A DNA stretch of 63,598 nucleotides, counting the filler. It is 8 parts of 8 records of this genome, joined end to end, with 100 filler letters (N's around TTAATTAATTAA, not from the genome) between each part and the next. Parts side by side here need not be neighbours in the genome. Positions count along the whole stretch, not along the records: positions 55,166 to 60,111 come from SRR7504441_2193; 7 more parts are not named here. One strand, 5' to 3'. Under the pieces are notes generated by a model. It was not told where the DNA came from. It saw nothing but the letters and a program-made list of their open reading frames with translations, and searched no databases. The translations under genes and the position numbers were made by a program. Positions 1-63,598 of this stretch are shown here, in pieces (positions within the stretch are counted from its first letter, which is position 1; each line of letters begins with the position of its first letter).

Positions 1-13
1 GCTCTTCCGATCT
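1..13 (-). other. Illumina TruSeq adapter remnant (artefact)
   Basis: GCTCTTCCGATCT is the reverse complement of the adapter core AGATCGGAAGAGC. It supplies the apparent stop codon of the 12..1724 ORF. Confidence 0.92.
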
Positions 14-2489
14 AAGTCTGTCCTCCCGACTTGTCTGTCAATCGAAAATCGTCTATAGTGAGATTGAAGACCACAATTACAGGCGCCACCGCAACAGGCA
101 GGTGCACACGATCAAAATCGATTAACCGCTTGATCGGCAATGGATGGTCGGTAGTCAAGCCAGAAGGTGGAACATGAAAGACCTCCACCACTTCGTCGCC
201 TGCTGGGCCACCGAGATGGGACACTTGGCACTGCACTTCGTACTGGACCTTCATAGAGCACACGACCGAACTGTTGTGATAGCCCATGCCTGCTCCGAAC
301 GGAAATACCACGCCGCCTGGGTTTCTGTAGTACTTATAAGTCCTCCCCGGATATTTTGTTTGTGAGTACTGCATCAAAGCTTGCTCCTCGACGAATGTGG
401 ACTTGTACATCGTCACTGCCAAACGACCCCACCGATTCTCCCGGCCGAGTAGAAGAGACGCCAAGGCCGTCATCCCCGCAACGCCGGGTTGCCAAGATTC
501 AATGATGGCACTGGCACCATTCACAAACATTTCAATACCGAGCGGAGCACCGTTCACTAGCACCAGCAGGGTAGGTTTTCCCAGCGCCAGCATGCGGCTA
601 ACTAGTTCTGGCTGCTGACCAGGCAGAGTAATGTTGGTCCGGTCTCGGCCTTCTCCTGTAATGCTCTGGTCGATACCGACAGCCACAATGATTTGCTCAG
701 CAATTGCAGCCTGAGCAACAGCTTGATCAAGTTGGCTGGTGTCATTGCAGAGCTGCTTGCCATGCACAGGCCCGTCATGACCCCAGTGGGGCACACAATC
801 AATGTCACAACCACTGGCTTCAGTCAGGTTTCCCCAGTTCGCGGCCTTCTGCAGTGAGCTAGAGAGCGTCGAGCAGCCCTCGCTCGCAGTCTCGTAGCCC
901 GACTGGCACTGGTAGCCTCCACTCATTGGGCCAGTGATGAAGGTGCGCTTTCGGGTATCCAATGGTAAGATGCCGTCGTTCTTCAATAAAATATGCCCTT
1001 GAAGCGCCATGTCGTAGTTCATGTCATTGTGCTGCTGACTCCCGATAGCGTGGCCGTCAGCCAGTGTTGCCCAGGCCATGTTTCCGTCAACCTTGTTGTA
1101 TACACCAGCTTTGAACAGGTTCCACAGCACACGCCGGACAGCTGTGTTCACGGTATTCTCGTCGGTCAGTCCCTGATCAATAGCTTTGGGAATGTCATTC
1201 TTATATGTGCAGTTGCCGTAGTTAAAACCGTGGTACACAAAGCACTTGGGCGCGTCCCTGCAGTCAACGTTTTGGCAGTTGCCACAGGCAGGAGAGCCCA
1301 GAGGGATGTCAGTGCCATTGTTCAGCATCCAGGCGGTTGCATGAGCACAGTCGGGCGCCAGTTCAGGTGGGAAACCCATGATACCTATCTCTCCGCAATC
1401 TGTCGACACCACTGCTTTTTGACCTCGCGGGCCCCAGGAACGAAGCGTGTCGAGAAGCCAGCGATTGGAGCACGAATTCTGACCATTGGGGGCTATGTGC
1501 GCACACATGGCGCCATAGGCCCCTGCTTCCATGCCAGTACGATATGCGGGGAGGAAGCTGTCCCAGAAATCATAAACTGAGATGTTATAACGGGCGAACT
1601 CGGAGGGTTTGGTCTGGTTGACACCATATGCATCGAAATGCTTCAGATAGAGCAGCATCCGTGGCACGCCTTGCTCCTCCTCCACAGCAGCGCTGACGAT
1701 GCCTTTTGCATATGCACCTGTCAAGAATGGATCCTACAAAAACCAGACACAGTCGAGGGTTATTCGTCGGGTCAGAAATGGCCAGCACACCTCGGAAGGT
1801 AGCTCGGTGTTCCGCCCAAACCGCGGATCGCGCTGTACGTTCATGTTAGGCCCGTAGCCTGTCACTGACATGGGAGCACGGCCAACGTGGTTTTGGCCGC
1901 CAACCAACTGGAGGCTCCGCTGCTCAGTCGAGATGATGAGGCCTTTCTGATAGAAAACGGATCGATTCCACGAGGAGGCGATGCTATTTGGCCCGCCGAG
2001 GTTGGTGGAGCACTTGTTGTCCTTGCCATCCCACCCCGTCCAGCACTTCGACTGGACGTTGGTGTTGGCCTCGTTCAGCCAGATCATCGTGGGCACTTGC
2101 CGTAGGAATGGCTCGTCGCCTAGGGAGGTGCCATTCCACATCCAGCCTTGGCACGTCGAGCCAAGGGTAGGGTTGGGCGAGATCATCCCAAGCTTCTGGT
2201 CCAGCGTGAGCCGGTTGAGCAGATCTTCGGTGCGTTCGTCAGTGCTGAGGCTCATGTCGCAGAAGGCGAACTGCTTTGCGCCCGGCGCGGCGCATCCCTG
2301 GAAGTTAACGGCGCTGATGTTGGGTCCAGGGGTCTGTAGGGCGAGCCGCTGTTTGTACTCGCGCAACGCTTGCTCCTTGCAGTTCGGCTCCCCGGCGCCA
2401 GATCCCAGCTGCATCAGCCCCAGCAGTAGCCCCAGAAGCACTGGCCTTGCACCCCACCAGTCCATGGGTGATCCAGGTTCCACCCGCAT
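14..2489 (-). CDS. Secreted glycoside hydrolase family 3 (beta-xylosidase/beta-glucosidase-like), 3'-truncated by the adapter
   Basis: Signal-peptide-like N-terminus. Motifs FCDMSLSTDERTEDLLNRLTL, GPNMNVQRDPRFGRNTELPSE|DPFLTG (GT-AG intron 1734-1790), KHF, STDCG nucleophile, EGRDRTNITLPGQQ, PGRTYKYY and FPFGAG, followed by an incomplete Fn3-like domain. Confidence 0.93.
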
Positions 2490-2693
2490 GGCGGCCGCGT
2501 CACGGAGTCACCGAACCACCTCCAGTCGCGCGAAAGTGGCCGGGCAGAGCGCGCCCACGACGGGAGTGGGGCGGCGGCTGCAGCGTCCAATCACTGCAGC
2601 CAAAAATCATCAACGACAGTTTCGCTGCGACACGGATGTACAGCAGCGCGGCGCGGGGCTGACGACGCACAGCACAGCCGACTTGCAGCACAG

Positions 2694-5600
2694 ATGGACT
2701 CGGGTGCAGGTGGCTCCGGCGGTAGGTGCAGAGTGGCGAGCCAGCGGCCAGGCACCGACGCGCTGGCGCTTCAGCGGCGCGTCCAGGAGAACATCGAGCG
2801 CCAGCAGCGGCTGTTCGAGGAGCTGGCCAAAAAGCAGGTCTCCCTGCCGGTGAGAGCTGCCCGCCCGCCGGCTGGGCACTCACCGCGCTGCTGCAGTCGG
2901 GCACGTTCACTGCACCTCCAGCCGCCGGCTCCCCGGTCAAGGTGACCCCCAGCCGGACACCGGCCGACTCTTCGCCACAGAGTGCCGCCGACAAAGCGTT
3001 CGACCAAATAGACACCAACAACGACGGCGTTATCACTCGGGACGAGTGGGTAAATGCCATGCGTCTGGGCCCCGGCGGAGCGCACTACCCCGATCCGCTC
3101 TCGCCCACCCTGCCCGCGGCTCCCACGGTGTGCCAGTCGCCCGGCGGCGCTCACTGAGTTGGGGCCGCAGACCGCCAGCGTCTCGGTCGGTCGATCGCCA
3201 TCACCGCCCCGGGCCACCCCGGGTTCGATGTCGGCAGCAGCGGTCGGCTCGGCGCTGGAAGCTGCAGCTGCTGCGGCTCAGATCCCGCCTGCGGCCCAGC
3301 TGCCAGCTCCAGCGCTATTCCCCGGGCCTAGCGGCATCGAGCGGATGGTCAACGACTGCTGGCGGCGGGACAACGTGATCGCGGACCAGATGAAGCAACT
3401 GGCCATGCTGCGAGAGCAGAATGAGCGTGCGAACACGATCAGCATCGAGGTGCGCTCCCGAGGCTCGGGCGGCGCTGAGTGGTGGGCAGACGCAGCGGCA
3501 AGCGAGCGAGGAAGTGAATAAGATGCGGGCCCGGCTGGTCGAGGAGGACCAGACCCACCGGATCAAGTAGCCATCCGGGCCGGTGTCTGGCTGAGCAGCG
3601 GTGTAGGGTAAAGCAACTCGAAGACATCACAATCGACGCCCAGCGACAGGCTGTCCAGGCTGAGACCAAGCTGGTGCCGGGCGAGCATCGCACTGCAAGC
3701 TTACCTGGGGCAGGCGGCGGTCGGGTCGGCAGTGCCAACAGTCGAAATGCTCAAGACCCAGCTGACAGAGAGAGATCAGCAGCTGAGGCAGGCTCGGGAG
3801 CAGGCCGGGGCGGCCGAGGGTGCGCTGCTGGCGGGGTGGGCGACCGAGCCATGGGCAGCGGGCCGGAGAAGCCTGGAGGCGCAGTGCCAGCTGCTGCGGG
3901 ATCGTAACATTGCTCTCGAAGCACAACTGCAGTGCGTGGCTTGGTTGGTGGGCCTGACTGAGGCGGGCAGGACTGTGTCGGTGCCTATTATCCAGCCGCA
4001 AGTGAGCGCCGGGGACGCCACGTCGGATCAGATCACCTCGGCGTTCATTGCTGAGCTGATTAGTCTCGAGCAGTTCATAAGGTCCTCTGCACACTCAGGG
4101 CTTCCTGTATATGCCCAGAGCGCGGGGAGAGTGCCAATGGCAGCTGCCCCGATGGTCGAAAACTGTCGACGTGCAGTGGTGGAGCTCGTGCAGGAGCTGC
4201 GCGGCGCTAAGGGCCAGCTGCACGAGCTGAGGCTGGCGAACGACCTGAGCTCGAACAGGGCGAATGGGCTGGATGCCTCAAAGGCTGAGCTTCACCAGGA
4301 GCTTGTAGAGGCTTGTCGTCGGTTGTCGGAGCTGCACAACCGCGTGACGCTGCTCGAGGTGGAGAACGCGACTGTGCTGTCTAGGTGCAGGGAGCTGGAG
4401 GAGAAGGACCGCGAGAATAGTGCGGAGCTCGAGAGCCGACGCAAGTTCGTTCAAGAGGTCTGCAGCCAGCTGATCGCTGCAGAGCGGAGCGTGCGTGATG
4501 TGTCCAAGAACGCTAGCTGGAGCCCTGTGTTGGTGCACCGTGAACTGGCTGCGGACGCGTGTTGGAACTCAGTTAAGGTGGCTCTGTCAGAGCAGGCCAC
4601 TGGATGTGCAGTGGCCATGCAAGCATGCGCCCGCGGGCTCACGGGGATGGAAGAAAAGTTTTCAGATGCAACACTGGCGCTCGATCGGGCTCAGCAAGAC
4701 GCAAAGGCTGCAGTGATGCGCGCCGAGGAGCAAGCTGAGGCGCGTGTTATGGTGTTCCAGGAGGGCGAGGCACAGGCCAGGGAGAGGCTGCAGGCCGAGC
4801 AAGGGCGAAGGCTGCAAGAGGCTGAAGAACAGGCTAATTCGAGGATCAAGGCAGCCGAGGCGGCTGAGATGGCGAAGATTGCCGACTTCCAGCGGATGCT
4901 AGAGGAGATGGACCACGCCAATGGGGCATTGCGGATGCAGCTGGAGGATGCAAGGATTGAGATCTCGCACCATCATGAGCGAATGGTCGGGTTTGAGAGG
5001 TGTAACGGAGAGAATGCGCGGCTGGTGCAGGCGCTCGAGTCGAGATCTAAAGAGCTCGAGGACGCGATTGGGACGATGATTGCCCCGAGTAAGCACGCTG
5101 CCCTGGAGAAGGAGCTGCAAGAGATGAGTGGTAAGCTGACCACACTAGGTGAGGAGAAGGAGGCGGCGGCGCATGAGCTCGAGTCGCTGCTGGGGGTGAT
5201 AAGGGAGCTAAGGTTTAAGCTGCAGGAGGGCGATGAGGGCAATAAGGCGCTCGAGAAGGAGAACATGAAGCTCTGCTGGCAGCACGTCGAGTGGAAGACT
5301 CAGCTAGGTACGATGCAGGAGGCGATCAGGAAGCGTGATCAGAGGTTGATGGACACCGAAGGCGAATCTGAGCAGCGCAAGGCTGAGCTTATGCAAGTAG
5401 TCTCGCGATCCAAAGCGGCTCAGGGAGATCTGAAGGCGCTGCAGGAGCTTGTGGAGACAATAGAGGCGCAGAGGCAGAGTGACGCCAGGAATCACCTGAG
5501 GGTAGTGACTGATCTTCAGAGGAAGAACGAGGAGCTGCAGCAGCGTGAGGCGGCAATGCGGGTGACCAGGAGAGACTGCTTGGTACTAATTGGGGGCTGG

Positions 5601-5873
5601 CAGGCACACTTGGAGCAACTGGATGCGCAGCTGCAGAGGTCACGCCATTTGAGTTTGAGTGGCGACACGAGTAGAGCTGTGGCGGGAGTGAGTGCTGTGG
5701 CCGACGAGCTCAGTGGGCGGTTATCTAAGATGAGGAGCACTTCTCCCCATCGGATAGGTGGAATTGCTTCAAGTGTCGACAGGGCATTCGACCGAATTGA
5801 CACCAACAGGGATGGAGTTATTTCGCGCGATGAATGGTCGAGAGCAATGCAGCCTCCGAGCTCGGGGATTTAA
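2694..5873 (+). CDS. EF-hand-containing long coiled-coil protein (multi-exon; start approximate)
   Basis: EF-hand loops DTNNDGVITRDEW (~3010) and DTNRDGVISRDEW (~5800) flank a long E/Q/L-rich heptad region. Several ~40-nt GT-AG introns link ORFs 2694, 2726, 3054 and 3732. Confidence 0.75.
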
Positions 5874-6387
5874 TATCGAATGAGAATAATTACTTAATAA
5901 TGCAATAATTGCTATAATTCGTGCAATATTGATTCATTTAAAACAAGAGTTTGGTCGTAACCATGCCTTATTTATGACCATCTGGTAGCGGCTACATGAT
6001 TGTATACGACCGACTATATTACTTATCAGGCTCGCGCTGTAAGTAGATATCGGGTTAATATCGGGTTCTTGAGAAGCTTGTTTACACCCTGTTAGTACAA
6101 GGATGTCTCGTACCAACAGCTATCAAGCAGCTGCATCTCCTGTCTCGATGTCGGCGATCCCCTTGTCTGCTGTCGCCTTTTCGTCGTAGAACTTTTGAGC
6201 ATTGTGCAGGGTTTTCAGCGCACCTGCTTCCTGCGCAAGAAACAGCGATCATTGACGAAGCAATCAACGGCGAATTCAAGTGAGAGTCGCACCGGCTGGA
6301 AAATGAACTGGTCACCACTCAAGTCCTGTTGAAGCTTGTTCCATTCCTCAACAAGGAACTCCACAACCCACTCGATGTATCCATCGC

Positions 6388-7181
6388 TTAATACTCCTTC
6401 CAATAGTTGATGAGAATGCAGTCTCTGCCACTGTTACTCGAATAGCCACTGGCCAAATGATCGCAGTCCTTGTCCTTTGACCAGAAATACTGAGGGAAGT
6501 TGTACAGGCCTATGCCGCAGTCAACTAACAACAGAGGGGGTAAGGGTGCTCTGACCTCGAGTGGACCATGGCATGTAAATGTCACAGCCATCCACATTCA
6601 GAGTCATACTATTCAGAGATGTGTCCGGAAAGTAGGCTGTCCTTTTGTTGAAGGCGTCGACAACAACCACCCCTACTATGATGCCAGCAATTACGCTTAG
6701 CGCCGCAATCAGGAGCCAGAGGTTGCGGTAGTATCGCTTCTCGGTCCACCACTGGCACACACACAGCACCTTAGAGTCCCATTGCAAGACCCTCAATGCC
6801 CACCTGCAGCTGGTTCCACCTCAGCTCAGTCTTGGTGGACACCACAACATCGCCGTCTTCGTCGGACTCGTCCCCAAACATGCTGCTCAGCAGCACCATA
6901 GTCTCGGCCTCGGCTTCGGTCATTTGCATTGTCTCACTCACATGTGCCTGCATCTCGCCAAACTTGGTCTCCACCTCATCAATCTGGAACTTTTGGGCCA
7001 GCTCGCTCTGTGGCTCGTCTTTGGCCAGGACGTTGGCCTCCAGCACCATCTCGTCCACGTCAGGCTTGTCCTCCAGCTCCGCTTTGGATTCGAGGATGTT
7101 GTCCTCCAGCGCCGCTTGGCTGTCGCTCACGGAGAGCAGCTCCATCTCGCCGCCCTCGTCCTCCGGGGCGATCTTAGACAT
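6388..7181 (-). CDS. Hypothetical single-pass membrane protein (acidic N-terminus, TM helix); 3' end uncertain
   Basis: ORFs 6771..7181, 6521..6796 and 6388..6597 can be joined by two GT-AG introns. Hydrophobic helix LWLLIAALSVIAGIIVGVVVV. Confidence 0.5.
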
Positions 7182-7305
7182 GTCTGACGAGTGGTCCCCC
7201 GATCGAGGGGCGTTTATAGTCTATTTTGGGAACTTTTAACGGCGCAAACGGTCGCGGCTGCTTAGGCGAGCTCCGAGCAGCGCAAACGCTCGGGGCATCG
7301 AGTGG

Positions 7306-8733
7306 ATGGCTTTCCGGGCGCTTTTGTGCCGGCACAGCCCCGGGCTGCTCCGTCCTGCTCGCCTGGCAGCGGGCCGGGGCCCTCGCTGGATGGCCAACCA
7401 GACCAAGCCGCCGCCGGACAAGCCCGAGCCATGGGACGCAGGCCGGCTGATTATGAACCTGGGCGCGGTCTCTTCGCTGACTGGGTTCATGATGACCGAC
7501 GTGCTCTACCTCCGGATGCTCTCGGTGTTTGGGTCGGTGTGCGGCATCACTTACAACTCGACCCGCCGGCCGCGCCAGTGGAACGGGGTGGCCTGGGGCT
7601 GCGTGTTTGTGAGTACCAATCTGGTGATGATCTACAAGCTGCTACTAGAGCGGCAGGAGATCACGTTCACTGTCGACGAGATGGACATGTACAAGCGCAA
7701 CTTTGAGCACTATGGAGTCTCCCCGGCCCAGTTCCGGAATCTGATGGAGCTGGCGAGATGGAAGACCGTCAAGCCTGGTGCGCCCGGCTGACCTCACGCG
7801 GCGACGGGCGGCGGGCTCAGGCGATGCGATCATCAGGGCGGGCAGGCCGCTGGATCGGGTGGTCTACATCCACCGCGGGACGGCTAATTGTCTGGCTGCG
7901 GATGGGGTGTTCAAGTACACATGTGACCACCGCTGCCTTCAGCGCCCTCCTGAGAGCGGCTGTGCATGTGCACAGATCAAGGAGCCGAGCAGAGCGCAGT
8001 GGCCGATCCGGCAGAAGATAGTGGCGCCGACTGGGCGAGTCATCACACCAACGGTACAACGGCGGTCGGCCAGGCGCGACTGCTGGGGGGTCAGGCTGCA
8101 TTGTGGGCGGGACAGCGATTGTAGATCAGAGTGTGTTGTGCCGGGACTACCCGAACAGCGTGGTGGCAGCCGACATCGTCCCGGAACAACCGGCCGTCGC
8201 AGGCACTGGCCGCCCTGTTTAATCAAAACTAACAGCGTTGCAGTGTCATGGCGTACAACGGAGCTCCTAGGGCTGATGGAGCAGGAGAAGGCACTCAAGC
8301 ACGCCTTTGTGCATATGCTGTATGTAGACCTGGTTGGAGGGCTCCGTCGGAAGCGGCGGGATGGCACCATCTGCTCCGATGAGGGGGAAGGAGAGCTGGC
8401 GGGTGTCCAGCTCAAGTGCCTGGCCTGGCCTGGTAGCGTCTAACAGATGGCAGGCTGCAGCAGTACGTGCAGCTGGTCAAGGGCGTGCTCGCCGATGGTA
8501 TGGTGCACCCGGTCGAGAGGAAGCTCTGCCGCGAGTTCAAGCAGAAACACCGGATATCGCATAGCCAGCACGTGCAGATCTTGCAAGGAGTGGGATGGAC
8601 TGAGCAGGAGTGGACTGACGGGATCCTGAACAAGAACGCCAAAGGCACCGAGTACGAGAAGAGGAAGCTGCGGCTCGGCAAGCTGGTGAATGAAGTCAAC
8701 AAGAAGGAGCCGCTGGTCTGGTCCAATCAGTGA
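7306..8733 (+). CDS. Popeye-like membrane protein with cyclic-nucleotide-binding domain and C-terminal helical domain
   Basis: TM region MTDVLYLRMLSVFGSVCGITYN...WGCVFVSTNLVMIYKLLLER, then FRNLMELARW and a cNMP-like beta-roll (IIRAGRPLDRVVYIHRG), ending HRISHSQHVQILQGVGWTEQEW. Five short introns, including GC-AG 8203-8243. Arg-rich N-terminal presequence. Confidence 0.75.
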
Positions 8734-8923
8734 TTGGTCTTGTGTGCCCAACCTCGGCGGTCTACGCTGCTTAGTCTGACCCACCCCTTGCACGATGTGC
8801 TAACTAATAGTCTCAGTTGCTACGTATGCATAAATTTGCTGTAAACTACCATTGACTCATTGACAAATGATCAAGAAATTTACTAGAACTGAAATTCAGT
8901 ACTGAGTACCAGTTGATACTGCA

Positions 8924-10339
8924 CTACTCACTCGTATGCTCCGGGCGATCCGAGGACCATGAGCGTAAGGTTTGCAAAATTGTGGCTCGAGCAGCCGTCA
9001 CCTGCTCCGGGTCGTGCGCAGGACTCGGATAAAACGTATCATAAGTGTGCGCCATCCGAGCCACATTGAGCACCTTTAGCTCGGCAGAGGCAGGCCCTAG
9101 GTCCTCGATGGGCGAGAAACTGCGGACTGGGTCGTAGCCTCCGTTCACCCACAAGATGCGACTGCTGTTGCGGATCACCGTTAGATTGACGTATTCACGC
9201 CACCAGCGGATTGGCTCGAATGGCGTGTGGACATCCGGCCACTGCGCAGTGCACTGTGCCAGCACACTGGAGTAGTCGTACGGGCTGGGAACGGCGAAGA
9301 TCCCTTGACCGGCGACCGGCTGCACGAATTGACTGCAAGTGAGATAAGACCACGGCCGCTCCTGAATCGGGAGAGGACCGCTGTTTGCCACCGAAAGGTC
9401 AGTCTCAGCGGGCTTGTAGCTGAAACAGGGGAGACTGCCGCTCCGGTTGTAATACATGGACATGGCCGTGTGCAGCAGCGCTTGTGGCTCAGATGCCGCT
9501 AGCTGGCAGAGCTGAGCCAGTGGATTTGGACTAGCCCACAATGGGTTTTGTACGGGGTAGTCAAACTGGGCGGCAGCCGAGAAGGCCCACCTTGCATAGT
9601 AGAGTAACAAGTAGACATCAGACGCCGTCCCGACTGGAGAGCACAGCCGCAGCTCCGACTGCAGCGCCGCCCTCTGTCCACTGTCGATCCTGCTAGCGAA
9701 GACGGCATCAAACTGCCGTTGCACCGCATCGGCACACGTCAACGGACCATGCTGTATCGAGCTGTAGCTCTGACTCACGTGGTCGAACTATGTTGAATTG
9801 GGCACGTCGCCCACCGTGTAGACTGCGGCAGCGCTCGCAATCGCCCCGGCTACTGTCTCGCGGTGCTTGATTCTCATCAGCATGGCCAGAAACCCGCCGT
9901 AGCTCCCGCCGAACGCGAACACCTTTCCGGCACCGAGCGCAACCCGCAGCTGAGTGGCCAGCGCCGCGTAGTCGGCCAGCGCCTGCTCCACACTCAAGTA
10001 GCGCACATTGCCGCCGGCGAAACTGCTGTTGCCGAACGGGAGTGAGTCCCCAAAGTACCTGTGCTCCGCGGCCACCACCGCTCCCCCGAGCGCTTTGGCG
10101 TACAACACGATGGCAGTGGCGTACTGAGTGACACTGACACTGGCCAGGGCAGTCTCGGGTCCGCAGTAGAAGAGCAGCGGGCCGCCTTTAGTATAGTGGG
10201 CCAGGTTGGTGAAATACTTCTGCCGGAAGCGGCGGGGGTCGGCCGGGTTGGAATGATCCAACGGCTGCTCGATCCACTGCTGCGGGGGCGCGCCGCACGC
10301 GAGCGCAACCAACACGGTGAACGCCGCAGCACGCCGCAT
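8924..10339 (-). CDS. Serine carboxypeptidase S28 (Pro-X carboxypeptidase-like), interrupted by an in-frame TAG at 9788-9790
   Basis: Signal peptide. Motifs QPLDH, FRQKY, AEHRYFGDSLPF, YLSVEQALADYA, FGGSYGG nucleophile, NGGYDP and AH. ORFs 9788..10408 and 8924..9778 are in the same frame. Confidence 0.88.
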
Positions 10340-10488
10340 GATGACCCACAGAGCTGCCTCGTTCTCAGCAGCCTTTGCCCTGGCCGACAGCCACGATCTC
10401 AATCGCAACTGAATTTAACGGCTCTCCGCAGAGTAACTACGCCTTTCTACGGTGTTAAAGCCCGAGCTCATGAGCTGACCCAGACACC

Positions 10489-11601
10489 ATGCAGCTCTCC
10501 AGGCCGGCAGCACTGCTCCTGGCCTTTGCCGCCCTGGCCAGCGCCAACGTGGACAGCTTCCAGTACTACCGGCACCACAACTTCGATCGGTCTGGCCCAC
10601 TGAGCAGCCAGCCGGTCTGCTACGACCGCTGCGACGTCAGCGGGCTCTGCAGCCGGCCCAGCTGCGCTCAGCTGGTCGAGCAGTACCCGTGCGACAAGTA
10701 CTACGCCCCAGGCCAGCAGTACGCGGGCTGGTGCGACAGCACCTGCGGCTACGCCGCCTGCGCTCGGCAGAGCCACACGGAGTCTCAAGGCGCGGACCGC
10801 ATGGTGGAGTGGAACGCCAGCTACGCCATTTTCGACAGCCCGCGGCCGGTGCACGTCACTCGGTTCGACTTGTTCAACGCCTCGGCCGACCGCCGGCTCG
10901 ATACTGTCCTGGCGCTGCCGAATGGGCCGGCATATATCTTCACGACAGCGCCGCTGGTAGTGATGCGGGACCTGGCCGGCAACACAAACCACACCATCTA
11001 CGCCGAGGAGGCCGCATGGGTGTCGCAGGCCAGCTGCCTCCAGCTGGTGGTGGCCGCGCCTGCCGCAGGGATGGTGAACGCTTCGGTGCTGGTGGTGTCC
11101 TCGGGAGAGCTGGAGCATAAGGCGGGGAGTGAGTGCAAGCCGAGCAAAATGGTTATCGGATACGAGGATCTGCACAACAACCCGGTGGACTACGTGGTCC
11201 AGGGCAACTGCACCGACACGCTGAGCGGGCCCGGCGGCGCGGAAGACTTTGATGACCTCGACAGCCCGATACGGCCGCTCGTGTCGCATTACCACACCCG
11301 AGGCGCTCTCTACTACACTGCTAACGGCGTGAGCAATTATAACGACCCAGGCGAGGGGCCGGTCAGCAAGGGCGAGATGCGGTTTGTCCAGTGGGGCCAC
11401 TTTTACGGGCCTGAGACTATGTGGGGAGATGACTACTTTGTGATGAGCTTTCACGAGGCGGATCCCAGTGCCCGGAGCCTGGCGCCGTCCAGCCCGCCGT
11501 CCGGGTTCACGCCGTGCGCATTTGCGTGCTTGGACAAGCCCGCCGATGGGACCCCGGCCACAGAGAAGATGAAGTGTGTATTGCCTTCTTCGGTGAATTG
11601 A
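10489..11601 (+). CDS. Secreted hypothetical protein with N-terminal Cys-rich module
   Basis: Intronless 370-aa ORF with a signal peptide (MQLSRPAALLLAFAALASA), a Cys-rich segment (CAQLVEQYPCDKYY...WCDSTCGYAAC) and GC3-rich codon usage. Confidence 0.7.
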   Translation: MQLSRPAALLLAFAALASANVDSFQYYRHHNFDRSGPLSSQPVCYDRCDVSGLCSRPSCAQLVEQYPCDKYYAPGQQYAGWCDSTCGYAACARQSHTESQGADRMVEWNASYAIFDSPRPVHVTRFDLFNASADRRLDTVLALPNGPAYIFTTAPLVVMRDLAGNTNHTIYAEEAAWVSQASCLQLVVAAPAAGMVNASVLVVSSGELEHKAGSECKPSKMVIGYEDLHNNPVDYVVQGNCTDTLSGPGGAEDFDDLDSPIRPLVSHYHTRGALYYTANGVSNYNDPGEGPVSKGEMRFVQWGHFYGPETMWGDDYFVMSFHEADPSARSLAPSSPPSGFTPCAFACLDKPADGTPATEKMKCVLPSSVN

Positions 11602-11803
11602 TCCATCATCAGCTCATTTGTATGTGCAGAGGAACCGATTGTTTTGAGCCTTACGCCAACAATGGGCAAGTTTAAATGTGTCTGTACATATTCCGCAACT
11701 ACATGATTTGTACAAGTTCTTTTTAATACACGTAGTCATTAATGTACATTCAGTTTTACCAGAAACATAAGAAAACATTACATGTAGCACTGCGCTGAAG
11801 CAA

Positions 11804-13561
11804 TCAGTTGCCACAGCTGCTGCTACTACCTGACTCCGACCCCAGGCTGCTATAATGCGCCGAGGCGTCAGTATCCGGGGACGGAGCGGCCGCAAGAGCG
11901 TCGAGCGCGTCGGCAACCACTTGCGCTTGGTGCTGTGCTATAGCGTGCAGCGTCTCCTGCAGGCAGCCACGGAGCGCCTCACTGTTGGTCGATTGGAGCA
12001 TCTGGGCCAGCACCGGCACCGCCCCGGCCGCGTTCAAATTGCCGTTGAGCTCCGGATGCTGCGAGATGGCCTGCAGCGCCTGGGCGGCCGCCAATTGCCC
12101 GAGTTGATCCTCGGCCTGCACCATCGACAGAAACAGAGGCACTGCGCCTGCCGACACCACCGACCCGACCAACTCCGCGCTCTGGGCGAGCTCCCCCAGC
12201 GCGAAAGCGGCGACCTCCCTGAGCGCCTCTGGGTATCCGCTGAGCAGATGAACGAGCACTTGGACGGCGCCCGCTGAAGCGAGATCGGCCTGCAGGTTCT
12301 CTAGCATGGCAATGCTGGCCAGGATGTCCGCCGCCAGCTCCTGCAGCTCCGGAGGCCAGTTCTGGACCACGTCCAGAAGCAGCGCCAGCCCACCTTCGCT
12401 CACGATTGCCTGGGCGCCTACGTCATACCTCGACAGTGTCCGGATCGCACTCGCTGATACTAACTTGAGGTCTGGGTTGGGGCTCCGCATCAGCGCGAGC
12501 AGCATCGGCAGCGACCCGGCCGCCACCGCCTGGACGGCATGCGACGTGGTGTGCACCAGACTGCCGATAGCCTCTGCGGCAGCCTTCTGCACGGATTCGG
12601 TCCCTCTTCTAAGTAGGAACAAGAGCAGCCCCAGACCGCCCCCGGCCAGCACGAGCTCGGCGTTCGCCTCGGTTGTCTCAGCAATATTGCTCAGTCCGTT
12701 GGTGCACTTTTCGACCAGGTCGCAACTCGCTTCGCTGCTGCTCGCCTCGCCGTCAAGCCATTCCTCGACAACCGCCAACAGCCGCCCTATCGCGCCCGCC
12801 TGCACCGCCGGCTCTACTTGCGCCGCCATCTGGGTCACGCAGCTGATCGCGTACGCGGCCGCCACGCGGAGCCCCACGCTCCCAGACTCGATTGTGCCCA
12901 GCAGCTTGGGGAGCGCACCGGCCGCCACCACGGCCTCTGCGAGCTGCTCGTGGCTGGCGAGCGTCGAGAGTAAATCGATTGCGGCCTCCTGGAGCTGCAC
13001 ATCTCGCCCGGGCTCGGCCGGCTGGATCAGTTCCACCGCCGCCGCCACCGCCCCGGCATCGACAACCGCCTTGGCGTACTCGGGCCACTGAGATAGAATC
13101 CCCAACGTGTTTGCAACAACCTCCGCTAAGGTCTCGCGGGCCGAACCAGCCGGGGTCGCCTGGCAGCACTTGGTCCGGAGCGCCCCCCCGCCCCCCCGCC
13201 CAAGGAGCGGCACCAGCGCCTGGATAGCCCCGGCTTGGGCCACCATCGTCGGGTCGCTTCGGGCGACGTTCCCAAGCGCGTCAGCCGCCACCTCGCGAAG
13301 CCTGGAGTTGTCCTCCCGGAGCATCGAGACGAACCTGAGCACGGCCCGGGTGGTGTTGTCCCGGGCGCGCTCCTCGTCCCGCGCCAGCTGGTTTGGGGAG
13401 CGGGGCCGCTTGTGCGGTGAGTGCCCAACCGGCGGGCGGATCTCGGCTGGCTTGGCCGGCTGGGGGTCAGAGACCTCTTGCCAAGCCACGCCGTCGAACA
13501 CCACGTCCCACCCGCCGGCCGCCTGCGACGGGGCGCGCACCGGGGGCGGCTTACCCGCCAT
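11804..13561 (-). CDS. Armadillo-repeat protein (Vac8/importin-alpha-like repeats)
   Basis: About 10 repeats of ~41 aa of the form V..AGA(V/I)P.L..LL.S...LRE.AA.AL..LA. Confidence 0.85.
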   Translation of the reverse strand: MAGKPPPVRAPSQAAGGWDVVFDGVAWQEVSDPQPAKPAEIRPPVGHSPHKRPRSPNQLARDEERARDNTTRAVLRFVSMLREDNSRLREVAADALGNVARSDPTMVAQAGAIQALVPLLGRGGGGALRTKCCQATPAGSARETLAEVVANTLGILSQWPEYAKAVVDAGAVAAAVELIQPAEPGRDVQLQEAAIDLLSTLASHEQLAEAVVAAGALPKLLGTIESGSVGLRVAAAYAISCVTQMAAQVEPAVQAGAIGRLLAVVEEWLDGEASSSEASCDLVEKCTNGLSNIAETTEANAELVLAGGGLGLLLFLLRRGTESVQKAAAEAIGSLVHTTSHAVQAVAAGSLPMLLALMRSPNPDLKLVSASAIRTLSRYDVGAQAIVSEGGLALLLDVVQNWPPELQELAADILASIAMLENLQADLASAGAVQVLVHLLSGYPEALREVAAFALGELAQSAELVGSVVSAGAVPLFLSMVQAEDQLGQLAAAQALQAISQHPELNGNLNAAGAVPVLAQMLQSTNSEALRGCLQETLHAIAQHQAQVVADALDALAAAPSPDTDASAHYSSLGSESGSSSSCGN

Positions 13562-13670
13562 CGCGGGCGGTTGATGTGTGACACAAGAAACCGACCGGTG
13601 ATCCGTTGTTTGACGTTGGGTGGTCCCTTTTTAGATCGCAAATTTTCTGAGACAAACCAAGCACAGCACC

Positions 13671-13699
13671 ATGCGCGAGCTCGTCCACGTCCAAGGAGG
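13671..13699 (+). CDS. TUBB: Beta-tubulin, 5' fragment at contig end
   Basis: ATGCGCGAGCTCGTCCACGTCCAAGGAGG = MRELVHVQG(G), the canonical beta-tubulin N-terminus, in a CACCATG context. The contig breaks immediately after it. Confidence 0.85.
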
Positions 13700-13799
13700 N
13701 NNNNNNNNNNNNNNNNNNNNNNNNNNNNNNNNNNNNNNNNNNNTTAATTAATTAANNNNNNNNNNNNNNNNNNNNNNNNNNNNNNNNNNNNNNNNNNNN
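13700..13799. other. Artificial contig spacer (N44-TTAATTAATTAA-N44)
   Basis: Six-frame stop linker flanked by Ns; the same 100-nt spacer occurs seven times. Confidence 0.98.
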
Positions 13800-14388
13800 G
13801 ATAGATGCAGCGGTGGACACTGAGCCAAGCCCGGGAATAAGCCCTGCTGTCGAGGATGCAGCCTCACCCACTGCAGTGCGGCAGCTGCATTTCACAGAGG
13901 AAGTCGCTGATCAGAACACAGCAATCAAAGATGAGGCTGCTACGAGTGATAGTGCCCAGGCCAAATCAGATGCTGACAAGAAAGAAGAGCGGCTTCAGGC
14001 GATGAAAGAGAGGAAACGGAGAGCACGGGAAAAGCTGCTGGCTAAGACTAGCACCAATAAGAGGCTTTCCCTGGAAGAGGAGGCCGAGTACAGGAGTAGA
14101 AAAGGGCTTACCCCGTCCGAAAAGAGCAAATCAGTGCTCTCAGATCCGTCGGCTGGAATACAACCGCCCCCTGATGCGCGGTCGTGCCGTGACAATTCAT
14201 CAAACGACTCGTCCCCTCGAAGCTCCGGCAACCGATCGCCGCGGTTGCAGCCAACCTATGTAGATCATAAGACAGGAGAGACAGTGATGACTGGTGCTAC
14301 AGAGCTGCCACCTGCCGCCGGTGGTGCGGAGGGGGGCTCTGCCAAGATAAAGCTTTTCGACCCAAGCGCCTTCAGCGAGGAGTCATGA
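13800..14388 (+). CDS. 3' part of a hypothetical low-complexity/charged protein
   Basis: Frame is open from the contig edge to TGA at 14388 and is followed by an AT-rich intergenic region. Confidence 0.55.
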
Positions 14389-14725
14389 GTCGAACCAAAG
14401 TTTCAAGAATCTAAGCTGAATTGATCAATCAATCAAGGACTGCACGTGGTCAAGAAGTACAATCATAATAGTAAATATGCATGCTTCCAAGGATTGTGAG
14501 TATACCGGTATGCCTGAATAAATACAATGTGCATGGCATTCCAAGAGCTTTAGGTATTTACGTACATGCATTCATTTGAATACTCGTGACTGTATATTGA
14601 ACATGTCTGGCTAGGTCTCAAGTGCTATAGGGAACGTATTGTTAGAATTGAATAAGAATTGAGAGTACATGATTGTACGACAAGAGTAGAATCATGCCAG
14701 TTGCTTCAACAGGCTTCAAATGCTG

Positions 14726-16155
14726 CTACTTGTGGCAGTAGAACCTGGGCTGATCCTTGACTGGTTGGATAGTCCGAGAGAATTTTAGCAAAAGCTGCTC
14801 CATCGTCAACCCTGGCAAGTAGTTTGTTAGTCATGACTACTCGACGTCGAGTATTAGTAACACTGTCGTAACACGTACCTGGCTGCACAAGCTCGGCTAT
14901 ATAAGGCTGAATCTCTTCCCGAGTCCACTTGGCTCGAGCCTTGAACAGAGCCTCAAATCTGCGTCCTAGCTCTCACAGGCCCGACACGAGCACAGTCACC
15001 GGTCGGTCGGCTCAGATGGCAGGCTCGAAACTGGGAAGTGCTTGACTACGTTCTGACCGGCTGACTTGTCCAGCAGCACCTGGCCCTGGAGCGACTCGAG
15101 CGCTGGCTCGATCCCTAACGGAAGCTGGTTCCGCCACTGCTCCATGAACTCGACCTCAGGCATCTGCAACAGTCACAATCAGCAAGCCGCTGCAGTCAGC
15201 CAACCTCAGTCCCCCGTATCAGCATCAGTCCACGGTGCCGGCACACTTGGGCTGTTGGAATGGTTGCTAGCTTCTTCCCGTCCTGCTCCCGCTCGGTCCT
15301 GCCCGTCCGTCCCGCCGGCCCGGCCGCAGGCCCGACCCTCGCTTGCGCAGGCAGTGCCGCACGAGCGGCTCAGTGAAGCTTTTGTCAAACTCGGCGCACA
15401 TACGGACGCATTCATCCACCGGCAGCTGCCCCGGGTGAGACCAGGGCTAGCCCCCGGCTGGGCGCCTGGTCCAGCGCCCACCCGTGCTCGTCCGCCAACC
15501 CGAGGATCGAATCGAGCACAGCTCTGTCGTCCCACCGCCACCACTTACCTGAACCGAGCCTCGCATACGGCCGGCACAGGCCCGGCGCACCCTCCAAACA
15601 GATCGCCTCTGTCTGCTCCAGCGCTGCACTGAGCTCCGCCGTGGAGCAGAGCACCTGAGGCCGCGGGTTCCGGTGCATCACTCAACTAGCAGCACCTTCT
15701 CGGCGATCTGCTCCAGGCCGAGTCCTTCCGGCTGGCTCGCCTGGTCCGGCTGATACACCGGGAGCACCTACCGGCGGTGAGCGCCGCGGAGTATGAACGT
15801 CACCTCGCGCACAGCAGCCAGCTTGGGGACGAAGCGCTTGAGCTCATAATACCCGTGCAGACTGGCCTGTCCGGCGATTACCCAGGGCCGGCCTGCCGGA
15901 CATGACCGCCACTTGGAGCGTTTCGCCTCCGTGCGGTCCGATCAGCTGGGTGTTGGAGTACTCTAGGTGCCGGATCTCGAACGAGTGCTCCTCGGTGGTC
16001 AGCACCGCAAGCTCCTCCCGCGAGCCCGATCGGAGCCGTAGCGGCTGCCTGGCCTCGAGCGCGGACAGCACCTCCGCCGGGGCCTCGAACATCCGCAGCC
16101 GTCGCCCGCTAAACTCAGGCGCAAACTTGAGCCGCTTGGCCGGAGGGTCCGACAT
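14726..16155 (-). CDS. DCC1: Sister chromatid cohesion protein DCC1 (about 9 introns)
   Basis: Spliced model gives AVLTTEEHSFEIRHLEYSNTQL, YYELKRFVPKL, FMEQWRNQLP, LPSEPTDRFEALFKARAKWTREEIQPYI and GLTMEQLLLKFSR, all typical of DCC1. Includes GC-AG intron 15426-15465. Confidence 0.88.
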
Positions 16156-16860
16156 TCACGACGACGAGCTTCGGGTACCGGGTGCCGCCGGGCCTTGCGC
16201 TGTCGTTGTTGTTGTCTTGCTTGGTGATCAAAGCCGTTCTGTCATGATCAGCTGCCGCCCAAGAGGCTTGGTGTGGAACCAGGTTGCGTCGATGTTCTGA
16301 TGGCAATCATTCTTGAAGATCACGCCGTCCTGCTGGATCCCGGCACCGTTGCCGAGACCGGGCTTCGGATGGGGGCCTTGGTCGAACAACCACGGTGTGC
16401 TGTGCGTGAACGTGAGCTGCTGGGCAGTCCTTGGTGATACATTGCGGGATGGGCCCTTCGACAGCGCGCTCTACGCTACAGAGCGTGATCAGCTGCAGGC
16501 TGAGCGCACCGAGATTCGGCTTGAACCATTGTGTGCGTTGTTACCTTATGTGGCCATGGGTCAAGAGTAACGAAAGGGGTCGTGCTCTTTCGTTTGGCTT
16601 CGCCCACCGACCCCTTAGCTTAGGGCGATGCAGTAGGATCTGCGATTTCTGAGATTTTTTGTTTCTTCTGGATGCAAGTTACGTACGTAGAGTGTTTTAT
16701 TGAAGCTTACAAATTATACGATTCTCCGAATTTGTTTGCCGCTTTGCGCATTCCTGGCGCAGCCGGCTGCGCAGTAGCAGTTTCGCCGGCACTGAAAACT
16801 AATTGGTCGCCCTAAAGAGTGAAGACTAACGCCGGACTGCTGTTCCGACCACTATTGCGG

Positions 16861-16960
16861 NNNNNNNNNNNNNNNNNNNNNNNNNNNNNNNNNNNNNNNN
16901 NNNNTTAATTAATTAANNNNNNNNNNNNNNNNNNNNNNNNNNNNNNNNNNNNNNNNNNNN
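16861..16960. other. Artificial contig spacer
   Basis: N44-TTAATTAATTAA-N44. Confidence 0.98.
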
Positions 16961-19900
16961 GCAGCTGACAGCGAAACCTCGTTGCTAATGATCCAATTCA
17001 CTGCAGCGGGTGGTTCACAATGTCCGAGTGCCTGGATTGCTTTTAGGCACCAATCCCTTTTGGAATTGTAGTATGCCCCGTGCGCCTTAAGCTGCTCATG
17101 CACTGTGCTCACCAAATCCTGCTCTGGGTCCGGCAGCGGAGCCTCGTTGTCGCCCTTGAGAAGCCGCTGGAGTGCGGCTCGATGCGTACTGTCGGACAGC
17201 TGCATACTTGTGGCCCAGGCTTCCCATTTCTCCTTATTGTCCGCCAACCAGCTGCTAGCGTGTGGTAATCCAGAAAGCTCAATCAAAACACCCATCAACA
17301 CCTGGTCAGCCGTCAATCGGCGGCCATCTAATTAGGGGCACCTCAGCCTTCTGTTGGTTTGGCCTCATATTCCAACCTTTGGTATTTGATAACTCCACCC
17401 CCTTTTTCACAAGACCCTCCATTAGTACATTGGTCCATTTCTCGTCCAGAAGCACGGGAATAGCCTCACGAGCTGCCTGCTTCTTTCTGTCTGACTCTGA
17501 ATTTGAATAGGCTGGAGCAAGGTCGGCTATCATATCGTTGATCACCCTACTCACAGCAGCATCGCCACCAATGCACAACCCAGCCTGTACCAGCAAAACT
17601 TTCGAGCGTGCACCACCGTTGTTCTGCAATTCACGCACAACCCCATTCTGCTGCACGAGGTTTGATGACACTGGAGGCAAGGTATCGACAGGGTCTAGCA
17701 GTTCACATACAGTATCGCACAGCTCGGGCGCCTTGACAGCGAGACCACTGTGAGCGCCCAGCGGTTTGGTGCACTTCACACCGTCAGGATCTGCTTCATT
17801 GATGGCTGTGTAATCGTCATATGCAAGAGGGTTTGTGGTGAGTAAGGCATTGAGGATCCGGGCTGGTGCTTCCTGATCGCGTGCTAATTGCCGGATCTCG
17901 GGCATCTGAAGCAGTTTGCAAAGAGCAGCAGAGTAGACATCAAGCTGGTCATTGGGTGGAGTACGGCTGCATGTGGGGAGCATTGCTATGATTGTGCGAT
18001 AGACAGCGAGTGCCTGACCAACACAGTGAGTGGCGCACCCTGGCCAAGGACAGGAGAATCATCTACAAGTATATTAAATACAAGGGGCCTGACCTGATCT
18101 GACCCGCCTGATGCAACACGATGCAGCAGGCGCAGTATCGACTGCCTTGTGCTTGTGCGAGGACAAGATAGTAACACAGAAGAAATTCCTTCTGCCTGTT
18201 CTTCGAGGAATCGCATGATTTCGTCTTGACTGCACTTTGCAATCAAAGCACCAAGCATTTGACCCCATTGCCATAGAAGTTCATCCAGCACTTCATCGTC
18301 CTCAGGCTCGAGCGGTTTTGCATAAGACTGGCTGGTCACAGCGGAGGATGAATACGAGGGGTATGTAGAAGAGCTGTAGCTGCTGCCATAGCCAGTCCCG
18401 TAGCTGCTATATGACGCAGTGTTACCGTAGCCTGAGTAGCTGGACCAGGCAGTGTCCTTCTTTTTGCCCAAGCGAACAATCACACTAAAGAAGAACGGAA
18501 GAACCATTTGCAGCATTGGCTGGTGCAGTCCTGGCTGAGCTTTATGCATTGCAACCGCCATCAACTCCAGCAGCAGCTGCAAGTGAGGCAGGTTGCACAC
18601 TAGGGCCCTGGCTGTTGCTTCCTCGTTCTCAGATATCAGGTTGCCCCAGGAGGCCTTGACATCGGCACTCATCTCCATTGATACGTCTGTCACTATTTCG
18701 ACATCTTCTCTGTCATATATCAACATGTATGCGGTCCGCCAGCCTGCAGAAGACCTAAAGGTGGTGACACCCTTGGTGTTGGTGTACCGCTCCTTTTGCT
18801 CTCCTCCAAAGCAGTCAGCCTCCATCTGCTCGTCTGGATCCCAGGGCGAGACTGAGCTGTCATTGAATTCGTTCCATTCTCCTGTTGCTCGGTCTCGTAT
18901 GAAGGAATAGTAGTGTCCTGCCATAGCTGAACCAGATTGGATCACAATACCACTCAGACGGTACTTAGCCCTTTCGCCCTTCTCAACAGCCTCAGGTGAG
19001 AGGTACGGTGTCAGTTCCAGTTCGTGGGCAAACTCAAACTTGTCGTTGATCTTCTCACACGTGAAGGGATTGAACCTGTTGAGCATGAACACCAGTGTTG
19101 GGGGTGCCTGTGTGATCAGCATAGTGCGTGTTGATGTGAGTGATGGTGCTTTCTTGTCTTCAGTCTGGTCAGCTAGAGTGTCCCAAGTGATGCCATCCAT
19201 TGTTTCTGGCCGTCCAAGCTTGAGCGCAAGTGCCTTATCAAGTGAACCGACAAGTTGACCCATGTCATCAAGCAGAGATATTTGAAGCATCATCCCGACC
19301 ATGTCCCCAGGACCTCCCATTCGGGTCACAGGCTGGTCATTGAAAGTCGATTCCCAGCGCCACTGAGTCTTGAGGTATGTCTGCTGCTCAAAAAGCTTAA
19401 AGCCATCATCGGTACCTTTGAAAGCCTCTTCAAGTCTCTCAATGAGCTTGGAATAGAATTCACTGGCATCTTGCTGGGAACGAACATCAAATGGGAATAG
19501 GTCATCCTTGCCTGCCTGATCCACAAAGCTTCTGGGGTTGTATGACGTGCTCACACCATATTTGAGGCTCGCAAGCACTTTCTGGAATTCTTTAAACAGG
19601 GCAATGCGCGAGAGTTGGTGCGTTGACTCTGAGAGTTTGGCTTCAGCTTTGGCCAGCTCCTCCTTCGACGCTGGATCTGCCGCCTTCTTCAAATCTGCCA
19701 CTGTGGTCTTCAGAGTTGCTATGTCTGGCTCCTCTGGGACTGAGGCTGACAAGATTGATTCGCGTATGGTTGGGTGCATAAATATCTGTTGCAGCGTAGA
19801 ATTCTGATAACACGTGTTACCTTGATTGTTGAGACCACTGTATCCTCCCTTTGCAGACCGCAATGATGAAGCTGAATCAGGATTTATGAACCAGTATGTG

Positions 19901-22900
19901 CGTGAGAGCTCCGAGTCTTCATTACATGATTCGATGGTTGGCCTGTGTAACTCAATCATCCTCTTTACAAGATCCTCAAATCCAGCTGGAGTTCGTGCCA
20001 CTTGGAGCAGGGCATCCACTGTGGCAGCGCGAGCATCATCGTTCTCAGGAGCACTCTTGTAGAGTTGATCCCAGATGAAGGTTGTCAGGTCAAGCTCGTC
20101 AAGCACTTGTGTTGACACCTTGCATGCCAATGAACCCAGGAGCCGAAGCCATTTGACAGAGGGCTGCTCTCCCCTTGCCTGCATCTCAGCAAATGATTGC
20201 TTCAGAAGAGCTGCCATGCTCTCAGCATGCTGCTTCTCGAGCTGCTGAGCTTGGGATGCAACATCTAAGAGTAAATCCAAGGCATATTGACAGTTTTCTG
20301 CTTCACCTTTGCTGATAGCCTCCTGCATTGCTGTGGTGGTCAAATCGAGTACAGCAGATGCAATCTCTGTGCCCTTGAGGTGGGATGACATTGCCATGAG
20401 CATGCCAGCTGTAGCTTCACACGTTGTGGAGCTGCCACATACCAACAGACTTTGGATCAACTCCGTACCTGCATCACTGAGCAACGTGTCAGAGAGCTCA
20501 CTACTTGTTGATACAACAGAATTCAAAGCGCGAACTATATGTGTACGCTGCTGTACATAGGCTTTGCATTGCAACAACTTCACCAGAACTGCCAGCAAGG
20601 TCTTTTGGTCAACTTTCTTGACATTCTCTTGTGATGCTGTTGAGAAAGCGCGCTGTAGCCCGACATTTGTTGGCACAGCAGAGTCACTGCCATCACTGGA
20701 GGGCATGTTAGCACCCTCTATACAGTATTCCAACACTTGAAGAATTGGGGCCAGTCCAAGTTGTACTAAATAGACTTCATCGTCACCGTTGCAAGCGGCA
20801 AGCTCGGCCAGAAGCTGGTAGACTGCAGAGAACCCACCCGCCTGCAGGAAGGCTCGCCGCCAGAGCAGACCTGCCTCTGCTAGCCCTGGTTCGTCTGCCA
20901 CCTTCAACACAGATATCAGCAACTCGTCAGTTCATTCAGCAATTCATGCAATTGTCGTTACACACTAGTTTAGCAGCCAGGATGGTGATTGCTCCTGACC
21001 TGTGCTGGGCGCAGCTTGGAGTTGATCGACTGGACATTGTATACAGCCTGCCAGGCGGCTGGTGAATGGACATCACCCGAAGTGCTCAGGTCGCTGGCCC
21101 AATCGCGCTCAGCAGGGCAATCCAACGCCTCTGCAGCAGCTGCGGATCGAGGTAGCAGCTCCAGCAGCTGCCATGCACTCTGCATTACCGCACGCTGGAC
21201 ATCGTTGGAAGCAGCCTGGCGGGAAGAGGTGGACACCAAGTCGAAGAGGATTGAGTGATACTTTGAACTCTCAGTCATGGCATCACCAATAGACGGGAGA
21301 GGCACTGAGCTGCGATGCACATGTATTGCAGGGAAAATACGCACCACAGCTCTGTTGTTCACACGGTCAAATCCGGCTTGCTGAAGAGATGCGGAGTTTA
21401 TCACAGGTTGACCAGAAAAGGCGTCCTCTGGACCTTGGCGACGCATTTGGCACTCCATCTTGTCCATATGCGGTACAGAGTGGGCCTCTTTTGCCCTTGC
21501 TTTGAGGTTAGCCACAGTTGCAGTGGTGTGGGTGCTGATGCTCACTGCAGGAAGCTTTTTCCAATCACCTTTACCATGATGATCAACTTGCCACAACAAC
21601 GCCTTCACCTCCATCGTCAGTTGCTCTCCACGACTTGAGTATCTTTGCCCTGAGAACTTCTGCTCATCACATGTTGCATTGACTGCTTCTAGAAGCACAT
21701 TCATCAGCCTTACAGTTACCTGAGCTCGGTCTCCTTCTGTGACCAACTCTGCAGATGGCTTGCGGATCAGCTCACCATCGCCTGAGTTAAGGTACAGTAC
21801 CATCTCATTGTAATGGGATTTGAGCAGGGTGCTGGCCTTCTCATCCAAGGCTTGACAGACCACTGATGGGCTGGCAGATAAGTCTACATCTGTTTCAGCT
21901 GAGTACTGCTTTAGAAATTCAACCCACTGAGAAGTTGTGTGCCACACCATTGAGGTGTCTCCACTTGTCAGTGTGCAGCGCGTGCCAAACCTCATGCTGC
22001 CAGCATCGCTCTCATCCACAACAGACTGAACAGCCACAGCTGTGATTTCTGCTTCCTGTGTAGTTGAGCTGTCTGGTTGCAGAGTATCAAATATTGCGTC
22101 CAAGAGGGCAGTGTGAGTGTGGTCCACAGATAACGTTAATGAGAAATAGAGCTTGAGCAGCAGTGAGCGTGCTGATTCTGAGATTATCTCGTTGCCATGC
22201 AGCACCATACCCCACAGGGATTTAACCCCGACCAGAGAATCCAAAGATGTCACACACCCACCAAGCTCCTTCGTGATTGCTGCAGCGCGGGTCGAATTTC
22301 TTGGATTGCTATCGAGAGCACTTGCATTCACCTTGAGAAAAAGTTGCTTGAAGCCTTGAAACCCTTGTTCAGTAATCAGCTGAGACGGTTTTGCTGCTTC
22401 GTTGAACAGCATTGTGGTGAGTTCCTGCGAATGAGAGTGCTCGTCGAGCTTGAGTTGGGCAAACCACTCGAGAATCATCTCCAGATGATTCACCATTGCA
22501 AATGAGGCAAGCAGCACTTCCATGTCTGTGAGAAGGAGCAGCTCAAACATGTTGCCATTGTTAATCAACAGCTTGATCAAGTGGAGCCTTGGTCCGAGCC
22601 GGGATGCAATGTGCTCAGGTTTGTCAATCCTGGTGGCCACGAAGTTCATTTCGCGCATCAGCATTGACACCACCTGCTTATCTTCATCCATTGCTTGGGT
22701 TGTCACTTCAAGCATCTCGTTCAGCTCTCGCTCATTGTTCAAGACTCGAGTCAGCATCTTGTGCAGCAATCCAGCAGATGCACGTGATGCAGCAAATGAC
22801 TGCTCCAGCTGCTCTGGGGCACTGGTAAGCACTGCACCAATCTTGGCAATACACTGCTGCACAAGCACAATGCGCAGCGGCGGACCCTCTGCCTCATCCA

Positions 22901-25498
22901 CTTTGTTGGCAGTTTGGCTATCAGCGTATGACATCACCTCCACACATAAAGAGTTGAGAGGATCCATTTGATCATATGGCGGGGCAAGCTTCTCCAGGAT
23001 AGCAAGACAGCACTGAACAAATGCCATATTGGCGTCGTAATCAGACATTGCTCGTCCCCACCAGTAGTATTCTTTCTCAAGGATGAGATCAGCAGCATTG
23101 GCAGGAGTCAGTGTGGAGCCTATTGTCCCAAGCACTGCAACTTGGCCACTCGATTCCATGTCATTGAGCAGCTTTAAGATCAGGTCCTTCACCTCATCCC
23201 GCTCGTACTGAGATCTGCACCAGGGCCTCACAACTTTAGGGTTAGGGTTAGGGTTAGGGATCTAGATCTGCACCTCACAACCTTAGCAGATCACTAGCGC
23301 ACCTGGCTGATGTCAATCGCTCAAGCATCTTTTCCGCATGACGAGCAAATAGCTGGTTGTGTCGCGCGAGGTATTCAATGAATGCCTTGCCCTCGGAGTT
23401 GAGCAAGTATGGGTTGTACCTGTCACCAAAGAGCTCCTCGAAAAACTTGCATTCGTCGATCCAGTCATGAAACGCCTTTGGACTCAGTGCGCAGCCCTCG
23501 AGCTCCTCCTTGTGCTTGTGCCAGGTAGGAAATGGCATGACTTTGGTCTCGATCTTACCACTGTCGACCCACTGCATTTCTATCTTGTACATGTTGTACT
23601 TGGGCCGGTAGGTGACTGTGGAGTACTTGTAAGTTGTGACCGCTGGTTTCTCCTTCTGGCCCTCAAGGCTGATCACTTTCAGGATCTCAAACTTCTTCCG
23701 GTTGAGGTAGTTTGTGTCCCAATGGTCAGATGTCACTTCACCCACTCCAGGGCCGTCCACCATCCGTGTCTTGTGCACCTGCACCCAGGCTACCAACCGG
23801 CAACCAGATACAGCACATCACCTCAGTTGCTCCAAGCGTGCGCACTTTCTTGAGCGCAAACTGGTGCATCGGCACTCGATCGGTCCGCCAGCACTGCAAG
23901 ATACAGTGCATCTCCACTCGAAACGTCTTGTTCTGCACCACACTGAGTGAGCAAGCGCAAGCCTGGCCAGCTGCCTTGTCCTCCTGTGAGACAGCCAGCC
24001 GGCCGAGCTTTTCGAACACGGTGTTGAAGTCGGGCAGCTCGTCGTTCTCCCACTTCCAGTGGTGTGCGTCGGCCACAGTGCACTCGCCGAGCACCTTGAG
24101 CACGTTCTCGAGCGCCTGTGACAGTTGCTCCTGGTCAAATGCCTCTTTGTTGTCCGCGAGCAGGTTCAGGATACCCACAGACCCCACCATCGCGTTAGCC
24201 AGCTTCCGGCTGCTGCTGGCCTCCTTTTTGGCCTCTGCGAGCGAGCTCTTGTTTGATTCGTTCTCGTTCTGCGCCAGAGCATCTGCAGCCGCCTTGACCG
24301 CTGCCTCGCTGGCTGCAGCCTGCTGTTGGAGGCTGGCCAGCTCGAGCACCCGGGCGTCTAGGTTGCGCTGGACCAGCGCCTTGAGCTCTAAAGCCACCTG
24401 CTCGCGCTCTGCGCCCACGCTGTTGGCCAGCTCCGCCCGCTTGACAGCAGCGTGAACATCAAACTCTGCGTGCTCCCACTCGGTCCGCGCGGCCTGCTGC
24501 TCGGCCGGGAGCAGCCCCAGCCCGGCCCGGATGATCCCGAGCTCGTCCACCAGCGCCCGCACCGCCTCGAGGTGCTCGGGCGTGCCCTGCGGCCGGCTCA
24601 CCAGGCACTCCAGCCGAGCCCCACCTTCTTGTGCTCGTTGGTGTACAGGATCCGGACCCACTTGCCGGCGTACCTGCGGAGCCTGATGGCCGGGCCGTGT
24701 GGGCCGGGCACCAGGTGAGCTCTGGGCTGAGCAGCTGCTGGAGCACAGGCAGGTACTGCAGGCTGCTGTTGAGTCGTACGTCCCAGTCGATCAGCCGAAT
24801 CAGCTCGAGCAGGATCTTGAGCGTGTCCTCCTTCTTCTTCTGCTGCTCGGTCGGGTACCCGTGGAACTGGCCGGCGCACTCGGACCCGAGCTCCTCTGCG
24901 ATCCAGTGCAGCAGCGAGCTCGCTTTCCCGTGCAGCGGGGCCGAGATGAACGACAGCGCCTCCTGCTTGCTCACCTCGTGCTCGCCCTCGTACTGGTCGC
25001 ACAGCACCTGCGTCGCCCCCTCGCCCTCCGGCCGCCGGCCGCCGGACCTCCCGGGCGAGCGTGATGGCCCGGGCGAAGGTTTGGCGGAACTCGACAGAGT
25101 GGTGCATGTGCATCTTGACCTCGCGCACCCCGTCGAACAGCTCCGGGTCGGTGAGCTGCTTGGCCTGCACCCCGTACGAGTAGCCCGCCGGGCTGTGCTT
25201 GATGTAGTGCACCTGGCCGGCAGCCTGGCGCCGGCCCGCACCAGCTGGGCGGCACCGTGCTGTTGTCGCTCACTCGGAGCAGCTCCAGCGTGGTGTGCTC
25301 CGGCCTGAGCTCCTTGCCCTCGCAGATGAGCTTCATCTCCTTCGGCCCATTCGCGAACCCGGTGATCCGTTTCTTGAGCTCGGCCACAGTCAAGCTCGGG
25401 CTCACGTCCAACAGCTTCTCCTCCCCGATCTTGTTGGCCCCGACCGGCTTGACCGTCAGCCGCTGGGCCGGCGTGTACGGCTTGCTGTACGAATGCAT
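16961..25498 (-). CDS. Very large ubiquitin carboxyl-terminal hydrolase (peptidase C19, USP9X/24/34-like) with N-terminal ubiquitin-like domain and C-terminal UBA-like region; 3'-truncated
   Basis: N-terminal UBL (LTVAELKKRI...MKLICEGKEL). Cys box GLNNQGNTCYQNSTLQQIF, QQDASEFY, His box GIVIQSGSAMAGHYYSFIR..WNEFNDSSV, and AYMLIY. UBA-like CLKAIQALGHCEPPAAVNWII. ORFs are joined by short introns. Confidence 0.9.
23236..23259 (+). repeat. Interstitial telomere-type repeat (TTAGGG)4 inside an intron
   Basis: Four perfect TTAGGG units within the minus-strand intron 23215-23302. Confidence 0.9.
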
Positions 25499-25729
25499 TG
25501 CCCGGCTACCTCCCCTCCGGTCCGGCTTGCCGCCTCCGTGCACCCAGCCTGTTGCTGCGATAGACGGCTCAGTGCCCGCTCACACGCTGGAGCTCGATCC
25601 GTTGTTGTTGTTCCCAGACGTCAGCCCAGCACAGCACATCAGCCTTAGGCTACGTAGCACCTCTTGCATTGATCCGGACGTCTGGCTACAAGATACAAGA
25701 GTTTAGCAATGATTATCAAGCAATCTTGA

Positions 25730-25829
25730 NNNNNNNNNNNNNNNNNNNNNNNNNNNNNNNNNNNNNNNNNNNNTTAATTAATTAANNNNNNNNNNNNNNN
25801 NNNNNNNNNNNNNNNNNNNNNNNNNNNNN
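25730..25829. other. Artificial contig spacer
   Basis: N44-TTAATTAATTAA-N44. Confidence 0.98.
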
Positions 25830-26071
25830 AGGTAAAATTAATATAATTATATCCTTGAGAGCCTTTTATGGTGATCAGAACATCAACTAAGAGTGACGAT
25901 GGCTCGCCCAAGCCTCAAGCTTGCTCAATGTTAGCTTTTGGATAGCTTGCCAGCACTTCCAATGCGGCGTGGTGATTTTGTCAAATCAGCGCAAACCGTC
26001 CGGAAAACAAAAGGTTGATGGAAGCAGTGCGCTGCCCTCACTGAGTGTCACTGAGGGCTCACCAGCGAGGC

Positions 26072-29000
26072 ATGGCTGAGCGTGCAGACCGGCTCCAGCG
26101 CCTGCACGATGTGTTTGGCTCGCTGGACCTGGACCAGAACGGCTCGATCTACACCGCCGAGCTGCTCGAGTTATGCTCGCCCAGGCTCAGCTACGGCGGG
26201 GCCTGGACCGACGCCCAGAACAGCCAGCTGGTGGGATCGATGGACCGGCAGGGCCTGCTCAAGGTGAGCGCCGACCAGTTCGTTGCGAGCTACCTGCCGG
26301 CGCTCCCACAGTCGCCCGAGCAGTTTGAGGCCACAGTCCGCGAGTTTGAGGCCGCGGCCGCTCGGCTCAGCACCGCCCGCCGTGCCGCCCAGCCCCAGGC
26401 TGGAGCTGGTCCCTTCGAGGGAGCTCAGCGGGCCGAAGCGGCGCGGAGGTCACAGGGCGCTGACCATCGTATTGGAGCGCTCGAGACGCAGCTGGCTGAG
26501 GCAAAGGCAAAGGTCGCCCAGATGGACAGCTCGCAGACGCAGAGGGCGGCCGAACTCACGCGGGTCGAGCAGATGCTAACGACATCCGAGCACACGGTGG
26601 CAGAGCTGCAGCACATGCTGAGCGAGACGGCAGCGGACACCGAGGCCATCGATCTGAGGCAGAAAGTGAGAGAGCTCGAGCAACAGCGGGATGCTGCAAT
26701 TGCCCAGGCCGATAGCGCCACTCTCAACTTGAGTGACTCGACTGCTCGACTGTCGGCTCTCCAGCATCAAGTCGATGAACTGGAGAATCAGATGCACCCT
26801 GATCCGGTGATCTGCTTGGCTCGCTGCCCGTGAGTCCGTGGTCAGGTTGCTGAGCTTCAAGCCGCCCAGGATCTGCTCAAACTCGTCTCCGCGGAAAGGG
26901 ACTCGCTGACACAGCGACTTCAAGCACGAGAATCAGATCAGTCTGAAAATGCTGTCATGTTGCTCCAGAATCAAATGGACCAGTGCACAGCTAGTGCTGC
27001 TGCGCTGTGGGCCGTCCACCAGTGGCGTGTAAACTGGGATGCATCCAAAATCGAAAGCCTCTGCCATGAACTGAGCAAGCACAGTGCTTTGAAGCTTCCA
27101 TCGGCAACCCATGGTACGGAGGGGCACGATCGTTCGCTGGATCGAAGTGAACCCCATGAACTTCTTGTCATGGAAAACCGTGCACTCCATAATGAAATAG
27201 ATGAGTTGCAAGCACAGGTGGACATAGCTTGCCAGATGCTTGATAAGGTTGTTCGTTGTGACCATCAGAAGGCTGGCTTACTGACGCGCTCTGTCAAACA
27301 TCGTCAAAATAAGGCTTTCAAAGATGCCCTTCTTTCTGGATTCGGTCTTTGGGTTCGTAATTTTCTGTCATTGAAGCTGAAAAAGAGCCAAGGACAACGA
27401 GAAGAGCTTGCTGATGGCAGAGCTAACTCCGTGATAGGAGAAGCTCAACAATTCAAACCGCATCAAAGCGGCCCTAAGGAGTCTCGCACTGATCCCATGC
27501 GAGAGACAACATGGGAGGCTCAAGAAAATGAACTTGATTGTGAGATAGAGGCATTGCGGCAATCTCTATTGATCCAAAGTGAAACAATGCAACAAAACGA
27601 AGCTGAGATCATGGCAGAAATGAAAGAATTGCGAGATTCCTCGGCATTGGAGATTTCGAGGCTGCAACAAAATCAGAAAGAACTAACAGTTCAGCTCCAA
27701 GAAATGACTGTGTTGCTGGCATCCAAAGATGTGGAAGTACGTGAGCAGCTGCAGAACCGGGAGGCCGAATTTGAGTTGGAGTTGGGTCAGTTGACGCAAA
27801 CATCTGTGTCAAGGAACGAGGAGTACCGTGCGCAATTCGAGAAACGCGAGGCTGAGCTGAAGTCTGAGCTCTATGAGCAGCAGGAAACCTATGCTTCTCA
27901 GAATAAGCAGCTGCAAGATAAGATGGCAACCCAGGAAGCCAAGCTGACATCTGAATTAGAGCAGCTAAAGCGAGCATCCACGATGCAAGATAGGGAGCTG
28001 CAAAGTCGGGAATCTGAGCTGATGGCCGAGCTGGAGCAGCTGAAGCAGTCATCCTTATCAAAAGATGCGGTGCTGCGTGAACGGCAGGAGCATCGTGAGG
28101 CAGAGCTGACAGCTGAATTGGAATTGCTCACGCAAACAAGCTTGCAGAACGATGCGCGGCTGCGTGAATGTCTGGAAACTCGTGAGGCAGAGCTAACAGC
28201 TGCGCTGGAAAAGCTGCAAGAAACTGGTTTTCATGAAGTAATGCAGCAGCAGCACCACCAGCACCAGCAGCACCACCACCACCAGCAGCAGCAGCAGCAG
28301 TTAGAGATTGGTCACATGAAACCTGAAGGAAGCTTGGAGCGGCTGGAGGGGTCATCCACGTTGCAGGATAGGGAGCTGCGCCAGCAGCTGGAGAGGCGGG
28401 AGTCTGAGCTGATGGCTGAGCTGGGGCAGCTGAAGCAGTCATCGGCATCCACAGACAAACACATGTACGATGGACTGCAGATTTTGACGGAGGAGTTGCG
28501 AGAAATCAAGCAGAAGCAAACGTCAACGCCGTCCGAGCTGGCTCAAACAGTACTCCTGCTCAGGGAGAAATCAGTGACAATAAGTCGCATGGTCGACCTC
28601 AAAGCAAGAGACTCGGTTATGAGATCTATGGCGTATGTGTTCAGGGTTTGGGCGCACATCGTCCAGTCACTTCGGGCTCGAAGGTTACATGAAGAGCTTG
28701 ATGGAACAAAGCAAGAGCTGAATGAAGTCAACAAGAAGGCAAGCGAACTACAGTATTCTATCGAGGAGTTGGAATCCACCCTCAAAGGGGTGAAAGTTGA
28801 ATATTTGCACCACGAGACTCAGTTTGAGGCTGCACTGGATGAGCTGAAACGATCTTCAGCAGTAGAAGTCGAGAACGCTCGAAAGCTAGAGGTCCAAAAG
28901 GCAGAGCGAGCGTTAAATGACCTCCAGGAGTCAATGAGAGCAGAAACTGTACACCAGAATGACATCGTTGCAAAATTGCAAAGTGAAATAGAATCCATGG

Positions 29001-31091
29001 CTAGAGTCTGCGATGGACTTCGGAGTAGGGAAGTAAAGTTGGTAGCTGAGTTGGATGCCCTGAGAGAGTCAACTGCAGCCGAGATACAGAGGTTAGAAAA
29101 CGTGACGACAAGAGCGCATTGTGAAGTGGAAGCTCTTAAATTGTCGGCAGAAGCAGAGATTAAGGCTCTTTCTGGTCGAGAATGTAATCTGAAGGACGAC
29201 CTAATTGCGTTGAATCAAAAATCTTTGTCTGAGGCGAAAGTATCGTCGGACAATGATTTGCATCGTGCTGCTGAGCTTGATTCTCTGCAGAAGTCTGCTG
29301 CAGCCGATGCGGCTCAACTTACACGAGTTCAACAGCAAAATTCTGAACTGCAGCAACAACTAGAGGACATGCGGCAAAGTACCGACAGGATAGAGCTGGA
29401 GAAAGAGGAGCTCCTGGCTCGTGAAGCGGAATTGCAACATGAGCTTAATATCCTTGCATCTCAGCTCCAGGGGCTCACTGTCGAGAGCAGTGAAACTCAG
29501 GGACAACGTGACGAAGCTTTGAATCTCTTGGATGAAATCACAGCAGATAATCAGCAAAAGACTGCTGTGATCAATCAAATGAGCAAGAAGTCCAGGCAAT
29601 TTAGGAATAAGGTGCGACTGAAAGATGCGTTTCACATTTGGACTTGTGCTGTTAGCGTCAATATCGTGCATGCCGCAAAGGAAAGCCAGGCAGCAGCTCT
29701 CCATGACAAGGATGAGGCACTTCACATGGTGTCAAGGGGCCACGAAACTATAGCTAGTTTGCAAGCCAGAGTGCTTGAATTAGAGACCAGCGTCAGGGAG
29801 TGTATAGCTGTAAGCTCAAAGCTTGAGGAGGATTCCACAACACAGGAGGAGATCCACCAGCAGGTAGTCGCTAATTTGCATAGTGAAATCACTGAGCTGA
29901 AGCAAAAGATTGAAGATTGTGCTTTAGCTGAGGAGAATCTTGCCAGGCTGACAAAGGAAATGCAAGAGTCCAAGGCAAGCCACAGCATTGATATCCCGGA
30001 GGCAACAAGGATGGAAGAGGAGCTTCGGGAGATTCTGGAACAGGGTTTAACCGCAGCTCAGACTTCGGCGGCAGAGGCGAGTTCACAGCTAGAGCAGTTG
30101 CGAATCGAAATTGATGACCCATCTGTGGGTCAAGCGCGGCAAGGTGAGACAGATGTAGAAGCTGGTCCAGATCCTGCTGCCATAACAGCTGGTCCAGATC
30201 ATGCTGGGCACCTAAGTCCTGCCGAACTTCAGGAATGTTTGGCTTGTGCCCTTGGTAAGATAACAAATCTGATTCAGCTGCTTGCTGAAAACAATGTGTC
30301 TTCAGAGACCAGAGAAATTCAGGAACAACTGACGCATGGAGCGCAACGAGACATGGAAAATGCGTGTGGCATGGTAGCTAGAGCAGAAGCACAGGTTGCA
30401 GCAATCCAAAAGGATAACGAGTGGCAACAAGCCAAAGCAGAAGAGGCAGGTGCAGCAGCACGATTTGCTTCGATTGTAGCTTCTGCCGCTCAAGAGGAGG
30501 CTACTGCGGTTACGCTGGAGCTTGAACAGTCGCGTGTATTAGTTCAGACGCTGCAAGTCACATTATCTAATCAGCAGAGCCAGGCAAAGCGGGATCGAGG
30601 TGTCAGCTCTGGTGACGTAGGGGTACAGCGATTGGAGCTGAACAGCCTACATGGAAGAAAAGCGGTGGAAACGTCCCACTCGTTGCAACTGGAGAACGAG
30701 AAGCTCAAGGCTGAGCTCAGGACCAGAGAATTGGAGTTCGCTAGTGAGTGTGCCAGGTATTAGCAAGCTTCATGCCGGGATAACTGATCATTTGGCCCGT
30801 GTTTTCAGGTGGAGGGAAGAGAACAAGAAGCTAATGAATAAGATCGAGCAGCAGAATAGCGAGGCGCAGCCAACACTGTCGCCAAATGTCATACAAGTGA
30901 CAAATCAGCTGTATGTTAAGGGCCCCACTGCATTGGAAGAAGAAAATGTGGAGCTATCAGCAAGCAAGCTTGAGGAAGCCACAAAAAGACAAGGTACACA
31001 ACTCAAGGAAGCCTACCACATTCGGGGGTTGTTAGACAACGTCTCAAACACCCACCCGACCGCAAGTGATGGTCTAAGTTTTGACTTTTGA
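26072..31091 (+). CDS. Giant EF-hand + coiled-coil protein (~1600 aa)
   Basis: N-terminal EF-hand DLDQNGSIYTAEL. A 1268-aa open coiled-coil region with internal REAEL..ELEQL repeats and a poly-Q/H tract. GT-AG introns near 26808 and 30757. Confidence 0.8.
28243..28300 (+). repeat. CAG/CAC trinucleotide tract (poly-Gln/His)
   Basis: Encodes QQQHHQHQQHHHHQQQQQQ within the coiled-coil ORF. Confidence 0.85.
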
Positions 31092-31705
31092 GCCTTTGAC
31101 AGCTTGGAACTCCGACGCTTCTGATTCTGAGTAGATGCGTACAAGTAGATACATTACGTACTCTTGCACTTATCCTTCACTTATCCCTGAAATAACCCCA
31201 AGATAGGCCTTAGTGTTCTAAAATTCCGACATTCATGACATTGTATACATTGTATACCGTACTGATAATTTGATACGTGTACTTCAAAGTATTTACTTGA
31301 AAGAAATTTGGTGGCAACAGTTTCATTTATTATATTTCAAAAATGACGGAATGAGAGGCTTCGTACAAGCAATAGAATGAACATGTAGGGAGCATGCACT
31401 GGCTCATTACAGCCGTTTACTCGTATTCAGTGCTCTCTTGAGGAGCTGACACTTCCAAGAATCACAATCCTTGAATGCACCAAGTACGTGTACTCGTATC
31501 ACCATTGCTTGCCTCATGACAGCAGGAGCGAGTGTTGTTGCACAAAGACACTATCGCTTCGCTTGCTGTGTCGCTTTGATTTATCCACCCCTTCCTAGGA
31601 GAGGGCATGCCCATCTAATGCACCTAGGGTATCCATTGCCCAGGACCAGCGACTTTCTAAATACCACCACCGCGAGCTCTTTTTGTTATCTTTTTGTTGC
31701 TCGGA

Positions 31706-34700
31706 CTATGCACTTTTACTATCATTTGCAACACCACCGTTTGGTGCTTTAGAGCCCGCGACACTGGTATTGCTGGCACCGCTGGCACCGCTCGCACCGC
31801 TGGCACCACTGGCGTTCTTGCCAGCATTTGGCAATGCTTCATAAAACACTAGACATGGCTGCAACGCACCCCTGTAACACTTGAGCACCACGTCTTCGAA
31901 TACACCCACAGGCTTGACCATGGTATCATCAAGCACCAGCCACTGATCTGTGTCACCTTCCCTGGCAAACGCACAAAAGTGCCGACCATAATAGCATATC
32001 ATTCCCCGCATCTTGCACCTCTTCTCAGAAGACCAACCCTTGGTCTTTTTTGCTGAAACATGGCTAAAGACTGTCCCCAAATGCAGCACTTCATCCATGC
32101 TGTCAACTACCTTTTTAATGTTCTCTTGTGACTCGTTACCACTCTCCCAGCTGATCCCTAGAGTGAAAACCTCTGGATAATTCTTCAGTTCCAGAGGAGC
32201 ATGCCGTTCAGGATGCTGTGCCTTTTGCTGGCCCTTCCCCTTTTTATTGCCCCCAGAACTGTGGTTACCCTGTGAGCTCTCGGTATCTTTCTGATCCTGC
32301 CGTGCCTCTTGAGGAGGACTTGTGCCGTACTGATCTTGCAGCACATGCTTGAGGACAGTGTGGAACCGTCGTTTAGTTGAGACATCTCTGGCATTTGTCA
32401 CATAGTCCCTAATGGCTGCAGCTGCTATGTAATGTACAAAGCTCTTGTAGGTAAGAGGCTCAACCTGTGAGTGGTCCAGCAGCTCAAGGCTAAACACACT
32501 GTCTGTCAGAGAGGCAGACCAACTGCTTCTGAGACATTCTAATACAGCCTCATGAGCCTCTGCAGCGTCATCCATCAGTCCCATCTGGAACCTGTCGTTG
32601 TCGACTTTACTGAGAGCCTCGCGCAAGGCATTTGACTGCACGGCAGTCCCCCGCTTTTCCTCACTCCCCAAAGCACTATTGTAGGCTGAAAAAACATCAT
32701 ACAAAGCAGAGAGCACAGCCCCCTTCTCATCACCCTCAACGGATCCTTGCACACACTGGGTACTGTTTGCTTGCGAAAGAGGTGATTCTTCACATGACTG
32801 TAAAAACTTTTGGCGGAAACCTTGGAGATGCCAAAGGCTCTGGATGACGACATTGAGAAAACAGTTGCGTTCTCCAACCTCATTACTAAGTCCCATCGTA
32901 GCGCGTTCGTCAGCAAGTTGGGTTCCTGGTGTCCGTGGAGTGCTCGGAATCCGTTGCAATTCAGCAACCTCTGGCAGTTCAGCAGGTACCTCTGACGGTG
33001 GCTTGGAGCATGCTGCACTTTGGGTTGTTGCATGCTTTGCCGGGACAACTGATACTCCTGCTTGTTCCAGCAATTCAAGGAACACAGGCTGGCACTCATC
33101 AGAAGCCAGACCGTTTCGCATGCGGCTAGCCAGTTCTGTGACTATGTCCTTGGCGAGCCATGGTTCAACATCATGAAAATAAGTTGCCATCTCTCCAACC
33201 AGTTCGACAGAGGCTAGTTGCTCGGCCACAATATTGCCTAGGGCTTGTTGAAGGTCTTGATCAGTGACAATTGGCTTCTTCCTATCATTCTTGGTATTGC
33301 CAACAGACACCCATTCTTCAGAAGAAGGTGCTGCAGAGAGTGACACATCAGACCCTACAGAGGCTGACATTGTTGTCTGACCATTGAAACCACACATGGA
33401 ACAGGCATCATCTCCTTGCTCATTCACAAATGTACATTGGCTGCAGATCCACTGTCCAGGCTTCAATTCGACATGCCCAACATCGTGATCAATGGCAAAG
33501 GGTGTTTGCACAGGCTGGCTTGGAGTGGATGTGTCTTGTGCTGAATGTGGCGTGGCATTGTTGCTGGGATCTTGCAATGCTTGGCTTGCTGATTTAATAT
33601 CTGCGATCCGTACTTCCTCGAGTCGTTTTGCCTCCTCTTGCAGTATTGCTGCTTCTACTTTTGCAGCTTCTTCTGCTCGCTTCTGCTCCTCATTTATTGC
33701 CTGCAGTCGCCGTTGCTCTTGCTGCAACTGTCTCTCGTACTCCTCGTCCTGTAGCCGCTTTTCCTCTTGAAACAACTTCATGGCAGTTAACTTCTCTTCT
33801 TCGGCTCTTTTCCTTGCCTCGGTCTCCTGGTCCTGTTTTCGCTTCTCTTTTAGTTCCTGTTTCTCCTTTTCTTTCCGCTTCTTTTCCTGGTCATCTCCTC
33901 CTTTCTTCTTTTTGCTTTGCTTTTGATTCTGCTTCTGCCCCTTCTGTTGAGCAGTTTCCTCTTCTTTCATAAGGCCTTCGGCTAATTCTGTTGCCTTCTG
34001 AGCCTGCCGCTCTAATTCTTCCTTCTGTGCTTGCTCCTGTTTCTCCTGATCAGCCTTCTTTAATTCCATCTTGTGCGATCCATAAGCAAGTTCAAACTGC
34101 TCCTTTAGCTTGGCTCCAGCAACAGCAGACCCGGCAAGAAATGCATCATCTTGCATCAAAGCAAGCTTCCTCATCGTGTGCATGGTATGATTGGCATCAG
34201 CAAGAATGCCGTAACATTTCCTAATTGCACTGTGCTGTTGATCAGCAGTGATTGCAGCTAACCGATAGCACTCATGCAGTGAACAACCTGCACTTTTGAA
34301 GAGTTCTGTCTCGTCCTCATCAAGAGGGTTTGGCTCGATCCATCGATCCATCTCAGGGTCGTGGTCCCTGTCTCCACCAAGTCCATGCATACCCAAACCC
34401 CTCTGCCTGTTGAAGAGGTAGCTTTCTTGCACCTTGCGAGAGACATTTTCCATCAACCGTCGACAACTCCTCTGAAGATTGAATGATGCATTGCTGTGAC
34501 TATCAAAATGTTGGATGTGTTCACTGATCTCTTTCAGCTCTGATAGCATCTTGTTTGCACGTTCTGCCAGCAACGCGCCAAATCGCTCGCGCTCCTCATC
34601 CTCGGCAGCACTAGCCCCCTCAGTATCCACACCTTTCACATGGTCCTGCGCTTTCTCTGCAATCTTGTGGTGCTGCTCTTGGAGCAAACGTCTTTGTTCA

Positions 34701-37072
34701 CTGAGATCACGTTTGCGATTCTCACATTCAAACCTAGTCCGGACAGAGTTCAGAGCAAGAGAGTATGCAGCCTGATAGATATGCATTGGTGGGACTGCCT
34801 CGGGCAGTTGATCTGTGTCAATATTGCTGTAAGTTGCAAGCCCAAGAGCCATGTTATCAAACATATGTGAACGCCTTGTCAAAGAGTTCAGTTTTGTCTC
34901 CAGCTCGCACACCATATTGTCTGATGTCCTTAGCTGAGAATCAAGCTGCCGTCGATTGCGACTTGCTTCAGCACAAGCCGGATCCCTTACTGCCAAATCA
35001 TAAAACTGAGCCCAGGAATTCACTGAATCCTTCAAGTCCATGTTGCGACCCAATGCCACTATAGTATTCGCTTCAAAGTAGTCAGTATCAGGGGCATCCT
35101 CGGCCTGGCTTAGGGTTGGGTCTGTACCGATACCTTGCAGGATATTCCAATCACAGTTAGCTGATTCGATTGAGGCCAGGATTTGATGCTGGTCACACAG
35201 TATGGAGTATGCCCAATCCATGCAGTTCTTCACATTTTCATGGTCTTCAATAGTTTGCTGCAGAGTGAAAATGTGCCGGTGCGATTGATTGTACGATTTG
35301 AAGACGTCGAATTGTCGACTGTCCTCCATTATTTCGCGTTGATCGTCTAGTTTGCTCATCGGCTTACGTAGCTCTGCCAATTCATGCTGCTGATTTTGCA
35401 ATATAACTTCTTCATCCTGCATCAATTCAGGATTGTGCGCGTCTGGAGGCTGGAAATCCTGGGGGCCCAGTTCGACAGGTTCAGCCTCATTTCGACATAG
35501 TAGCCCCTGACCATCCATAGTAAACTCAGTTGTCTCTGTCAATACAATCTCCTCTTCCTCTCCCAGCTCCATCACTTCAGGGTCTTGCATCTCTGCATGC
35601 TCTTCCTGGGCTTCCTCTTCAGGAACATCCATTGGCGCTTCGATGTTCTCTATCTGCTGGCAGCACTGAAGCACCTCATACACGTGCTTCTCAAACCGCT
35701 TGCACTGGTTCCGCTGTTCACGACTCGCTGATGGGTCAGCCATATCCTGCATGATCTCCTGGAGTGAAACCTGCATGAACGGCCGCCTTTCCTCTTCGGA
35801 CAGAGAGTCCCAGAATTCCCTCATATTTGCGACGTCAGCTTCGTCTTCAAAATCTACAGGGTTTGATGCTGTTGAGCGGACAGGTTGCTTAGCACCCTTG
35901 TTCTCACGTCGGTTCCGCCTGGCCTGTCTCAGCTGCAACTCTTCCGATGGCTCCCTAGTTGATGCCGTGTCGCGCTTGCTGCGAGGAACTTCCCTCAATA
36001 GCTCTTCGTCTTCACGCTCTTTGAGCTGCTGGCGCTGGTGCTCTGTCAGTCGTTCTACCTCCGAAAGCTGTGCAAGCATTCGCTGTTGCTGACGGCGCTC
36101 TACTTCTGCTTGGCGATGTGCGCTCATCACCAGCCCCTGCGATCAGGACCTGTGAGATTTTGACGCTCCCGGGGGGCTCACCGTCCCGCGTTTGGACTGC
36201 ATCAGTATGGCATCCACACTGGACTTGAATCCAGCCAGCTCACACAGCATCCTGCAGGGCCAGCACGCTAACGCCGCTCCTTGTGCCACGGGAGACCTGT
36301 CGTTCCCGTGGTCGAGGTCGCTGTACACCGTTCCGTCGGAGAAAATCTCTGCACGCGACTCAGGTTACTTCTGTGCGTGGCACTGGTAGCACCGGGGTCA
36401 GACTCCAGATCCTCCATCATGATTGCGTTGTGCAGCAGCTTTTGCACACCCTCAGCCCGTGCCAGCATGTCGCTTTGGGAATCAGGTTGGGCCCCGTTAC
36501 GTTCACTGACCACCGTACCACCGTCAGCACCGGTCTGCCACAGGGCGCCATGCCTGCTTTCATTCCCCGGTCTGATCTTATCGGAGTCGTTCCAGCCCTG
36601 GATGAACTCGTGGTACTTCGACCTGCCCCGACACTGTCGACACCCCGCCAAAATTGCAGGAATCGCACTTGGCCTCGAAGTAGAAACCGCGCAGGCAGCG
36701 CGGCGCTAAATCTTGTGCCTTTAGGGCGTCCTGGAGCATCTTCTGTTCCTGCACCCACACCACACCGCACGGTTCATCTGGGGTCGGCCGGTGCCACTCG
36801 GCGCACCTCGCCCCTCAGCTCTTGGTACAGCGCCGCGCGAATCATGTGGCTCACGTAGTCGTCCGGGTACTGCTTGATGGCCTCGGCCATCGTCTTGAAT
36901 GCCTGGGCAAGAGTGTGGATCGACTGCCCGCAGCGGGGGTGCCGACCTTGGCCGTGGCCCCTTTCTTGAAGGACTTGATCGCTTTGAGGCGAAGCTCGGC
37001 TGCAGCCTTGTCGTCCTGCAGCTTCTTCTTGGCAGCTGCATCGAGCTTGGACGACTTGCCCTTACCTTTGTC
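31706..37072 (-). CDS. USP53/54-like (peptidase C19) deubiquitinase-domain protein with TPR-like N-terminus, coiled coil and RanBP2-type zinc finger; 5'-truncated
   Basis: C-terminal GLSNEVGERNCFLNVVIQSLWHL, MDDAAEAHEAVL, GMICYYGRHF, WLVLDD and LQPCLVFYE. Zinc finger WICSQCTFVN...ACSMCG. Upstream exons run to the contig edge. Confidence 0.85.
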
Positions 37073-37172
37073 NNNNNNNNNNNNNNNNNNNNNNNNNNNN
37101 NNNNNNNNNNNNNNNNTTAATTAATTAANNNNNNNNNNNNNNNNNNNNNNNNNNNNNNNNNNNNNNNNNNNN
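37073..37172. other. Artificial contig spacer
   Basis: N44-TTAATTAATTAA-N44. Confidence 0.98.
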
Positions 37173-37427
37173 GAGCTCAAGGAAGAGATTGATTTCCTGC
37201 AGCGGCGGGTTGATTGTTGGAGCGCTGACCAGCTTCACCACACAAAACAAGTCCATGGGTCTAGTGCTGTCTTGTCGACAAGCCCTCCCGACAAGGATCT
37301 GGATTCGTTTGGATCAGTTGACATTGATGATGGCGGGGACCTCGAATCTAACGAAGAATCTGATGACAAGGACCTTGATGATGAAATCGACGACTTGGAT
37401 TTATATGGCTGGTGTGCGGATATGTAG
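37173..37427 (+). CDS. 3' end of a hypothetical protein with acidic tail
   Basis: Frame open from the contig edge (ELKEEIDFLQRRV...DDKDLDDEIDDLDLY) to TAG at 37427. Confidence 0.55.
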   Translation, partial: ELKEEIDFLQRRVDCWSADQLHHTKQVHGSSAVLSTSPPDKDLDSFGSVDIDDGGDLESNEESDDKDLDDEIDDLDLYGWCADM

Positions 37428-37936
37428 CACTTGAAATCGCATGTATACATGTATAGTAATGTATAGTAAATGACATTGTATAGATGATCGCGCTTCAAGA
37501 CCTTCAAGACTAGTGCGCAAGTTTGTCAATCCACACTAATCCACACAGTCACTAAATGGGATATTGTGTCTGGTTAATTAAACCCCGACCTACAATCATG
37601 TACATGTACGTACACAATCCTCATGCGCCGTTGAGCCCGCGCCGGGCCCCTTGGAAGCACCGGTCGTACGTACTACGTATGTACTACGTATGTACGAGTA
37701 CGAGTAGTCGAATGGTAGTCTAATGTAGTCGAGTACGACTCAGTACATGTTAGTACATGTAGAGGCATTTTTACGGTACCGGACCCGTACACGTGTATAG
37801 CACGTGTACATTCGAAGTCGACTTTTGAGACACGTGTGGTCTATCTATAGTTACGTATAAACCGCACCAAGAGCCGAGCGCACCTCGGAGACGCAACTAG
37901 CACGCCACGCTCTTGAAAGCGCACGCGACCTGCGAA

Positions 37937-40582
37937 TCACATCCGTTGGTACACCGGGAAGTGCTCGATTGGCGTCTGAACAGTGTGCCTCCCGGGCCCA
38001 CTCACGAGATCCCCTGTGAAGAAGTGCTTCCAAGAGCCTAACCGACCCGCTCAGCGGATTACTAAAATTAGTGTTGCACCTGGTGGGAAGTAGACTGACT
38101 TGCTGGTCTGGCTCTGCGAGTACGGTCAGGCTCAGCATGGCCAGCCAGTGACCTGAACAGTGACAGGGGCGACCAGATACTCTGGACCGAGCATGTATTG
38201 ATCGTCCACCCCGAACGAGCCTTGGTCGGTCGGGAACTCCCACCAGAGCGGCCGCATCGTGGGCACGCCTGTGGCTGAGACGTTGTGCGCCAGCTGGAAG
38301 CCCAGTGAGCAAACAGCCTGACCAGCACAGCCGCACCTTCTGGATGTATCCCTTCAACCCGAACCGTGCCCTGACGTAGCTCGAGAGAATCGCTTGTGTG
38401 CTGTTGCCATATGACCACACCTGGTCTGGTGTCAGCCCGCCACCCAGGGCTGTGCACCTCGTTGGGTCCACACGATCGCTGGGCCGGCTGGCAGATGCCT
38501 TGATTCGGGTCAGGGTCGGCCCCGCTGCGGCAGCCGTGCGTACGAAACACAGGGCAGAACAACCCGAACTGATACCACCTCACAATGAGCTCCTGCCGAG
38601 CCAGTGAGCCGACGGCGAGCCGACAGCCAGCCTGCATGTACGGAGACTGGTCAGGCTGGCTAGAACCACAGCCGTAGCCGCCCACATCGGATGTCCACCA
38701 AGGTATCCCAGAGAGCGAAGCGTGCACTCCGAGAGGAACCTGCAGCCTGTCGGCACAGCTCGCACATGGCGTGCTGCCTGGGCGGTCAGCTCCTCAAAGG
38801 TCGACTCGATATCAGAGCTCCATAGCACAACGCCATGCCTCTGCCCCCCGGCCCACACACCTGCAAGCGCTCTGCCGCCGCCGCACTGTCCTTTACCTCT
38901 GGTAAGCACCATCGGTGTCTGCCCCTCAGCCGCCACCGGCGCGGTGAAAGTCTCCAGCCAGTCATTGACCCAAAGATTCGAGTAAGCGGCCGCTGGCCCG
39001 TAGCTGGTGTCGTAGCCGTGGTCGCCGTCCCCGATCCCGGTGCCCTCGCCGTCTGTCTCGTCCAACCAGTACGCTGACACGCCCTGCATCGGCGTCAGGC
39101 TCCCGGCTCGAGCTAGTAGGCCTGATCGTAGTATCTTGGCTTCAGGAACTTGTCCCAGATCAGCTCGCGGCAATGGCTCGGCGTTGGATCGATCGCCTTC
39201 CCGCCGAGGTCTCCGTTTATTAGACAGCCTGGGCCCCAATCAGCCCTCGTACACTAGCCGGCACCGCTGCTCGCAAGGAGGCTAAACTCGGCAGAGCTGC
39301 TCAGTGCCTCTGGCCAGAACGAGAAGACGAGGCTTGCATTGAGCGCATCGCTGTGGCGGGCTCATGCAGCCCCCGAGCAGGGGGACCGGATGCCGGAGCT
39401 GAGCTGCTTGACTGAGGGGAAGCACTGGGGGTCGGGCGCAAAGTCACCGTCGTGCACTTGGTTCTGTCACACACCAAAGCCTTGAGCACAGGCCTAGCTG
39501 GTCTAGGGCTTAGCGACGGTATGCTAGCGTGAGCAAGAGCCGCACCTTGTAATCGACAACCAGCACGCCCACCGGCAGCTTGAGATCGGCATATTTCTGG
39601 GCCACCGCCATCGCGATTGCTGAAGACTTGTATCTATTCCGAGATTGCCAGAAGATGGACGCCTCCTCCCTGAGCAATGGCGCGTGCCCGGTCGCGTCCG
39701 CATACTTACGATATATCTGACCGGCGCTCCCGGCCCCGGGCTCGCTCCCCTTGGGGAGCGAGGCGACCCAAAAGTCCAGCCTGCGTCTGGTTGTGAGACC
39801 CCGCCCGGCCGGCCAGGCGCCTGGTGGCGGCGGTGGCGGTCCACTCAGAGCCCCCGGCGGCGCCCACACTCACCTCACCGGCACCGGGCATGTTCCAAAG
39901 CAGTCCGTACCTGGCGCCTCGCCGTCAGCTGCTAGCCCACAGTGACGGCTCGCACCCTGCGGTGGAATAGATGAACGGAATCGTGACATGGAACTTGCGC
40001 TGCTGCAGCTTGAGCCGCTGCCCGTTGCGCTCCAATGGCACCACGCCTGCCCGGCCGGTCACTGGTCTCGTCGCGCTGACCCGTCACGCTGTGGCGTCCC
40101 CGAAGCGCACCCTCCTTCGGCGGTCCAATTGCCTTGCCCGAGCCCGAACAAGCGCTCGCCCTTGACTGCGGCCACGCTCAAGTTGACCGAAACAAACCCG
40201 GAGGTCTCGGACGGCCCGAAGCTGCTCGGCCGGGCGTTCAGCACCTGGCCTTCCGCTCGGGCCCCGAACCATCTTCCGGCACCTCGCCCCCATAGTCCAC
40301 CGTGGTGAACTTGAGCACGCCGCCGTCCAGGTGGAGCGCCAAATTGCCGTTGCTCGCCCGGCCGCCCTCGTGCAGCGTGGTCGGGCCGAGCGGGTAGCAA
40401 GCGGTCCGGTCGAGAGCGCGGTCGGGCACAGCCCCGGGCTCGGACGCGTCGGCCGGATGGTCCTCGGGGAAGATCTGGACTCGAAAGGCGTCGGCGCACC
40501 AGGCGGTGATCTTGACCGTGGGGCCGGCCAGCGCGGCTGGCAGCAGCAAAAGCATGAGGAGAGCGGCGCGGGAGCTCGGCAT
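37937..40582 (-). CDS. Secreted glycoside hydrolase family 31 (alpha-xylosidase-like), more than 10 short introns
   Basis: Signal peptide. Motifs ERLFGLGQ, YADATGHAPLL, FWQSRNRY, WLDETD nucleophile, WAGGQRHGVVLWSSDI, SLSGIPWWTSDVGGY, ELIVRWYQFGLFCPVFRTHG and PTMRPLWWEFP. GC-AG introns at 38593-38631, 38740-38777 and 39084-39121. Confidence 0.92.
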
Positions 40583-41382
40583 GGGGACGATTGTGGCTCG
40601 GAGCAGCCGAGCCAGCAACGGACTTCGGTGGGTGTCAGTCCGTCAGATCTTCATGGGAGGAGGCGAGCTGTAGTAGCACCCGCCACCGGGCCGAGGGGTG
40701 TCCAGCCCGCGGGACACCCAGGACAGGTTTCTGCACATGTCCACACACGCCTGGCTCGCCGGGACGCTGCGACGTTGTGTTGCCTCGTCCTTTTCAAATT
40801 ATTGATCCTTGCGCGGCTCTTGCTACAGCTGCTCCGCTTTCATTTGGCAACCTGCAGCTGCCCTGCCATCCCACCCCGCCTCGCCCCCGGCTTGCCTCCT
40901 CAAGTGGCTAGCTGGGCAACAAGCTCCTTGTCAGGACTCCGGAGCCGCCGGAGCCGCCACCCTCGCCGCTGGTTGCTTATTTAACAACGGTGAAGAGACG
41001 CCGATTTAATAATAATGAATGTCTCTCAAAAACTGGGCGAGCGCAATGGAGTCTAGGATAGAGTCGTTTTCCACACCTGAGGGCGTGGGCGGTGCGGAAG
41101 GGCCACAGGGGCGGTGCGTGCTCCGTGCATGAACCCTCCCCCGGCCGAGTAGCCTGCCAGGTCCCCACCGTCGCCGTTTGCGTTGTACCCGGAGAGTGTG
41201 ACGCCCCGGGGCTCTTTCAGTATGACTCCTCCGAGCAGCCCCGGTGCGACCGGCCCGCCGAGCGCACTGCTGACGGCCGAGGGCAGGTCTGAAACCAGTG
41301 ACCCGGAACGACGGTGACAAGCCTCCCCGGCGGTCGCTGCACGCAGGTCAACAACCGGAGACATGGAAGGCAAGCCCCCCCC

Positions 41383-41482
41383 NNNNNNNNNNNNNNNNNN
41401 NNNNNNNNNNNNNNNNNNNNNNNNNNTTAATTAATTAANNNNNNNNNNNNNNNNNNNNNNNNNNNNNNNNNNNNNNNNNNNN
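41383..41482. other. Artificial contig spacer
   Basis: N44-TTAATTAATTAA-N44. Confidence 0.98.
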
Positions 41483-44202
41483 AGCAAACAGCGGGCGCGC
41501 GCGCTGGCGGCACTGTCATCAAAGGACAGGACCAAAGCGCTGGCGGCATTGTCGCCCGAGGATAGGACAAATACGCTGGCAGTCATGTCGCCTGATCAGA
41601 GGGCCCGGGCGCTCGCAGCAATGTCGCCTGAGGACAGGGCAGTGGCTGAGGCAGCGGCCGAGCAAGCCCTTGCACTGTCGGAGATCAAGTCCGCTGAACC
41701 CGAAGTGTCACATACTAGCCCGGTGGGCCTCTTCCTGGAGGCGGCCGAACGAGGACAGTCGGCGGAAGTGAAGGAAGCCTTGAGGAAAGCCGAAGAGGCG
41801 GCGGCGGCGGCGCAGCGGGCGGAGGTAGCCGCGGTCCATGCAGCGGAGCAGGCGGAGGCGGGTGCGGCAGCTGCGGCGAAACAAGCGGCGGACGAGGCTC
41901 GAGTGATGGCGTGGCGGAAGGTAGAGCGGGAGGCAGAGGCAGAAGCCGAACTCCGAAAGATGGCGGCAGACCAGGCGGAGGAGGAGCAAGTGCTTATGCT
42001 CAAAGAGAGCATGGCTTCGACACAGGACGCAGAGAGGGCGCTGGAGGCAGTGGAGGACTTCTTCCTGGGGCAGGAGAAGGCGGAGAAGAGTTGGGAGGAG
42101 CAGCTCAAGGACGTGCAGGCCAAGCATCGGATCGACGTCAAAGAGCTGCAAGGGATGCAAGATGCGATGCTCGTAGACATGGACACGCAGAGCCAAGAGT
42201 TCGCCGCGACCAGGGCTGAGCTTGAGATGGAGGTTGAGGCTAAGACTGAGCAGTTGGAAGAAGCCAGGGCCGAGGCAGGCACGCTCCAGCTCATGCTGAG
42301 TGAGCAGGCAGTCGAGACCGAAGCGCGGCGGGTTGAAATCGAAGAGCTGCAGGGTCAGCTGAAAGAGAGCGAGGCCCGGCTGGCGCAGGCGGTTGCGGAC
42401 CAGGTGCTTGCGTGCCGGTATTGGCTGTGCGACTGACGAGGAGGCAGGTGGCGGCCCAGATGAAAATGCTGGATGAGAAGAAGAAGGCGCGCAGGATCAG
42501 TCAAGGGATAGCGCCCGAGCCCGGTGTCGAAGAGGAGCGGCTTATGGACGTGTCCAAGAAGCTCCAGGCCGAACTTGAGAGCACGCAGATGGATCTGGCC
42601 TCAGCAAAGAAGAAAGCGAGGGATGCAGAGATGAGGCAGAGCCAAGCTGAAATGCGGCAGAGCGAGGCACAGGAGGCACTCGTTGCCCAGAAAAGGCAAT
42701 CCGAGTTTGATGGACTGGCCAGCCCTTCCTCAGCCGGCAAGAACTGGCGGCAGAAGGCGGCGCTCAAGTCGCCTGCAAAGATTCTGGAGGACCCTCCACG
42801 CGTTTCAAGCCCGGTGCAAGCGGCAGCAAATCGGCTGAAGAAGAACAACACCAAGCTCAGGGCCGATACGGCCAAGATGCATGGCGAGCTGACCGAGATC
42901 CTTCCGATAGTGGCAAGTGAGTGGACTGTCCTGGCCCAGCGGATGGCCGAGGAGTTGGCGGTCAGACAGGACAGGGAAGCAGGCCTGCTCGAGCTCTGCA
43001 AGCGGATGGGCGCCAAGGTGACCGACGCCACTGTGGCCCCTTCGCTGCTCGAACAGGCGACCAAGGAGATAGTGCTGCTCGCTTGTGAAGTGGCGACCGA
43101 GATTCAGACAAAGCATGACAATGAGATGGGACTGACCTGGGAGCTAGTTGTGAGCAGGCTAGAGAAGAAGAGCCTGGCAAAGTTCAAGCAGATCGCCACT
43201 GCGACTGGGCACGAGAAGAAATTCCTGATAGGCGAGCTGGAGGCCCGGTGCGAAGTGGTGGACGAGCTGCTGGTCTCTCTGGAGGGCAAGTATGTCGAGT
43301 GTGAGAACTTGAAGGCGAGCGACCTTCAGGTGACACAGGAGCATCAGCTGCAGAAGGTCGGACTGGAGCGCAAATTGACAGATACGGAGGAGCAGCTCAA
43401 GGAGGAGCAGGCCAAGCATCGGATCGACGTCAAGGAGCTGCAAGGGATGCAAGATCTGATGCTCAAAGACATGGACGCCCAAAAGCAGCAACTCGAGGCC
43501 AAGACGGCGGAATGCGCTGCGCGCCAGATTGAAGCTGAGTCACTGCAAGCTCAATTGGATGAGTGCAAGAGCTGGACTGAGCTGACGATGCAGATCGATG
43601 CCCTGCAGGCTGAGAATCAGGACCTGCAGCACCAGCGGGATTTGAAGTCTTATGACTGCCAGGCCGCACAGTCAGAGGTCGATTCTCTCCAAGCCCGGCT
43701 GGCAGCTGTACAATTGGAAAAGCACAAGGTTGCTGCAAGTCAGCAGGGCGAGTCTAGTCGAGTCAAAGAACAGATGCAGATTATGGTAGAGACAGCCAAG
43801 ACGTGCGCGTTGGTTGCAGCGCATGAAGTGCAGGGGCAGATGCTCGAGCAAGAGCGGTTGGATCGGTTGGCCAAGCAGGGCCACGCAGAGGCTGTCGCAA
43901 AGCTGAGCCGCTCGACAAAGGAAAACACAGCGATGCGCGTGGAGCTGTCGCAGCTGAGGAATAAATGTGAGCAGCTCAGTGCGTCCAGGCAGGATCTTGC
44001 AAATCAGCTGGAAGGGTCTGCAATTGAAGCTGATTACATGAAAGCCAAAGTGGCCTCGCTAGAAGCAATGAGCCCTCCGAGAAGGTCCAGCCCCGCACCT
44101 TCAAGCACAGCAGCGCTGTTTGATGCGATCGACACGAATCATGATGGTCGAATCGATCCAGCAGAGTTTGCCGCTGCAAAGAGAGCAGGATTTAGGGTGT
44201 AG
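41483..44202 (+). CDS. Coiled-coil protein with N-terminal 13-aa (M/L)SPEDRA..LAA repeats and C-terminal EF-hand; 5'-truncated
   Basis: Tandem 39-bp repeats at 41490-41640. Duplicated segment QAKHRIDVKELQGMQD at ~42116 and ~43408. One intron at 42404-42447. EF-hand DTNHDGRIDPAEF. Confidence 0.78.
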
Positions 44203-44422
44203 ATCTGCAGCAGCAAACAAAGAGGGCCCAAACCCAATATTTAGAAACCCAAACCACTACTCGAATTCCAAATGATTTGAATTCGAGTATATATCCGAAT
44301 ATATCACTACATTTTGTTTGAACTGGCGTATCATGAACACGTAATTCATTTTAATTGTACATGTAATGGGTCGAGACGCATTCCAATCTTATTTGAGCCA
44401 GTGGTCGAGGCAAAAATCTCGT

Positions 44423-46417
44423 TTAAATTGTGCGCTTTCCTCCTCCAAACGAAACGCCTGAGCCAACCAAGCATGAAGCACTCATCCACCAACAGGAGAC
44501 TAAAGCTTACCGTTTGTCTTGAGCGTCGACTTGAGGATGCCCCCCATGTATGACCCCGGCCCCGGCGACTGCGCACGTAGCTCACAATGCCCAACGCTAG
44601 GGAGCACCTTTCCTGAGGTGAGCGTTCCAGCTATCGACCCGCGCTCAGCTGTCCCAAATGAAAATCCACCAGTACCTCGTTCGACCAGCACTGTTTCGCC
44701 ATACGCTCCCGGCCCTGGTGTACCCACTCCAATTAAATCTGCGATTGAAAGCTTTGAAATGAATCTCTTGGCCTGAAGCACCCCTCAGACCACCAAGTCC
44801 CACCGCGGCTGCACCTCCGATCGATTCCGCTCGGCAGTGCCTATCAGAGCCGCTTTTCCCGTCCCCATGTCTCTCTCTCTTCGGAAGTGATAGATTGGAC
44901 CTGCAATGACTCAGACCCCACCCAAGGTAATGGAAGGCCACCAGGAGAGTCGAGCCCCTTAACATCCTGCGTGTGCTTCTTCGACAAATAAACCCTGGCC
45001 GTCGACGCCTTGGACGCTTTGGGCATCGAGAACGACGGTTTGTCCTTGAACGAAGGGATGTCTGTCTGGTAGATCGGGCCTGGTATCTCGTCCGGCTTGG
45101 ACTGCGGGAACCGGCGAAGCCCAAACGGATGGTTGCCTCCTCCGTGCCCGTGCGAAGTTGGGATCTTATAGGCCCCCGGCCCCGGTACCTGGCCATAGTC
45201 TGTCTTGTATCCGACGTCCCGCTTGCCCATAGGGAACTTGATGGAATTAGTTTTGAGTGTCGAATTTCGTGGGCCCAGCTGGTCGTACTGTGGCCCGTCC
45301 CCATCCATCCCAATCCCAGCCTTCGCTGCAGGCCCTAGATATTCCTTCTGGCAGAACCGCACTTGCTCGCCGTTCTGGCACAGACGCTCAGACAGCGGCC
45401 CAGCCGGCCGAGCACATGGTAGACGCCTTGCTTGGCTGCTGGTGGAATGGTGGTGGTCTTCTTGAAGTCAAACTGGTCCAAAACGTACTGGTTCGGACCG
45501 GGATAGTCGACCGAACTGCCGCCGCTAACTTTGTTGTGCCCCTCAGACAGGAATTGATGCTTCAGCGGCTCAAACCTGCCGCATGCTCAACCAATCGACT
45601 ATCGGCACTCGCACCTGTCAGCCCTCTCGAAAGGGCCTGCGTGTCCCTGTCCCACGCCCCGTCAGCTGCCCCCGGTGGCACAGCCCACCTGGCCCTGGTG
45701 CCGCAGCTCTCTACTGAGCTGATACACCGGCCCTGGCGTGTCCAGCACCGGAATCGACCGAGACGCCAGTTCGCCCATGTGCCTGCCCAGCACTCGGCCC
45801 GCCCCCAGCCCGGCCAGCGGCACATGTTCCGGGCAAATCTGTCCTGCTCGGGAGAGTTGCCGAACGAAAACTCGGGCGGGTATGTCATTGGCGGCGCGTA
45901 CGGCGTGTAGGACCCTGGCAGCCTGATGGCTGGCCTGCCGGCTGGGCGCGCGCACCAGGGCCGGGGCCTTTGACGGCTAGTGACAGTGGGGGGCGGGTGG
46001 AGGTGCCGATCACGTGCGTGGGGGCCCGGTATGTCCGATTGGCCGCGTCGACGTGGTACTTTGGGCCCGGGGCGCAGATCGACGGCTGAGACTCGGCCAT
46101 GATCTTACCCTCGAACTTGGCTGCCAGCACCCAGCTCAGCCGGCGTCGGGCAGGCGGCGCGCACTGGGCGGCGCGTCGCGGGGCTCAGTCCCGAACAGCA
46201 CCGAGCTGCCGTCGGCAACTTTGGTCCGGATCTTGTAGTCGCCCACACCGGGCGAATCGGTGCTGAGCGTGGCGTTGGAATGCAGCTTGCTGATGTAGAT
46301 ATTCTCGTGCCACTTGACACCGAAGGTGCCCTTGGCCGTGCGGGTGATCTCCATCTCCGCCGGCCGGAACAGCTGCTCGGCCTCGGCCTCCAGCAACTCC
46401 TGCGCGTCCTCCCCCAT
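44423..46417 (-). CDS. SHIPPO/ODF3-like sperm-tail PG-rich repeat protein (axonemal)
   Basis: Repeated (S/T/V)PGPG(A/S)Y and PGP.Y motifs followed by FSFG..R across several short exons. Last exon ends GVSFGGGKRTI*. Confidence 0.82.
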
Positions 46418-46527
46418 CTCTTTCCGGTAGCACGCGGAGCCCCGGAATAGATCTAACGGAAAAAAAACACAGACGTCCGTAATGACAACTTGAGGCACCA
46501 CCTTTGTCCTCGTCGCAGGCGCCTGGG

Positions 46528-49500
46528 ATGCCGACGTTCGACATCAGCGGGCTGGTGGCCAACTTCCGGATGCGCCACAAGCACAACGCGGCCAAACACT
46601 CTGCGCTCAGCCAGCGCTCCCACAAGCGCGACGGCTTCAGCACCCAGATCCTCGTGGCCCAGCTGCGAGCCCTAGCACCGTTCAGTCGGCTGCCCGACCG
46701 GGCGCTCCAGGCGTTGGCCACCGCAGTCCGGACCCAGGAGCTGCAGACCGACCAGCCGGTGTTTGCGCAAGGCGGTCCTGGCGACAGACTGTGGGTGCTC
46801 TGCGAAGGTGCGGTGACCCTCTCAGTGAGCCAGGGGAAGAAGGAGGTGTGCCTGGCCGGGCTGGAGCGCGGTGCGGTGTTCGGGGAGCTGCACAGCGGCG
46901 AGCCCACGCTCAGAGTGCACTGCACAGTGGCTAGCGGCTGTCCTCGGGCGACGCTGAACGTGATCACCGCTGAGGCTGCCGCTGCACTACCAGGCGAGGC
47001 CCGGAGGGCCATTGAAGCGGCGGCCGAGCAGTATATGAAGCTAGCCAGGGAAGGATTCGCGAGAGTCCAAATTAAGCCGGCGCGGGCCAGCTGGTTCAAC
47101 GCCGCCAGAAGGGAGGAGCACCAGCGGGAGCGATGGTTCACAGCAGAGTCGTCTGAGTCGCCACCGCCTGTGAGACCCAAACCACCTCCTGCGCGACCCG
47201 ACGTGCCGTTGTTGCCTCTGCTGCCGACCCGCAGGAGCCAAGGAATGCAGACCTGGCGGCCGTATCGGCCAGACCGCAGGCGGCAAGTTTTTCGCAAGGC
47301 CGTATACGACACCAAGATGCTAACTGAGAGGTCTGCATACACGGAGGTTTGCAAGAGCTGGCATCAGGATTCAGCAGCCAACCTGGGTTATTACGAAGCA
47401 CACAAAAAAGACCCCGTATACATGGAAGCGAAAGAGAGGTATGAAGCACAGGAGGAGAGCCTCACTCAGAACGTGGAAGGGGAAACCAGCGAAGAGGACG
47501 AAAGTGGGGACTCAGGATCTGAGTCTGAAAAGAGCATTCACGAAGAGCAGTACAGACCTAGCGAGGACAGCTGTATACTCGAGCAAACTTGTCATGGCCG
47601 CCATAGCTGTGTAATAGATCATGGCCGTTCGAGTACGCCAACAAACTTGCTCTATGGCACTAAACTCGCAAGACGGCATTATCTGCGGAAGCTTAACGAT
47701 ACTGCATCCAAGTTTTTTGACAACCGGAGCAATTATTGTGAGCGTGCCTCCTTACGAACACGCGCTGGTCGCCACAATTACATCCAAGGCTGCTTGGAGT
47801 CGAAAATTCTCCCAGTTCCTGCTTTTACAGAAAAAAGAGGTGAAACATGCATTCAATTGCGAGGCTATATTCTCGGTGAAAAGCTGGCCCAGGTGGTGGC
47901 CAAGAGCATTTTGAATAGTAGCTACGAACTTACAATGTTAGATCTCTCAAAGAATGGTCTCGGTGATGCAGGTTCAAGTGCAATTTTGGATGCTGCAGGC
48001 AGCTGCTCAGCGCTGACAACACTCTGTTTCTCCTCAAACAGGCTCCGTGCTGCGTCTGTAGAAGCTCTAAGCGCCTTGATTCTGAATTTACGAGGCCTTA
48101 CCACGTTAGAAATCTCTTCATGTCATCTAAGCTCCAAGTCAGTTGGGAAGCTCTGCTACAGTCTCGGACGGTGTGAAAAAATTACCAAGCTCGACATATC
48201 AAGAAATCGAGTGTCTGGCAACGGGGCAAATGCCTTGGCTACACTTGCTCAAGACAGCGTCACGTTGAAACATTTGGACATATCATATAATGCTTTACAG
48301 CAGAAAGCCGGCCAGCTTCTTGCCATGACTCTGCAAGAAAATCCGCCGCTGACATGGCTAAACCTCTCACAGAACGGGATAGGCGATTACGCATGTCACG
48401 CACTTGGCGCTGCCCTCGAAAAGAACACAATGCTGACGGGATTGGACCTCGGTTTCAATGGCATCAAGTGCGAAGGAGCCCAAATAATTGGCTCTTCACT
48501 TCTGGTCAACTCCACATTGCAAAGCATCAATCTTGAAGGTAACCAAATCGGTGTGCTAGGTGGCAGAGCACTGTTTCGAGCTGCTGAGAAATCAGCAACG
48601 ACGGTCAATCTGACTGGATGCGAAGTCACTCTAGGCAGCACTGCAGGACTATTTGACCACACAAGTATACCTGGGCATTACAAGCTGAACTTAGCTAATG
48701 CGTTGGAACGATCCACAGCACAGCAGCTTCTCGACACAGCTGGACTCCAGCCAGATCACTCCAGCCAGATCATGAACGAGAAGCTTTCGCCAGGCTTTTT
48801 CCGCTTCGACGAAGACGGGCCACAGCATCTTGATCTGCCATCACAAGGCTTGCTAAGTTTTGACTATCTGCCAAGCAGCGTCGCTCCAGGAACGGCTGTG
48901 CCCATTGAAGACAGTTCGCTGCACAAACTTGTTGTAATACTGATGTCACTTGCAACCAGCTCAAGACTTTGTCTACTTGAAGCCATTTGCTGGTTTTACT
49001 TTTTTGAGGTGAAGCAGCTTCAGACAATTATCAGTGTATTCCCCGGGGAGCAAGAAAAGACTGCTGCACTTGCACTACTTTTTGGGAGGGTATCTCAACA
49101 GGAAGGGATCCATCAGGCGGGGATAGAGATTCTTGAGCAAGACATCGACCGATTTTGGGAGTTGGGCCGGGTGGTGGGGCAGCTGATCTTCTTTAGTCAC
49201 ACGGTCCCAAATGGCTTTTACATGCTTGACATGAGCAACAAATTCGACAAGGTGATATTTCAGGCACTCGTTGAGTTGTCAGAAAATTTCAGGGTGGAAA
49301 ACAAAGCGTCTAAGCGCGTGGATTACCGTTGCACGTGTTTCTGCAACGCCACACTCGACCAGGCTGCCTATGCGATCACCTGGCACGAGACCAGCAAACT
49401 AGCACAAGGCATCCTGTCGTTTGACTTTGCCATACTTAAAACGCCCAGCGATTGGAAGGTACTGATGGCTTCAGATTGGGAGGTAGAGATGCTTCGCAGA

Positions 49501-49905
49501 ACTTCTCTTCACTTGCTGAATGGAGATTTTGAAGGATTCGCCAAGACAGTGAATGACTCGTCTCGAACACCAGAGGGAAGTAGGCTTGTTGCTGCTGGGC
49601 ATTTACCAGTTATCCATGGCATTCTTGCAGACAGGAGGAGTGACCGACAGTGCTGGCTCGCGCTTATCCATTGGTTTCGCTGGGTGCTTCCCAGCGTGTA
49701 CTTCAGGGCAGCTCAGATGCTGGACATAATCGCTCTGGTGCGTGATCGAAAATGCTCGGACACTGTGACGCTACTTGTGGTGCTTTGGACTCGTCTGGTA
49801 GATGTCGAGACACTAAAGGAACTGCAAGAGGCTCTGGTGGCTCTGTGTCTCGACTTGTCAGCCGACGAAATGGACGAATTGAAAGATCGCCTTGGACACA
49901 CTTAG
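46528..49905 (+). CDS. cNMP-binding domain + ribonuclease-inhibitor-type LRR protein
   Basis: cNMP motif VFAQGGPGDRLWVLCEGAV...GAVFGE. About 9 LRRs of 28 aa (L..LDLS.N.IG..GA..LA..L..N..L). Confidence 0.85.
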   Translation: MPTFDISGLVANFRMRHKHNAAKHSALSQRSHKRDGFSTQILVAQLRALAPFSRLPDRALQALATAVRTQELQTDQPVFAQGGPGDRLWVLCEGAVTLSVSQGKKEVCLAGLERGAVFGELHSGEPTLRVHCTVASGCPRATLNVITAEAAAALPGEARRAIEAAAEQYMKLAREGFARVQIKPARASWFNAARREEHQRERWFTAESSESPPPVRPKPPPARPDVPLLPLLPTRRSQGMQTWRPYRPDRRRQVFRKAVYDTKMLTERSAYTEVCKSWHQDSAANLGYYEAHKKDPVYMEAKERYEAQEESLTQNVEGETSEEDESGDSGSESEKSIHEEQYRPSEDSCILEQTCHGRHSCVIDHGRSSTPTNLLYGTKLARRHYLRKLNDTASKFFDNRSNYCERASLRTRAGRHNYIQGCLESKILPVPAFTEKRGETCIQLRGYILGEKLAQVVAKSILNSSYELTMLDLSKNGLGDAGSSAILDAAGSCSALTTLCFSSNRLRAASVEALSALILNLRGLTTLEISSCHLSSKSVGKLCYSLGRCEKITKLDISRNRVSGNGANALATLAQDSVTLKHLDISYNALQQKAGQLLAMTLQENPPLTWLNLSQNGIGDYACHALGAALEKNTMLTGLDLGFNGIKCEGAQIIGSSLLVNSTLQSINLEGNQIGVLGGRALFRAAEKSATTVNLTGCEVTLGSTAGLFDHTSIPGHYKLNLANALERSTAQQLLDTAGLQPDHSSQIMNEKLSPGFFRFDEDGPQHLDLPSQGLLSFDYLPSSVAPGTAVPIEDSSLHKLVVILMSLATSSRLCLLEAICWFYFFEVKQLQTIISVFPGEQEKTAALALLFGRVSQQEGIHQAGIEILEQDIDRFWELGRVVGQLIFFSHTVPNGFYMLDMSNKFDKVIFQALVELSENFRVENKASKRVDYRCTCFCNATLDQAAYAITWHETSKLAQGILSFDFAILKTPSDWKVLMASDWEVEMLRRTSLHLLNGDFEGFAKTVNDSSRTPEGSRLVAAGHLPVIHGILADRRSDRQCWLALIHWFRWVLPSVYFRAAQMLDIIALVRDRKCSDTVTLLVVLWTRLVDVETLKELQEALVALCLDLSADEMDELKDRLGHT

Positions 49906-50256
49906 GTCATGCGGTATCACTATTGATCAGGCTGTTTATACATTGTACTGTACTCGTGAGGCTAGGATTTCGATAAAGTATCTTTTTGTAAGTGCCTCAA
50001 TCATAATTGTGACATTGAACGATTGTACGTGTGTACATGACACTATCTTTTTTATTTTGCGAGAGTCGGTTGGCATGTTGTATGTCGTGGTTGTTGGGCC
50101 TAAGGCCACGCGTAACCACCTTGTAATGGTAGATATAGTCATGCTTAAGTCATGCTGGCCTAAGGGGCCAGCAATTATTACTCATGATCAGTCTGACTTC
50201 AAGTAAAAAGGTGCCAGCCCACATGAGTCCTGCTCCCACGACAAAGAATTGGCAAC

Positions 50257-52227
50257 TCATGATAACGGCGCACCCAGAGCGGCCGACCCGACCAGCTTAG
50301 AGTAATTTGCGAGTGCTCCGCGCGGGTACTTACTCGGTTTGGGTTTCCACTGTTCTTTGCGAGAGGCCAATTCATCGTCGGGCACATTCAGCTGCAGCCT
50401 GCGAACTCCTGAGCAACATCCATAGTCAGAACACACTCGCACTATCAATAGCACCGGGCGTAACATCGATCGAAATGATATCCCCATCACGAACGAGCGC
50501 CAAAGGCCCTCCAACAGCAGCCTCTGGCGAGACATGACCAATCATTATTCCGTGATTTGCTCCAGAAAACCTCCCGTCGGTGACTAAAGGCACCTGCACA
50601 CTGCACTCAGAGGCATGCCACACAACGGCAACTGACAGTAGCGCCCAGCCCGCGGCCGACCAGTGCGCCACCAGGCGAAAGCATTTCGGGCATCCCCGGG
50701 CTTCCTTTGGGTCCTGCCAGCCAGCTCGAGGGATTGGACGGCTAGTGGACGGACCTTCATACCGGATGACCAGCACGTGACCAGCCGTTACTTGCCCAGC
50801 CATCACGGCATCGTACGCCTGGTGCTCGTCGTCGAAGCAGCGAGCAGCCCCTTCTATTGTAGTGATGCCCTTCCCGGAGATCTTGCACACACAGCTTTCC
50901 GGGGCAAGATTGCCCCTCAGGATCACAATGTGCCGACCTAGGCCACGCTCGCCCCGCCCGCAGCCGGCCACACACCCGGAGGGGCCACTGGGCTGTCAAT
51001 TGGCACAATCACGTCTTGGCCCTCAGGGAGAGGGGGTGCTGACAGTAGATTCTCTCTCATCGTCTTGCCTGTGACAGTGAGAGGATCCCCGTGCAACAGC
51101 CCGGCTTCGAGCAGCAGTCGGAGCACCACCGGCAGCCCGCCCATGTCGTGCAGGTGCTTGGAATACGAGTAAGACCCGTGCGGCTTTAGCTTAGAGATGA
51201 GCGGCACGCGGTCTCCAATCCTGTTGAAGTCATCCACTGTCAGATCGACATCCGCCTCGCGAGCCAGAGCCAGCAGGTGCAACACAGCGTTAGTAGAGCC
51301 CCCGAGCGCATAGAGCGCGGTGATCCCGTTCTCAAACGCCTCTTTAGTCAAGATGCTCCGGCTGTGCGTCTCTGCCTTGAGCAGCCCGAATAATGCCCGG
51401 ACTGAGGCCCGGCAGTCCTCGTGCTTGCCTTGATGCACCTTGGCAGGGTCCAGCCCGACCCCCGGGGCGGCCATGGCTGGAGTGGACGAGCTCCCTGGGA
51501 GCGCCATCCCCATAGCCTCGAACATGGCTGCCATCGTCGAAGCGGTGAACATTTCACCACACGAGCCCACAGAGCCCAGACAGTGCTGCTCCACGTATTC
51601 GAGCTCTTCAATATCAATCGTCCCGTTAGAGAACGCGCCCTGCGCCTCAAACGCCGAGCCAGCCGAGAGCGCCTGCGACCCGAAATGTTTCTCCCAGCCG
51701 GGGCATTTACCGTTAGTACTCCCAGGGAGCCGGCCGCCCCCGTACAGAGTGATGCCAATGTGATTCCCCCGGGGAATGGGCATGAGACAGCCCGGCTGGG
51801 TCTTATCGCAGCCGCCGAGCGTGATCAGCCCGTCGGCGTGGTAACCCTCGTGCATCAGCTCGATGTGGTTAGCACACATGTCCCGGCTGGGGAGTGAGTA
51901 CTTCATTCCTTCGCAGCCCATCGCCATACCGTCCGTTATTACCGGTGGGAAGCAGACGTACGGCCGCCCGCCCAGCTTGACCACCTCGTCCACGATAGTG
52001 TCCACCAGCAGCTGGAAGTGCTGGTTGCATATGTTGGCCTCGCCAGCGAATGGGGCGGCAACAGTGATCACCGGCCGCGAAAAGTCGGAACGGTCCCAGC
52101 CGCTCATCCAGGAGAAACCGCGGGCCCCAACCCGGCGCACCCACGAGTCGGTCCCGGGCTTGCCGGTCATGGCGTACGACCGCTTCTTGAGCTTGCTCAC
52201 CTCTTCGTCGACTGGCCGTGCCTCCAT
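50257..52227 (-). CDS. ilvD: Dihydroxy-acid dehydratase / IlvD-EDD family dehydratase (4 introns)
   Basis: Motifs [83 protein letters not shown] and [12 protein letters not shown]. Confidence 0.93.
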
Positions 52228-52265
52228 ATCGCCGACAGTTCACAACGGAATCCGTTAGGTTAGAG

Positions 52266-53582
52266 ATGCCTGCTCGAAGGGGAGCTGGCCCAGCAGGTGT
52301 GCGAGGAGCATGGCTGGCGCTCTGCTGCGCCGTGGAGGCGCTCTCTGGCAGCCTAGGGGCGTGCCGCTCGGCATGGGATTGCAAACTCAACGGCGACTGC
52401 ATCTCCGGCCGGTGCGCCTGCGACCCAGCTTGGCGGGGCGAGAGCAACTGCGGGGTGATGAGCTTCGGCCCGATGGAGAAGCAGCCGGGCAAGGCGCCGG
52501 GGTACTACAACGCCAGCCAGGCCTCCTGGGGCGGCAACCTGGTCAAGGGGGACGACGCGAATTATCACTTGTTCCACGCCCAGCTCGAGAACCACTGCGG
52601 GCTGTACTCGAGCCCGGGCGGGTGGACCAACAACTCGTTCATAGCTCGGAGCAAGAGCGTCACCGGCCGGCCGGAGGGGCCGTACCAGTTCGTGGGCCAG
52701 GTGGTGCCCGCGTTCGGCCACAACCCCGAGGTGCACCGGGATCCAACCGACGGGACGTATGTGGTCTTTTTCATCGGGGGCTGGGCCACTACACCAGGCC
52801 AGTGCAACAGCTCACAGACCAGTCAGTTGGCCGATACTCGCCCGCCGCCGCCACCGATGTGCACGGCGAATAATTGGCCAAAGTCCTGTGGGGCCGACAT
52901 GCCGGGCGACAGGACGGCGGCGGGGAGGAACAACTGCTGCGGCCAGTGCAAGTTTGGATATAACTGCGGGTGTGGGATCGCCACGGCCAGTTCAAAGTCG
53001 CTGGATGGCCCCTGGGCGGTGCAGCCGCTCGACATTTTAGACCAGTGGCGGAGCGATGAGGTCTACTGCTCCCACACTAACCCGACAGTGGCGATACTCC
53101 CGAACGGTACATGGGTGATGGCGTTCAACGCGGGCATGTGCAACTTGCACGTGGGGGAGGCGATCGGGACAGCGGTATCGCACGGTGGGTGGCGTGGCCC
53201 ATGGCGCTTGCTGTCTCAGAATGCTGTGCTCCGGAATCCTGATGGGAGCCCGCACGGTTGTGAGGACCCTTATATCTGGTACAGCCAGAGAGGGTGGCAC
53301 CTACTGACGCACAATTATGCGGGGCCGCAGGGAGTCAGTTCATACGCCTACTCAGAGGACGGACTGACATGGCAGTTGTCGAATAGCACGCCGTATGGCT
53401 GGGAGTTGCATTACTCGGACGGGACCAGTGCCAATCTGACCAAATGCGAGCGGCCCAAGCTGATCTGGAGCGATGACGGCAAGACTCCGCTGTTTCTTGC
53501 CAATGGAGCTCGGTCTGCTGATCCTGCCGGCGGGCCTCGCGGCGCCACTTGGACCATGTTCAGACCTCTGATGACTCAGTAA
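52266..53582 (+). CDS. Secreted GH43-like five-bladed beta-propeller glycosidase with N-terminal EGF-like module
   Basis: EGF-like CKLNGDCISGRCACDPAWRG, then SWGG, FGHNPEV, TNPT, EDPYIW, an SEDGLTW Asp-box and ERPKL. Confidence 0.75.
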   Translation: MPARRGAGPAGVRGAWLALCCAVEALSGSLGACRSAWDCKLNGDCISGRCACDPAWRGESNCGVMSFGPMEKQPGKAPGYYNASQASWGGNLVKGDDANYHLFHAQLENHCGLYSSPGGWTNNSFIARSKSVTGRPEGPYQFVGQVVPAFGHNPEVHRDPTDGTYVVFFIGGWATTPGQCNSSQTSQLADTRPPPPPMCTANNWPKSCGADMPGDRTAAGRNNCCGQCKFGYNCGCGIATASSKSLDGPWAVQPLDILDQWRSDEVYCSHTNPTVAILPNGTWVMAFNAGMCNLHVGEAIGTAVSHGGWRGPWRLLSQNAVLRNPDGSPHGCEDPYIWYSQRGWHLLTHNYAGPQGVSSYAYSEDGLTWQLSNSTPYGWELHYSDGTSANLTKCERPKLIWSDDGKTPLFLANGARSADPAGGPRGATWTMFRPLMTQ

Positions 53583-53707
53583 GATCTGACCAATTGGTGT
53601 TATATATACGCCCTAGTTAATACGGCTTCCGGTTATGTGGCTTAGGATCGACTTCACGAATAAATGTATCTATACTGTACTAGTTAACACGACTATGAGA
53701 CCTCGAT

Positions 53708-55004
53708 TCATTCCACTTCGGTAAACTCGCAAAAGACAAGGTTGTGATCCGACAGGTCCCTTTCGCCTTCCACGCCCATCATAGGGACCGTCGCATAATG
53801 CCGGGCGGACCATTGCACGAGCCCTCTTGCCCACACATAATCTACTCGAGTGTTATAACTGCTAGTCACCAAAAACGGCCCGCTGCGCTCCGGGGCCGTG
53901 GCGCCACAATCCACAAACCCTGACTCTTTCATTAAATCTGTGAGCGCGCTCTCCGGAGCATGCCGACCCGCTTCCTTCCGGGGCCTCACGATCTTCTGCT
54001 CCAACCACTCAGGCGAATAGTCTGTGAGTGTAAGCGAGTTCATATCGCCAGCGAGCACCAACGGCTTGCCGTCCATCTGTGCCTGCTGCAAGGTCTTGAG
54101 AAGCACCCCCATCTGCCTCAGTCGGTTCCCTTCCCCGTTAGAGCTCAGGTAGACAGCAGTCATCAGGAACTCGCCAGCCGGATGCATCACCGACGCCATC
54201 ACGAACCGCGGGCCCGGATTTCGAAAGTCGTTAGGAGTTAGCTCAGTGAGCTGTTCGCTCGGTAGGCTGAGTAACCTGCCAGGGTTGAGCTAACGCCTGT
54301 GGCCCCACACGCACCGGCCATGCTGCTTGATGTGGGCACTCCACTCCGCCTTGCCGTCGTCCACTAGGACGGCCCATTGGGCAGATAGCGGGAATCTACT
54401 CAAAATCCCGACACCGTTCCCCGACCCTGCGTAGTGCATCGACAGGCTGTCAGCGAGTTTCCTGAGTGAGGTTGTGCGGCCTTCGAGCAGCTCAGTGAGC
54501 GCTACGACGTCCAGCCCCAGTCGCAGAATCGTCTCCCGGATCCCTTTGTAACCTCGCTTCTTCCAGAGGTGCACGTTCTGGGCCGCCACGTCACACCCAG
54601 CCCAGCGCGCTGGCCTACCAGCGTGCCGATCTTGAGCGTACACGCACCACCCGCCTCGCCCCCAGCCCCGGGGTGCTCAGTGCGCATGGCCGCGGGCTCG
54701 GCGGCTGGTTGCATCTCGGTGGCTACCCGCTCCAGATCGACGGCCAGCCCCGCCAGGTGCTCATCCGAATCCTCCGAGCACTGGAACAGCGGCGATCAGC
54801 GCGGGGGTTGGGGGGCAGCACCGGCTCCGAGGCGCTCGCCGAATCATCCCGTGTGCGCTCGACAGGCGCCACCCCAGCCCAGGCTTCGTACCGATGCAGC
54901 AGCGTCGGCTTGCCGGGCGCGGATTCCACCAGCGCTGGCGGCATGCCGAGCGACAGCAGGTGCCTCTTGAGCTTGACGTAACCGAACCCGGACAGGTCCT
55001 CCAT
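53708..55004 (-). CDS. Endonuclease/exonuclease/phosphatase (EEP) family protein (multi-exon)
   Basis: NVHLW, LDVVALTE, GILSRFPL, LAGDMNS, RVDYVW and SDHNLV: the EEP catalytic motif set. Confidence 0.85.
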
Positions 55005-55065
55005 ACCGAGCAGCGACCCAAGCGTCGGAAGTTGCCGTTAGCCACCCGCCCGGCGCGCCACCATG

Positions 55066-55165
55066 NNNNNNNNNNNNNNNNNNNNNNNNNNNNNNNNNNN
55101 NNNNNNNNNTTAATTAATTAANNNNNNNNNNNNNNNNNNNNNNNNNNNNNNNNNNNNNNNNNNNN
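55066..55165. other. Artificial contig spacer
   Basis: N44-TTAATTAATTAA-N44. Confidence 0.98.
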
Positions 55166-55374
55166 CTGAATTGCCTGTGTTTGGTTGATTGGTTTTCGTG
55201 ACCCCACAGTGATCCTGTGATCACTCGGCATGTTTACATGTACACGTACTCGTACATGCTTCCCGACTGAGAGACGTTTTAACCTGCCTACCTGCTGTAG
55301 CTAAGTACCAGGTTCAGTGGCAGCTGCTGCTACAGTAAGACCAAAAGGTTTTAACGGCCAAGACCGGCTGACCG

Positions 55375-58300
55375 ATGGAGGCCGCGGCCGACAGCCCAGC
55401 GCCAGGTGGGGCGTCCGAGTTCTGGCTGGGGCTGGTGCAGCGGACCATCTCACAGCTGGTCGTCCCGAAGCACTCGATCAGCATCCGGCCGAACCCGCTT
55501 CTCTTCGGCCGCCTGCCGCCGAGCGCCGGGCCGATCACCCGCGAAATGACTCTGTTCAACGGCGGCAGCGTTCCGGCGGCTGTGCCGGTGCTGCTGCAGC
55601 TGCCCAGCGAGCCGAGTTTTCGGGTGGTCGACCCCGCGGGCATCTGGGGCGGTGGGGCCGTGGAGCTTCCTCCAGGCGAAGAGCTCACTGTCCAGGTCGA
55701 GTGGAGCCCTCCGGCCGGCCCTGGGGTGCTGTCGCAGTACGTGGTGCTCGGTTGCCAGACTGAGGAGTGGGACCCCACCACACTCAGCCTCCGATCCAAC
55801 AGATTCGTTGTTGGATGCCAGCTGCGCGCTGTCGCGGCCGAGGCTGATCACGCCTCGGTGTCTGGCCTGTCACCTGAGGCGAGGCCGTTCGTACCGGGCT
55901 GGAAGCGGGCCATGTGGTGCGCTCCAACGGAAAGAGTCTTCCGTCCGAGCTGGCCGACGCTTCCTCTGTACGACTGCTGGCCACGGGATGAGCACCATCA
56001 GCTGCCTGCGGAGGAGCCTCTTGATGAACTCAAGCGGGTGTACCTATCTTACGTCGCCCAGGCGGCGGCAGCAGAGCTCGGGCCGGGCCGGGCGGTGCTG
56101 CCGCACCAGTGTGCCGCCTGGATCTCGGCGATAGATCAGGCGCGCTGTGGTAGACAGCTGGTGGGCTGACTGGACTCGTTCAGGCTCACGGAGAAGACAG
56201 GATCTCGGCGGCCGAGGGGCGGGTGCAGGCCGACATGGTGCGCCTGGGGACGGCGCCGGCGTACGAGCAGCACGCGGGTGTGGGCCCGCCGGCGGCGCTA
56301 ACGGCACCGGTGACCCCTCCCCTATAGTATTATTGGGCCTTATAGGGCCCGATTCACGAAAACCCGCCCACCAGCACTGTTTTTCACGTCTCCGACCCAC
56401 CGGGGGGGGGGCGGTGGGCGGCATTTTGCCGCCGGATTGGGCTGAGACTCGGTGTACAGCTCTGTAGTAAGTTACTGTAACTTGGAGTCAAAGCTTGCTA
56501 GCATCTGATCAGCGCTGCTGCCGCCCGACCCATTTCGGCCGTTATAGGCGGTTATAGGCGGTTATAGGCCGGTGGAGGCCGTTATAGGCCGGTGGCTTCC
56601 GTTAGCCCTTGCTGCTGAGCCCTGACCCGTAGGTAACGCCGGCGGCGGATTGCAGTTGGGTGAGAGTGGGCTCAGCGATGCAGCGGCTGCAGCCGCCAGA
56701 CACGACGGTGCTACTAAACTACAGCATAGTATAGCATAGTATAGTATATGACATGCTGCTCGCTCCGAGTCCGACCGTCCAGCCGACAGGTCGAGCAGTG
56801 CCGCGAGGACTGGGACGAGGACAGCAGGCTGCTTACCCCGTCGTCCCGGCTGCCGCCCGCGGTGCCAGTCCTGGTGAGGAATTCGACTCGGCTGTTTGCG
56901 GAGGAGCTTGCAATGCACGTCGACTTGCTCCGGTCAGTCGGCCGGGTGCTGTGGGCGAGCTCAGGGCAGGTGCTCGCTCTGGGTGGAGGAGAGCATGATG
57001 CATCGTGACCTGAACACGCTCGACATACAGTCCTCGTGCCTTAGGTATAGTATGGACCTATAGTATAGTTTAGTATGGTATACAGTACAGTATAGTTTAG
57101 TATAGTATGGGCCTGAACACGCTCGACATACAGTCCTCGTGTCTCAGGCCACCCCAACGCAAGACCGCCAAGCAGGCCCGGGACGTGGCTGCAATACATT
57201 TGCCCGGACTACCAGAAGGCAGGCCACCTCTGCGGTTTGGGGACGTGGTGCGGCTGCGCTGGCTCAAGCGGCCGTATGGAGCCGAGTGGCATGGGATCAT
57301 GCTTGGCAAGCAGAACGCCAGCACAGCGCTGTTTCGGCTCAACCCTGAAGTGTTCGCTGGGCCGTTTGCTGACGCGAGTGGCAATAAGTTTGACCCGCCA
57401 GCAGCTTTCGAGTGCCCGATCACGCATCAGTTGCTGGAGGATCCTGTCGTGTGTGAAGACGGACAGAGCTATGAACGCACGGCGATTGAGCGGTGGCTCA
57501 CGCACAGGTGAGTGTATAGCGTTGGTATAGCGATTAAGCGGTGGATACAGCTGCAAGTCGCCTCTGACTAACGCGCCAATGGGCTGCACTCTCATCCCGA
57601 ACCATCAGTTGCGCAGCCAGGTCACTATACTATGCTATACGAGATTATACTATGCTATGCTCGTTTGAATACTATATATGCTAGATTGTGCTAGACCATA
57701 CCGGGTGCAGGTGATGGAGTGGCAGTCGGCTCACCCGCTCGCCAGCTGCCAGAGAAAGCCCAAGTTTGCGATCAGGTTTCAACTAAACAGGTGCGCCCAT
57801 TCACGCAGCTGCAGACCAACCCCAACACAGGCAGCCGCTGGAGGCCATGCACTGGGCTCTAGACCTGGTGGCCACGTCGGCAGATTCCAGCGCAAGGCTG
57901 TTTCCTGACCCGTCCGACCTGCCCTGCGCTCCTCAGCCCAATGGTGCGACAGTAATATAGTAAGCATGATATTCCGTGGCCGACTTGGGCTAAAAGGGCT
58001 CTGGCAGACTATAGTAAAGTATAGTACACGTATAGTAATATAATAGAGTAGTACACGTATGGCTGACTTGGGCTGGAAGGGCTCTGGCAGAACCGGAACG
58101 GGGCGTGGGCCGTGCTGACACCCACCCGGATCGCACTGCTCAACGCCGACTTTACAGGCGAGCATAGCACTACTAGCACTACTAGCACTAGCATAGTCTC
58201 GTATGCTAGACTGCTGAACGCCGCTTTCACAGAGGCCAAGTCGGTGGAGCGCCAGGAGCCGGAGCAGGACACCTCCGCGCTGCTTGTGCGGCTCTTCCGG

Positions 58301-60034
58301 CGAACCAAGCTGCTGGGCGTAGACGGGAGTGCAGAGAGGTGCGGCGAGCTGCCGTGGGCATACCGAGCCCATGCGAGCGTGGCGCGCGCGGTGCAGGCAA
58401 GGCTGGAGGTCGAGCCACAGCAAGGCCGGGCCGTGCTGGGTAGCAGGCTTGTGGAGCAAGCGGTGGACGGCGCGCCTGATCGTGGCAGCTGGATTTCAGC
58501 CAGGCAGAATAGCGAGCAGCAGCGCGCAGTGCATGCGATCACCAGGCGCGCTATGGGGCCGGTTCCGTTCCTGCTGTTTGGCCCACCCGGGACCGGAAAG
58601 ACTAAAACAGCGGTCGAGGCAATCCTCTCCGCGCTGGAGTTTTACGACACGGGCGGGATTGCAGCCTGGGCGCCTGGAGGTAGCATTGAGGGCAAGTCGG
58701 TGCAGATCCTGGCGTGTGCGCCGTCCAATTCGGCAGCGGATGTGTTGGCGAGCAGGCTGGCCGAGCTACTGAGAGAGTATTGCGAGGCCCATCCTGACAG
58801 CCAATTGGGCAAGTCTTGGGAGCAGAATCGGGTGCTGCTCCGACTTAACTCTTTCCAGAGGAGTCCGGACGAGGTGCCCCAGCAGTTGCATCAGTTCTGC
58901 CCGATCGACAATGCCCAGGGCATGTATGACATGCCTCGCAACCTGGCCGAGTACCGCGTGGTTGTCACGACCTGCATCACCAGCCAAGTGCTCGCTCAAC
59001 AGTCAAGATACGGCCAAACGCGCGAGTTTATCCCAGACTTTGTGTTTATTGATGAGGCTTCGCAGGCCATGGAGCCCGAGTCGCTAGTGCCGATCGTGGT
59101 CGCCGGGGAGGCGGCGTCGGTGGTGTTACTGGGAGATCCCAAGCAAATCGGACCCACCTGCAGGGCTTATTACTCGCGCAGTCTTGGCCTTCAAGTCTCG
59201 CTGCAAGAGCGGTTAATGCAGCGTAAAGTGTATACGAATCATGGCGATTCGTGCTTTACAAAGTTGGTCCGGAACTACAGGTCGCATCCAGCTCTACTGG
59301 CACTGCCTTCACAGGTGTTTTACGATAATCAGCTGCAGGCCGAGGCCGGCACCGCAGAGGCCGAGTCACTGCTTAAGTGGTCTGAGCTGCGAAACTCCGA
59401 GTGCCCTATGCTGTTTGTGGGTTTAGAAGGGGAAGACAAGCATGACATGGACAGCCCGTCTTTCTACAACCCGATGGAGGCCACCGCCATATGCGAGCTG
59501 ATCAAATCATTACTCGAATGCCGTCAAGTGGACGGACTCACCACTGATGACATTGGGGTGATAGCTGGCTACCGGAAGCAGGTGATGGCCCTCCGGTTGA
59601 TTTTAAGAGCGAGTGGCTTGTCTGGGATCCGGGTGGGCACCGTACAAGACTACCAGGGCCAAGAGGAGAAAGTGATCTTTGTCTCGACAGTAGTGTCCCG
59701 ACGGCACTGGCTCCACCAGTCTAACGCGTGCAGCCTGATGGCGAGCCCTACACGGTTTAACGTGGCCATCACTCGTGCTAAGGCGCTGCTGTGTGTTGTT
59801 GGCAATCCGCATATTCTGGTTGACGATCCTTGGTGGCGGCTGCTACTCGAGCGGTGTGCTGCCAACCAATGCTATGTGGGTCCGGAAGTCACACTGGAGG
59901 ACGGCGCGGGGGGCACGGCAGCACAAATCGGAAAGCTGGCCAAGCTAGCGTTGTTGAGTGGCTTGCCACAAAGTTCATTTGCAGATGAGTCTATGTCGAC
60001 TTCCTCAGATATTGAGTGGCGGGTAATGCTGTGA
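55375..60034 (+). CDS. MOV10/SDE3-like SF1 (UPF1-type) RNA helicase with an inserted U-box domain
   Basis: N-terminal Ig-like region, LWVEESMMHRDL, LPGLPEGRPPLRFGD and FQLNRQPLEAMHWAL. Helicase motifs FGPPGTGKT, ILACAPSNSAAD, FIDEASQAMEPE, LLGDPKQIG, LVRNYRSHP, YQGQEEK and RFNVAITRAKALL..VGNP. About 10 introns in the 5' half. Confidence 0.9.
57009..57147 (+). repeat. 36-nt direct duplication flanking TATAG-type filler (intron 57045-57147)
   Basis: 57009-57044 and 57112-57147 are 34/36 identical. Confidence 0.92.
57407..57722 (+). other. U-box domain coding segment within the helicase
   Basis: Spliced (introns 57508-57550 and 57621-57710): FECPITHQLLEDPVVCEDGQSYERTAIERWLTHSCKSPLTNAPMGCTLIPNHQLRSQVMEW, matching the U-box consensus. 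Confidence 0.9.
57977..58091 (+). repeat. 32-nt direct duplication flanking TATAGTA filler (intron 57952-58090)
   Basis: 57977-58008 and 58060-58091 are 29/32 identical. Confidence 0.9.
58135..58232 (+). repeat. 23-nt direct duplication flanking CTAG/TAGCAC filler (GC-AG intron 58158-58232)
   Basis: 58135-58157 and 58210-58232 are 19/23 identical. Confidence 0.85.
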
Positions 60035-60111
60035 TGGCAAAATAATGGACGCACTAGGGATAGCCTGAACATTAGAGCACTGAGATGAATTCCATTTTAA
60101 TGCGTGAATAA

Positions 60112-60211
60112 NNNNNNNNNNNNNNNNNNNNNNNNNNNNNNNNNNNNNNNNNNNNTTAATTAATTAANNNNNNNNNNNNNNNNNNNNNNNNNNNNNNNNN
60201 NNNNNNNNNNN
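60112..60211. other. Artificial contig spacer
   Basis: N44-TTAATTAATTAA-N44. Confidence 0.98.
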
Positions 60212-60359
60212 CCCTCGACGTTAATAAATGAATACCCCCCCTTCCATGCATTCGGACACGGCTATAGAATCGAGCTCGAGGTGATGGGTCGAAATCGTGC
60301 CCCGGTAACGTCTGGCAGAGGCGGTGCATGGGGCAGTGGTTCAAGCGCACACTGTACTC

Positions 60360-62956
60360 ATGGCAGTGGTGTTGACGTGCCTCTACGGCGGACCTCCCGA
60401 TGCTGCCCATCAGCTGCAGTACGACGACGGAGTGATCTGCGCCGCATGGCACCTCCGATCCCACCCTGCGCCTCCGACCCCGGGGGCAGGGCGCAGACGC
60501 TGGGTGCCGAGTATTCCGCAGAACTGACCGAGCGCACTACCCACCTAGTCCTGCGCGAGCTCAACCAGGTGCATACTGGTCCGATAGCCTGGCGACACCC
60601 ACCGTCTTGGGCAGGAGGTGCGCGAGTGGCTCCAGGCACGGAAGATAAACCGGCAGCTGCTTTTTGTGGGTCCAGACTGGGTGAACGATTCGGCACTCGC
60701 ATTCCGCAACGGGCACGTGGGGTTTGTTGATTCAGCGATGCACGCGTTGGGTCCGCTTCCCGAGGCGCAGCCAGCGACCTGCAGCAAGCAGCCTCGCGTC
60801 GAGAATCCATCCCTCCGGGTGAGCCAGATCGAACCGCCACCAACACCGGGCGACAAGCAGCCCGAGGCCATCTGTCCTCCAGATATGAAGCCTGAAGACG
60901 AGAGGCTAGAAGGGTTTGTCCGGCAGTTGGTTAGTTCGACTGAGCCAGCCAAGCTCTCCAATAAGGTGCTCTGGGCTCCCAGCTAGAGTGAGTAGTGGTG
61001 GGTCCAGATCGTGCGTGAGAGAATTCAGGCTGAGCTTGGTATTCCTGTTGAGTGCAAAAGGACGAAACGCAAGATAGCCGAGATGGTCTATTTGTGCATC
61101 GGATTGCTAATTGAGGCTGCCGCAGGTCGATTCTGCGTTGCTCGAGCTCGCGCCAACACTGACCCCCGCTCCGAGTGCCAGCCGAGGTGGGGCCACTCAG
61201 CAGAACCAGCAGAACAATTCTGGCGAGACAAGGCACGATCTGGCTGCTGGGAACATATTTGGGCATGCTGGGAGCATATTTATTGAGCCGGATCATTTCA
61301 ACCTGGTGTGCTTCTTTGATTCGTAGCGAGCTTGACTAAAGAGTGGGTGTGCAGACTGTGATCCAGGAGATGCAGCGTACTGTCCAGCTGTACGGGGGGC
61401 ACCTTTGCTCTGAAGTAGCGGACTGCACGTACTGCGTAGTGCTTTACAAGGTCGGAGAGCACTTTGAAGAGGCAACCCGTCAGGGGAAATTCGTGGTCAC
61501 TTACTTTTGGCTACACGACTGCATCAACAACAGCCGGGTGAGCTGTGGATCTGAGAGCCTAGAGTTGAAACCTGCAGGTGGTCTCACACATGGATAACCC
61601 ACTGTGCCAACCGGGGCTGGAAGGCGGGATTGATGCAATGCGCGACTTGGTGCCTGAACTGAGGCTGAACTGAGCGGAGATTAGGTGATCAGCTGCACTG
61701 GATTCACAGATAGCACGATTGTGCGACACCTGGACATCGAAGAGCTGGTGCAGGTCACTGGTTGGAGTGGGTTAGGATGAGCAGTTGGCACAGGTGGTCG
61801 GTGCGAAATATGCCGCAGTGCTTGATCGTAAGACTGTTACTCACTTGATTGTGAATCAGTTGAGCCAAGCGCTCCGGGCTGTGCTGAGGTGGTACCAGGC
61901 GTGACAGCATGAAGCACCAGAAAGCAATGAAATGGGGCCGTGATCTTAGCATAGTCACTTATCATTGGCTCAAAGATTGTCACATCCAGTGCAAAAGGCT
62001 GCCGGAAAGCAACTATTACATGTCTGACGTCCCAGGCTCGGTCCCAGACGCCATATCGTCGCAGCACCTCGAGGTCAGCAGCAGCTGGCTGCCTTATCTG
62101 GACCCGGTTCAATAGGAGGACAAACAGACTGGACTGGAGCTGCTCAAACCTCTGGCCACCAAGAAACCCAAGCTGGCAGAGCACTACGTGGCGTTCACAG
62201 GTGGCGCCCAGGTCCTGGCTGCTGCGTCTGATCAGGTCTGGCTGCCCAGGTATTCCCAAGAAGCAGCGCTCTCAGCTGTTAGAGGATGTGAAGAAGCTAG
62301 GCGGCCTGGTGTGTGATTTGGAGCAGAGCTCGCAACTATGCACACTCGTAGTCGTGGGCTCGCTGCGGCGCACAGAAAAGGCAAAGCTCTGCTTTAGTCC
62401 TCGGCTCAGAGAATGGTAGGTGCTGGTGGGCTGTGTGATGGGGGCCTGGTTCGTGCGGTCGCATTATATTCAGGCATCGTTGCAAGCTGGTCGATTTGTT
62501 GATCCAGAGGCCTATGAGGTCTACGGTGATCAGATCGAGATGAAAGGCGACAGTCCGCAGCTCCACCAGAGCGTGATGCGAAACTGGAGAATAAGAGGCC
62601 AGGAGCAGCACAACAAACCGTTCTCAGGCTGGGTAGTGGCTAGCCTGGGCGAGCATAAGATACTTGGCGGCGGCACATTGGCCCGGCTGGTGCTGGCGGG
62701 TGGCGGACAAATCAAGCCAGTGTCTGAGATCAGCCATTTGGTGCTTGAAGGTGTGACAATTATGGTGCTCGGAGAGGCCGAGATGGACAGCGCAGCGGCA
62801 AGTAGGCTGCTCGAGTGCAAGATCCCTTGTGTTCGTGACCGTTTCATCGCTGACTATATTTTCATGGGGCTGCAACTCGACGATGCGTGGAGAGATCAAT
62901 ACTTGCTGACCCAGACCACCAATAAGTCAGCGCATGCAGATCCAGCAAGTGCGTAA
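60360..62956 (+). CDS. Multi-BRCT protein (TopBP1/Rad4-like) with a DEK-C-like segment; start approximate
   Basis: Repeated BRCT signatures: LGAEYSAELTERTTHLV...VGPDWVNDS; YGGHL..VVTYFWLHDC; KHQKAMKW..IVTYHWLKDC; LRRTEK|VLVGCVMGAWFV..YIQASLQAGRFVDPEAYE; FSGWVV..RLVLAGGG. Many ~40-nt introns, including GC-AG 62381-62419. Confidence 0.82.
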
Positions 62957-63598
62957 ATAGGATCGATCGAGCCCTACTATGTAGTAGCAGGGAAAGCATT
63001 GGCGTAAATTGTTGCAATTGACAAAGACTTAAGTCCTAATAGCCGAAGTCACTATGATGCACCAAGCAAGGCCTAGTCACTATATGACGCACCAGGCTAC
63101 GATGCAGCCTAGCCAACCTTAGGCGTAAACCCGATTGAAAAATGCGGTTTTCGTATCTCTATCCTAGGATACCTTTTGGCTCAATAACTTCTGACAGAAT
63201 CGTTAACAGTGAGAAACCGAATTCACTTTATTGGCAAACTAAATGTTAAGGTTCTAAATCATTCGCCTACTGCAGCCACCCGGGCGCTACGTATACCCGG
63301 GCATAATTATAGCAGGATCTATTAAGCAGGAGGTCCCTACGCAATACTCCGGACTTAATTGTCTGTCTTTCACCATTTCGGCCATGGCCATTGCCATCTC
63401 GAACCTCAACAAAATTAATAATTATGGCGGACCGGGCTTTTGCTTCCAAACTGTGATTCGCACCGGTCGGGTTATAGTGCGTGCCAGTGGCGGTGTATTG
63501 GCACCGCTGCCACCAGGCCGTGTACTGTATCGATCAATTCATGATTGTACATGTACGCAATAAATCTACAATAAATCTATATAGCTCGCAAAGTAGCT

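What the first reader, a model, noticed from the sequence alone, without database searches (positions are those of the whole stretch)
57009..57147. Apparently young intron made of simple-repeat filler plus a duplicate of the upstream coding exon end
Seen in sequence: the last 36 nt of a coding exon (CCTGAACACGCTCGACATACAGTCCTCGTGCCTTAG, encoding LNTLDIQSSCL) recur 34/36 identical as the last 36 nt of the next intron (57112-57147). Between them lie ~67 nt of TATAG/TAGTA filler beginning with GT. Removing 57045-57147 restores the MOV10-type frame (LWVEE..RDL...RPP..LPGLPEGRP). The duplicate supplies the AG acceptor and a branch-like CTGAA, and the filler supplies the donor. Both mismatches are synonymous in the coding frame. 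Inference: intron gain by a long target duplication with a de novo microsatellite insert, for example break repair or slippage/telomerase-like synthesis. This differs from classical introner transposons, which have short TSDs and share internal sequence across copies.
Basis: partly seen in the sequence, partly recalled or inferred. Interest (0 to 1): 0.85.

Follow-up and report, generated by a model that had tools for sequence, protein, structure and literature searches.

The report
Repair-scar intron with long target duplication
A helicase gene of an unnamed GC-rich protist carries a short repeat-filled insertion flanked by a 37-base duplication of its target, probably spliced out as a new intron, and three more scars of the same build lie nearby, one filled with telomere repeats.

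Summary
57009-57044 recurs at 57112-57147 (34/36; 35/37 with the next G), around AT-rich TATAG-type filler. I could not test splicing: no RNA run holds this part.

Indirect support is good:
- MOV10-type motifs lie in two frames on either side.
- Removing 57045-57147 gives one open frame of 943 codons, 56761-60034.
- 15 of 17 exon differences from a second strain are synonymous.

A rival stays open. A 61-nt intron made of filler only (57045-57105) would leave the second copy translated.

The case is not isolated. The window holds three more scars built as target copy, simple-repeat filler, target copy:
- 57977-58091, inside an existing intron.
- 58135-58232, in frame.
- 23208-23286, in another gene, filled with four perfect TTAGGG repeats.

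Duplications are 23-37 nt. Seven of eight termini end in YAG.

Best reading: repair of staggered breaks, with fill-in and added repeats. This is the Daphnia-type route to new introns, with much longer duplications. It does not meet the introner criteria tested: no inverted ends, and long, variable duplications. A genome-wide family could not be tested, because no genome is held.

I rate it a new variant of a known kind, interest 0.55.

The parts
57009..57045 (+). Copy 1 of the duplicated target: the end of a coding exon, whose last base is 57044, plus the G that becomes the first base of the donor.
   Evidence: (D9). It lies in the frame of ORF 56878..57063.
57046..57111 (+). Filler of 66 nt made of TATAG-type pentamer repeats. 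GC is 0.30, with an internal repeat of period 27.
57112..57148 (+). Copy 2 of the duplicated target (35/37). It ends in the predicted acceptor CAG, followed by the first exon base G.
57045..57147 (+). Predicted 103-nt GT-AG intron, phase 2. Inferred; not seen in RNA.
   Evidence: Frames. Homology on both sides. The model is open for 943 codons, and a homologue alignment crosses the joint.
56970..57044 (+). Exon carrying the MOV10-type LWVEE..RDL..LDI motif.
   Evidence: tblastn with P0007 residues 362-386. Both strain differences here are synonymous (2 of 2).
57148..57507 (+). Exon with the LPGLPEGRP motif and the start of a U-box.
   Evidence: All strain differences here are synonymous (4 of 4).
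57952..58090 (+). A 139-nt intron holding a second scar: copy 57977-58008, filler 58009-58059, copy 58060-58091 (29/32). The duplicated piece is the 3' end of an older intron plus one exon base.
   Evidence: (D10). The frames need a removed length of 3n+1. A 2-nt deletion in the second strain at 58067 fits non-coding sequence.
58135..58232 (+). Third scar: copy 58135-58157, filler 58158-58209, copy 58210-58232 (19/23 ungapped by eye; 22 matches with two 1-nt gaps). Spacing is 75 nt, in frame and without a stop. It may be translated or spliced GC-AG.
   Evidence: (p about 0.003).
23208..23286 (-). Fourth scar, in another gene: copy 23208-23239, filler 23240-23261, copy 23262-23286. The TTAGGG run is 23236-23259, four perfect units on the + strand, whose first four bases (TTAG) belong to copy 1. 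The scar lies in the predicted intron 23215-23302 of a minus-strand gene.
56712..56750 (+). TATAG-type island without a recognisable flanking repeat, upstream of exon 56761-56932.
   Evidence: The repeat differs in the second strain (loose ends).
57621..57710 (+). A 90-nt intron filled with the same repeat in the opposite orientation (CTATA-type). No flanking repeat was found.
   Evidence: It has a 17-nt exact reverse-complement match to 56729-56745.
57508..57538 (+). A 31-nt intron with two TATAG units. A 14/15 repeat of 57482-57496 starts at 57530 and crosses its acceptor.
   Evidence: p about 0.004. The model is open.
56933..56969 (+). Ordinary 37-nt GT-AG intron of this gene, given for size comparison.
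   Evidence: Frames. The model is open.
57791..57830 (+). Ordinary 40-nt GT-AG intron of this gene, given for size comparison.

Best explanation
The 103 nt at 57045-57147 are a repair scar turned intron.

Proposed sequence of events:
1. A staggered break opened in an exon of a MOV10-like helicase gene, just after the sequence TTAGG.
2. Both ends kept the same 37 nt, so fill-in duplicated the target.
3. Before the ends were rejoined, 66 nt of TATAG-type short repeats were added or captured between them.
4. The duplicated G plus the filler's TATAG make a GT donor.
5. The second target copy ends in CAG|G, the usual acceptor of this organism.
6. Filler plus one target copy can therefore be removed exactly, restoring the original message.

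Shown: the duplication, the filler, the frame logic, purifying selection on both flanking frames, and three more scars of the same build.

Inferred: the break and its repair, the source of the filler, and the splicing itself.

My odds:
- Insertion with target duplication: about 0.9.
- Spliced at 57045/57147: about 0.65.
- Break repair rather than a mobile element: about 0.5 against 0.25.
For: Repeat and filler.

Coding on both sides:
- MOV10-type motifs sit on both sides in frames one base apart: 56968-57042 with P0007 362-386, and 57194-57250 with P0007 405-423.
- With the 103 nt and five other introns removed, 56761-60034 is one open frame of 943 codons. Unspliced, the frame stops after 81 codons.
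- An alignment to P0007 (361-423, 36% identity, E 1e-5) runs across the joint.
- Of 18 differences to contigs of two other runs, 17 lie in inferred exons and 15 of those are synonymous. That includes 2 of 2 just upstream and 4 of 4 just downstream of the insert.

Splice sites:
- The acceptor CAG|G matches the other introns of the window, read by eye.

Recurrence:
- Scar at 57977-58091 (29/32), scar at 58135-58232, and scar at 23208-23286 with four TTAGGG units. In the last, the duplicated target ends in TTAG, in register with the repeats.
- 4 of 9 TATAG-type islands tested have flanking repeats with p below 0.005.

Precedent:
- Staggered-break repair leaves a repeat of the exon end at the far end of new Daphnia introns (PMC4202315, passages read).
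- Telomeric repeats are inserted at staggered breaks with target duplication and in-register microhomology in mammals (PMC2246262 and PMC7215372, passages read).
Against: - No RNA read or spliced contig covers the joint.
- At 103 nt, the piece is two to three times the length of this organism's ordinary introns (31-40 nt in this gene; about 37 nt in the dehydratase gene).
- The donor GTATAG is unlike the GTGAGT, GTCAGT and GTGCGC seen elsewhere.
- A shorter intron within the filler is also frame-compatible.
- Repeats of 23-37 nt are far longer than the 4-12 bp reported for Daphnia.
- The origin of the TATAG-type filler is unknown. The same repeat in six islands of one gene could mean a mobile or locally copied sequence rather than independent synthesis.
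- No empty site was found. Protein and metagenome searches gave no relative.
Confidence: 0.6

Rival explanations
1. The intron is the filler only: 57045-57105 (61 nt), or 57063-57105 (43 nt). The second target copy is then translated, giving the protein a tandem repeat of about 14 residues. The event would be a coding duplication plus a microsatellite intron.
For: Both shorter introns are GT-AG, remove 3n+1 nt and leave the frame open (model B is open for 957 codons). They are closer to the 31-45 nt typical here. Copy 2 encodes the same peptide as copy 1 in the downstream frame (ORF 57101..57511). If both copies are under selection, that would explain why both differences are synonymous.
Against: The acceptor would be TAG|T, whereas CAG|G dominates in the introns read here. 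The alignment to P0007 across the region is worse with the extra 14 residues: 31% identity and E 2e-4, against 36% and 1e-5. Two synonymous differences out of two happen by chance about one time in nine.
Confidence: 0.2
2. The fillers are copies of a mobile sequence. It could be an introner-like non-autonomous element made of TATAG-type repeats. Or it could be a tail-only product of target-primed reverse transcription by a non-LTR retrotransposon whose RNA ends in the complementary repeat. That mechanism naturally gives long duplications of variable length.
For: The same repeat type occurs in six islands of this gene and in both orientations. Fillers D and H both have a period-27 substructure. 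Duplication length varies (23, 32, 37 nt), as in target-primed reverse transcription. As in Micromonas introners, the insert gives the donor and the duplication gives the acceptor (review PMC11282704, passages read). Contigs of another run match the islands but continue with unlike sequence, which hints at copies elsewhere (loose ends).
Against: The fillers of D and H have no terminal inverted repeats. Published introner duplications are 3-9 bp and fixed within a family (PMC9860276). No reverse transcriptase or transposase domain turned up in 51 ORF translations of the window. The nearby endonuclease-fold ORF ends at its own stop, with no reverse-transcriptase ORF after it. The similarity is low-complexity. 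The telomere-filled scar has the same build without any such element.
Confidence: 0.2
3. Nothing functional: the duplication is an assembly artefact, or the 5' half of the gene is decaying.
For: The scaffold has N gaps with linker sequence close by, at 55067-55166 and near 60110-60210 (X runs in the ORFs). The 5' part of the gene (56150-56760) could not be modelled.
Against: The copies differ at two sites. An independent run shares copy 1 and the start of the filler. 15 of 17 exon differences are synonymous. The exon model is open over 943 codons.
Confidence: 0.03

Closest known systems
New introns of Daphnia pulex made by repair of staggered double-strand breaks (PMC4202315, passages read; the 2009 Science report is recalled only)
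   Same: An inserted piece sits in an exon. A direct repeat of the exon's last bases lies at the far end of the new intron. Internal direct repeats occur inside young introns.
   Different: The Daphnia repeats are 4-12 bp; here they are 23-37 nt. The filler here is a pentamer-type simple repeat shared by neighbouring introns. Presence/absence polymorphism, shown in Daphnia, could not be tested here.
Introners, transposon-derived introns such as Micromonas IE1 (PMC11282704, PMC9860276 and PMC12130899, passages read)
   Same: The insert supplies the 5' splice site, and the 3' AG is co-opted from the target duplication, so the insertion is born spliceable.
   Different: Introners have 3-9 bp duplications, often inverted ends, and a complex consensus shared genome-wide. 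None of these is seen here. Those surveys discard low-complexity families by design, so cases like this one would not appear in them.
Intron gain by tandem genomic duplication of an exon piece holding AGGT (review PMC3443670, passages read)
   Same: A duplicated exon segment provides splice-site sequence, and removal restores the original message exactly.
   Different: Here the two copies are separated by 66 nt of unrelated filler. The original exon read AGGC, not AGGT.
Short interstitial telomeric sequences inserted at break sites (PMC2246262 and PMC7215372, passages read)
   Same: This applies to the scar at 23208-23286: perfect TTAGGG units, a target end (TTAG) in register with the repeats, and duplication of the target as at staggered breaks.
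   Different: Those cases are in mammals. In those surveys, duplications were a minority: 4.6% of rodent loci, 16% of primate loci and 4.5% of horse loci. None of the passages I read links them to intron structure. The TATAG-type fillers are not telomeric.

Membership tests
Spliceosomal GT-AG intron | GT at the 5' end and AG at the 3' end | tested here: met
   GTATAG begins at 57045 and CAG ends at 57147.
Spliceosomal GT-AG intron | Removal joins two frames that are both coding | tested here: met
   Homology on both sides. The model is open over 943 codons. Strain differences in the two flanking exons are synonymous, 6 of 6.
Spliceosomal GT-AG intron | The spliced junction is seen in RNA | not testable with these tools
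   No run on record as RNA holds this part. The one possible RNA run covers only 59449-59925.
Introner (transposon-derived intron family) | Terminal inverted repeats or other defined element ends | tested here: not met
   The fillers at 57040-57115, 58005-58063 and 23205-23290 have no terminal inverted repeat. The filler at 58155-58212 has only a weak pair of 9 of 11.
Introner (transposon-derived intron family) | Short target duplication of fixed length (3-9 bp in PMC9860276) | tested here: not met
   The duplications are 37, 32, 23 and 25-32 nt.
Introner (transposon-derived intron family) | Many near-identical copies in unrelated genes | not testable with these tools
   No genome is held. In the window, 16 of 18 matches to the 10-mer lie in this one gene.
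Break-repair neo-intron (Daphnia type) | [quoted passage not shown] | tested here: met
   35/37.
Break-repair neo-intron (Daphnia type) | An intron-free allele or orthologue exists | not testable with these tools
   No relatives were found. The one other strain seen has the insert's 5' junction.
Tandem-duplication intron (AGGT model) | The two copies abut, and both splice sites come from a duplicated AGGT | tested here: not met
   66 nt of filler lie between the copies. The second copy is followed by GC, not GT.
Interstitial telomeric insertion at a break (scar at 23208-23286 only) | Perfect telomeric units with the target end in register, and changes to the flanking target | tested here: met
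   Four TTAGGG units at 23236-23259. Both target copies end in TTAG. The target is duplicated, with a 6-nt and a 1-nt indel between the copies.
Tail-only non-LTR retrotransposon insertion | A parent element with reverse transcriptase whose 3' end carries the repeat | tested here: inconclusive
   None was found in 51 ORFs of this window. The rest of the genome was not available.

The most novel reading that the evidence does not exclude
This tiny-intron protist may have a recurrent repair route that makes and lengthens introns. The proposed steps are:
1. Nicks fall after YAG on both strands, 23-37 nt apart.
2. One 3' end is extended by a reverse-transcriptase-like activity with short TAG-containing repeats. 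These are TTAGGG, from telomerase, in one case and TATAG-type in three.
3. Fill-in duplicates a stretch that carries a branch-like site and a 3' splice site.

The scar would then be spliceable from birth. That would tie telomerase-type end healing to intron origin.
Probability: 0.12. Interest if true: 0.8.

Novelty: new variant of a known kind. Interest (0 to 1): 0.55.

Why it matters
How new introns arise outside transposon-driven bursts is still argued, and clear fresh examples are few. This case shows nearly every part of the event: target, duplication, filler and splice sites.

The window also holds sister scars at different stages: one in an exon, one in an old intron, one in frame and one filled with telomere repeats. 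If a genome-wide scan of this organism finds many such scars, three things become testable:
- Break repair with long overhangs as a general source of intron birth and intron growth.
- A possible role for telomerase-like synthesis.
- A class of low-complexity introns that published introner surveys filter out by design.

From one window, it is a well-documented anecdote with a small local series.

Tried and rejected
- **RNA evidence.** No RNA holder is listed for 55200-60050. Two runs with small shares were laid and showed no joints. One possible RNA run covers only 59449-59925.
- **Orthologues.**
  - The helicase part finds only distant MOV10/SDE3 proteins, 40% identity or less.
  - The exon 57149-57508 finds no longer protein.
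  - The one metagenome locus returned is a GC-rich, bacterial-looking contig matched over 44 residues. I treat it as spurious.
- **Organism.** A dehydratase ORF gave a best named hit in a choanoflagellate at 52%, and one unnamed transcriptome fragment at 82%. The lineage stays open.
- **Retrotransposon next door.** The endonuclease-fold ORF 53708-54289 (minus strand) ends at its own stop, with no reverse-transcriptase ORF after it. No such domain appears in 51 ORFs scanned.
- **Earlier notes of this scan.** There is nothing on this genome or sequence. One note on another genome describes a comparable long target duplication.
- **Flanking repeats at other islands.** The islands at 56322, 56712, 57625, 57953 and 37452 have none above background.
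- **A 10-mer match at 10187.** This is ordinary sequence, not an island.
- **Literature.** Searches for intron gain with telomeric repeats and for new introns with microsatellites and target duplications listed no report of this arrangement. I read listings and abstract starts only.
Full report
**What is there**

The window is a GC-rich (about 0.5-0.66), intron-poor stretch of an unnamed eukaryote. It has uninterrupted ORFs of up to 1478 codons.

From about 55375 to 60034 on the + strand lies a gene for a MOV10/SDE3-type helicase. AAA_11 and AAA_12 domains are found, and the best database relatives are 40% identical or less.

- 57009-57044 recurs at 57112-57147 with 34 of 36 identical bases.
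- Counting the next G, the repeat is 37 nt with 35 matches.
- The 66-67 nt between the copies are AT-rich (GC 0.30). They consist of TATAG, TATGG, TTTAG and TACAG units, with a period-27 substructure.
- Among 3000 random flank pairs from this window, none scored as high: maximum 23.5 against 32.

**Is it an intron?**

I could not test splicing directly. The run search listed no RNA holder for this part. The two runs that I laid gave contigs but no joints.

The indirect evidence is consistent:
- Homologues match 56968-57042 in one frame and 57194-57250 in the next frame. So a piece of 3n+1 bases must leave the message between them.
- I removed 57045-57147 together with five other GT-AG pieces: 56933-56969, 57508-57538, 57621-57710, 57791-57830 and 57952-58090. 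This leaves one open frame of 943 codons from 56761 to the stop at 60034. Unspliced, the frame stops after 81 codons.
- An alignment to homologue P0007 (residues 361-423, 36% identity) runs across the joint.
- Contigs of an aquatic metagenome run and a seawater run are about 98% identical to the gene. Of 18 listed differences, 17 fall in my exons and 15 of those are synonymous. That includes 2 of 2 in the exon before the insert and 4 of 4 in the exon after it. Two are non-synonymous (D to E, M to V) and one lies in the 37-nt intron. Both frames are therefore under purifying selection, and the gene is not decaying.

Against the prediction:
- 103 nt is long for this organism. Its ordinary introns are 31-40 nt in this gene and about 37 nt in the dehydratase gene.
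- The donor GTATAG is unlike the others I read.

**An open rival**

Enumerating all GT/GC...AG pairs that keep the frame open gives 18 combinations. Two of them lie wholly in the filler: 57045-57105 (61 nt) and 57063-57105 (43 nt).

With either one, the second copy would be translated as a repeat of about 14 residues. It would also be under selection, which would explain why both differences between the copies are synonymous.

Homologues have no room for these residues. The alignment drops to 31% identity and E 2e-4. The acceptor would be TAG|T rather than the CAG|G common here. I therefore give this rival about 0.2, but only RNA can settle it.

**It is not a single case**

TATAG-type islands are strongly over-represented. 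The 10-mer allowing one mismatch occurs 18 times against 0.38 expected, and 16 of the 18 lie between 56725 and 58024. Eight clusters exist in the window, and six are in this gene.

I tested nine islands for flanking direct repeats:
- Four exceed the empirical background at p below 0.005: the reported one, 58009-58059, 58163-58209 and, weakly, 57514-57529.
- Five do not.

*Scar at 57977-58091.* A 32-nt piece (29/32) is duplicated around 51 nt of filler. The piece is the last 31 nt of an older intron plus the first exon base. The filler has no GT at its start. The whole 57952-58090 (139 nt) fits the frames, and the second strain has a 2-nt deletion inside the second copy, as expected for non-coding sequence.

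*Scar at 58135-58232.* The copies are 23 nt and the spacing is 75 nt, in frame and free of stops. It may simply be translated.

*Scar at 23208-23286, in a different gene.* Looking at weaker repeat pairs elsewhere, I found this one in a minus-strand gene.
- Its predicted intron is 23215-23302. The donor and the acceptor at 23215-23216 agree in phase.
- The intron holds four perfect TTAGGG units on the + strand.
- They are flanked by two copies of a 25-32 nt target, whose matched blocks are 11/11 and 13/14 and which differ by a 6-nt and a 1-nt indel.
- Both copies end in TTAG, in register with the telomeric units.
- Two extra bases sit at the far junction.
- This is the only telomeric run in the window.

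**How it most likely works**

All four scars have the same build: target copy, simple-repeat filler, target copy. The duplication length varies: 37, 32, 23 and 25-32 nt.

That pattern fits repair of a break whose two ends overlap by a few dozen bases. The overhangs are filled in, and sequence is added or captured before joining.

For the telomeric scar, the added sequence and its register with the target end match what was described for telomerase-linked insertions at breaks in mammals, where target duplications are ascribed to staggered breaks (PMC2246262 and PMC7215372, passages read).

For the three TATAG-type scars, the source of the filler is not shown. There are three candidates:
- Repeated, slipping synthesis at the end. 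The reported filler begins with a 14/15 copy of its own far junction, which suggests stuttering template use.
- Capture of AT-rich DNA of the kind seen in this organism's intergenic regions (12- and 17-nt matches).
- A mobile, repeat-tailed RNA or DNA.

In the reported case, the scar landed after AG|G. The duplicated G plus the filler give GT, and the second copy gives CAG|G. Removal is therefore exact.

**An unexplained regularity**

Seven of the eight termini of the duplicated segments, read 5' to 3' on their own strand, end in CAG or TAG at offset 0 or 1. The background for a random position is 0.071.

Three of these are needed as, or already were, 3' splice sites. Of the other five, four still fit, which by my arithmetic from that background has a chance of about 1e-4.

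I noticed this pattern after the fact, in four events, so it is a lead and not a result. It could mean a sequence preference of the nick or of the extending enzyme. On the sense strand, it could instead reflect selection for a branch-like CTRA at the start of the copy.

**Comparison with known kinds**

*Daphnia neo-introns.* This is the closest anatomy. New Daphnia introns carry a repeat of the exon end at their far end and often have internal repeats. Those repeats are 4-12 bp (PMC4202315).

*Introners.* The logic of donor from insert and acceptor from duplication is shared (PMC11282704). However, introners have 3-9 bp duplications, often inverted ends, and complex consensus sequences (PMC9860276). 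Here no inverted ends were found at three of the four fillers. No transposase or reverse transcriptase appears in 51 ORFs. Genome-wide copy number could not be tested. Both large introner surveys state that low-complexity families were filtered out (PMC9860276 and PMC12130899, passages read), so such cases would be missed.

*Tandem duplication (AGGT model).* This does not fit, because filler separates the copies (PMC3443670).

*Direct repeats at intron borders.* A recent survey reports repeats of 4-30 bp at intron borders (PMC11782384, abstract only). The present 37 nt lies above that range.

**Age**

The copies differ by 2 of 36. The other scars differ more: 3 of 32, and 4 of 23 ungapped.

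The second strain, about 2% diverged in this gene, already has copy 1 joined to the filler. So the event predates that split. The TATAG repeats themselves vary between the strains (loose ends at 56727 and 56747).

**Verdict**

It is unproven on splicing. It is wrong in treating the filler as unique and the donor as wholly filler-derived.

I rate this a new variant of a known kind. Interest is moderate to good, because the window offers a small series of scars, including a telomeric one. That series makes a break-repair route to intron birth and growth directly testable once a genome and RNA of this organism are at hand.

Noticed in passing
window 23208-23302 (gene on the minus strand): An intron of a second gene holds four perfect TTAGGG units, flanked by a 25-32 nt duplication of its own 3' part and the first exon bases. 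Both copies end in TTAG, in register with the repeats.
   Followed up: yes
window 57400-57720: A U-box domain (Pfam E 3e-8) sits inside the MOV10-like helicase, between the parts that align to residues 423 and 442 of homologue P0007. No protein with this exon was found in the large database.
   Followed up: partly
window 56877-56933 and 56968-57042: Two consecutive exons both carry the MOV10-type L..EE..MH.DL motif. This hints at an older internal duplication of an exon.
   Followed up: no
termini of the four duplicated segments (57009/57045, 57977/58008, 58135/58157, 23208/23239): Seven of eight termini end in CAG or TAG at offset 0 or 1 on their own strand, against a background of 0.071. This was noticed post hoc and is unexplained.
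   Followed up: partly
window 50938-50974, 56933-56969, 57508-57538, 57791-57830: Ordinary introns of this organism are only about 31-40 nt long and are not AT-rich. Introns carrying repeat scars are 88-139 nt.
   Followed up: partly
window 56150-56760: This 5' part of the gene could not be modelled. It holds an exact 11-nt repeat 80 nt apart (56120/56200), 5.5 copies of a 10-mer at 56537-56591, and two more TATAG-type islands.
   Followed up: no
window 55067-55166 and about 60110-60210: There are runs of N. The first, read, encloses the linker TTAATTAATTAA. These are scaffold joins close to both ends of the gene.
   Followed up: no
window 56727, 56747, 57623, 57644 (loose ends): Contigs of another run match the TATAG-type islands and then continue with unlike sequence. 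One reads as a pure GTATA repeat. The repeat varies between strains and may occur at other loci.
   Followed up: no
window 37440-37760 and 53655-53705: Intergenic and 3' flanking DNA carries related AT-rich short repeats (ATGTATAGTA, CGTATGTACTA, TACAGTATAG). These are a possible source or sibling of the fillers.
   Followed up: partly

What the first reader, a model, noticed from the sequence alone, without database searches (positions are those of the whole stretch)
57140..57870. U-box E3 ligase inserted inside a MOV10/SDE3-like RNA-silencing helicase
Seen in sequence: a complete U-box (CPITHQLLEDPV..DGQSYERTAIERWL...SPLTN...LIPNHQLRSQVMEW) lies in frame between the MOV10-type motifs LPGLPEGRPPLRFGDVV and KFAIRFQLNRQPLEAMHWAL. 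That places it within the beta-barrel region preceding an intact SF1 helicase core. Established knowledge: MOV10, SDE3 and Armitage act in RNA silencing and in retroelement/virus restriction and normally lack a U-box, while ZNFX1 is a helicase-E3 fusion with innate-immune roles. Inference: a possibly undescribed RNA-sensing ubiquitin ligase coupling RNA surveillance to protein degradation in a protist.
Basis: partly seen in the sequence, partly recalled or inferred. Interest (0 to 1): 0.8.

Follow-up and report, generated by a model that had tools for sequence, protein, structure and literature searches.

The report
U-box ligase domain inside MOV10-like helicase
An unidentified aquatic eukaryote carries a MOV10/SDE3-type RNA helicase gene with a complete ubiquitin-ligase U-box domain spliced into a loop of its beta-barrel, a layout not seen in any relative examined, which could tie RNA binding directly to protein ubiquitination.

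Summary
On a 4.9-kb eukaryotic contig (55166-60111), one multi-exon gene encodes a MOV10/SDE3-family SF1 helicase. An 81-residue segment carrying a complete U-box sits between the fourth and fifth strands of its MOV10 beta-barrel.

The U-box is split over three exons by GT-AG introns of 43 and 90 nt. Its first half passes Pfam's cut-off on its own. The spliced domain scores 81.8 bits against a profile built here from Pfam-validated U-boxes. The middle exon is the only significant match to the profile's second half among 2,045 six-frame pieces of the window.

The helicase keeps 26 of 27 invariant columns. Fifteen of 17 exonic differences from near-identical metagenome contigs are synonymous, including 4 of 4 in the U-box.

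No U-box was found in 386 MOV10-like relatives. None of the 80 most similar metagenomic U-box loci has a barrel or helicase. Four literature searches found no such fusion.

No transcript evidence exists, and function is inferred: probably a helicase-coupled E3 ligase, analogous to but not homologous with ZNFX1. Verdict: a real, rare architecture and a new variant of the helicase-E3 theme, with activity untested.

The parts
55375..56108 (+). Exon 1 from the first ATG: N-terminal Ig-like region of the MOV10-type protein. The 3' end is uncertain (56108 or 56149), and a further small exon at 56201-56309 is possible.
   Evidence: Open frame 55372-56169. Residues 25-179 match positions 118-256 of a profile built from N-terminal regions of 85 MOV10-like relatives, E 7.7e-6. 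The exon end comes from my own codon-usage DP model, with no RNA support.
56790..57044 (+). Two exons (56790-56932 and 56970-57044) split by a 37-nt GT-AG intron (56933-56969). They encode the helical 'stalk-like' segment before the barrel (RLFAEELAMHVDLL, LWVEESMMHRDLNTLDIQ).
   Evidence: tblastn with MOV10 relatives. Profile positions 324-349. The frame change is supported by synonymous variants on each side. The splice contexts were checked.
57045..57147 (+). 103-nt GT-AG intron: a TATAG-rich core plus a 37-nt copy of the end of the upstream exon.
   Evidence: Direct repeat 57009-57045 / 57112-57148, 95% identical, spacing 103, equal to the intron length.
57148..57507 (+). Exon carrying barrel strands 1-4 (PGLPEGRP...GD at 57200-57250; ALFRLNPEVF at 57326-57355), a linker, and the first half of the U-box (57395-57507).
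   Evidence: One open frame. Pfam U-box E 3.3e-8. PDB U-box chains. Barrel alignment with 13 relatives. An independent metagenome DNA contig spans 57326-57530.
57508..57550 (+). 43-nt intron inside the U-box (CAG|GTGAGT ... ATACAG|C).
   Evidence: Needed to join the U-box halves; the U-box profile score rises from 55.6 to 81.8 bits.
57551..57620 (+). Middle U-box exon (CKSPLTNAPMGCTLIPNHQLRSQ).
   Evidence: The only significant hit of the second-half U-box profile among 2,045 six-frame pieces of the window: 28.2 bits, E 1.4e-7.
57621..57710 (+). 90-nt GT-AG intron with a period-5/10 CTATACTATG-type repeat.
   Evidence: Metagenome contigs with unlike upstream sequence begin matching at 57623 and 57644, so the element also occurs elsewhere in the related genome.
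57711..57790 (+). Exon with the end of the U-box (VMEWQSA, 57711-57731), a 13-residue linker, and the last barrel strand KFAIRFQLN (57762-57790).
57386..57761 (+). The inserted segment as a whole: 81 residues after splicing, from KFDPPAAF to ASCQRKP, lying between barrel strands 4 and 5.
   Evidence: The query is a median 86 residues (73-89) longer than 47 relatives between the two barrel blocks. In the AlphaFold model of the nearest long relative P0243 the gap falls between L188 and I189, in the connector between strands 176-182 and 201-206.
57791..57830 (+). 40-nt GT-AG intron splitting the codon of the R in ..QLNR.
57831..57951 (+). Exon with the post-barrel helix (QPLEAMHWAL) and the LFPDP motif. 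The donor is at 57952 (or 57944).
   Evidence: Profile positions 425-457. Alignment. Both donor/acceptor pairs give an open frame.
58091..60034 (+). Last exon (start 58091 or 58080): linker plus the SF1 helicase core. Walker A GPPGTGKT at 58580-58603, motif II FIDEASQA at 59045-59068, LLGDPKQIGP at 59126-59155, RFNVAITRAKA at 59753-59785, stop at 60032-60034. A 75-nt in-frame stretch (58158-58232) might be a GC-AG intron.
   Evidence: Pfam AAA_11 5.9e-27 and AAA_12 2.1e-43. 26 of 27 invariant columns kept. Nearest PDB sequence UPF1, 2e-30. Coordinates.

Best explanation
Shown here:
- One gene (about 55375-60034, + strand, at least 8 exons) encodes a MOV10/SDE3-family Upf1-like SF1 RNA helicase.
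- A complete canonical U-box, of the 'CPIT..DPV..DGQxYER..WL..SPLT..L.PN' type common in marine protists and giant viruses, is embedded with flexible linkers of about 13-16 residues in the connector between the fourth and fifth strands of the MOV10 beta-barrel.
- The domain is complete, the helicase motifs are intact, the frame is open, and natural variants are almost all synonymous.

Inferred:
- The protein is made as a single chain.
- The helicase part binds and translocates on RNA. The U-box recruits a charged E2 (UBE2D- or UBE2N-like) beside the RNA-binding face of the helicase. Proteins sitting on the bound RNA (Argonaute-type partners, viral or retroelement proteins), or the helicase itself, are then ubiquitinated.
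- The barrel is flanked by two helices ahead of RecA1. By recalled knowledge this is the topology of the regulatory 1B domain of UPF1. RNA binding or the ATPase cycle could therefore gate E3 activity, as RNA binding does for ZNFX1.
For: U-box:
- Pfam 34 bits against a cut-off of 21.4 on exon 1; PDB PUB-type U-boxes at E about 1e-7.
- The spliced domain scores 81.8 bits over positions 9-77 of 85 in a profile of Pfam-validated U-boxes. Its second half is independently significant at E 1.4e-7.
- 14 columns invariant across 10 viral U-boxes are all kept in exon 1.

One gene:
- Barrel blocks lie on both sides of the U-box, and both junctions are inside exons.
- A profile of MOV10 N-terminal regions maps collinearly on the exon pieces.
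- The frame is open from 56790 to 60034.

Helicase: AAA_11 and AAA_12; 26 of 27 invariant columns kept; best relatives are named MOV10, MOV10L1 or SDE3.

Selection: of 18 differences to near-identical metagenome contigs, 17 fall in model exons. Fifteen of those are synonymous and 2 conservative (D>E, M>V). All 4 of the 4 differences listed within the U-box exon are synonymous third-position changes.

Independent DNA support for the barrel-to-U-box junction: a contig of run X1 spans 57326-57530.

Insertion site: it is a connector between strands in a confident model of a relative (pLDDT 86.6).

Precedent for RNA-stimulated E3 activity in an SF1 helicase: the ZNFX1 preprints.
Against: - There is no transcript evidence. 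No RNA holder covers the spliced region, and no joints were seen.
- The architecture is seen in one contig plus near-identical metagenome fragments only, so there is no conservation across species: 0 of 386 relatives and 0 of 80 U-box loci.
- Sixteen GT-AG pairs could remove the U-box in frame, so a U-box-less isoform is possible.
- An ORF-only gene model skipped the middle U-box exon and still stayed open; only homology favours the 3-exon form.
- The near-invariant T of GQTYER is S here.
- The 5' part of the model (56108-56790) is uncertain, and the contig starts 209 nt before the ATG.
- The spliced protein could not be folded or sent to Pfam with the tools available, so the compatibility of barrel and insert is untested.
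- E2 binding, ligase activity, RNA binding and any role in silencing are untested.
Confidence: 0.6

Rival explanations
1. The U-box is folded and kept by selection, but it works mainly on the helicase itself or as a docking or dimerisation module. It would cause auto-ubiquitination that sets the protein's turnover or clustering, not targeting of RNA-bound client proteins.
For: MOV10 abundance is controlled by ubiquitination in animals (passages of PMC8799784; listing of PMC8161014). In ZNFX1 the E3 activity drives self-aggregation and self-turnover (abstract and section 8 of 10.1101/2025.09.05.674436). U-boxes often act as dimers (recalled).
Against: Nothing here separates self from client ubiquitination. 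The same sequence evidence fits both readings.
Confidence: 0.15
2. The U-box is a facultative cassette. The main mRNA splices from within the barrel exon to the last-strand exon and yields an ordinary MOV10-like protein, and the U-box form is a minor or conditional isoform.
For: Sixteen in-frame GT-AG combinations could excise the U-box. One of them uses the real acceptor at 57710. An ORF-based model without homology already chose a different splice here.
Against: None of the candidate donors has the GTGAG/GTAAG-like context of the modelled donors. All 4 of 4 natural variants in the U-box exon are synonymous, so the U-box reading frame is under selection.
Confidence: 0.12
3. Artefact or dead gene: an assembly chimera, a decaying pseudogene, or a wrong gene model that only looks like a fusion.
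For: The sequence is a short metagenome-type contig in a window stitched from 8 contigs. There is no RNA support, no ortholog with the same layout, and the introns are repeat-rich.
Against: An independent DNA contig crosses the barrel-to-U-box junction. The frame is open over 930 codons with GT-AG at every modelled intron. Helicase invariants are kept, 26 of 27. Fifteen of 17 exonic variants are synonymous. The barrel halves flank the insert precisely.
Confidence: 0.08

Closest known systems
MOV10 / MOV10L1 / SDE3 / Armitage family (Upf1-like SF1 RNA helicases)
   Same: The best database relatives are in this family, at 34-49% identity over the core. It shares the AAA_11 and AAA_12 core, the barrel motifs PGLxExRP..GD and (K/R)FxVRFxxNR, the LFP motif, and a collinear N-terminal Ig-like and helical region.
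   Different: An 81-residue U-box insert lies in the barrel's strand 4-5 connector. None of 386 relatives has it. In 47 relatives the gap between the two aligned barrel blocks spans 4-48 residues. The nearest relatives reach only about 46-49% identity and come from scattered protists: Chrysoparadoxa, Cyanophora, Cavostelium and Chlorarachnion.
ZNFX1 (SF1 RNA helicase with E3 ligase modules)
   Same: It is a Upf1-like SF1 helicase joined in one chain to an E2-binding U-box/RING-like module. RNA binding stimulates its E3 activity, and it has an antiviral role (10.1101/2025.09.05.674436 abstract and section 8; 10.1101/2025.10.14.682297 passages). The ZNFX1 helicase core (9q9z) is a structural relative of the nearest MOV10-like model, at E 4.4e-28.
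   Different: ZNFX1's E3 parts (a Z-RING / Miz-like one-zinc hybrid and an RZ finger) lie C-terminal to the helicase, beyond NFX1-type zinc fingers. Here a canonical zinc-free U-box is inserted inside the barrel N-terminal to the core, and Pfam finds no zinc-finger family among its hits with E up to 1 for the last-exon frame 58067-60031. This is a different helicase subfamily and so an independent fusion.
Stand-alone U-box E3 ligases of protists and giant viruses (C-terminal U-box proteins; U-box-VWA-Vwaint-Vint proteins)
   Same: The U-box subtype is the same: 43-59% identity to giant-virus MAG U-boxes over the first half, and up to 69% to metagenomic eukaryote-like contigs. They share the TSPLT(N/G).P motif.
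   Different: In those proteins the U-box is terminal and joined to VWA/Vint, MORN or unknown regions. None is joined to a helicase: 0 of 10 viral proteins and 0 of 80 metagenome loci.
Rad5 / HLTF / SHPRH (SNF2 ATPases with a RING inserted in the motor domain); recalled, not tested here
   Same: They set a precedent for an E2-binding domain inserted within, not appended to, a nucleic-acid motor protein.
   Different: They are SF2 SNF2-type DNA translocases with a zinc RING placed between motor motifs. Here the motor is an SF1 RNA helicase and the U-box sits in an accessory barrel.

Membership tests
MOV10/SDE3 family (Upf1-like SF1 helicase) | SF1 core with AAA_11 and AAA_12 and conserved motif residues | tested here: met
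   AAA_11 5.9e-27 and AAA_12 2.1e-43. 26 of 27 columns invariant in 62 relatives are kept, and the one change is L>I.
MOV10/SDE3 family (Upf1-like SF1 helicase) | MOV-10 beta-barrel (PF21634) just N-terminal to the core | tested here: inconclusive
   The Pfam model itself is below cut-off on the N-part alone (10.8 bits against 23.6, E 0.35), because the domain is split by the insert and by introns. My own profile and alignments place both halves collinearly, with PGLPEGRP..GD and KFAIRFQLNR conserved.
MOV10/SDE3 family (Upf1-like SF1 helicase) | Closest relatives are family members | tested here: met
   Of the 240 best hits listed, nearly all that a source names are called MOV10, MOV10L1, SDE3 or RNA helicase, and most carry PF21634.
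MOV10/SDE3 family (Upf1-like SF1 helicase) | Function in RNA silencing or retroelement restriction, and association with Argonaute | not testable with these tools
   No expression or interaction data. No genome is held for the window, so the presence of Argonaute or Dicer in the organism could not be checked.
U-box E3 ligases (PF04564) | Match to the family profile above its curated cut-off | tested here: met
   34 bits against 21.4 for exon 1 alone, profile positions 2-37 of 73.
U-box E3 ligases (PF04564) | Complete domain of about 70 residues, including the second loop and C-terminal helix | tested here: met
   The spliced model covers positions 9-77 of 85 of a profile built from 16 U-boxes (10 of 10 tested pass PF04564) at 81.8 bits. 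The second half alone gives E 1.4e-7 to 2.4e-11. The spliced protein could not be sent to Pfam itself.
U-box E3 ligases (PF04564) | E2 binding and ubiquitin-ligase activity | not testable with these tools
   Only conservation of the motif residues and synonymous-only variation are available.
ZNFX1-type helicase-E3 | NFX1-type zinc fingers, a Miz-like/Z-RING domain and an RZ finger C-terminal to the helicase | tested here: not met
   No zinc-finger family is among the Pfam hits with E up to 1 for the open frame 58067-60031, which holds the last exon. The protein ends about 80 residues after motif VI. The defining features come from the preprints read.

The most novel reading that the evidence does not exclude
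An independently evolved 'RNA-gated' ubiquitin ligase. Because the U-box is planted in the regulatory, 1B-like barrel of a MOV10-type helicase, the conformational cycle of the helicase on RNA would position or release E2~ubiquitin. Ubiquitin would then be written only onto proteins sitting on RNAs that the helicase engages. This would be a marine-protist counterpart of ZNFX1 that arose by a separate domain insertion, possibly used against RNA viruses, giant-virus transcripts or retroelements.
Probability: 0.2. Interest if true: 0.75.

Novelty: new variant of a known kind. Interest (0 to 1): 0.5.

Why it matters
Helicase-E3 fusions have just become a topic in innate immunity. Two 2025 preprints show ZNFX1 to be an RNA-stimulated E3. 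A second, unrelated fusion would show that coupling RNA engagement to ubiquitination evolved more than once. Here a textbook U-box is inserted into the accessory barrel of a MOV10-type helicase. It would offer a much simpler system than ZNFX1, with one canonical E2-binding domain and no zinc fingers, for testing how a helicase cycle can gate an E3. It would also add an enzymatic activity to the MOV10/SDE3 family, whose animal and plant members are only known as substrates or partners of separate ligases. The caveat is that this is one contig from an unidentified organism with no expression data.

Tried and rejected
- Sequencing runs: no RNA holder listed. There were two small-share holders: X1 (DNA?, aquatic metagenome) and X2 (RNA by guess, seawater metagenome).
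- Laying both runs on the contig gave no joints. X2 covers only 59449-59925 inside the last exon, so there is no information on splicing. The middle U-box exon had no clear cover.
- Pfam on the short exons alone (23-56 aa) returned nothing. phmmer of the 23-aa middle exon against PDB returned nothing. Both were too short for HMMER's filters. I solved this by building U-box profiles from fetched viral loci.
- Word-indexed protein search with exon 1, 'longer' proteins: 369 candidates, none significant.
- First metagenome scan with exon 1: 240 pattern matches, no relative.
- No whole genome is held for the window, so other U-box, MOV10 or Argonaute genes of the organism could not be counted.
- Protein Atlas on exon 1: best score 0.75, uninformative. 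On the neighbouring dehydratase ORF it gave the family only (PF00920), with no usable taxonomy.
- Earlier findings of this scan: nothing by place, words or sequence.
- My ORF/codon-usage gene model skipped short exons, so I replaced it by homology-guided splicing.
- mafft --add --keeplength misaligned the barrel of the window protein, so only the helicase-core columns of that comparison are used.
- I suspected a haptophyte origin from the 10-nt intron repeats and a possible GC-AG intron. One literature search did not settle it, and I dropped the idea.
I modelled a relative instead.
Full report
**Setting.** The window is eight contigs stitched with N44-TTAATTAATTAA-N44 linkers. The finding lies on the contig 55166-60111 (4,946 bp, 59.5% G+C). 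No whole genome is held for the window, and this scan has no earlier notes on it. The contig is eukaryotic in style: long open frames interrupted by short GT-AG introns of 37-43 nt, and by longer introns full of TATAG-like repeats.

**Observation.**
- The frame 57101-57508 reads continuously from the MOV10 barrel motif (LPGLPEGRPPLRFGDVV, 57200-57250) into the first half of a U-box (PPAAFECPIT...DGQSYERTAIERWL, 57395-57499).
- Pfam calls this half a U-box on its own: E 3.3e-8, 34 bits against a cut-off of 21.4, profile positions 2-37 of 73.
- The best PDB sequence matches are plant PUB-type and bacterial U-box chains (7c96_B, 7xed_C, 1t1h_A, 4wz3_B; E 3.5e-8 to 8.9e-7).
- The domain continues after a 43-nt intron (57508-57550) in a 70-nt exon (57551-57620, CKSPLTNAPMGCTLIPNHQLRSQ). 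After a 90-nt intron (57621-57710) it ends in the exon 57711-57790, which starts VMEWQSA.
- Thirteen residues later that exon runs into the last barrel strand, KFAIRFQLN. A 40-nt intron (57791-57830) splits the next codon, and the post-barrel helix QPLEAMHWAL follows.

**Is the second half of the U-box real?**
- The short exons are invisible to Pfam and to phmmer against PDB.
- I therefore fetched genuine U-boxes with a degenerate motif scan of viral contigs. This gave 18 loci, mostly giant-virus MAGs, and 16 distinct domains. Ten of the ten ORFs I tested pass PF04564 (E 4.7e-11 to 2.8e-21).
- A profile of these domains scores the three-exon model at 81.8 bits (E 2.6e-24 in 2,047 targets), covering positions 9-77 of 85. 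It scores 57.7 bits if the middle exon is skipped and 55.6 bits for exon 1 alone.
- The loci were selected by a first-half motif, so a profile of the second half only is an independent test. The piece holding the middle exon is the only significant hit among 2,045 six-frame pieces of the whole window (28.2 bits, E 1.4e-7; next best E 1.5). The spliced model reaches 40.3 bits.
- The U-box is therefore complete, and its completeness requires the modelled splicing.

**Is it inside a MOV10-type gene?**
- The last open frame (58067-60031) carries AAA_11 (5.9e-27) and AAA_12 (2.1e-43).
- Its best relatives among 5.8 billion clustered proteins are MOV10, MOV10L1 and SDE3 proteins at 34-40% identity. 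An exhaustive HMMER search of 1.84 billion representatives finds nothing closer than 46-49%. The named ones among the ten I looked up are scattered protists: Chrysoparadoxa, Cyanophora, Cavostelium and Chlorarachnion.
- The window protein keeps 26 of 27 columns that are invariant in 62 relatives (L>I is the exception).
- tblastn with six relatives, and a 492-position profile built from the N-terminal regions of 85 relatives, map collinearly on the exon pieces:
  - first exon on positions 118-256 (E 7.7e-6);
  - 56878-57060 on positions 327-349;
  - the barrel/U-box exon on positions 341-389 (E 2.7e-6);
  - the KFAIRF exon on positions 415-430;
  - the next exon on positions 425-457;
  - the start of the helicase on positions 467-488.
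- With GT-AG introns at 56933-56969, 57045-57147, 57508-57550, 57621-57710, 57791-57830 and 57952-58090 (or 57944-58079), the frame is open for 930 codons from 56790 to the stop at 60032-60034.
- Upstream, the join between the first exon (ATG 55375) and 56790 is uncertain.

**Where is the insert?**
- In pairwise profile matches to 47 relatives (50 pairs), the two barrel blocks are a median 30 residues apart in the relatives (range 4-48) and 116 apart in the window protein. The excess is a median 86 residues (73-89).
- In the multiple alignment the extra segment lies between ALFRLNPEVF... and KFAIRFQLNR. It is 81 residues, from KFDPPAAF to ASCQRKP, at genomic 57386-57761.
- I modelled the nearest long relative, P0243, with a 62-sequence alignment (mean pLDDT 86.6, pTM 0.88). 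Its barrel strands are 129-135, 151-156, 163-172, 176-182 and 201-206, flanked by long helices 78-101 and 211-225.
- The alignment gap falls between L188 and I189, in the connector between the fourth and fifth strands.
- The whole model resembles the UPF1 helicase core (2gk6_A, E 2.4e-37, TM 0.74 on the target), and also IGHMBP2, SEN1 and the ZNFX1 core (9q9z, E 4.4e-28).
- That the barrel corresponds to UPF1's regulatory 1B domain is my inference from topology and recalled knowledge. It was not tested residue by residue.

**Is the gene alive?**
- Contigs of two public runs match parts of the contig at 95-99% identity.
- One DNA contig of run X1 spans 57326-57530, across the junction from barrel to U-box.
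- Of the 18 listed differences, one lies in a modelled intron. Of the other 17, 15 are synonymous and 2 conservative (D>E, M>V).
- The four in the U-box exon (57406, 57409, 57448, 57487) are all synonymous third-position changes.
- A 2-nt deletion in X1 at 58067 falls in a modelled intron.
- This pattern argues for purifying selection on the modelled frames, including the U-box. It rests on a single near-identical relative.

**What is missing.**
- There is no RNA evidence. No RNA holder was listed for the spliced part, and no joints were seen (recorded as tried only).
- Sixteen GT-AG pairs could excise the U-box in frame.
- A homology-blind gene model chose another splice.
- The spliced protein could not be folded or submitted to Pfam here.

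**Rarity.**
- None of the 240 listed relatives carries PF04564.
- None of 380 fetched relatives matches the window's U-box by phmmer (best E 1.2), and none of 386 matches the U-box profile (best E 1.8).
- From the U-box side, a scan of metagenome contigs found 310 U-box relatives. Among the best 80 loci (385 kb), none has a barrel or helicase match outside the U-box.
- The most similar U-boxes (up to 69% identity) are C-terminal domains of otherwise unrelated proteins on G+C-rich eukaryote-like contigs.
- The giant-virus U-box proteins are U-box-VWA-Vwaint-Vint or MORN-U-box proteins, none with a helicase.
- Four literature searches found no U-box/MOV10-type fusion:
  - U-box + MOV10: 6 papers, none on a fusion judging by titles and abstract starts.
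  - U-box / helicase / domain architecture / SDE3.
  - U-box + AAA_12: 0 papers.
  - U-box domain / Upf1-like / helicase / E3 ligase / fusion.
- These searches cover only the held open-access library.

**Comparison with what is known.**
- The MOV10 review (passages read) describes MOV10 as a substrate or partner of separate ligases, not as a ligase.
[quoted passage not shown] I read the abstract, outline and section 8 of one and passages of the other.
- The present protein resembles ZNFX1 in principle, as a Upf1-like helicase plus an E2-binding domain in one chain. It is not a member of that family. It belongs to the MOV10 subfamily, has a canonical U-box, has no zinc-finger stalk or RZ finger, and carries the E3 domain inside the barrel, not after the helicase.
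- Rad5/HLTF-type SNF2 proteins with an inserted RING are a recalled precedent for insertion into a motor protein.

**Most likely mechanism (inferred).** The helicase engages single-stranded RNA. The U-box, held on linkers of about 13-16 residues on the barrel beside the RNA channel, recruits E2~ubiquitin. Ubiquitin is transferred to proteins on the same RNA, or to the helicase itself, with RNA or nucleotide state possibly gating the reaction.

| Reading | Confidence |
|---|---|
| Genuine single-chain helicase-E3 | about 0.6 |
| Self-directed or scaffolding U-box | 0.15 |
| Facultative cassette | 0.12 |
| Artefact or pseudogene | 0.08 |

**Verdict.** It is a new variant of the helicase-E3 theme, known so far from one uncharacterised aquatic eukaryote. 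Interest is moderate (0.5).

Noticed in passing
window 57009-57148, 57977-58091, 58133-58232: Three intronic or putatively intronic stretches of this gene are bracketed by imperfect direct repeats of 24-37 nt around TATAG- or TAGCAC-type cores. For 57045-57147 the intron length (103 nt) equals the repeat spacing, and the downstream copy ends exactly at the 3' splice site. This looks like intron creation by insertion with a long target duplication, or an introner-like element.
   Followed up: partly
window 56537-56595, 56723-56748, 57059-57108, 57624-57658, 58010-58038, 58165-58190: The introns of this gene hold tandem repeats with periods of 5, 9, 10 or 11 nt (GGCCGTTATA x5.5, AGCATAGTAT, CTATACTATG, TAGCACTAC). 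TATAGTA-like words occur 10 times on this contig and 3 times in the other 58 kb of the window. Metagenome contigs with unlike flanks start matching inside these elements (loose ends at 56727, 56747, 57623 and 57644), so the element is repeated elsewhere in the related genome.
   Followed up: partly
window 58158-58232: A 75-nt in-frame stretch begins with GC and ends with AG, and encodes a low-complexity peptide (GEHSTTSTTSTSIVSYARLLNAAFT). It could be a GC-AG intron or a retained insertion. Either reading keeps the frame open.
   Followed up: no
whole window; linkers at 13700-13799, 16861-16960, 25730-25829, 37073-37172, 41383-41482, 55066-55165, 60112-60211: The window is a concatenation of eight contigs joined by N44-TTAATTAATTAA-N44 linkers, with G+C from 51% to 61%. 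Neighbouring 'genes' across linkers are therefore not genomic neighbours, and the contigs need not come from one organism.
   Followed up: yes
L001, L005, L007, L008, L012, L016 (giant-virus MAG contigs): Giant-virus MAGs encode proteins of about 570-790 aa with an N-terminal U-box followed by VWA, Vwaint and Vint (Hint-like) domains. L011 encodes a MORN-repeat protein with a C-terminal U-box. Their U-boxes are of the same TSPLT subtype as the one in the window.
   Followed up: partly
window 50938-52239 (- strand): A 433-aa open frame without interruptions on the neighbouring contig looks like a dihydroxy-acid / 6-phosphogluconate dehydratase (language-model features 0.95 to PF00920 clusters, mostly bacterial).
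   Followed up: no
L019, L020, L022, L025, L040, L042, L058, L059 (metagenome contigs): G+C-rich (57-69%) eukaryote-like metagenome contigs encode proteins of 395-1,517 aa with a C-terminal U-box up to 69% identical to the first half of the window's U-box. They are a plausible donor family for the insert.
   Followed up: partly
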